Assembly (NCBI GenBank): GCA_040357565.1
Contig: JBDODJ010000007.1
Source of the DNA: Cercozoa sp. M6MM
Lineage: Eukaryota > Protista > Endomyxa: Ascetosporea
Reading direction: 5' to 3' (one strand)
DNA: 64,000 bases
Part shown: positions 1 through 64,000 of the stretch, in pieces
Numbering within the stretch: position 1 is the first letter of the stretch
How the letters are laid out: each line of letters begins with the position of its first letter
The notes under the pieces: model-generated
What the model was told of the DNA's origin: nothing
Database searches by the model: none
The model's input: the letters and a program-made list of their open reading frames with translations, nothing else
Position numbers and translations under genes: made by a program

Positions 1-1400
1 AGTCCACCGAGAGCGTGCTTCAGGCAGGTGTGTCTGATACACTTCCTTCAACGGCTTGATACACAACAATATAAGAATCAGTACATATTGTGTGCTAGGT
101 GACTTCGAGGACACGCGACGGAGAGCGCAAACGAACTCATACACGGACTATTGTGTCACGTTCCGTCGACTCTGTGCACTTGAGTAGTTTTGTTGTTTTG
201 TTTGTATTTGTCCTATCCCGTCAGATGTGAGTTGTGTGTGTAGTGATGGGCAAGGCGGTTACCTTCACGTTCCTGTGGCGGGTGCGCGCGCCGCCAAATC
301 TCTGCCCATCCTGCATGGTACTTATAGTTTGGGATGTATCATTTGAGCGACAAACATTGCTTGTAGGCATGCTTATGTTGCCATTGGACGTGTGGCGACC
401 GCTGCAGCAGAGTGATGCGATGTTGCAGAATGGTATTGTTTCTCAAAGGTGAAAGTACATAGAATACCGATGCTAGTCGGTGCAGCCATTCAGGAGGCGC
501 GGCTACAAGTGTGTCGCGAGGCACTTGATACCGTTTCGGAGGTCTCTTGTCCTACAACACAAGATCAAGAGTAGTCAAGGTGATGCGTTTGTAGGGCACT
601 CTGTTGGAACTGCTGCCACGCACGTCGGTCACAATACTCGTGCGACCAGGTTCAACCTTTGAAAGTGCGTTCTCGGCTTTACACCTCCCTGTTTACAGGC
701 AATACCCGCGCACGTGCGCCCATCAATGCCTTCTTTGACCAGGTTAGATAATGCCTGTCGCTCGTGTACTACTGCGTACATAAAGGGTGTCTGCAGTTGT
801 TCATTCGAAGTGAGAACCAAGTGCGCGGCAGTATCGCACAGAGCGACGACATTGCCGACATGCGTATACTACAGGTCGCACGCACATGGGCACTGAAGCC
901 TTACCAACCACCTCCACAGGACGCTTTGTACTCTTTACTCCATACGATGGATTCCTTTACACTCTGCGTTATTCTTTGCTGCATGTACATCCAGATGCGT
1001 ATTTAAAGCGCCAAAAGCGGCAAGTGCGCGCGATGACCCACGGACGACGTGGATTCGCGCGCTTTCTCAGGTGCCAGGTGTGTCGGAACGCAAGGCCGAG
1101 TACATCGCCGACAAAGTGCCGTCGATGCGTGCATTGTTTTTGCTGTGCGAGCAGGCGCCGTCACTTTCAGCGGCACACGCACGCTTGGCCAAGGTGTGGT
1201 TTCTTCTCATTGATTGATCGCTTTTATGGCTTTGTCGCGGTGTTTGCAGATCCCGACAGGGCACAGTCGACTCGGACCTGCACTTGCTGGTACTGCAGAT
1301 ACGTACCCGAATCTAATTCCATCGGGTGTGTTCAGGTAAACTCGTGCGTTTCGTGACGGCTGTCGACCCGACGCAGTCACTTGAAGAGCCAATCGCCTAA
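1..1400 (+). CDS. EME1: EME1/Mms4-like non-catalytic partner of Mus81 endonuclease (5'-partial, multi-exon)
   Basis: Spliced C-terminal exons read TWIRALSQVPGVSERKAEYIADKVPSMRALFLL...LAKIPTGHSRLGPALAGKLVRFVTAVDP, matching the EME1 tandem HhH2 pattern (W.R.L.Q..GVS...A..I...PS...L ... R.GP.L..........DP). Stop TAA at 1398-1400. Confidence 0.65.
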
Positions 1401-1660
1401 ACCACGGAAACCGAAGCACTGTGCTGTCTGTAAGTCGGTATTGGTATTGAACGGAAAACGGCAGATGCGTTATACTGATAGCAGTTAGTTAGTTGAGTCT
1501 TATGGGAAACCATAAGTACTTCCCCTGCACCAGTCTGGGGTGGGTCACAAGAGCATGGTCGTGTCTGCCGCCCGCTTAGGGTAGGACCATACAACTCCCC
1601 TTTTCCCCAGACAACGAAGTCGACTTTATGGTTGGTGTTGTATGTATTGATACGATAGTA

Positions 1661-1688
1661 TAAATAAATGGAAGATATCATTTATTTA
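1661..1688. terminator. Perfect 10-bp inverted repeat carrying AATAAA on both strands, between convergent genes
   Basis: TAAATAAATG-gaagatat-CATTTATTTA lies between the EME1 stop (1400, +) and the GSIII stop (1940, -). Confidence 0.4.
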
Positions 1689-1939
1689 CCAAATGATGTG
1701 ACTTAGAGGGCGAACTGAGAGCGAAAGTTAAATCGCCGTCACCCGAAGATCGGTTAATTATAACGTAACCCGCCCAAAAGACGATATCGGCGTATAGCTA
1801 TTGTAGGGAGGAAGTTTGCAGGAAGTTTGCACCGCGCCGCCACCGTATGCGATGAGAATGCCAGGGTGCCCGCGCAAGGACCGACGAAAAGTGACGTGGC
1901 GAGTGAGAACTGGAAGTTCTGGGTCGTTGGTAATGATGC

Positions 1940-4900
1940 CTATTCGGGGAAACCGCCAATGTGCATGATTGGCAGTCCGGACGGCAGCTCATCAATCAGA
2001 TCGGCCATGTCACCGGCACCGCCGGAACCATGCGAGCCCTTAGCACGGCCCACGTTGAGTGTCAGTGCCTGCAGCACAAACACAAGGCAGTTCCAAACGC
2101 TGTCCAGTCAGGTGGCGAGCGATAACACTGGGAGAGAGAACAGATACCTCGATGGTGGCGAAAGGCCACTCGTCGGCCGGCGCGGTGATTTCGAAGCTGT
2201 TTAGGATCTTGTGCAGCTTGGCCATGCTTTCGCGCAGCTCGCCAGCCGCGAACTTGGCAAGTTCCACCTCGTCCTATGAGTAGAGGTACTGAGCGTGGGC
2301 AGTAAGGACAACATGCCAACGTACCTCAATGGTATCGAACTTCTCGATCGCGTCAATGAGGTTTTGCATTGAGTCACTATCGTCGCTGAAGATGTCGCCG
2401 CCCGTGATGTGTGAGACTTGCTGCGTCACCATGCGTACGAGCACCTCAGCTTCCACTCGAATGGTTGCGGAGAACTCCTCCAGCAGCATCGTGCGGCGGG
2501 CACGCTGGGCATAGGTTAAGACACCGTATAAGCATGGGCGAAACGCAGACAACAAGTAACTGTGAGATACCAGTTCCTTCTCGGAAAAGATGCCGTACTT
2601 GGACAACAACTCAATGTTCTTTTCTGCAGAGAAAACCCGTTCAATTAAGGTCAGCAGTGTTTTGAAGCGAACGCTACCCGATGTGAGTTCGACAAGGGCC
2701 TCGGGCGTAGTGCGCAGATGGAACAGGCCGCGCTTCTCGGCTTCCTCGATCTGTACGGATCGTGGAGTCACAAGAAGAGATAACGAAAGAGGAAGCCGGT
2801 TACCCACTCTTCCGAGTAGCCGTCGCCATTGAAGCAAGCTGGACGACCCTCGACCAACATGGCGCGGACTGCTTCATCGATGGCTTCCTGAGGAAGATAG
2901 AATACAAGCATCGATTCAACATACTTTAAAAGACTAAAAGGCAAGTACCTCCTCCGTTGCACCCTTGGCCAAACGCGCTTCGATGTCATCGGCAAGCAAA
3001 TCTGCAACACACGACAATGTGAAATCACTTAAGTGTCTGAGAGTGAAGTGAAGCACCGAAACTCTCGCACAGAGCAGCATTGAGGAACGATAGCGGCTGA
3101 GAGATGTTTTGCTCGCCTGCAACCGCACGGAACTCAAACCGGTTGCCACAGAAAACAAACGGTGACGTGCGATTTCGGTCCTGAGAAAAATCCACTCCAG
3201 CCGGCCCAGAACAGTACAAAACAGCGCCACACCTCGCCAGGTCGAGTCAGAGGCGGCACAGCACGTGCACCAACCTTCAGTGTGCTCTCTTGGGGCTACT
3301 CCAAATCACAAAGTTAAAACTTTCCTGATTAAACAAACACTGAACAACAGATTTGTACCTTGTAACCACCGCAACCACGTCCATCAGCACGTCGCTGTTT
3401 CCACTCATCATTATCGAGCAGAGAATCAATGTGCTTCTCCAGAGGCTCGCCAGTGCCGACACTACAGACAACACATAAATGTATCTCGCGTATGAGAGAC
3501 CTCATATGGACTGGCATACGAGATGATGGCAGGCGGTGCCTCCTGAGCACCCAGACGGAAGTCATTGGCAGCCGTCGACACCGAAGCACGTGCCAAGTCA
3601 CCGTGCTTGTGCAGTGCACGCAGCACACACTACAACAGCACATGTACAGACGAAACCAGCACATGTACAGACGGGGGGACAACAGCTCTCTTGGTGCAAA
3701 AAATTAAAGAATGTACAGCGATCATCGCAATAAATCGGCGTTGCTGCTGCGGCGTTGCGTTCTTTGACGGTTGCTCCAGCAGGTTGACACCTGCATGTGT
3801 TCAAATGTACAGTAAGATCTACGGTACAACATGATGGGTGCACACAAGTACCGCCAGGAGTGATGAGCGAAAAGTTCGTGTGCTTGCCGGTGCCGTTGAG
3901 GCCGTGGAACGGCTTTGAGTGGAACAGCACCGCCAGGTCCATCTGCGAGGCGATGGAGCGCATCATCTGCATCAGCATGGCGTTCTGATCGGCCGCGCGG
4001 TTGGCCAGCGAGTACACCGTGCAGATCTCGTGTTGACCCGGCGCAACCTCGTTGTGCGACACGCGCAGCGACACGCCGACCTTGTGCATCTCGCGCTTCA
4101 CGCGGTCCATGTACTGACGAACCTGCGGCTGCACCAGCGAGAAGTACCGGTCGCTCATCTGCTGGCCTACAAGGTGTGTGTGTGTGTGTGTGTCGCAAGA
4201 CAGCTACAAGTCGAACAAACCATTGGGCGGCGTCAGGCCGAACAAGACGCGGCCGCAGGTCAGCAAATCCGGACGCGAGTTATGATCGTCCAGCGACGTC
4301 AAGAAAAACTCCTGCTCGACGCCAACATTCTGAAGCACGCGAAGGTCGTTACCCTCTGTCCATTTGTACCGTCCACAAGTGACATATGTCCAATCCATAC
4401 ATATGCAAAGCTACCTTCACCAAGCAGTTTGAGAAGTCGCTCGCCCGAGTTGCTCAGAGCGTCCAGCGAACGCAGCAGCGGCGTCTTGTGGTCCAACGCC
4501 TCGCCGGCTTGCGTCACAAAGATAGACGGCTGCACAAGGTGGAGCATTCTACAGGGAACAAAGGAAACAGCGTGCGCTACCAACATGAGCTGTCCATCCA
4601 GCACAAAAGGCGGCGACGTCAGGTCCCAACTGCGAAGTGCAGTCAGAGAGAGTATTAGAGTCGAAAAAGGCACGCACATCAAAGGGGGCAGTACGCAGTG
4701 TGCGCCAAGGCGGCATGCGTCTGACGCAGTCCACCGTTGGGAAAACTGCTGCCGTCGGCGCAGCTCTGGAAGAGGTCGCGCGCCGACATGTGACACTCGG
4801 AGACATCGCCACTCAGCGGGTCTTTCACCGTCACATGGACCTGTACATACGCAATATTGATAGATTTAGTAGTATACAACAACTAAAAGGAGATGTAGTT

Positions 4901-5336
4901 CAAACTTACATCACGCTTGCCAGCTGCCGTACTTCGCACCTGTCACACATACATTACAACAAGTACCCCGTGAGTGAGAAGCTACTGTACCGGGTAGAAC
5001 AGGTGAGTAAAGCCACGCGCACCGCGTTTCTTCGCCCAGTCACCAAGTCGCTCGGCCAACTCAGTCGCCAGGTGCTCGGGCATCGGCTCGCCCTGGTCAA
5101 TTTGGGACGGGAGACCAGGTAGTCTGGACTCGCAATGAGCAGTGCCAGAAAAAAGATACCGTCTGACTGGAGTGATGCCACGCATCGACCACCTCGACAG
5201 AGCACGACTTCTCCATGGCGTCCATGTCGAACACGTGCGTCGACAGGCGACTCGCGTCCAGCATCGCGAGCGCGCGACGCCCGCTGCCTTTCGCTAGGGC
5301 GGCAGGCACACGTGCCGTCGTCATGCGGCCCAACAT
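1940..5336 (-). CDS. glnN: Glutamine synthetase type III (about 20 short introns)
   Basis: Spliced motifs [115 protein letters not shown] 5336, TAG 1940-1942. Confidence 0.92.
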
Positions 5337-5870
5337 GTATGCTTTGAGCACCACAAACCGTGAACACAGTCCAACACTAAACACATTCGCAGCACCGCAA
5401 AACCAACAAAACGCAGGACGAAGGCATGGAAAACAGTGCGATCATGCATAGCGCAATGATTATTGATGATGAGGCAGACGTGCCTTAATTCCAATAATTT
5501 AGGGCACTGTTTCCGCGCGAGTGCGTTTGATGGATACTACCTATGCAGGCGTCCTACCAGCAGCAAGCAGAGCACTGCGAATGCTGTCAGTACGAGTTTT
5601 TAATTTTTGCAATCACAGCCCGGCACTCCAGTCCCACAGTCGCACTTCTCGCAATACAGAAACTTCACACTCATTCACGCCGCGCGTCGCCGTTTAAACG
5701 CAACCGTCTCTAGTATCTACGAGTCGCTGTAGCGCATCGATGGTACTGTACGGGAACTACATACCGTACGGTAGTTGGTTAGTAGACTGACTAATATTCA
5801 GTTGCGTTGCACACACTGGCTGCACCGCCGAGCGGAGACTGCAACTGGAAGGGGTACCCCGCGCTTCCAG

Positions 5871-7453
5871 TTACTCAGCGTTGTCAGGCTCGCCCAGAAT
5901 CACAAACACTGGCTCGTGTGCCGCCGCCGTGCAGAAGCGCAGGAAGCTGTCCCGAGCGATAGTGCATGTGCCCGTATTAACGAGACTACAGCAAAGCACT
6001 TCACTTAGCAAAAGCAATATAATCGATCATGGTGACATACGGATGGAAGTTGAGTTTTTCCAAGGTGCGGAAGCGTTCGTCAAGCAGCAAGGTCACACGG
6101 CCGGCAGCAGCATCGTTGAGCACGGCAAATGGCGTGACGGCACCTCTCGTGACGCCCAGGAGGTTCTAAAGGAAAATACCCGTATCAACACATACGAATC
6201 CCTACACAGAAAGCGACGCACAACGAGATCGTCTTCATTGGCGAAACGAAGAGCCTTGCAGCCTGTACAAAGTGTTGTAGGTCGAGTACATGGCCCTTGA
6301 TAGTCAATCGCACCGAGTACTTTGTGCAAGTCGCCGATCCGCACGACAGAGTCGTCCACAGCCGAAAGCAGGAAATACTTGTTGCCTTTTCTTTCCTGTA
6401 GAAACACACGAAGATAAGGAGTGCACACAGAAAAATGGCAGGTCTCGATACCTTGAGGAAAAGGTTTTTGCAGTGCGCACCTTCCAGCCGCAGATCGAGC
6501 GCATCTGCAGCGGCGCATGTGAACACTGCCTCGTGCCACTGTTTACACACCATTCAGTCGGTCATAAGGCAGGCCAGTAAGTTAGATAATTAAGCCAGTC
6601 GTAACGACAGTACCTCAGTTCGAAGAAGCTCGATGCCGTGCTGTTGCAGGAAGGCAAAGAGTCTGAAGCAAACTCGAATGCAATCTACACCTCGACAGAA
6701 ACAAAGAAAGTCAGGTGTACTCATCAGGCGTCGCACGTGGGCACTGGTACACTTCCTTCAGACACCATCAAGCAGTAAAAAGGGTGCACAACCGTAGGGC
6801 AGAGCGATACCGTCGCTGACTGCGTTTGCTGCTGCTCTTGCTTCGGTCCTGTCACCAGCACGGTCTGCGTCGGGGCTACATCCGCGCGGAGACACTCGTG
6901 CACTGACTTGGAAAATGACGATTCTGCTAGAGATACCGAGATGCGCAAAACAGTCACGCCATTGAGCGATCGTTCGCGAGCACGAATCACTCACGCTGAC
7001 GGAATGCTGAAAGTGATCGCAGTCATCGGTCAGTGTGATGGCACTGGCAACATTAAAACCGTCACTGTCGATTAGTGCAGTGTCAAAAACCAGCGTTACA
7101 GCCGTCAGTGCATCAACAGAGAACTGCGGCACATCGTTGGCCAAAGCTACAGACATAGATACTTGCTTGGGGAGAAAAGGAGACAAGTGCACACTCGGAC
7201 ATACCCTCAGCAACACCATTCCCAGGCGTCAGGTCGGCGAAACACTCAATGCGCTTCGTGTTCAGCACCTTTAGCGGACCTTTGTTCAGAATTTTCGCTG
7301 CCTTCTTGCTCGACAGTGTTTTGGATAGGAACAACGCCACCTGCCTTGAGGAAGGCAACATGTACATGGCAGATGGATACAGCGATATCGATACAGTACC
7401 CATTCCAGACCGTTGGACTTCTTCAGCGCCGCAAGAGAGAATTTCGCATGCAT
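5871..7453 (-). CDS. PRORSD1: PrdX/ProXp-ala (YbaK superfamily) aminoacyl-tRNA deacylase with an extra N-terminal degenerate YbaK-like domain
   Basis: C-terminal exons read ATPDELFAFLQQHGI..WHEAVFT...GAHCKNLFLK..YFLLS...LRFANEDDL..LLGVTRGAVTPFAVLND..VTLLLD...LNFHPLVNTGT. Stop at 5871-5873. The start codon is uncertain. Confidence 0.8.
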
Positions 7454-7838
7454 GGTTGGTACCACTAGGGGCTAAAAACAACAAAACCATCGAACGCAAA
7501 TGCTGTTTTACAGTGCAAGTACACACCAAAGAACTAGATCGGGATACTGTGTGTGTGCAGGCTTGAACTTTGTTTTAGTGTCTGTGGAGCCGGCTTAATT
7601 CGTTAAAACGTCGGAGCGCGTTCCGTTTTCTTTTCGCGGCCCATCGCATAGTATTGAGCCTGGCAACACAGTCGCCGCGTGTCGTGCTGACGTGCTTATC
7701 CGACGTAGCTTCAAAAACATACGACGCGATACAGTACAACCAATACAAGAAGATCGATAACGCGACATTCGCACACGACAGACGACTATAAATCAGATGC
7801 ACGCAACACAAAGAGCGGCTTAGACATTCTACTAGACT

Positions 7839-8777
7839 TTAGGAGCTGCGGTTTCGTCGGAAGTCACGCACGGCATCGGCGAGCCAATCGAGTCCCTCGT
7901 AAATGCCGTCGCCGGTGGTGGCAATGCAAGCTGCAAAGTCAAGCAATACAACCAAATTCCTGACATTCCATTATCGTAGGTTGGCTACCCTGCGCATGCC
8001 ACTGACGATCGCGCAGTTTGTCCAGAGCAAGTCTTTCCGAGAGTTCGTTGACGCTCACGGCGCCCGGCAGGTCCTGCTTGTTGGCCATCACCAAGAGTGG
8101 CACGCCGCGCAACTCGTCCGACTAAGTTAATCCACAACACACAAGATTACTGTGCAGGCGTGAAATATCAGGTCAATTATGAATATTAACTGAAAGAACG
8201 GCAGCGAGCTCTTCCTTCGCGTTGCCGGTCGACGGGTCGGTTTGGTCGATGCGCTCGCCTGCAACAACATTATACTATGTATATACATGATAAAAATAGA
8301 CATACCATCACTGCTGTCGACAACGAAAATGATGCCGTCCGTGTTCTGGAAGTAGTGGTGCCACCTACAGCACCGATAGGATAAAGCAAAGCCATCGCTA
8401 CGGAGTGATGGAAGGGCGAGAGTACAGCTTGCGAATGTGCTCCTGGCCGCCAATATCCCAAGCCTCGAATTCGAGGTTCTTGTACTGCAGTTGATGTATG
8501 TAAAGCAAGATACGGACTGAGAATAAAGTTCAACTGCGACGCTACCTGTAGACGCTCGACGTTGAAACCAATTGTCGGAATCGTCACGATGTTCTGTCCC
8601 AACTTCAGGTTGTACAGCAGCGTCGTCTTTCCGGCAGCATCCAGTCCTGTCACAAACAGGCATACACCAAAGTTTCTCGTCGATCTTAAGGGGACAAAAA
8701 CGCCTACCAACGACAATAAGACGACTTTCGTCCATGCCGGAGAACATTTTGACAATCGATGACAGGAGGTTGCCCAT
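7839..8777 (-). CDS. ARF: ADP-ribosylation factor family small GTPase (6 introns)
   Basis: MGNLLS (myristoylation Gly2), [45 protein letters not shown], all in frame after GT-AG splicing. Confidence 0.95.
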
Positions 8778-9202
8778 GGTGGTTTTCGTGTGCAAGTCGA
8801 GCAGAAACCCCACAGAAGAAACCCAAACCGAAAAGGCACTGCAGTGGAGGGAGACCGCTATCTGCAGGAACGGAAAACACGAACAGCCGATCAATCGCCG
8901 CCTGTCCACAGCGCCTAAACAGAAAACCTACAATAAAAAATAAAGAAAAAGATAGTCTCAATTGGGTACGAGCAGTCCTAACGCAGCGACGATCGCATAG
9001 AGTTTTTCAATAGACCGGATTGAGGCGTTCTACGCGTGAAATCACGCGGTGTGCACGGTTTGTTGCCGCCACAGCACAATCTTTTATCGTTGCGTGAGGT
9101 GCCTTTTTCCTTCAAACCCAGGATCCTGTCGTTCCTTTGGCCATCGGTGCGTTTGCGTTCGGTTACCTATTGTCAGCGTTCTGACAGAACCATCGACGGT
9201 AG

Positions 9203-12200
9203 ATGTCGCAATCGCAAGAAACGCCGCCGTTGGAGTCGCTTCTGGTAAAGTAGTACCAGTGGAACAGCTTGTTTGTGGTCATACTGGCCACTACCGCATA
9301 GAACGAAGTAGCACGGGCAAAGCTGACGAAAGCTTCGACGGCGCAGTTGTGCAACGCGTTGCGTGCGCTGTCGGCCACACTGGCGACTCATGAGCAGGTG
9401 TGTCACGCATTTCAGAGTGGCTATACCACAGTATCTGTCGTCGGTGTAGGGCGTGTTCGAGGAGGAAGGCGCCCGGGCAGACGACGCGCGTGCCATGACA
9501 GTGTCGCTGTCGAGTGAGCGAATCTTGTGTCACCGTAGCGACGAAGTGCGCGTGCTGGGTAAAGCTTAAAGGCCTCCCTTATGCCTGTACATACACCTGC
9601 AAGATAGGTGCCAACTGCGTGGCCGATATGATGTGGTTGTTCGCGCCCGAGCTGCCGCTGAACGCGGCGCAACTGACGCGTTTCTTTGACACCTGCAGTG
9701 ATTTGTTTGGCACAGGCCTACGACGCTCGGGTATGCAGTATGTGTATACACCGTGTGTAGACAGGGGTATGTGGAAGCGGTATATGTGCTGGCTAGGTGC
9801 GCCGTTGTTTCCACTGTACTACCGTCTACTGGAGCGACTGACGGCGATGCAGGCGCTGTGTCTGCTGGTGGAGCGACGACAGTGGCCGACGCTGACGAAA
9901 CTGCTGCGGACGGCGCTGCGTGGCACCACGAGCGACTCCGAGGAAACCAGTGGCGACGTCGTGCTGCGACGCGAGCTGCCGTCGCTGCTGGCTCGCATGA
10001 CTGGTACGCACGCACATACACCCACTCTTGCACGTTTCTACAGTCCATTTGGAATCCATTTTGACGGTATTTTTGGACTGTCTGTATAGGCGAGGTACTG
10101 GCCGAACTGGAGGAGCACGAGTGGTACACGGCGGGCGGCGCCGCGCTGCTGCATGAGGTCTGCGACGCCCTGCTGAGCGACCGCGCCGCCCACCGCCGCC
10201 TCGTCGTGCACGCGCTTACCGAGGGTACCCAGTGAGTCACTGGCCACGTGCCCACTGAGTGACCCACCTGAGTGATTAGTCACCTAAGTGGTCACCTGAG
10301 TGAGCATCTGAATGAGCACGTGTGCAGCACTGCAAGACCACGAGTGCGCACTGGCGCAAGTGCTGCGCAGCGTCGTCACGCAGGTGCTCGTTGGCGACGA
10401 CGTCGGACCCAAGTACCTCCGCGTGGACGACAGCGGCCGCACCGTCGGCGTGCCCATGCGCATCGCCGAGTACGCGCGTACCTCTCTTCCTGTCCACGCG
10501 GCAGGTGCCGCATACCAAAATCATGGACCAAAATCGTGTGTGTGCCCAACAGCGCCGCCGCAGAAGAAACGAAAAAAGAAGCGACGGCGGCAAAAAAACG
10601 CATCGGACGAATCTGTTGTTCACAAGGACTTCAAACTCATGGTTGCCGAGTTTTACCCCCCCCCCCCTTTTCCTTTACTGCTTAACCCCCCCCCCCCCCG
10701 GCAGGTGGAGAAGGTGACGTGCCTGCAGCGGCAGGAGACGCGCGGTGACCTTCTGGTGGCGCTGCTGCACGCCGTGCCGGACACGCTGTCGCTGTGCCTG
10801 CGCCGTCTGCAGGACACGCTGCTGGACCCGCATGCACCGACGCGCTCGCACTTTGTGCGCTGTTTCGTGCGCTGCTTTGCCAGGGGCGCCGACGCCACCG
10901 CGCTGCCCGTGCCGCCGGTAGTCTTTGCCTGCCCCGCTTAACTCCCCTTTAACCCCTTTGACCCCTTTACCCCCCACCTGACCTGCGAAGCCGTCGCTGG
11001 TGCGAGCGACGCTGGTGTGCGCGCTGGACGCCGACGCGGGTCAGTCGAGTCAGCTGACGGTGCCTTCGGTGCACTACGTGGATGCCGACGGTGACTCTGC
11101 CGGTGACTCTGACTCGGATGATCCTAACGGTGACTCTGATGGTGACTCTGATGGTGACTCCGACGGTGGCCCTGATCGGCGGCAGCGCAGCAGTGTGGCT
11201 GACGTCAACGCCGACACGTCGCGCTGCTTCCGCGCGCTCTGCGATGCACTGATCGGTAGGTTCACATGGTCACTCAGAGTGGTCACATGGTCACTGAGAG
11301 GCCACGTGGTCACTGAGAGGCCACGTGGTCACTAAGAGGCCACGTGATCACTGAGAGTGGTTTATTGTGCATGTGGGCAGGCCGACTGACCGACCTGTCG
11401 GCCGAGGTGCGCGTGCTGGTGGCGGCACACGCGCCGGCACTGGCGCAGGCGCAGTCGCGGCACCGCGCCGACCGCGCCGACTTTCTGCGCGACCTGCTCA
11501 ACGCGTTGTGTTCGCGCTGCATGGTTTACCCCCACTTTACCCCCCACTTCCCCTTTACCCCCACTTTCTCCTTTACCCCACTTTCCCCTTTACCCCCACT
11601 TTCTCCTTTACCCCCCGTCTGCCTTACCCCTGTACCTCTTTTACCCCCACCCCACGTGCACTCCTGTTTTACTGTCACCAATATGGCCGCACAGGACACA
11701 GACGAGAAGGTACGCGAGGCGACGGTGCAGTCGATTTTGCGTATGCCGCTGCTGATGCCTGACATGTGGTGCCTGTCGATTTTAGCCCGCCTCTTACCCT
11801 CTTTACATTACCCCTCTCCCCCAGGGCAAGCATGGCGACAAGTACTGACATTGTGAGGTACTAAGAAAGAAGGGGCGTGTCATTATGATGCGCTGGGAGG
11901 TGATGTGTGATGTGGTGGCTACACAGTGCCGATCACAGTGGTCACAATCTGAGTGGTCACAATGCAAGTGGTCACAATCTCAGTGGTCACAATCTGAGTG
12001 GTCACAATGCAAGTGGTCACAATCGCAGTCTGGGTGGCGGCGGACTCGGTGACTCGCCCGTCGCCATTCGCGCTCTCAGCACTGCTGCGGCGCGTGTCAA
12101 GGTTGACCTGGCCTCCTGTTTACCCCCTATTTACCCCTGCGTTCACCCCTCCCCCCTATATACCCCGTTGTTCCCTGATTCCCTTGCCCCGTTGACTCTC

Positions 12201-15200
12201 CTATTTACCCCCCACCGCAGGACAAGAGCAAGCGCGTGCGACGTGCGACCTTCCTGGGCGTGGCTACACTGCTGAGTCGGTACTTTCTGGGTCCAAATCC
12301 GAGTCCATGTGTACATGTGGACCGTCCATATGGTATATGTGTGTGTACATGTGTACTGTCCATACGGACTGTGTGGCTGGGGACAGGTGCGTGCCGGTGC
12401 TGTCGTCGGCGGCGGCAATGCGGCAGTTGCGTCGACTGCAGGGTCACAGCGACGGCTACTCCACTGCCGATGATCGGCAGATTGATTGGCCCAGTGACCA
12501 CAATGATAGGGTTGGTGACCACAATGATCGGGTTGGTGACCACAGTGATCTGCAGATTGATCCCGCCGTGGCACTCGTGACCTCAGTGGCGCCGCTGCTG
12601 CAGATTCTGCCGCTGCCGCTGTTCGAGTTCGTGCGCTTCGACCGTGAGCTTTTACTCCCCCACACCTGCCCCTTTACCCTGCCCCCTACCCTATTCCCTG
12701 CCCTTTGCCCTTGCCCCTTGCCCTCACCCCGTACCCCTTGACTCCTGCCCCTTACCCTACCCCCTTGGACAGCCGAGTCACACGCGGCCATGTTCGAGCA
12801 CGTGTTGGACGCGGTGCTGCTGCGTGGTCGACGCGTGTTGTGCCAGTCGGCCGGGCAGATCGGAGACGGTCCTGTGGACGGTTCGGACGGTCCTAGGGAC
12901 GGTTCGGACGGTACTAGGGACGGTTCGGACGGTACTAGGGACGGTTCGGACTCGGCCGGACTGCACCGTCGCGTGCACATGCGCGTGCGCGTGCTGAGCG
13001 AGCTGCTGCAGCTAGCCGACGACGCCGAGCGACGGCAGAAGAAAAAAGCGCCTGGCGCCGTCGCGGCCGTCGTGGCGGCCTTGTGCCACTCCAAGGCGCC
13101 GCTACGCCGACGCGTGTTGGGTAGCACACCTCCCTCACTATTCCCTCTGCACCCTCTCCCATACTACGCACCTTTACCCCTTACCCCTCGCCCTTACCCT
13201 TATCCTTACCCCTTACCCCCTTACCTTACCCCGTACCCCGTTACCCCTTACCCTCTCGCGAGACAGGACTTTGCGCACGCGCCGACACGTTGCTGGCCTT
13301 GTTGGAGAAACGCGACAAAAACCAACTGAAGAATCCGGCGGATATCGAGAAACTGCAGGCGCAGATTATTGTACTCCTTGCCCCCCATGCCCCCCTATAC
13401 TGTCTAAGTCCTGCCTACCTCTGTTACCCTTTACCCTACCTTTCTGATCCCTTATTACCCCAGGGCGAAGTGGACGAGCTGCTGCGCCTGAGTCGGCCGT
13501 CGTCGCTGTTTTCGCCGCTCGAGTTGGCGCACGCCTTCTGCGACCGGCGCCTGCTGCGGCACCTCTCGGCTGAACAGGTACAGTTGGATGGTCCATACGG
13601 ACGGTGTGTGTGTCCATATGAACGGTCCTGTATGGACGGTTCATATTTACGGCGCTGTCCGGGCTCAGGCGAAGCGACGCGAGCGCTGTCTGGCGCGCGT
13701 AGACGGCGACTCGTTACTGCGTCGCGTGCTGGTGGCCACGTGCGCGCACGGTGACACCGACACACTGCGCAGGTGACCACTGACTGAGTGACCTAAGTGA
13801 CCACTGACTGAGTGACCACTCAATGAACACGTGTCGGTTACCTTTTTGTGAGTGGGCAGGTACGCCAAGTGGCGTCGCTGGCTGCGTCGGCTGTGCGGCT
13901 CGCAGGCGTGGTAGTTTAGCCCCCGTGCCCGCTTACCCCCCCCCTCCCCCACTTTACTCTCTTTACCCCCCACCCCACTCCAGTTCGGACGGCGTGGACG
14001 GCATTCTGCAAATGCACCGCGCGCTGCTGTGCGACGTGCGACGCCGCGGCGCCGCCTTCTTCGCCGACGCACTGCCGGATGAGTCGACCGAACAGGGTAT
14101 GCCCCCTTAATCAGGACAAACCGGTGAGAAACGTGTGTACTAATGGACCGAGGTGTCTGTACAGACAAGGAGAAGGTCGACATGCTGTCACGCGCGCAGT
14201 GCGGCGTGCTGCAGCTCTTCCTGCAGCGAGTGTCGGTATCGTACCCCCCCACTACCCTCTCTTATGCCCTTACCCTCCTATGACACCCGACCCTCCTATG
14301 ACACCTTACCCTCCTCTTACACCCTTACCCCCCTCTTACCCCCCCCCCCCCCCCCCCCCCTGCAGGCGGTGACGCTGTCGCGCGAGTGCATCGGCGGTGC
14401 GCTGCGGATGGCGCTCACGAGTGTACTGTTGTTTTACCTCCCCTTCCCCTTTGACCGACTTACCCTTTGACCTCTTACCCTTTGACCCCTTACCCTTTAA
14501 TTCTCCCTTGCCCTTTGACCTTACCCTTTGAACCTCTCCCCTTACCCTTTGACCCTCTTCCCTTACCCTTTGACCCCCTTCCTTCTGGGCAGGAGCACGG
14601 CATGGCGCGGCGTCTGTGGCGGCTGCTGATGCACGCATCGTTGTTCCGCGAGGAGTTTCTGTCGTCGGCCGCCATCGTGGGTGCCTCCTCCGCCTCCTGT
14701 GCCTCTTCGTCTGCCTCCTTGACGTCGGCCCTCGATGCGCCGCCGGTGTTGCACCGTCGGCGGTAGTGTTTGACTCCCGTTTACCCTCCTCTTCCCCTTG
14801 CCTTACCCCTTGCCATACTCCTTGCCTTACTCCCTCCCATTTACGCCCTGCCTTTTCCTCCCTTTAACCCCCCCCCCCAGCAGGTCGTCGCTGCTGCACA
14901 GTCAAGCGCAGGACACACACGAGCTGATGCGTTTGCTGTGGTAGTGTTTGTTGTCTTCGTTGTTGTTTTGTTGTTGTTTTGAGTATCTGTTTGTCGGTGT
15001 CCGCGCGGACAGGAGCAAGGCGCAGCAGGCGGACGCGAGTGTGGCGACGCGACTGCTGTGTGCCGCGTCGCTCGTGCGCAGCGGTGACGCGCTCTCGCAC
15101 GCGCTGCGACAAGAGATGTAAGTGGGGGGGGGGGGGTAAGAGTGGGGTAAATAGGAGGTAAATAGGGGAGGGAAGAGGGCAACATGTGGTAATTATGAGC

Positions 15201-18200
15201 AGGTGCGACACGGTGTCAGCCATGCGATTCGACACGGCGAATGCGCTGCCGGTGGCGACGACGCGCGCTGCCGATATCACGGTACTTTGATATTACTATT
15301 ACCCCCTCCCCTATCCCCTTACCCCCTTTACCCCCCCCCCCCCCCCGCAGTTGCTGATGGAGGGCGATGAGGGCGAGACGGCGGCGGCAGAGGACGAACA
15401 CCAGGAGACGGCGCAACTGCTGGGACGGACGCTCCTGCTGCCGCACGTGCCTTGTCCCTTCTGACTGACTGAGTGATTGATCGCTTTGAGTGACCACATG
15501 GTTGACCACATGGTCGACCACATGGGTGTGTGGGGCGACCACTGACTTAGTGACCACGTGTGCACTGTGCAGACGCGTCGACCGCGCAGTCTGCTGCGTT
15601 GCGCCGTCGCATGTGTCGCCGTCGACGACGATGCGCTGTGTCTGCGCTGGTTTTACCCCCACTTTACCCCCCCCCCCCCACTTTATCCCCCACTTTCCCC
15701 CTCCCACTTTATCCCCTACTCCCTTTACCTCTACCCTTGACACCTTTTGCCCCCTCCCCCTCCAGGCTGAGCGAGACAGGCGGCCGCGCGGACCGCCTGG
15801 TGGCGAGTCAGACGTGCCACGTGCTGGCCAATGACTGCGACTTTGCCGCCTTCCTGTGCACGCACAATACGGCCTGTCTCACGGTACGTTTGTACTCCCT
15901 ACTGTCCATGTGGACCGTCCATGTGTACCGTTCATGGACATACTGGTACTGGACAGGAGTACTGGCGTAGCCACGCCGCGACAATGGCGACATCGCTGAC
16001 GCGACTGCTGCGGCAGCACGATGAGGCGCGTCGCAATGCTGCCACGGTAGCCCCTCCTTAATATCCACATTGTATAGCCACCTTGAGTACACGTGTGAAG
16101 TCTATTTGTACCACCATCTGTACAGGTGGCTATCTGTGCCCTACTGCGGCTACAGACATCGGCTTTGGTGGCTACAGCGCAGCTTGCCTTGGGCAGCGCC
16201 GGCGACGACGAGAGTCGCGGCGCCATCCGGCGACACCTGCGGCCGCTCATGCAGAATGTACTTCGATACCTCCTCTTGTTCCCTATCTTTGACCCCTCCC
16301 CTCCCCCGTTGCAGATGGCGCTAATTCTCAAGAGTGACGGCGAGCCCTTCTCGCAGGCGGGTGCTCTGAGCGATGCCAATGCCGCCGCTCTCGTGCTGTG
16401 CACTGCGCGGTAGTTACCCCCTCCCCCACCCCTTCAATCCCGTACCCTACCCCCCCCCCCGGACGGACAGGTGCGTGGTGCACTTGGCGTCGGTGCAGGC
16501 CTTCGCGACGGTGCTGCCGGTGTCGCTGTGGACAGTGCTGGGCGCTCACGTGGTGCACAGCGACCTCGAGCACGCCGTGGCACACCCGTTTGCGCACTTT
16601 GTGCTGGACCGTCTGCGGCGCAATCGACTGCCCATACAGGTACACCCATACGTACATATATATATATATATATATTTATGCATGTCCGTATGGACTGTAC
16701 ATCTAAACATCTAAACATATATATATATGCGTGTATTATATAATATGGCTGTAGTTCGTGGCCCCGCTGTGCCTGTCGGCAACGTGGACGGACGCGGAGC
16801 AGCGCGAGCGAGTCAAGCAGCGCACGCGCCTCGTGGTCAAAGCTTACTGCGCCGCCTTGTTCCGCCGCCTCTGGCCGGTCGGTTCGACCGAGACGCACCT
16901 TGTACCCTCCCGTTGGCCCTTCCCTACTCCTTTACCCGCACCCTACCCTTTACCCCTACCCCTATCCCTACCCCAGTTGAACGCGCGGCACGTGTCGCTG
17001 CTGCCGGAAGCGGCGGCGGCGCAGTTGCTGCTGCTGACGGCGCGTCACGCCGACGTGAAGCGACTCCAGTTGACCCGTGCCTCGTCCTCGCTCAATGTAC
17101 ACATTCTCACTCTGTGTGCTCACTCTGTGCTCACTATTTGTGCTCGCTATGTGTGTCACTTTGTCTAATCGATCACTGTGATCGATCAATGGTCACTGAT
17201 TGATCACTGTAATGGGTAGGACCGTCCGGTACCGTCGCTGGAGCTGCTGCCCAACGTGATGATTCTGGATTTTGCGGCACGTTTTTTCGACTTCTTTTTG
17301 GACAACGTCATGGAGGTACACACTCCTGAGTCACATGGACGGGTACGGACGGTAGGTATGTACTGTCGGTTTGTACGCGTGGGCAGGTGTCGCGCGTGCC
17401 GGACGTGCTGCGCATGCTGCTGGACGCTGCGCACGGCGCGTGCGTCGTTTCGCCCGCCGCGCGCTCCATCCGTGACACGCTGCGTACCCCCCCCCGCAAC
17501 GAACCTGTCTATGTACACACTGCGTTCTGCCGCAGGGGGAACGGAGGCTTCCGCGCGGACGTCGGCGTCGGCCAATGCGGCGCACGCGGTCGCCAACGCG
17601 CAGGTGGAGGACGTGCAGCGACTCTACGTGTGCGTCGAGTTGCTCATGCATCAGGTGCAGTTGACCACCCCCCCCCCCCCCCCCCTTTCTTCCCCCACCG
17701 CCCCTACCCCCTTTTCCCCCCCCCCCCACCCGTAGTTGCGATGCCGGCAGCAGCGTCAGGGACGACAAGTGGTTGCGCGCAAGCGATACCACCGCGTGCG
17801 TGTCGACGGTGTGTCCTACTCTGGGTTGCACGTGTGCAGTCACCGTCTCTCAGTCTGGCTGACTGATTATTGATTGACTGATATATATATATATATATAT
17901 AATATTATGTGTTCACGTATGTATGTTGTATGTTGTATTAATCACTAGGCACGGTGTCGCTGCCGAACAATTTGTTCCGCGTGGTGCGGCAGGAAGAAGG
18001 TAGCGTGTTTACACCTCTCCCTTACCCCTCCCCCCACACCTCTTCCTTACCCCTCCCCACCACCACTTAGCGGCATTTGCGGACACGCGGCGCACGCTGC
18101 TGCCGCGCCAGTTCTCGCTGCGCGAGCTGCGGCGCCGTCTGGCCGCCGACGCCGATCGCGTCGAACAGCTGCAGGAGAGCGGGTTGCTGGAGTCGCCCGG

Positions 18201-18548
18201 TGTACCTGAGGACAGCGTCGTCGGCAAGGAGAACTTTGGTCAGCAGGACGAGCATACGAACGCTGCTGATGACAGCGTCATCGGCAGCAAGCGGCAGCGT
18301 CCACGACAGGTAGAGCAACACACCTACCGTGCCTGTTATTTGAGGTCCTTAATACCGGTGTGTGTGTGTGTGTGTGTCTGTGTGACAGGCACTGCCTGTG
18401 CACTCACCAATGCTGCCGCTGTCGCCCATCACTGCCCAGGTACCGTGTTTTTTCGTCTTTAAACGAGTGCATTGCGATGTTAAACTCTCTGCAGGGACGC
18501 TCGCGAGTGACTCGCACTGCTTCGTCGCCACAGCAGCTTAAGTTCTAG
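9203..18548 (+). CDS. PDS5: Sister chromatid cohesion protein PDS5 (HEAT repeats, highly intron-fragmented)
   Basis: ILCHRSDEVRVLGANCVADMMWLFAPELP..QLTRFF; PLFPLYYRLLERL; IGRLTDLSAEVR; RCMDTDEKVREATV; ARVKDKSKRVRRA. These are the conserved PDS5 N-terminal and HEAT motifs in the expected order. Confidence 0.85.
11256..11380 (+). repeat. Intronic 19-nt tandem repeat (GGCCACGTGGTCACTGAGA) of the GTGACCAC motif family
   Basis: Three near-perfect and two degenerate copies fill a PDS5 intron. Confidence 0.85.
11934..12026 (+). repeat. 15-nt tandem repeat (AGTGGTCACAATnnn) encoding (SGHNx)6 within PDS5
   Basis: Six copies, in frame with the flanking PDS5 exon sequence. Confidence 0.85.
12862..12951 (+). 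repeat. 21-nt tandem repeat (GACGGTTCGGACGGTACTAGG) encoding DGSDGTR in a PDS5 exon
   Basis: About four copies, visible in ORF 12790..13329. Confidence 0.85.
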
Positions 18549-18687
18549 CTTTAATGCAATTCGTACCCTTAATATCGTCTCCGTCAACAACGAAATTAAT
18601 TTATTAATTAATCAATAATCGGTCGCCCTGCGCCAGAGCGTTAGACACAACGTGGGCTGCTCTAACAGAGTTTAAATCCACACAATA

Positions 18688-19223
18688 ATGACCAGCCGTC
18701 ACGACAAGCCGTCTGAGATGCGTGTCCCTGTTGAGGGTGCCGCCGGCATGCATCTGCTCGCCGCCGAGGCTGCCCAGTTCGTTTGATCACACGTCTGTTG
18801 CCGCGTGCTGGTCTGATTACGTGTGTTTTGTTCAAGCAGGCATCACATGGTGGCCATGCAACGCGTGTGTGTGCGACTCGTGGCAGACAACTTCTACGCA
18901 CCGACGCACGGCTCTCACATCGACTCGCATGTCGAAGAAATTGAGTACCTTGTCCATTTGTGTACATACAGCTAAGGTTTATCACGCAAATTATTGCCTG
19001 TTCAGTCGGTTGCACCGGTGCGTGAACAAGTTCGCCGAAGCGCATAAGGTTGTCCGAGAGGTGCACCAGCACCAGGAAGAGCAGAAGGCCGCTGCTTTGC
19101 AGGTGCGTTCTACGTGTATGCTGTCTGTTCTAAATGTGACATGTCGTGTTGCCACAGGAGCTGGCCGAATCGCAAGGCAAGACCGTGCCAGAGATGCTCG
19201 CGGACATGCAGGCGCAGCAATGA
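18688..19223 (+). CDS. Small Tim (Tim9/Tim10-like) chaperone-like protein with an incomplete twin CX3C motif
   Basis: Spliced product of about 118 aa contains MVAMQRVCVRLV...EEIDRLHRCVNKFAEAHKVVREV, resembling Tim10 (C...C...E..C.DRCV.K....H). Three GT-AG introns. Confidence 0.5.
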
Positions 19224-19567
19224 GTCGCAACAACGGAACCAGCGCATTCATTCAGTTCGTTTGCGTCGGTCCCGTTGACAACTGCACCGTTTCCTATGTT
19301 AGGTTACGTTACATTCATTGCGTTGATTTGTTTTTGTCCATCTGTCAAGCGGAAGAGTATCGATAGCTCGTCAGCCATAACGGCCACCTCCTTAAGAATT
19401 ATGCAGAGAATCCTGACGTCAGTGAACTCCCATTGAAGTGTGCGCTTGCATGTGCAGGTACTGTGTGTGCCATAAGTTGTGTTACCAGAAGCACTGGGTG
19501 AAGAAACACCGCAATCTTGCTCGTCAGAATCCAAGAAAAAGCAGTTGCCCAAAGAAAACCGAACTGA

Positions 19568-21000
19568 ATGAGTTTCCCGCACTGGCGCAAGCTCTTCTTC
19601 CTCAACCAGCCGAGTTTCCAAGACGGTTCGGTCATCGTATCGTACCCATACAGTTCCCTGCGTATTTGTTCTGAAATGCGCGGTGAGTATAGCTGATCAC
19701 GGGTGCTTCGTCTGGCATTGGTCGAGAGATCGCTCTGCGCTATGCCGAACGAGACGTAAGTTCTGTCCCTTTCCGGGCTGATTTGGGAGCGCCTTTAAAC
19801 GCTGTGTAACACAGTGTTCGCTGGTGCTGGCGGCGCGCACGAAGGCCAAACTGGAGCAAGTGGCCGATGCGTGTCGTGAAAAGGGCCGTTCCGTCACCTG
19901 CGTGTCGGTAGGCTCCTTTTCTGTGTTTGGATTTGTATATTTGTGCATTATTTTTGCCCCATTTTCTCGCGTATTCTTCTCCTTGCTCAGTGCGACGTGA
20001 GGGAAGAAAAGCAGTGCAAAAGGCTGATTGAGCGTACGCTGGAGGAGTACGGACGGTAGGCAACTTATCTGCCTCACCTTTCTTAATGTACTCGTGTTTT
20101 TTTGCGTGTTTTTTAGACTGGACATTCTCGTACTGAACGCCGGCGTTGGCTCTCATGTGCGCTTCCACAGCGAAACCGATCTTTCAGTATTTGAGGTGCA
20201 CTCTTTCTTTATCTCTGCTGCCCTTGCGATTGCTTACCCCTTCCTTGGCTACCGCCTCAGCACGTGATGCGTACGAACTTTCTGGGCTACGTGCACTGCA
20301 CGAAGCACGCGCTAGAGCCATTGAAGCGCACGCACGGACAGATCGTTGTGCTTTCGTCGATCAGTGGCGAGATTGGCCTTCCCTTCCGCACGGCGTACTG
20401 TGCCTCCAAGTTCGCCGTCACTGGATTCTTCGAGGCATTGCGTGCGGAGCTTACCGTGGAGTATGAGAAGCAGCATGGCAAGGACAGCAGCAAGGGAGGC
20501 AAGGGCGACAGGACCAAGGAGGGTCGCAGACGACGCACTCCCATTGACATCACCATCGTGTGCCCGCCCACTGTCAATGTAGTCCCGCACTTTTGATGCC
20601 AAACCTTTGATGCAGCGAATCTCTTGATTTCCTTGCTTTTGTACAGACCAATCTGCGCGAGCACTCAAAACAGTTCAGCGACTCAAATATTGGGTACTTT
20701 AAAAATACTCACAGTCTGCTTTTACTCTTTTTGTTATCACAATGCAGAAGTGAAAACGACAAGGAAGGCAACAAGGAAGCTATGTCTGTTGCTGACTGTG
20801 CTAGGTATGCACTCACGCTTACTTGATGATATAGCATAGCGACACATGTGTGACTGCCCTGCAGTATCGTGATCGAGGCCGCTGACAGGCGCCTGCGCAA
20901 GGTGTTTTTCCCGATCCGCATCTACGCAAGCGCGTACCTGCGGCCGTTCTGGCCCGACTTTGTCGACTACTTTGTCAACCGTGCCGCTGCCTCACTCTAG
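19568..21000 (+). CDS. Classical short-chain dehydrogenase/reductase (DHRS7/DHRS7B-like)
   Basis: ITGASSGIGREIA, LDILVLNAG, MRTNFLG, SSISG, YCASKFA catalytic YxxxK. Stop TAG 20998-21000. Confidence 0.9.
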
Positions 21001-21584
21001 TTAGTTAGTTAGTCCACTGAGAAACCAACTGTCTGTAGCTATAGTTTCCGGTGCAGGAACTACTGTTTCAATAGTTCCCATGTACCAGTCCTGCGCCGGA
21101 GTGCGCCACAAGGCCCACCACCTAATTAAACGCATACAGACAAACGTAGAGATTTGTGCCACCACCGCTTTGGGTGCCCTAGTCTATATCGCTGGTGGAT
21201 TTCTCTTCCCACACCACTTTCGTGATAACCTTTCTTTAGTATCCGGTACAGCAAGTGGTAGTATTCGTACTGACTTTCAGTGCGGTGCGGTCGGGTGACT
21301 GCCTGCAGTGCGCGTGATTTAGAAATTTCCGCCGCGCCTGTGCTATCATTGAGTTTCGTATGCTAAATCCCTCCCATCCGGCGTCGAGTTCAATTTGCGT
21401 GGGTTGTTACCACAGCCCTCTCAGATAGGGATCAGGCCTTGGTAATTTGAGGGTACTTTTAAGTTGTAGGATTTTTTCCCGCGCAGATACAGTAGCTCAT
21501 GCTGTAACATGGTTGCATTAGAATGCATACGCGCAGGGTCGCAGGAAAAACTGATATCGTATGAGCTGAAACCCTTGCGTTAGT

Positions 21585-23271
<1,687 letters not shown>

Positions 23272-23573
23272 GATCTACGAGTACGCACTTGAGAACCCAC
23301 ACGGACGCACAGAAACAGCGAGGGAACATCCTCATACAGCCTATGGAATCAATGATCAGGGTCAGAGAGCCCAAAATCCGCTGGATTTTTTGCGCTGTAG
23401 AAACGTGCCTTAGTCTGTTTCTCGCACGTGAGTGGGTGCAAACTGGAGTTTTCGGCGTGGGATTAGCATCTGAGCTCGTAAAATTAAGCTTACCCGACTG
23501 GTCTAGGTGATCCGCGCGAACCATTCGACTGGTCTTGGTGAACGGGGTTTGACTGTGTTTCCCAGACCGCGCG

Positions 23574-23905
23574 ATGGCAGACCTTCGTGGCCAGCGTGTG
23601 TTTTTGCGACGTGGGACTGAAGGTACCTCACCTCTGCTCATCGGCAGAAATGAAGTCTTTGTTGTCGCTTTAGTGATAGCGTTGGCCGTATCCCTGACTG
23701 AAGTTGCGACGGTTCATTCCGTTCTTTTGAATTTAATTACGTTGTAATTTGAGTGTGCTTTTGTGTAGTTACACGTGCAAAACGGTCGCGTTGATCGGCG
23801 GACGTTCGCCAACGAGAGCGAAACCATAGCGTTCGCCAACCGACAGGTTTGTCGATATAATTGTGTGTGCGTGTGTGCGTGCGTGTGTGTCTGTGTGTGG
23901 TGTGT

Positions 23906-23947
<42 letters not shown>

Positions 23948-26806
23948 TGTGTGTCTGTGTGTCTGTGTGTCTGTGTGTCTGTGTGTGTCTGTGTCTGTGT
24001 CTGTGTGTCTGTGTGTGTGTGTCTGTGTGTGTGTGTGTGTGTGTTGTTTTTTAGCAGGCATACTGTTTGTATTCAGCTCGCAGAACGAAAGGCGGCAGGC
24101 TGGGTGCCATACATTGTTGACGATAATGCACTTTTTGATGACTTGAGGTAGCGTACTATGCAGCTTTGTCGTCATGTATTCCCTCGTAATATTTTAACTT
24201 GGCTTCAGGATTGGCGGCCAAGTCTCAGGTGGAGCAAGTGATGGGAACTCTGCAGACGAGTCGGAACAAGACAATGGCTCAGATAACACCGACACAGACG
24301 ATGCCCGTTCTGTTCGCACCGATCGCACCGACACTGTCATTTCCGATGTACTTTACTCGCTTCTCCTCGTAGCTATTATTAGACTGCCGAGTACTCTAGT
24401 CTTCGAGTTCCGGGTCCGAACGAAGTCGCGAATCTGACGGCAACTATGGTGTTTCAAGTCTTTGTTTTTTTTTTGCACTTTAAGAAATTTACGGCTGCTG
24501 TACACAGAAATGTCGTTTAAGGCCATTGCAAAGATTATGGAGGACGCGTTTTCACGACCCGCTCCAACCAAGTTCAGGCGGCTCGTGCGCTGGCATCGTG
24601 TGGTTGGAGTAAATTTACTCTCCTTTTGTTAAATCGCCTTTTTGTTAGTAGAGTCAACGTTCGACTTTATAGGACAAAACGATAGATGAGGAGAACTGCG
24701 AAGCAGCGGAACTATCTTTGACGACACCTCTTGCTGGTTCGTGCAGTCGATTGCGCCTTTTTGTGGTGCGACGTCTCGCTCTCATTTTGGTTTCTCGCGG
24801 TATGTTATTGTTTGTAGATAAAGGACAGTGACGGAATACTGCACCGGCGCGTGTTCAAGTTGCCTCGCGATTCAAAGCACGACGCTAGACAGATTTTCGC
24901 CGACGAGTTTCGCAATGATATCAAGAGTACTCTTTCTCATGTTTATTTCGGAGGCTGAATTTCTGTTACGATAGTGCGTGCCATGGCTCGTTTCTGCAAT
25001 CGACATTTTCGATCTCGCTTTGATGTCGTCTTTTGGCCGGGTATAAATAACTCAGTTTGAGCGAGAAATTTGCACCACTGTCACCTATTGTTCTTGGCTT
25101 TTCAGTGGAGATCGTGCAATTTTGGAGTCGAGACTTCCCCGATGAGTTTGCAGAAGACGAAGAAAGTATGTTTTTAATATATCCTGTCGGCTGAATATCT
25201 CCTTGGTGCTGGGCAGACAAGTTGCACTGTGCCCTGGCACAGGCGCCTTTGATGCCTCCTAGACCACTTATTTTTCGAAAAGTCCAGTCCAACATGGGCG
25301 AGCATTTGTACCATTACAGTATTATTGTGAGTATTCCTTCTACCATGCAGCTGTACGTAGGTACGAAGATCTCGCCGTACAGCGTTTACAGCACGCAATG
25401 GCAGCGATTTCAAAGAACATTCATTTGGTATTTCCTGCTTTTGTTGGCCCTTGTTTTTTGAATAGATGGTCTCTCAGGTGCGAGATTGGCAAGGTTTCCT
25501 GCTGCCTCCTGCCATGCTGCGGTATGTCCGTTTTGAGTTTCGTTTGCAATGAGTCAACTAACTTTTTGTGGTAGGAGACTCGCGGCACAGCAGCACATAA
25601 CACTGCATCAACTGCCTAGCAGCAGCGGTAGCACGAGCGACGATAGTGTCCAGAACGCAAATGTGAACAACTTTGTTGACGATGGAGGACGCCGAGTGTT
25701 TGTTTTAATCGACCCAGTGTTGGTGCACGCTCACGCGCATTTCCGCAAGTACGCTTGTGTTTTGTTTTTGACTGGTTGTACACCTATATTGATACTTCTC
25801 GTAATATCTGTAGTCAAAATCCAACAGACTTCGGCACTGAGGCCTTGTTCGAGTGGAAGTACAACAGCTGTCTTTCGTGCCTGATTTAAATGTCTGCTTG
25901 TGTTCAGGAAGTGGCACAATTGCAAAGAGGCGCGATGCGCCGCCTTCGGCATTCGAGGTACATTGCTATGTTATTCAGTTGGAGTGTTTAATTGTTGTGT
26001 TGAGTACGAATGTCTCTTCAGAGAATACACTGCATTACTGGGGACTCGCAGATGATGACTGTGGGTTGTTTTTTGTATTTGGCTGATTGTGTTCGTATGG
26101 GAAACCCATTTCGCAGTGGAGTTCTTCTTGCAAGAGAGCGCATTGTACAACGAGCAGAGCGCTACCGCCCAAGAAACTCGCGGCAACAAAGCACGTGTGT
26201 TCGAGACGCCATTTTCGGCTACGTCCTCCCAGTTCACCGATCGCATCCCGTACCACACCTGCATGTATTGATGTCTTGTGCCCAAACGAAGGTTAATTTT
26301 GAACGGTAGTTCTTCCCCTCCTTCGCTGTCGGTGACGCGCACTAATCAACGCAAGTGCCGCTGCAACTCTGAAAGACGGCACTGCAAGTGTACAGCGTTT
26401 TTCAAGCGGCTTCCTTTGTATCATCAATGTTTGTTTGCGTAGTCTGCGTGCGTGCTGCGACGCATGGTCTTCTACTGCGTCGCTCCATCCAATGGTTCGC
26501 CTTGTTTTGTAGCATCACATTCATTACCATGTGGGCATGTACAGTTTTCATAATGAACTACGCGCCTTGCGACGAGATGTTTTGCGCCTCTGTAAGTTGA
26601 GTTTGCCGGTGCCTGTTTGCCTTTACCCAATCGCTTGCTGTGTTTGTGCAGGGGAAGGTGACAGTGACAGTGAGTCTGACACTGACGCCAACGACACTGG
26701 CAGCGACGAGCCCGTGACTCCTGCCACTAACGATGAAGCAATCAGCGACTCGGAAGCGGACTTCACGACGCCACTGCGCCGGCGCTTAGCAAAGGCTTGC
26801 TTTTGA
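23574..26806 (+). CDS. Hypothetical protein with N-terminal WGR-like domain(s), acidic linkers and a C-terminal Cys cluster
   Basis: The N-terminus VQNGRVDRRTFANESETIAFANRQLAERKAAGW resembles the WGR C-terminal F.....A.......EK...GY helix. A consistent chain of GT-AG exons runs to TGA 26806; some internal junctions are uncertain. Confidence 0.5.
23862..24043. repeat. Compound (GT)n/(GTCT) microsatellite in an intron
   Basis: Seen directly in the sequence. Confidence 0.95.
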
Positions 26807-27003
26807 GCCGCTGCAGCGCCATTCGATTTTAATAACAGATGAAATCGCGTTTAATCAATGCCCTACTTGCACGATACTGCACCTTCGGACGGAGGCGGTA
26901 TACGAAAAAAGATAGTCGAGTTGGCCTCGGTGCGTTGAAATGAAGGGAGCGACCACAGCCACACAGAACGCCAACTGAGCCGCCGAGCCGCGTCGGATTA
27001 CAC

Positions 27004-47180
<20,177 letters not shown>

Positions 47181-47484
47181 CTGCAGCACGAACAGAAACA
47201 CACGTAGAAACCGTTTGGTCGAAATGAATATCGCTGGAGAACAAGATACAGCAATTTTCCAAGAACGACGTCAAAACCACGTTTTCCTGGCCAAATCTGT
47301 GCACTGACAGATGTATCACTTGCACCAGAGCTCACGTGGTGATGTGTAGGTCTAATCGAGCAGGGTCGAAAGCCAGCAGTATCAAGCGCCCCTTTAACGC
47401 ATCAAGTCAAACAACTTTGCGCCAACAGAGCCGCTGTGAAGATTCAAGTCACACGAACAGTGTGGTATCTGTACTTGAAGAACA

Positions 47485-48975
47485 ATGAGCGAGGAGTTAC
47501 GCTTTCTCGAGGTGCATGTTTTGCCTCGCTGTGCATTTGTTGAGAGTGCTCGTTGTTTCACTCATTTTTTAGGACCTGTCGCGACACGTGCAAGAAGACG
47601 CAGGTCTCGAAGAGATCGCCACCTTGCTGGAGAAGGTGCCATAAACACTGACACTGCGTTATCGAAATGTAACATTGAATTAAATGTCTGCTTGTAGTAC
47701 AATGCACTGCGGAACGGCGCGCTCTTTTTTGACCTGTGTCAGAGGTAGAATGAGGCACTATGTATACATGCACTACGATATAATGGCTTGGCGCAGAATA
47801 GTAGAGGAAGGTGACGATGCCGTTCTCTTGCAGCAGCTGCAGAAACTCTGTGTGCAGGTACCCCCCCCCCACGTGCAAGTATCCCGACGCGTCTGACCCT
47901 TGCAGGTGAGAGACACCGGCACGCTGCTGACGGGTCGTTCTACGACGAGCGGTGACGTAATGCTACGATTCGTGCTGCAGTTTGCGCCGTTGTTGTTGCT
48001 GCTGTCGTTGCATCGTACTCCTCTCTCTCCATTGCATCTCACCGTGCTTGTGACCTTTCCCATTTGGAACAGGAGGTGTGGCCGGACAGGCACGTGTGAC
48101 ATCGCAGACCACATTGCGTGCACTGGCGGTACCTCTCTGCTTCTTTTGTCTGTCTGGCTGTTACAGCGCAAGTTTAGGGAGCGGCCGCCGTAGCACAGGT
48201 AGCTCTTCACTTGCGTACCTTGGTGCCAAGAAGCATGATGAAAAGTAGGAAGCTCAACTCGCTGATGTCGAGGCTCGTGCACACGACATTGATGGTGCTG
48301 CTGTCTTTGTTGTATTCTTCTTTTGCGTAAATGTGTTCGTGTGTGTGTGTGTGTCATAGAGCTGCGTGCCGAGGTTACCAGTGGCGCCAGTGTGCGTACC
48401 AAGCGACTGCTGTACCCATTGCCTCCTGCGACTGTGTAGCACGGTTTCTACGAATGCTGTACAGTGCCACCGATGAACTGTTTCCTGTCGTCCAGGACCC
48501 GAAGGTGCATGGTCTGTGCTCTCAAATTACCTTGGCTTATGATGCTCCTGCAGGCCCCCTTGCGATCGTCTTCATTCCATGTCCGTCCCGCACGGGACAA
48601 CTTGTACGCCGTTCTCACTCTGTTCTTACCTCGTGCTACCCTCTCTTGTTGTATTCACAGGGTGCCTCCATCGGCGCTCGAGGAGGCCGCCGAGCAGCTG
48701 CGCTCGCCAGCCACGCGGCATGCCGACGAGCGCGACCGCATGGTGTCCTCTTGGACGCGTCTGCGTCTGTCCAAACACCTGCACAACAGCGTACCCTCCC
48801 CATGCCTTGGCCGACTCGACTAGTTTCTTCGATGCCTGTGCTCAAACTGCAGGAGGCAGAGCTGCGACTATGCGCCGGTGTGACACTTCGCTTGTGCACA
48901 CTGTTCGCGCGTGCACTGCCGCCACATGCTGCTACCTTGCTGGCCGGTATCTTTGTTTCTGCGTGCATACATATA

Positions 48976-49006
<31 letters not shown>

Positions 49007-50123
49007 GTGTTTATGGGCGTGTGTAGTGTCGATTGGCGCACTGGCGGCAGGGTCGTCTCGGAGGCCGCTGTTGAAGGAGGTACCTTATCGTATGTTAAAT
49101 GTTGCGTACGATATTACATGCCTATGACTTGGCAGCCGGATGAAGAACACCCGGTGGGTGATCGCGGTCACTTCGCGCCGTGCTTTCTGTCGATCACCGA
49201 CGTTACTCTTGAGTTCGACACTGGCGACTCTGTATCTTTTCTTTAACATCAACTGCATAGGAGAATGCTATCTATGACTGAGCTGTGACAGGGCACACCT
49301 TCCTCCTCAACTTCAAGTCAGATGCCGCGTGTGCTGGGCAGTGGGTACACTCGCCTTACTACCTTCAGCATGTGGTTATAGATCCCTCTGCTTGCAGACC
49401 AGCGTGGGTGCACATGAGTTCGCAGGAACGCCGATGCGTCGTCCTGCTGCACGAGATGCACCAAGGCAAGGAAGGCCGCGGTGTGTTCTGTTGTATTGTG
49501 CCTTGTCATTGAAGGCTTCACCTCTTTTGTTGCACGAACAAAGTCGCCACGGGTGAGTACTTGCTCGCGGATGAGTTTCTGCTGCACTGCATGCCACGCG
49601 CGCTCATGCAGACACTGTACCTCTACCCTTTTTACGATATGCTTTCAAACTCTAATTCTATCTGCATTCACATAGTGCCAGGAAGGAAAGTCGTGAGGTG
49701 TCGCTGCATGCACTGGCCGCGCTGCACGAGCGAGCACTCGCCGATTCGCATGCGGCCTTGCAATTGGAAACGCAGGTACTGATTCGCCAAATAGCCGAGC
49801 AGTTCTGGTATGTTGCTGCTTGGTTGTAAGCTGCGCAGGCACTCATGGATTACCTGGCGTCCGACGACGCGAGGGAACTGCTTTCGCTTTGATCGCCTTC
49901 GGTGCTCAACAAGTTTGTACTGTTCAAGTACCGTACAAGACAGAAGTTGTACTATCAAGACGTACAACGCAAGCAATTGGTAGCTGCCCTGCCAGTGTCG
50001 CTCCGACATGACGTCGACTCGACTGTAGCGTCGGCGCCGGCAGATGCGCATCGACCTCATGATCGACCTCATATCACGCTGAGTAGATCCATCAGACGCG
50101 GATCGGCTCAAACCAATCAGTAA
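47485..50123 (+). CDS. Hyccin/FAM126-like protein (PI4KIIIalpha complex subunit)
   Basis: SGDVMLRFVLQFAPLLL resembles hyccin SGEEQLLQFTLQFLPELI; LADEFLLHCM resembles VSSGFMVQML; SLHALAALHERALADSHAALQLETQALMDYL resembles the hyccin C-terminal [24 protein letters not shown]. The motifs are in the expected order. Confidence 0.55.
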
Positions 50124-50233
50124 ATTTCACTCTAGCTGAACACTAGTTCGCCGTTCGTGCCGTGCACGGGACAAACTCGCCAGAGCGTGCTACAATAGTC
50201 GAGTCGGCCACTGGAAAATGCGCGGCAAGGCGC

Positions 50234-53200
50234 CTAGTCGCGACGACCGACTGCACGCACACACAAAACACACATACACACGTGCACAACATCAAACACA
50301 GCAGAGAGGGCATCGCAGTACAGTTGTCGAAGAAGTTGGCAATGCCCGAGTCCGGGTGCTTGGAGGCGTAGTGCGACGCGCCAAAGAAGCCAATGGCACC
50401 GAGCGCAAGCACACCGAAACCACCGGCCACAACGCCTGCAGCACCACAAAGGGAATCAAGCGCGCGTGTGTGTACGTGTACGTGTGTGTGGGGGGTCAAA
50501 ACAAAGGGTGGAGGTACCGAGCACGGCTTTGAAGTTGCTGTTGACGACGATCTGGCCCTTCTGCGAGCGGTTGGAGAAGTTGTTGTTGCGCGTCGAGGCG
50601 TAGTAGTACTCGCCCGTCTTGTGGTTGTCGACCTTGAGGAACATCTCGAACACGGCAGGACGCTGGTTCAGCTTGCCGCAGTTCCAGTACGGGAACTCCT
50701 CTGCGGCGTCGTTGCTGGCACGCGACAGGTCGAGACACTTGTACTGCTCCATGATGCTCGGGTTGTTGCTCAGCGCCGCCTTGATCTGGCCGATGTTGTT
50801 GTTGGTGATGGCGTTCTGCAGCTCCTGCGGCATGTCCTCGAACATGAGCTCCTCGCCCAGGTCGGCGTGCGGATCGCGCGAGCCAAAGGCCGCCATCTGC
50901 GCGTCCTTGAGCTCCGGGAAGAGCGTCGAGTCCGACAGCTTCACCGGGATGTTGCCCAGAAGGTCCTGTACACACAAACACACGGGTGCTTGGTGATAGG
51001 GTAAGAAGAAAAGAGGCATGGGAAGGGAAGGAAGGGTAAGGCACCTGCAGCTGCAGGATGTTCTGCGCGTCCGAGTAGCGGAAGCCGGCGGCGTTGTTGC
51101 GGCCGTTGTTCTGGTTGAACATCTTGTTGGAGAAGTGGATGTGGATGCACTCGTCCTGACCGACGTAGAGAGGGTTCGGCGTGAAGTCGTACTCCACGGA
51201 CGGGTAGGCCTGCACAATGTTGCCACGACGACCACGGCACGAGAGCGACCACAGCTTGCCGCTGCGGCACTTCTTGTCGGCCTTGTTGCGCGACTTGACC
51301 TGGAAGATGTGCGAGCGATCCTGGAAGACGCGGCCAATCTGCACAGGCGGAAGGAGCAGGTGGAGGGTACCAAAAAAGGGTATCAAAGGGCAGGATTGAG
51401 GCAAAAGGGATGGTGCAGGGACGAGCCTACCTGGTTCGTGTTGAGAGCGACCGAGATGCGCGGCAGCGAGTCGTCGACGCGCACGTACGGGTCCTGGTAC
51501 ACGGGACAGTTGGGCTCGCCACCCTTGCAGTTCTTGGACTTGTCCCAGATGAAGGCCTCGTCCTCCTTGCCCTTGATCGGGATGTGCGCCTTGTGCGGCA
51601 CGTCGCCCGTCGTGATGTTGTATCGGATGCGCAGGATGCAGTTCTTGTCGGCCATGTCCTCCGGCACCTCCCACCAGTAGCCTGAGCGACAACACCAGGG
51701 GGTGAGGGGCTAAACGACCAGACAAAGCTGGAGAGAGAACGAGGAAGCCTGTACCAGCTGTGGCAGGCGGGCCCTGATCGTCAATGTCCTCGGCCTTGCC
51801 GTTGACGTCGACGAAGAAGGCGTTGCCGAGGTGGTTGTCACGCGACAGCGGGTGCACCATACAGTCCGGCTCGTCGAGACCGAAGGACTCCTCCGGCAGC
51901 CAGAAGCCCTCGATGGCCGTGCACTCCTCCTTCGTGATCGGCATCACTGAAATACAGGGGAGGAGGGGTAGGTAGAGAACAACAGACACAGAGGGGGAGG
52001 GATGAGGAGTCGTACCATAGGCACCGTCGTAGTTGGTGCCCTGGTTGGTGCCGCGCAGCTTCTGCGCCATGCGCAAACGGCACTCCTTGGAGGCCTCGGA
52101 GAAGTCGTCGCCGTTCTCGTCGCACGAGCAGCGGTAGCGCGACTTGACGTTCTGCGACTCCTTGACGTAGTAGTCGCACTCCTCAATGTGGCCCGGCATG
52201 ATGACAATGTCGCGCCACGGCGAGCCGCGCCAGTACGGGTAGTAGTCACGCTCCTCCGGGCACTCGAACGCATGGCGGTTGCCGTTGTTGTTCTGCCGCG
52301 TGTAGACGGCGGCGTAGTCGCGGCGCGACCGGTCGGCCCACCAAAGACCGAGGTTGCGCTGCGTGTGCGAGCAGCGGAAGTAGTGCTCGTAGCTCTCGTG
52401 CACGCCGTACTCGATGCCGCAGCGCACCAGCGTGCACTCGTTCGACACAGTGTTGCGGCACTCCTCCACCATGGCCGGCGTGGCCGAGTAGAAGTACTGG
52501 TGCAACGCGTCTAGCGGGTCCGTGAAGTCGCCGTTGGTCAGACCGCAGTCGGCCAGCACGGTCGCCGTGTTCTCCGAGTTGCGCGAGTTCGTCTATGTGT
52601 CACAAGCAAGAGATGCGGGGGAGGTAAAAGTATCAGGCGATGCACAGGGAGCTACCTTGGTGTCAGTGCGACCGTCGTTGTCGTTCTTGGTGGCGTAGCG
52701 GATTCGCTGCGTGCCGTCGCGGTCGTTGTTGAACTGGAACTGACGGTACTGGTACTCGGGGTACGTGTCGTCAAAGTTGGCCATATCGCCAGTCGGGTAG
52801 CCGTCGCGGATCTGCGGGTTCTCCGCGTCGCACATGTACTGCACGATGATGTCACAGTACGTGTTTGAGTGCGGGCCGCAGCCATGCTGGTTGGTCCACT
52901 CGAGCCAAACCTAATCACATACCATGGTACCATGGATGTGCACAAAGGAAGCAAAGCAAGTTAAGAGACAACACACCCGCTCACCGACGTAGAACGTGTC
53001 AAGCGGACCCGAAGTACCGGCCGGCGTGGACTCGCCGGGTTCACCAGCCCAGCCGTAGCCACCGGCGCCGTTGTTCTGCGAGTCGAACAGACGGTTGGCG
53101 TTGTCGCGGTTCTGCGACTGTTCGCGGTTGCGGTTGTTGCTGCCTGGAGGGTAGTGCAGGTAGTTGTCGCCCAAAACAGGCGCCACGAGGCCCGAAAGGA

Positions 53201-53234
53201 CCGCCATGGCCACGCAGGCTGCCGAGAATCGCAT
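50234..53234 (-). CDS. DD3-3 family type-I membrane protein (signal peptide, Cys-rich ectodomain, C-terminal TM)
   Basis: DNYLHYPPGSNNRNRE...NANRLFDSQNNGAGGY, EWTNQHGCG, ECPEERDYYPYW, SRDNHLGN, RGNIVQAYPSVEYDFTP, STRNNNFSNRSQKG. Confidence 0.9.
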
Positions 53235-54072
53235 CACCGGCTGCACAAAAACAAGAAAAAATCATTAGTTACCAAGAAAAAAGCAGCGGGCCAAAAAAGC
53301 ACCAACAAGAATAAAACTGGGAGAGGAAAACGCTCAAGGACACAGCTTGCACCATTCATTTTGAGATACAGCGGGCAACCTTGCACCCAGGCAAAGTGAA
53401 TTCCAGCAGAATCCACGTGACAAACAAGCACGAAACTCGTGCGATCAACGAAAACTTCACAACACAAATGCGCCCCACAGGAACAACCTAGAGCACTATG
53501 CACTTGGTACCAGAGCGTGTGTCAGACAAACTATACAAAGGCTCGTTGCGGCAGCGAAAATTTGAAGTCAGCTGACGACACAAAGCGTGTGCAGAGTCAG
53601 ATCAATCGAAATCGCGTGTCTGATTAAAACGGCAGTGGCGAGCCACCCACGACTGCACTGGGCTGCTTTACGATTGTACTGCACAGTGATGACCAGATCG
53701 CCCTACGTACGGCTCTTGGGTGGTTATAGCAAAATCGTGCGTTCAAGGTGATACGTGACAGTTGCAAGTGACCACTGCTCCTTTTGTTGTTTTTTCTGAC
53801 TGGTGATCAACTGCCAGAAAGATCGACGTTCGAAAGACGTTACTTTCGTGATCGCGCGCGTGGTGGGGTCGAACCCCGAGCTGTGCGCTTCTAGCGTGCG
53901 GCAAAAGTTAGATAGTTCAGTCTTCTAAGGCCACTGTTCAGTAGTTGACCTCAGCTGACCGACTTCGCAGTTGTTAAGCCGAAGATTGATCACTTTAGTG
54001 GAGACTACCGGTGCGGCAGCTGGTGGGGCGCACTCAACAATCGGCACTCCAACTGGCGCGGCAGCAACGCTT

Positions 54073-55838
54073 TTACTGGGTCGCTTGCGAGTAGCTGCGT
54101 GCCTCGACGGCGAACTCACGACGCACTTGATCGCCAACAAGCCCGTGCATTTCATTGAACAGGTTAACGGTGGGGTCGCAACTGCAAGCAAGCAACACAG
54201 TTCAGCTCAACAATCGAGAACTGTAGGTTCAGTTGGTACTGGCCAGGAACAAGAAGCAGACGGTCGCCGGCATTGATGCTTCGCAGAATGGCCTTCGCCT
54301 CCTCAGAGGCAGCAGACACAAGGCCGTGCTCGTCACCGCCATCTGTGTCCCACACAGGCATACTTAATAACAGCACGTGTCTCAGCGAAGAGAAAGGCAC
54401 TCTTGTAGACGAGATCGGGCGTGTGGATCGCCTTAATTGCTGCCTCCGATAGCTCCTACGTCAGTCACACTTGAGGTGTTCACAATACGGCAACAGAAGC
54501 ACGGCATACCAATCCACAGAGACCGTTCTTTTGGAGCACTGCGGGAGCGCCGCTGTCCATCGAGCACGCCTTTGTACCGGCATCCACCACGACCTACAAC
54601 AACGTGTGAAAGCACGGGACAGTGCCAGGACCAGCGATACCCAGGGATTTTCGGCTTCGCGATTGGCCACGGAAATCACTGTCGTCAGCACAAAGAGCGA
54701 CGGCACAAAGCGACGCACGTAGGAACCGTCTTCTTGCTGGTTCCGTAAGTAATCGCAGTCCATGAAGAGATAGGATCCCTGAAACAAAAAACACGTATCG
54801 CGATGGCTCAGGGTCTGCAATACACAGGCAGGTGGTAAATACCGGCTGTAGCTCGGTGTGCACATTCTCCTTGAGCTCGTCAACAAGACTGCCGGTACCA
54901 ACACCAGTGACAAGCTCAGGCACGGGCAAACCTGCCTCGCGCAGGCCCGTATGTGTCTCTCGCACGTACTGCGCCACCTGTGAGGCGATTGCCCGACGCT
55001 GGGACGGCGTGCGAACATGCTGCACCCACCCGTGGTAGGCTTGCAGGCCACCGAAACTGCCAACACAGTCACCCATGATACTTACATAAATGAATGTAGG
55101 CAGATGAGGTACGTGAAGCAAGGGTGTCGCAGGATCTCTTGCACCAGCGGCACCACAGCTGCACCAGGCATCACACCGCAGCGGTGCTGGCCAACTACAC
55201 GCACACATCACACTATACGCAAGTAAAACAACACCTTACACGTCGCAGGTACCATCGATTTCGACAAGCAGCGTGAGTGGACAGTCACCCAGCAAACCCG
55301 CCAGACGTTGCACTGAGAAATCATTATGTCACAATATTCTACAAAGACATGACATGCATAGAATTACCTTCCTCGATGTTGTCGACGCACACGGAGAACT
55401 TTGCATTCTTCTCTCGCGCCAATTTCGCCAGCGAGACCAAGTACTCGGACTGCGCTTGTCCTGCGACCTCGTTGGCCAAGAGCACGTCGGGGATGTCGTT
55501 GCGCAACATTATTTCGCACTCTTGTAGCGTGGCACAACAAACACCCACGGCTCCATCCTCAACTTGCAATTGAGCAATTTCGGCACACTGTCGCGCAGCG
55601 TTTCAGGATTCAATGCAAAAATCTGGGCACGTCAAGTGTTACCTTATGTGCTTTTGAGTGCGGGCGAATTTGCTTGCCAAACTCAGCTGCGATCTCCTTC
55701 AGCTTGCGTCGGTTCAGCGCAGCGCTATCTATGCAGGGCAAATGGTGCTGCAAGCAAGCGAGTAGACATTGTACGGCACAAAATAAACTGACCCAAGTCA
55801 AGCACAAGAGACGGAGTCTGCAATGATGCAATAAACAT
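54073..55838 (-). CDS. DSD1 / D-threonine aldolase family fold-type III PLP enzyme
   Basis: TPSLVLDL, RPHSKAHK (PLP lysine), GVCCATLQE, LQAYHGWVQH, GVGTGS, ELQPGSYLFMD, DEHG, LVPGHCDPTVNL. Confidence 0.9.
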
Positions 55839-56453
55839 GGCTTGTGTCCGCAGAAAACACGATTTTAAGTCTGTTGAAGTGCGTAGGGAGCGCAGGCGAT
55901 ACATCTCGGTCTGAGTTTTGCTGCCGCTATGCTGTTCATTATTGTAAAAACTATTGCTGGTTGAAAAACGATGCTTGTACATAACAAGCCTGTTCGTGGA
56001 TGTTTTAATGATCAGAAAAAGATACAAGCACGCATGCGTGCATGGGATGGTTACAACGAAGACGTGCTGTTTTCTTTGTCGCCCGTTTCAGCAAACCGTC
56101 AAAAGACAGAGCTTTTTCTGCAGGCATTTTGACAGTGTCTCGCCGTGAGAAGCACGGTCCTGTGCAGTGCGCTTGATACTGTACGCCACTTACGCTAAGT
56201 TGGCTGCACAGTAGCTACAACAGACGCGTGCTTCACCAGTGTCACTGACGGAGCGATCAGTGCTGACACGCGCTGGGACAACATCAATCAGTCAGAACAG
56301 GTGACCTTGGTCGGTCGTTGTCCTTTTCCTTGCCGCACTGTGCACACGCTCGAACGTGCACAAGCACTAGTGTGACACATAGCGTCTCGGCCTGATTCCA
56401 TCATCCTTGGCTCCTAAGCGCGAGTCACTGATTTTGGTGGCTGGTCGCCGAAA

Positions 56454-59400
56454 AGTAGGGACTGCTTTGTATGGATGTGCGCTTCAGCTACCATGGAATC
56501 GCATTTTTTTGGTCGCAGTGAGCTACACACCGATCAGCACGACGGTGGTGGCGAAATACCGCGCCAACTATGACTTCGATGCTGCCGGGCAGCCCGACTG
56601 CATTTCTGTTAGCGTGGGCGCCGAGGTCCTCGTCACCAATGTCGGTGTGTGCCCTGTCTTTGTGCTGATACTCAACCAGAATGATTGCTTGTTGATATAG
56701 GTGACGACGGTTGGCTAGAAGCCGTCGTTGAAGAGTACGGCCACCTCAAGTACGGCCTCGTCCCGGAAAGCTACTGCGAGCTTGTTCAGAGCAATGTCAA
56801 TCTGCCGGTACTCCTGTGTTGCCAGGGTATGTGTGGTTGTAACGCGACCCTTGCAGGTGGAAGAGCTGATGTACTCTGCCGCCGCTGAAATGTCGGCGCC
56901 CATGTCGATCGAACAGCCGAGTGGGCAGGTATGTCTGTGTCTGTGTGTGTGTGTGTGTGTGTCTGTGTGTGTATCTGTGTGTATCTGTGTCTGTTTGGTT
57001 TATGTCTGGTCCACTCAGGGCGCTCTGACCTCACAGTCGGGCCCTATCGTTCGCGAACGCTCTGGGCAGGCGCAGGAGCAGCTGAACGAGTCGTCGCGCC
57101 AGGCACTGCTGCGACGCTCGAAGAATGTCAACCGTTACGGTACCCGGTCTCTGAGCTGTCCTTGTCGTATAAAACCCCTCAATGTAGTGCCCAAGAACAG
57201 TGCCACGCGAGTCGGCATCTGGGCCTCTAACATGTCGCGTCTGACGGCGTGGTGCGGCATCATGCTGGGCGCCGTGGCTGCCGAGTTGTCGCTTGAGGAC
57301 GCTCAGGACAAGGGGGTCACCAATGCCGTAGCAAGCCCTCTAGCCTGACTCTTTTATGTCTCTTTTGGATACCTGTACCACGTTGCTGCAGAGTATTGGT
57401 CTCACTTCGACCGTGATCGGTATCCTAGTGCTGCTGTTCGAGAACACGCACGGACAGTACCGCTCGCCCACGCGCACACCCGTCCGTGCACTGGTATGTC
57501 CTAGCTGTGCCTGTACGCTTTCACTATACACACATGCATATGTGTATGTTGCCAGGTATACCTGCTGCTGGCGATCCCGCACGCGTTCACGACGCCGACG
57601 CTGCTGGTGGGCGCCTTCTACGTGCTGGCGTCGTTCGTGCACATGATGTCGGCCCTGATGGGCGAGACCTTTGAGCCTCCTCCACGACAACGTCGTCGGT
57701 AGGCGCCTCTGAGTGTAGTCTCGGCGTGTGTGTGTATCAATGAGGTACATGTGCAGGGCCAACGGAGCTGCCTCACGTGGCATGTGCTACTGTCTCACGG
57801 GTGACTACCGTCGCTCGCTCAAGGAGAGCGGTCGTCTGGGCGAAGTGATCTTCCTGATCTTCTTCTTCGTGGCACAGGGCCTCGCCATCACGTTCTACAT
57901 GATTCACTGGTTCCACCTCAACGCCGACCAGCCCGACCGCCGACAGCTGCACCCGCTGGCGCCGATTGCCAAGGTAAGAGATTTCCCCTGGGTTGCGACC
58001 TCTGTCTGTACCCTCTGTCTGTACGGTGTTTGGGGCGGCACAGGGCTTTGGTATCTCGCTCGACATCAACTGCGCCGTGATCCTGCTACCGGTGCTGCGC
58101 ACGATGCTCCGCGTGACGATTAACCGCTCCACGCGCGACCAGGGCTGCTGCAGCAAGTGCCTGCGCTGCATCATGTACTTCATCCCGCTGGACAAGGCGC
58201 TGCACTTCCACAAGCTGTGCGGCGTGCTCATCGCCATCGGCGCCGTCGGCCACACGCTCGTGCACTTCGTGGGTACCTCTGTCCTCATTTACCTGTCCAT
58301 CTGTACTATGTGCAAGTGTACCTGTCTATATGTGCATGTATGTGTGGTGTGTGTGTGACAGGCTACGGCTACTCGCCGGAGAACTCGCTGAACAAGTTCG
58401 GCGCCGAGTCGTACTTCACGGGCGCCGCCATCTGTGCCGTTATGCTCATGATGTATGGCGCCTCCTTTCACAACATCCGACGCGGCCAGTTCGAGGTAGG
58501 CGCAACCTATATTTTGATATTATATACATACATAATCTGTTATGTCTATGTTAGATTTTCTGGTACACGCACCACCTGTTCATCGCGTTCTACATTCTGC
58601 TCTTCATCCACGGCAAGAACTTCTGGTAAGGACACATGCACACGTTCACATTGAAAGGAAGGAAGCACGAGGTGTGTGAGTGCGCAGGAACCCTAACGTG
58701 TGGAAGGCGATTTCGGGCCCGCTGTTCCTGTACGTGTGCGAGCGCATTCTGCGCAAATGGAAGGGTTCGCAGCCTGCCGTCGTGCTGTCGGTCACGCACA
58801 TGTCGGTACAGCAGGCAACTGGGTGTGGGACGAAGCGGGTCTCATCTTGTACACATAGGGCAATGGTGTCTTCTGCGTCGAGTTCGCCAAGGAGGGCGTG
58901 TTTGCCACGCGCGATGGTCGCGAGCCCTACAAGGAGGGTCAGTACATGTTCATCAACTGGTACTTTCCCCTGTGAGTCTAGGGCCATGTGCATCCCATTG
59001 TATCCCACCCCTTGTTCAGTCCGTACGTGTCGGAGCACCAGTGGCACCCGTTCACGATCAGTTCGGCGCCCGGTGAGGACAGCGTGACACTGCACATTCG
59101 TGTCATGAAGGAGGGCAGGTACTTTCACCTCCGTATTCCTCCCATGCGCTGTTGTTATTCTCATGTATTTGTCCTTCTGTGTTTATCCTTCTGGACCGAC
59201 AGTTGGACGGCGCAGGTCGAGGACTTCTTCCGCCTGATGGGTCCCATCGACGCCACCACACTTGAATTGAAGCGACACACCAAAGACGGTACAGCAGCCT
59301 GTCTCTGCCTGTGTGTGTGTGTGTGTGTGCATACATATGTATTGCCGTGTGGGCATCACAGGACTGCTGCCGGGCCAGATCACGGGTCCCGACGGTCGTC

Positions 59401-60320
59401 CCATCCTCCGCGTGGACGGACCGCACAGTGCTCCGACGCAGCACGTGCGCTCGTACAAGTCGGCGGTACTCCCCCTTGCTGCTTCTCTCCTCACATTGTA
59501 TTGACGCCATTCCACCCCTGCAGATGATCGTGGGCGCCGGTATCGGTGTTACGCCGCTCTGCTCAACACTCAAGTCGATCGTGCACTACACCTGGCCCTA
59601 CAGTATCGGCGAGGGCTACCCGCAGAACGCCACCTTTGTCTGGGTACCCTTTAGTCGCTGGTGTACCCACTGACTTGCGTTACTCCCTCGTGTGTTTGGT
59701 ACTCAGGTGTGCGCGCACCGTGACGTCGACAACTTCCGCTGGATGTGCCGCATCATCAAGGAGTGCGCCAACACGATTGCGTCGCTGCGGCAAAACTCGC
59801 CTGAGACCATGCGCAACAAGAACTTTGAGTTCCACGTCTACATCACGTCGCCGCCGCCGGACGCGCGCGACCCTAACCCTGTGGTATCCCGGTCTGTGCG
59901 CTTACACTTGCCTTCATAGTGTACACCCCTCGCGGTAGATCGACGATGACGTGGGCTTCTGGGGCCAGAAGCGCAAGCTTAAGGACGAGGAGCAGTTCCG
60001 CGTGTCGTGCGGCTGGGACGAGCTGGCTCTGTACAAGGCACTCAAGAACCCGGCGCGCTACGAGAGCGTCGGCGATATCCAGGTGCACAGCGGTCGTCCC
60101 AACTGGGATGTGCACTTCCAGGAGATGGCCAACCGTCACCGCGGCGAGAAGACCGCCGTCGCTTTCTGCGGCAACCCGATGATCGCTGCGGTATACCCTG
60201 CTCGGTCTGTTTGTACAGTACTCCGTCTACGCTTGTCTGCAGGACCTGGCCACCAAGTGCCACCAGTACAGCGACCAGGCCTCGGGCACCTACCTCACGC
60301 TGCACAAGGAGAACTTCTAG
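56454..60320 (+). CDS. NOX: NADPH oxidase fusion protein: SH3 + p22phox-like + gp91phox/NOX catalytic core
   Basis: SH3 (YRANYDFD..DGWLE..GLVPESYCE); p22phox-like segment (IWASNM..LLFE..VRALVYLLLAIP..GETFEP); heme-His helices FHKLCGVLIAIGAVGH and HHLFIAFYILLFIH; TG motif; HPFTISSAP; DGPHSAP; GAGIGVTP; GRPNW; FCGNP; terminal HKENF*. Confidence 0.93.
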
Positions 60321-60767
60321 CTAGCGTGCGCTGCACGTGTAAATGTACAGGTCGCACCGCGCTGCTGACGCATCGCATATATAACCCGAGTCGAGCTGTA
60401 GTCGAGTTTGTTTAAATTTCTTATCTGTGCGATCCGGACTTCCCTCGCCTGACTGGCGTGGAGCTACATCGAACCATCGCCGGCACGTTGACCGGACGAA
60501 TCGACGAATTTCCATGCAAGAGTTTCGTTTCTCCGTGCCGAGTGTCAGTTCCGGTCGACATCCTCTTAACGGCACACCATCAGATGGTGATGGCACCGCG
60601 TCGCTGACCGAACAGATCTCTGCAGGACTAAGTTCGGTTTCGTGTAAGTTGACCGATTACATATATCGATCAGAATCGGCGTGGACGTTGACTACTCACT
60701 CGAGCGTCACTCACATTAAAGTGACCGAATGATACACGGGTACGCAGCGCAGTGTTCAGCAGTAGTT

Positions 60768-61588
60768 TCATTCGGCAAGCAGCGGCGAGTGCGTGGTTTC
60801 GGCACATGTATTCAGCAGGGCCAGCTTGGTGTCGGCGGACACCTGCAGAGTTCGCACATACAAACATCCCTTACAGGAAGTGGCTGAGAAAACGAACTAC
60901 GCTTCATCCAATACCAAAGAGTCGACTTCCTCAGGTTGCATTTTCCTGCCGTTCACACAGTTTTAGAAGCAACAGACGGGAATAAATTCAATCACTGTCA
61001 AGAAAGGAAGCACAGATTGCAGTCGGCATAGTAACCGCCGTTAACCACTGAGAAACAGAGAATTCAAAGTCCTGTTGAATTGACAACTGTGCTGTACCCT
61101 CAGGAGCGAAGCAGCAGTAGACACCAGTCGCAGCTCCTTGTGGCACTGTTCTGCTCGCACGTAAAACACATGCCCAGTATTGGTGATTGCATATTGATAG
61201 ATGCTGGAGGTCAGAAGGTAAATTTATCAATACTTGAAAAACGGTCGCAGAACAGTCTTGGCCAAGGAGATTTTCGTTCGACTCATGTGCCGGCCTAGAT
61301 CGCTGCTCGGAATAACTCCTACGGGTCACAGACACATGGGTTACCTCTGGCACAGTTACACAGGGAGGAGTACCAGGGTGCAAAGAGACCGCCGTGACAC
61401 CTTCCAGTCTGCGTGAACAATCATTGCATCCTAGAGGTACAGTACATAATTTTTAAGCATACTTGGACAATGCGACGGCATGGAGTGCATTCGAAAGTTT
61501 GCTATCACCGTATCGTTCTTTCTGTAAAGGAGAGTGGTTTGGTGTGGGCGCAGTGTATAAAGTCAATGACAAATGTGCGTGTTTGCGC

Positions 61589-61645
<57 letters not shown>

Positions 61646-61753
61646 NNNNNNNNNNNNNNNNNNNNNNNNNNNNNNNNNNNNNNNNNNNNNNNNNNNNNNN
61701 NNNNNNNNNNNNNNNNNNNNNNNNNNNNNNNNNNNNNNNNNNNNNGTGTGTGT

Positions 61754-61810
<57 letters not shown>

Positions 61811-62931
61811 CTTCATTGTAGCTCTTCTCGGCGGCCACTAAAATTGTACATACAACAGCTAGGAGGCAAAACAAAAGGTGTGCTACAGTCATCGAGTCCC
61901 AGCGACGGCGTGGCCCACTTGTGCGCAACACTGCTGACATTGACGACGCGGCAGTTCTCGTTCGCTCGCAGCAACGGTAGCAGTTCGTTCGTCAACAACT
62001 GGAGGACATATATCATGTATAGTACATCCGTACTGTGTAGCGGTGGGAGCAAAGTCATTAAGCAAAACGCACGTAGTGGCCAAACACGTTCGTCCGCATT
62101 TGCATTTCGACTCCGTCAATCACGGTGCGGGGGCACATCATGACGCCTAAAATGACAGAATACAGGAGAGAGCGCCGATTCAGAGAGAACTGAAGAATAC
62201 AGTACCCGCATTGTTCAGCAGCACAGTGAACGGTTTCTCAAGCTGCAACGATCTCACTTGCTGCGCAGCCTGTTCGCGAGAAGCAACCCGCGTTGCATGC
62301 ACAATCAAAAACTGAAGAGCAAAACAACTGGAAAAAGATCGACCTCGCGGATCGAATCGAAGTCGTTGAGATCGCAGACCACAGTGTGCACCTGGCACAG
62401 GGATGATAAGGAGATACCAACGCATCAAATGCAACCGGTATGCGAGAGGAGTTAACTACCTGCACATCGTCGTTGAGAGCACTCGTTCTCACTTCTTTGG
62501 CGGCTGCGTCCTGTCTCAAGGCCAACATAATCGTTTCATCAGTACGACAGTGTGCATACAACTTGAAGTCAAGATAGCTACAGTTTATACCAGTGTGGTA
62601 GGGTTACGACCCATCATGATGACGCTGCCTCCGACTCTCGCAACGTGCAGCGCTGTGTGCTTGCCAAGCCCTGTGTTGGCGCCAGTGATGCACACCGTGC
62701 ATTCACCTTAAACATCGACGAAGGGTGAAGGTTGATGCACAGATTACATGTCTTGTAGTTTAATATCAGATGTACGGATGCGGTCGGCAAAGGTATCGGC
62801 CACCTCTGACGCCGTCGAGCCGCTTCCAAAACCTGAGCGCACGACAATATTTCGGCAAAAACTCTAAAGAAACACTGCAAGTTGGCTGCACCAGATGCAA
62901 GCTTGCGACCAAAGAGGTAATTTAAAGCCAT
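60768..62931 (-). CDS. Retinol-dehydrogenase/WWOX-type SDR
   Basis: CITGANTGLG, CDLNDFDSIR, LLNNAG, TNVFGHY, RVVNVSSVAH, RYGDSKLSN, SLHPG, GAATGVYC. The last exon and stop are uncertain. Confidence 0.85.
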
Positions 62932-63082
62932 TCTGGTGTTTCCTGTGCTCAAACTCCTAGTGTGGGATCTACTGATCACACTTTTCGATTTAAACCTGAG
63001 GTCAAAGGCTAGCGACCCAAGCCTGTTCACTTCCGAGGTATTGTTACTGTTTTCCAATAATCTAAAAGGCTGAAGCCCGAGG

Positions 63083-64000
63083 CTAGCCTTTGAGTTGGCC
63101 GTTAGACTCTTCTTTGACGTCGTGCTGTATCGGTACAGTCCAGCTCGAGAGTGGGTCATAAGAATCATGCATGACTCACGATGTACCTTTGGAGACAACG
63201 CGTGCAGATCGAACAGCATTCTTGCATCGCCTGTTGATAAACAATGCAGCCGATGGTGTCAAATCAACACAAGTAGAGCAGAAACTGTCGGTACCGCCTC
63301 CTTCTTGGCGTCGCTTTCGACGCGAGGCTCGACTCGGCCGGAGACGCGAGTATGAGCGCGGTGCAGCGACCTGGGCGGGACTACATGCCCTCAATTTAGC
63401 TATAACGACTCCAGACGGTCAAAATGGTACCTTTTGCTGCCCTGCGTGCTTGCAACGAGGCGCATCGGCATGGCACGGTGTGACGGTGTGTTGGGTGCTG
63501 TCGTTGATGCCAGTGCACCTGGCGGCAGTCCTACCAATATCCGCCATGTAAGTTTATTAATCCTGAGAAGCGAACACCTAGTCAGTTTATACCCTGCAAG
63601 TTGCCACTCGTGGGCGGTGTCGTCGTAATCTTGGCGGCGCCACTTGAGAGACGCGTCACACCCACACGGCGGTGTCCCTGTGTGCCGTACATTTACCGAG
63701 TAGTCAGGTCACCAGAGGATTGAGATACTTGCTGTGGGAAGAGGTGCGGTGCCGACGTATACCGCTGCAAGGCAGGCATACTGGAATTTTGCCCACTGTT
63801 ACGACGACTGTGCGACTGAGTCTGAGCTTATAACAACTTATACATTACAGGGCATACTGTCATACATAAAATTGTGAGAGGTGTTTGTACCCTAGAGCGA
63901 CGATCGCTCGTGTTGCTGCTGTCGCTGGTAGGGTTGTTGTTGCTGTTGCTAACTGGTGTCATGGCCAGCGTCAGATGCGACAACATATTCATCATGTGCT
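63083..64000 (-). CDS. 3' end of a Ser/Thr/Gln-rich low-complexity hypothetical protein (partial)
   Basis: Regular GTA..AG introns on the minus strand give an open frame ending MLFDLHALSPKHDVKEESNGQLKG*. Confidence 0.5.

Follow-up and report, generated by a model that had tools for sequence, protein, structure and literature searches.

The membrane subunit p22phox is essential for NOX1-4, and its proline-rich tail docks the SH3 domains of p47phox and NOXO1. Outside animals, NOX2-type oxidases are served by p22phox homologues in fungi (NoxD/Pro41, with NoxA) and in Dictyostelium (p22phox, with NoxA/B). Unlike the fusion reported here, both are separate gene products without an SH3 domain, and neither system is known to have docking of the p47phox type. 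In the human NOX2-p22phox flavocytochrome b558 (8gz3, 7u8g, 8wej), a NOX2 chain with a six-helix di-heme domain and an FAD/NADPH domain is accompanied by a four-helix p22 bundle. The buried polar network of p22phox consists of N11-E53-R90-H94-Y121 (PMC9711523). An SH3 domain built into a protist NOX chain has been described in Naegleria gruberi (model M17), where it lies inside the NADPH-binding domain; a partner rich in proline was deduced from it (Zhang et al. 2013, PMC3591440). The origin of p22phox itself has been described as unknown (PMC3591440).

Cercozoa sp. M6MM is the marine amoeba Lemnamoeba sinaloensis (Rhizaria). Within a 64,000-nt stretch of its genome (the window; contig JBDODJ010000007.1), 20 GT-AG exons lie in frame on the + strand (56519-60320) and encode, from the N to the C terminus, an SH3 domain, a disordered linker, a four-helix membrane domain and a complete NOX2-like core (Table 1). 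The public M6MM protein MES1907663.1 (887 aa), annotated as "hypothetical" and nothing more, contains all 20 exon peptides in the same order, with gaps of 0-1 residue that reflect split codons only. Its gene model was built with funannotate and transcript reads (PMC11069148). We retrieved this protein with exon 57556-57698 alone and used it as the spliced product, while exons were searched singly. The start codon is probably an ATG split between A and TG by intron 56455-56518. A first-pass annotation of the sequence had described a p22phox-NOX fusion beginning at 57188; its translations of exons 57188-57327, 57392-57493 and 57556-57698 agree with ours and the fusion stands, whereas the start does not, as four more 5' exons (56519-57139) encode an N-terminal SH3 domain and linker that had been overlooked on the same chain.

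Table 1. Features of the SH3-p22-NOX gene in the M6MM window, with residue numbers of MES1907663.1.
Feature	Position	Strand	Evidence and remarks
Divergent SH3 domain, residues ~24-100	56519-56644 + 56701-56807 (two exons)	+	Pfam, AF2
Disordered linker, residues 101-164	56857-56928 + 57019-57139 (two exons)	+	AF2 pLDDT, Pfam
p22-like helix 1 (= p22phox M1), residues 166-211	57188-57327	+	W-A-S-N-M motif conserved; AF2 helix 174-199
p22-like helix 2 (= M2) and short loop replacing ICL1	57392-57493	+	Invariant E228, G232, R235; AF2 helix 207-231
p22-like helices 3 and 4 (= M3/M4), PPPR segment	57556-57698	+	R243, Y247, T260, E282; AF2 helices 242-254, 258-279
Junction intron between p22-like and NOX modules	57699-57756	+	58 nt, GT-AG (GTAGGC...TGCAG), splits Arg codon into CG and G
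Linker, pre-TM1 helix, six-helix heme domain	57757-58805 (five exons)	+	Ferric_reduct E=3.9e-12
FAD/NADPH dehydrogenase domain	58859-60320 (eight exons)	+	Ends KENF, stop codon 60318-60320; FAD_binding_8 9.8e-14; NAD_binding_6 1.2e-14

It is highly likely, in our judgment, that the locus encodes one membrane chain of ~865-887 aa in which an SH3 domain, a flexible linker, a p22phox-homologous domain, a cytosolic linker of ~40 residues and a complete NOX2-type flavocytochrome follow one another. Three points are established: the exons read in frame, each module is homologous to its named family, and the same collinear single ORF occurs in many other organisms. In at least 15 environmental contigs from other uncultured microbial eukaryotes (GC 0.35-0.64), a single uninterrupted ORF of 846-948 aa spans the p22-like domain together with the NOX core, with an SH3 domain preceding the p22-like domain in all but L026. 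A tree built from the NOX core only placed all 18 fusions on one side of one branch (SH-aLRT 100). The earlier proposal that both membrane subunits of the oxidase are one polypeptide thus draws support from the M6MM exons and from these relatives, in which the same architecture recurs. We found no paper describing an SH3-p22phox-NOX single chain, in keeping with the first-pass annotation, to which no characterised natural example was known. As for a free-standing p22phox, to which that annotation had also drawn attention, a six-frame, exon-by-exon search of the M6MM genome returned neither another PF05038 match nor a paralogue of the gene, although a small, intron-rich p22phox gene could escape such a search.

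The family comparison supports assignment of the four-helix domain as a p22phox homologue. Exon 57556-57698 alone matched PF05038 (E=0.0075, profile positions 93-133) and, in the PDB, human p22phox residues 94-141 (E=0.0075); exons 57188-57327 and 57392-57493 singly gave no match in Pfam or PDB. For full-length MES1907663.1, human p22phox was the first non-NOX match (E=2.6e-4). Its score against PF05038 (17.1 bits, E=0.0044) was below the gathering score of 25 bits, whereas the p22-like domain of L026 exceeded that cut-off with 32.4 bits (E=8.7e-8), so that the profile comparison bears out the p22phox assignment in the relative and falls short of it in M6MM. A profile of 14 related p22-like domains from which M6MM was left out (A5) matched human p22phox over all four helices at E=3.1e-8, the next unrelated match being at E=0.09. 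That alignment is collinear in two stretches, p22phox 6-77 (M1-M2; the helix 1 part corresponding to 6-30 and the helix 2 part to 36-77) and 89-141 (M3-M4). M6MM residues 166-295 aligned with A5 (hhalign) at a probability of 99.4% and E=3.4e-21. With M6MM below the PF05038 cut-off, L026 above it and A5 matching human p22phox, membership in p22phox holds via the family and not via M6MM alone.

Since the full-length model gave only NOX/FNR folds in Foldseek and VIA-align, domain-only models were needed, and these were made from intronless relatives. With an AlphaFold domain-only model of one relative, p22phox chains were the only significant PDB matches in Foldseek (7u8g_B, 8kei_A and 8gz3_A; E=7.9e-4 to 1.4e-3, TM 0.56/0.66; next match E=0.66), with 7u8g_B reaching E=7.9e-4 and an rmsd of 4.2 over 135 columns. 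Together with the A5 alignment, this confirms the helix-by-helix likeness to p22phox that had been read from the M6MM sequence. In precomputed Pfam lists, PF05038 appears on no family member, and standard annotation thus misses the domain.

The four p22-like helices were modeled with AF2 pLDDT values of ~74-94, and the model suggests a four-helix bundle with both ends cytosolic, as in p22phox. In the family alignment, two invariant residues, E228 and R243, coincide with E53 and R90 in the p22phox polar network. Unlike in p22phox, the H94 position holds a Tyr that is invariant across the SH3 clade (Gln in L026), and the Y121 position a His in M6MM and an Asn in relatives; N11 aligns with a Ser, which a conserved Asn adjoins. 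All network positions are polar in the p22-like domain, with identities that partly differ from those of p22phox. The amphipathic ICL1 helix between M2 and M3 of p22phox is absent from M6MM, where the loop is ~13 rather than ~31 residues long; correspondingly, the profile alignment omits p22phox ~78-88 and compresses the 58-77 stretch. A proline-rich tail of the p22phox type is also absent, helix 4 leading to NOX TM1 within ~40 residues, and the p22 C terminus is joined to the NOX N terminus in a single chain that begins with an SH3 domain. A conserved G-E-x-Y-[ED]-A-P motif corresponds in the alignment to p22phox 128-136 and lies outside the proline-rich region at 151-160. PPPR falls within this 128-136 segment and is not a conserved PxxP site; as a conserved SH3 ligand it was rejected.

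The catalytic part agrees with the complete ferric-reductase/FAD/NADPH core of the earlier description, and Pfam, alignment and structure together show it to be complete and NOX2-like. The M3 and M5 heme histidines H421 and H492 (inner) and H435 and H505 (outer) are invariant across the family and align, in the order H421, H435, H492 and H505, with NOX2 H101, H115, H209 and H222. The cofactor motifs HPFT, GAGIGVTP and FCGNP, read directly, are intact. Pfam reported no EF-hand families on MES1907663.1. In VIA-align, NOX2 8wej_B was the best structure (Z 27.4, model residues 312-887).

Co-folding placed p22-like helices 1 and 4 against NOX M3-M5, a predicted arrangement like that in the cryo-EM NOX2-p22 complex. 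Three runs gave ipSAE values of 0.65, 0.66, and 0.62 (best control 0.00; partner pLDDT 74); when the mark was calibrated, 51 of 78 solved complexes attained it, as did 2 of 108 mismatched pairs. Predicted contacts run between p22-like residues 172-198 and 258-273 and NOX residues 433-444, 463-477, and 479-491, and, when mapped by sequence and profile alignments, they include 10 of the 12 NOX2 residues and nine of the 12 p22 residues that PMC9711523 assigns to the interface. Co-folding may reproduce the solved NOX2-p22 complex on which such models are trained, in which case these values would speak for likeness and not for binding.

The SH3 domain is a divergent copy in M6MM. Its two exon halves matched SH3_1 positions 1-26 and SH3_2 positions 32-54 in Pfam, and the whole protein scored 18.3 bits against SH3_1 (residues 37-86), below the cut-off of 22.9; in relatives, the SH3 at the same position scored 50-65 bits, and the AF2 model of M6MM has beta strands within residues 31-100 (pLDDT ~77-91). 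We therefore regard it as an SH3 domain that has diverged. The linker exons had no real match in Pfam, and AF2 pLDDT was <50 for residues 107-169. The Naegleria gruberi SH3 is C-terminal and internal, with no p22-like domain reported, whereas that of M6MM is N-terminal and followed by the p22-like domain.

Three other readings of the locus were weighed. Two adjacent M6MM genes could lie here, one encoding the SH3 and p22-like parts and ending at TAG 57700, the other encoding a NOX that starts at ATG ~57785. This called for testing because intron 57699-57756, if retained, gives an immediate TAG (57700-57702), and the in-frame ATG at ~57785 follows 85 nt further downstream. The intron is nevertheless canonical and ordinary for the gene, in which the donor GTAGGC and the length of 58 nt each recur in another intron, and its removal restores the frame through the split Arg codon into NOX TM1, as the first-pass annotation had proposed and as the match with MES1907663.1 bears out. 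The ~85 nt leave no room for a promoter, the Met at ~57785 is not kept in relatives, and a single gene is given in the public annotation, which drew on RNA reads. Because at least 15 relatives carry an uninterrupted ORF across the same junction, two genes are excluded for the family, and for M6MM itself we give them next to no credence. It is also very improbable that the four helices form an N-terminal membrane extension unrelated to p22phox, comparable to the extra helices of FRE-type reductases, with a likeness that would stem from membrane-helix composition only. Single-sequence scores are indeed marginal: exon 57556-57698 retrieved only its own product and a repetitive false match (P0002) from 1.84 billion representative proteins, a word-based search using residues 165-300 returned MES1907663.1 alone, and most relatives have no PF05038 match singly (P0003-P0010 individually; P0006 also has no p22phox match in the PDB), some weakly matching small four-TM families such as COPI_assoc and Cg6151-P, or signal-peptidase subunits. 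A mixed profile (A2) reached p22phox at E=0.045 only, and an Atlas search gave scores of only 0.80-0.81 with Flower/TVP18 ranked above p22phox, or NOX clusters only when L026 was used. Composition would nevertheless have to account for the A5 match to four helices in order, the passing Pfam score of L026, a p22phox E-value in Foldseek ~500-800 times better than that of the next match, the coincidence of an invariant E and R with E53 and R90, and a predicted interface that agrees with the cryo-EM one.

The remaining alternative accepts the fusion and concerns its function: rather than a regulated superoxide producer, the enzyme might be constitutively active, like NOX4, or might reduce metals, and its SH3 domain might do no more than localise it. 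We consider this unlikely, although sequence cannot tell the reaction product, a p47phox-like proline-rich docking tail is lacking, and no regulator was identified in the genome, where only PB1-domain loci were seen. NOX2 is by far the best match among solved structures (1.4e-50, vs. 5.1e-38 for NOX5 and ~3e-25 for DUOX1), fungal NoxB proteins are the closest named relatives, and all cofactor motifs are intact.

On the single-chain reading, Rhizaria and many uncultured eukaryotes have a p22phox homologue, in every case fused to its NOX. We suggest, with some hesitation, that these proteins may constitute an unrecognised protist NOX subfamily in which organiser (SH3), stabiliser (p22phox), and catalytic subunit form one self-contained chain. 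If so, p22phox would have an earlier origin and a wider distribution than its record in animals, fungi, and amoebozoans indicates, and in the fused SH3 domain we may see an early stage of the SH3-proline docking that was later divided in vertebrates between p47phox and the p22phox tail. A natural single-chain b558 would fix the subunit ratio at 1:1 and make co-expression unnecessary, which could ease structural work and heterologous expression, and it would offer a direct route to the contribution of p22phox beyond p47phox docking. To judge from the sequence, the built-in SH3 domain may point to a regulatory logic unlike the vertebrate one.

In the single chain, the SH3 domain and flexible linker would be cytosolic, and the p22-like bundle is predicted to pack intramolecularly, through helices 1 and 4, onto NOX M3-M5, where it could take the stabilising role that free p22phox has for NOX1-4. 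The predicted electron route starts at NADPH and runs through FAD, the inner heme (H421/H492) and the outer heme (H435/H505) to oxygen. For docking, the SH3 domain may stand in for the proline-rich tail of p22phox, its putative ligand being either a partner protein rich in proline or a Pro-rich part of the adjoining linker; among the relatives, the SH3-p22 linker is of variable length and in many cases Pro-rich.

The gene presents the known NOX-p22phox system in a new single-chain form with an SH3 domain in front, and this SH3-p22phox-NOX architecture is real and conserved; oxidase activity and a role for the SH3 domain are predicted. Built from the window DNA, the gene model strings together 20 + strand exons between 56519 and the stop codon at 60318-60320, with GT-AG introns of 48-90 nt and an unbroken frame throughout. 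The first-pass annotation had proposed p22phox (CYBA) fused in frame to a NOX catalytic subunit at 57188-60320: the end stands, whereas the gene reaches further upstream by four added exons. For the three exons of the four-helix, p22-like domain our translation agrees with the peptide read there, and the junction intron does lead in frame into NOX TM1.

Features of the fusion gene around the p22-like domain and its junction with NOX
Feature	Coordinates	Strand	Remarks
SH3 domain and linker	56519-57139	+	Four exons upstream of the first-pass start
p22-like domain (exons 5, 6, 7)	57188-57327, 57392-57493, 57556-57698	+	
Junction intron	57699-57756	+	58 nt, GTAGGC...TGCAG, Arg codon split

Our gene model was searched exon by exon, with the public protein P0001 (NCBI MES1907663.1, "hypothetical protein MHM6MM_000739 [Cercozoa sp. 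M6MM]") as the spliced reference. Exon 7 alone recovered P0001 among 1.84 billion representative proteins, with 100% identity over the exon, and all 20 exon peptides occur in order in it. The only other match of exon 7, P0002, was rejected as a relative: this 755-aa protein carries many repeated EVEPPPR units, and its match, to the PPPR stretch, is of low complexity. In the public model translation begins at the ATG at 55971, which adds 22 residues ahead of the SH3 domain; because the relatives begin directly at that domain, the more likely start is an ATG split A|TG across intron 56455-56518 (P0001 residue M23). A T7 run lies within this intron at about 56504-56510. Intron 57140-57187, at 48 nt the shortest of the gene, is spliced out in the public model; the frame through it and the adjoining exons is stop-free (206-aa ORF, 56728-57348), so its retention would lengthen the linker by 16 residues. 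Introns 56929-57018 and 59289-59361 contain (TG)n/(GT)n microsatellites, consistent with a genome described as unusually rich in simple-sequence repeats (PMC13746701). M6MM is a marine amoeba (Apofilosa, Rhizaria) annotated with funannotate and transcript reads (PMC11069148) and is now named Lemnamoeba sinaloensis (PMC13746701); NADPH oxidase is absent from the text of both papers.

The complete ferric-reductase/FAD/NADPH core read in the first pass is borne out by Pfam matches of P0001 to Ferric_reduct, FAD_binding_8, and NAD_binding_6 and by intact HPFT, GAGIGVTP, FCGNP, and terminal KENF motifs. Human NOX2 is the closest solved relative (1.4e-50), with NOX5 and DUOX1 ranking behind, and superposes on the P0001 model with Z 27.4 and rmsd 3.7 over 480 residues (VIA-align). 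Of the NOX2 heme ligands, H101 and H209 are matched by H421 and H492 in the alignment, and its offsets, read with NOX2 numbering, pair H435 and H505 with H115 and H222.

Homology of the four-helix domain to p22phox is well supported. From M6MM itself, exon 7 alone matched both PF05038 (profile positions 93-133) and human p22phox residues 94-141 at E=0.0075, exons 5 and 6 each alone gave no match in Pfam and PDB searches, and full P0001 had p22phox as its top non-NOX match (E=2.6e-4). The four helices are modeled at pLDDT of about 74-94. Collinear homologues were found in the protein database (37-44% identity), with many more from a metagenome scan; since the relatives' ORFs lack introns, their p22-like domains could be excised by DNA reference. 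A profile of 14 such domains, M6MM left out, matched human p22phox at E=3.1e-8 (next unrelated match, E=0.09) in two collinear stretches (profile 8-91 with p22 6-77, and 81-133 with 89-141), upholding the helix-by-helix resemblance first proposed; M6MM residues 166-295 matched this profile with 99.4% probability. Against PF05038 itself the outcome was divided: the metagenomic fusion L026 passes with 32.4 bits, whereas P0001 scores 17.1, below the cut-off of 25, and PF05038 is absent from the precomputed Pfam lists of every family member. A domain-only AlphaFold model of L026 (mean pLDDT 83.6) had as its sole significant PDB matches three p22phox chains (E=8e-4 to 1.4e-3, TM 0.56/0.66, 28-29% identity; next match, E=0.66). 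Some relatives' domains (L009:808-1236, L007:389-805, L014:778-1200) weakly match other small four-helix membrane families, COPI_assoc (E=6.6e-4) and Cg6151-P/TVP18/Flower, and an Atlas search with P0001 residues 168-296 ranked Flower/TVP18 clusters beside p22phox, reflecting either remote kinship or helix composition.

A single chain is likewise well supported. Were the junction intron retained, the frame would end at a stop at 57700 and an ATG at about 57785 could open a separate NOX gene downstream, but we consider two genes highly improbable: the intron is typical of the gene, its donor and length recurring in other introns, the Met at about 57785 is not conserved, and the public annotation has both parts in one gene. 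The strongest argument is that in all intronless relatives a single ORF spans the junction. The wider search found this architecture in the protein database and on at least 15 metagenome contigs (GC 0.35-0.64), where one uninterrupted ORF of 846-948 aa takes in the p22-like domain and extends as far as the C-terminus of NOX, with an SH3 domain ahead of the p22-like domain in every checked contig save L026; none was detected in L026. On three further contigs (L019, L027, L031) the p22-like and NOX parts lie on one strand in different frames or separate ORFs, which introns or frameshifts could explain.

Co-folding of residues 300-560 and two hemes with residues 168-296 scored 0.65, 0.66, and 0.62 over three runs (best control, 0.00), with a partner pLDDT of 74; the runs had no fewer than 88% of contacts in common. 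In a ligand-free calibration, 51 of 78 complexes with known structures reached the mark, as did 2 of 108 mismatched pairs. Predicted contacts join p22-like helices 1 and 4 to NOX M3, M4, loop D, and M5, exactly the elements named for NOX2-p22 from cryo-EM (PMC9711523), and, mapped via alignments, cover 10 of 12 listed NOX2 and 9 of 12 listed p22 interface residues. The model may have reproduced this packing from the solved complex, and the result speaks to likeness rather than binding; the p22-like bundle would pack intramolecularly on NOX. In contrast to p22phox, the domain has no ICL1 amphipathic helix, its helix 2-3 loop being about 13 residues long, and after helix 4 a ~40-residue linker that lacks the proline-rich region leads into NOX TM1. 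The family alignment rejected the M6MM PPPR as a conserved PxxP site. The p22phox segment 128-136 corresponds in the alignment to a conserved G-E-x-Y-[ED]-A-P motif. Of the residues that form the buried polar network of p22phox, E53 and R90 remain invariantly E and R; Tyr takes the place of H94, and Y121 is replaced by Asn in relatives and by His in M6MM.

In a NOX-core tree all 18 fusion proteins fell on one side of a branch (SH-aLRT support 100), opposite 15 NOX-only relatives including fungal NoxB. Given thin NOX-only sampling, some long branches, and an unknown root, this is compatible with a single origin. L026 (148-2967 on contig JACKZZ010007191.1; 940 aa, 27% identity to M6MM), a more distant fusion with the clearest p22phox signature, groups with the SH3-bearing L023. 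Across about 8.4 million papers we found no account of a natural p22phox-NOX fusion; a survey of the FRD superfamily (Zhang et al., 2013; PMC3591440) placed SH3 only within the Naegleria NADPH-binding domain and termed the origin of p22phox unknown. A six-frame, exon-by-exon search of the M6MM genome, which a small intron-rich gene could escape, turned up neither a further PF05038 match nor a paralogue of the fusion gene. Elsewhere in that genome, three PB1-domain loci (G000:C101:27245-27955, C292:10438-10590, C303:6303-6458; among L086-L089) are candidates for a NoxR/p67phox-like activator.
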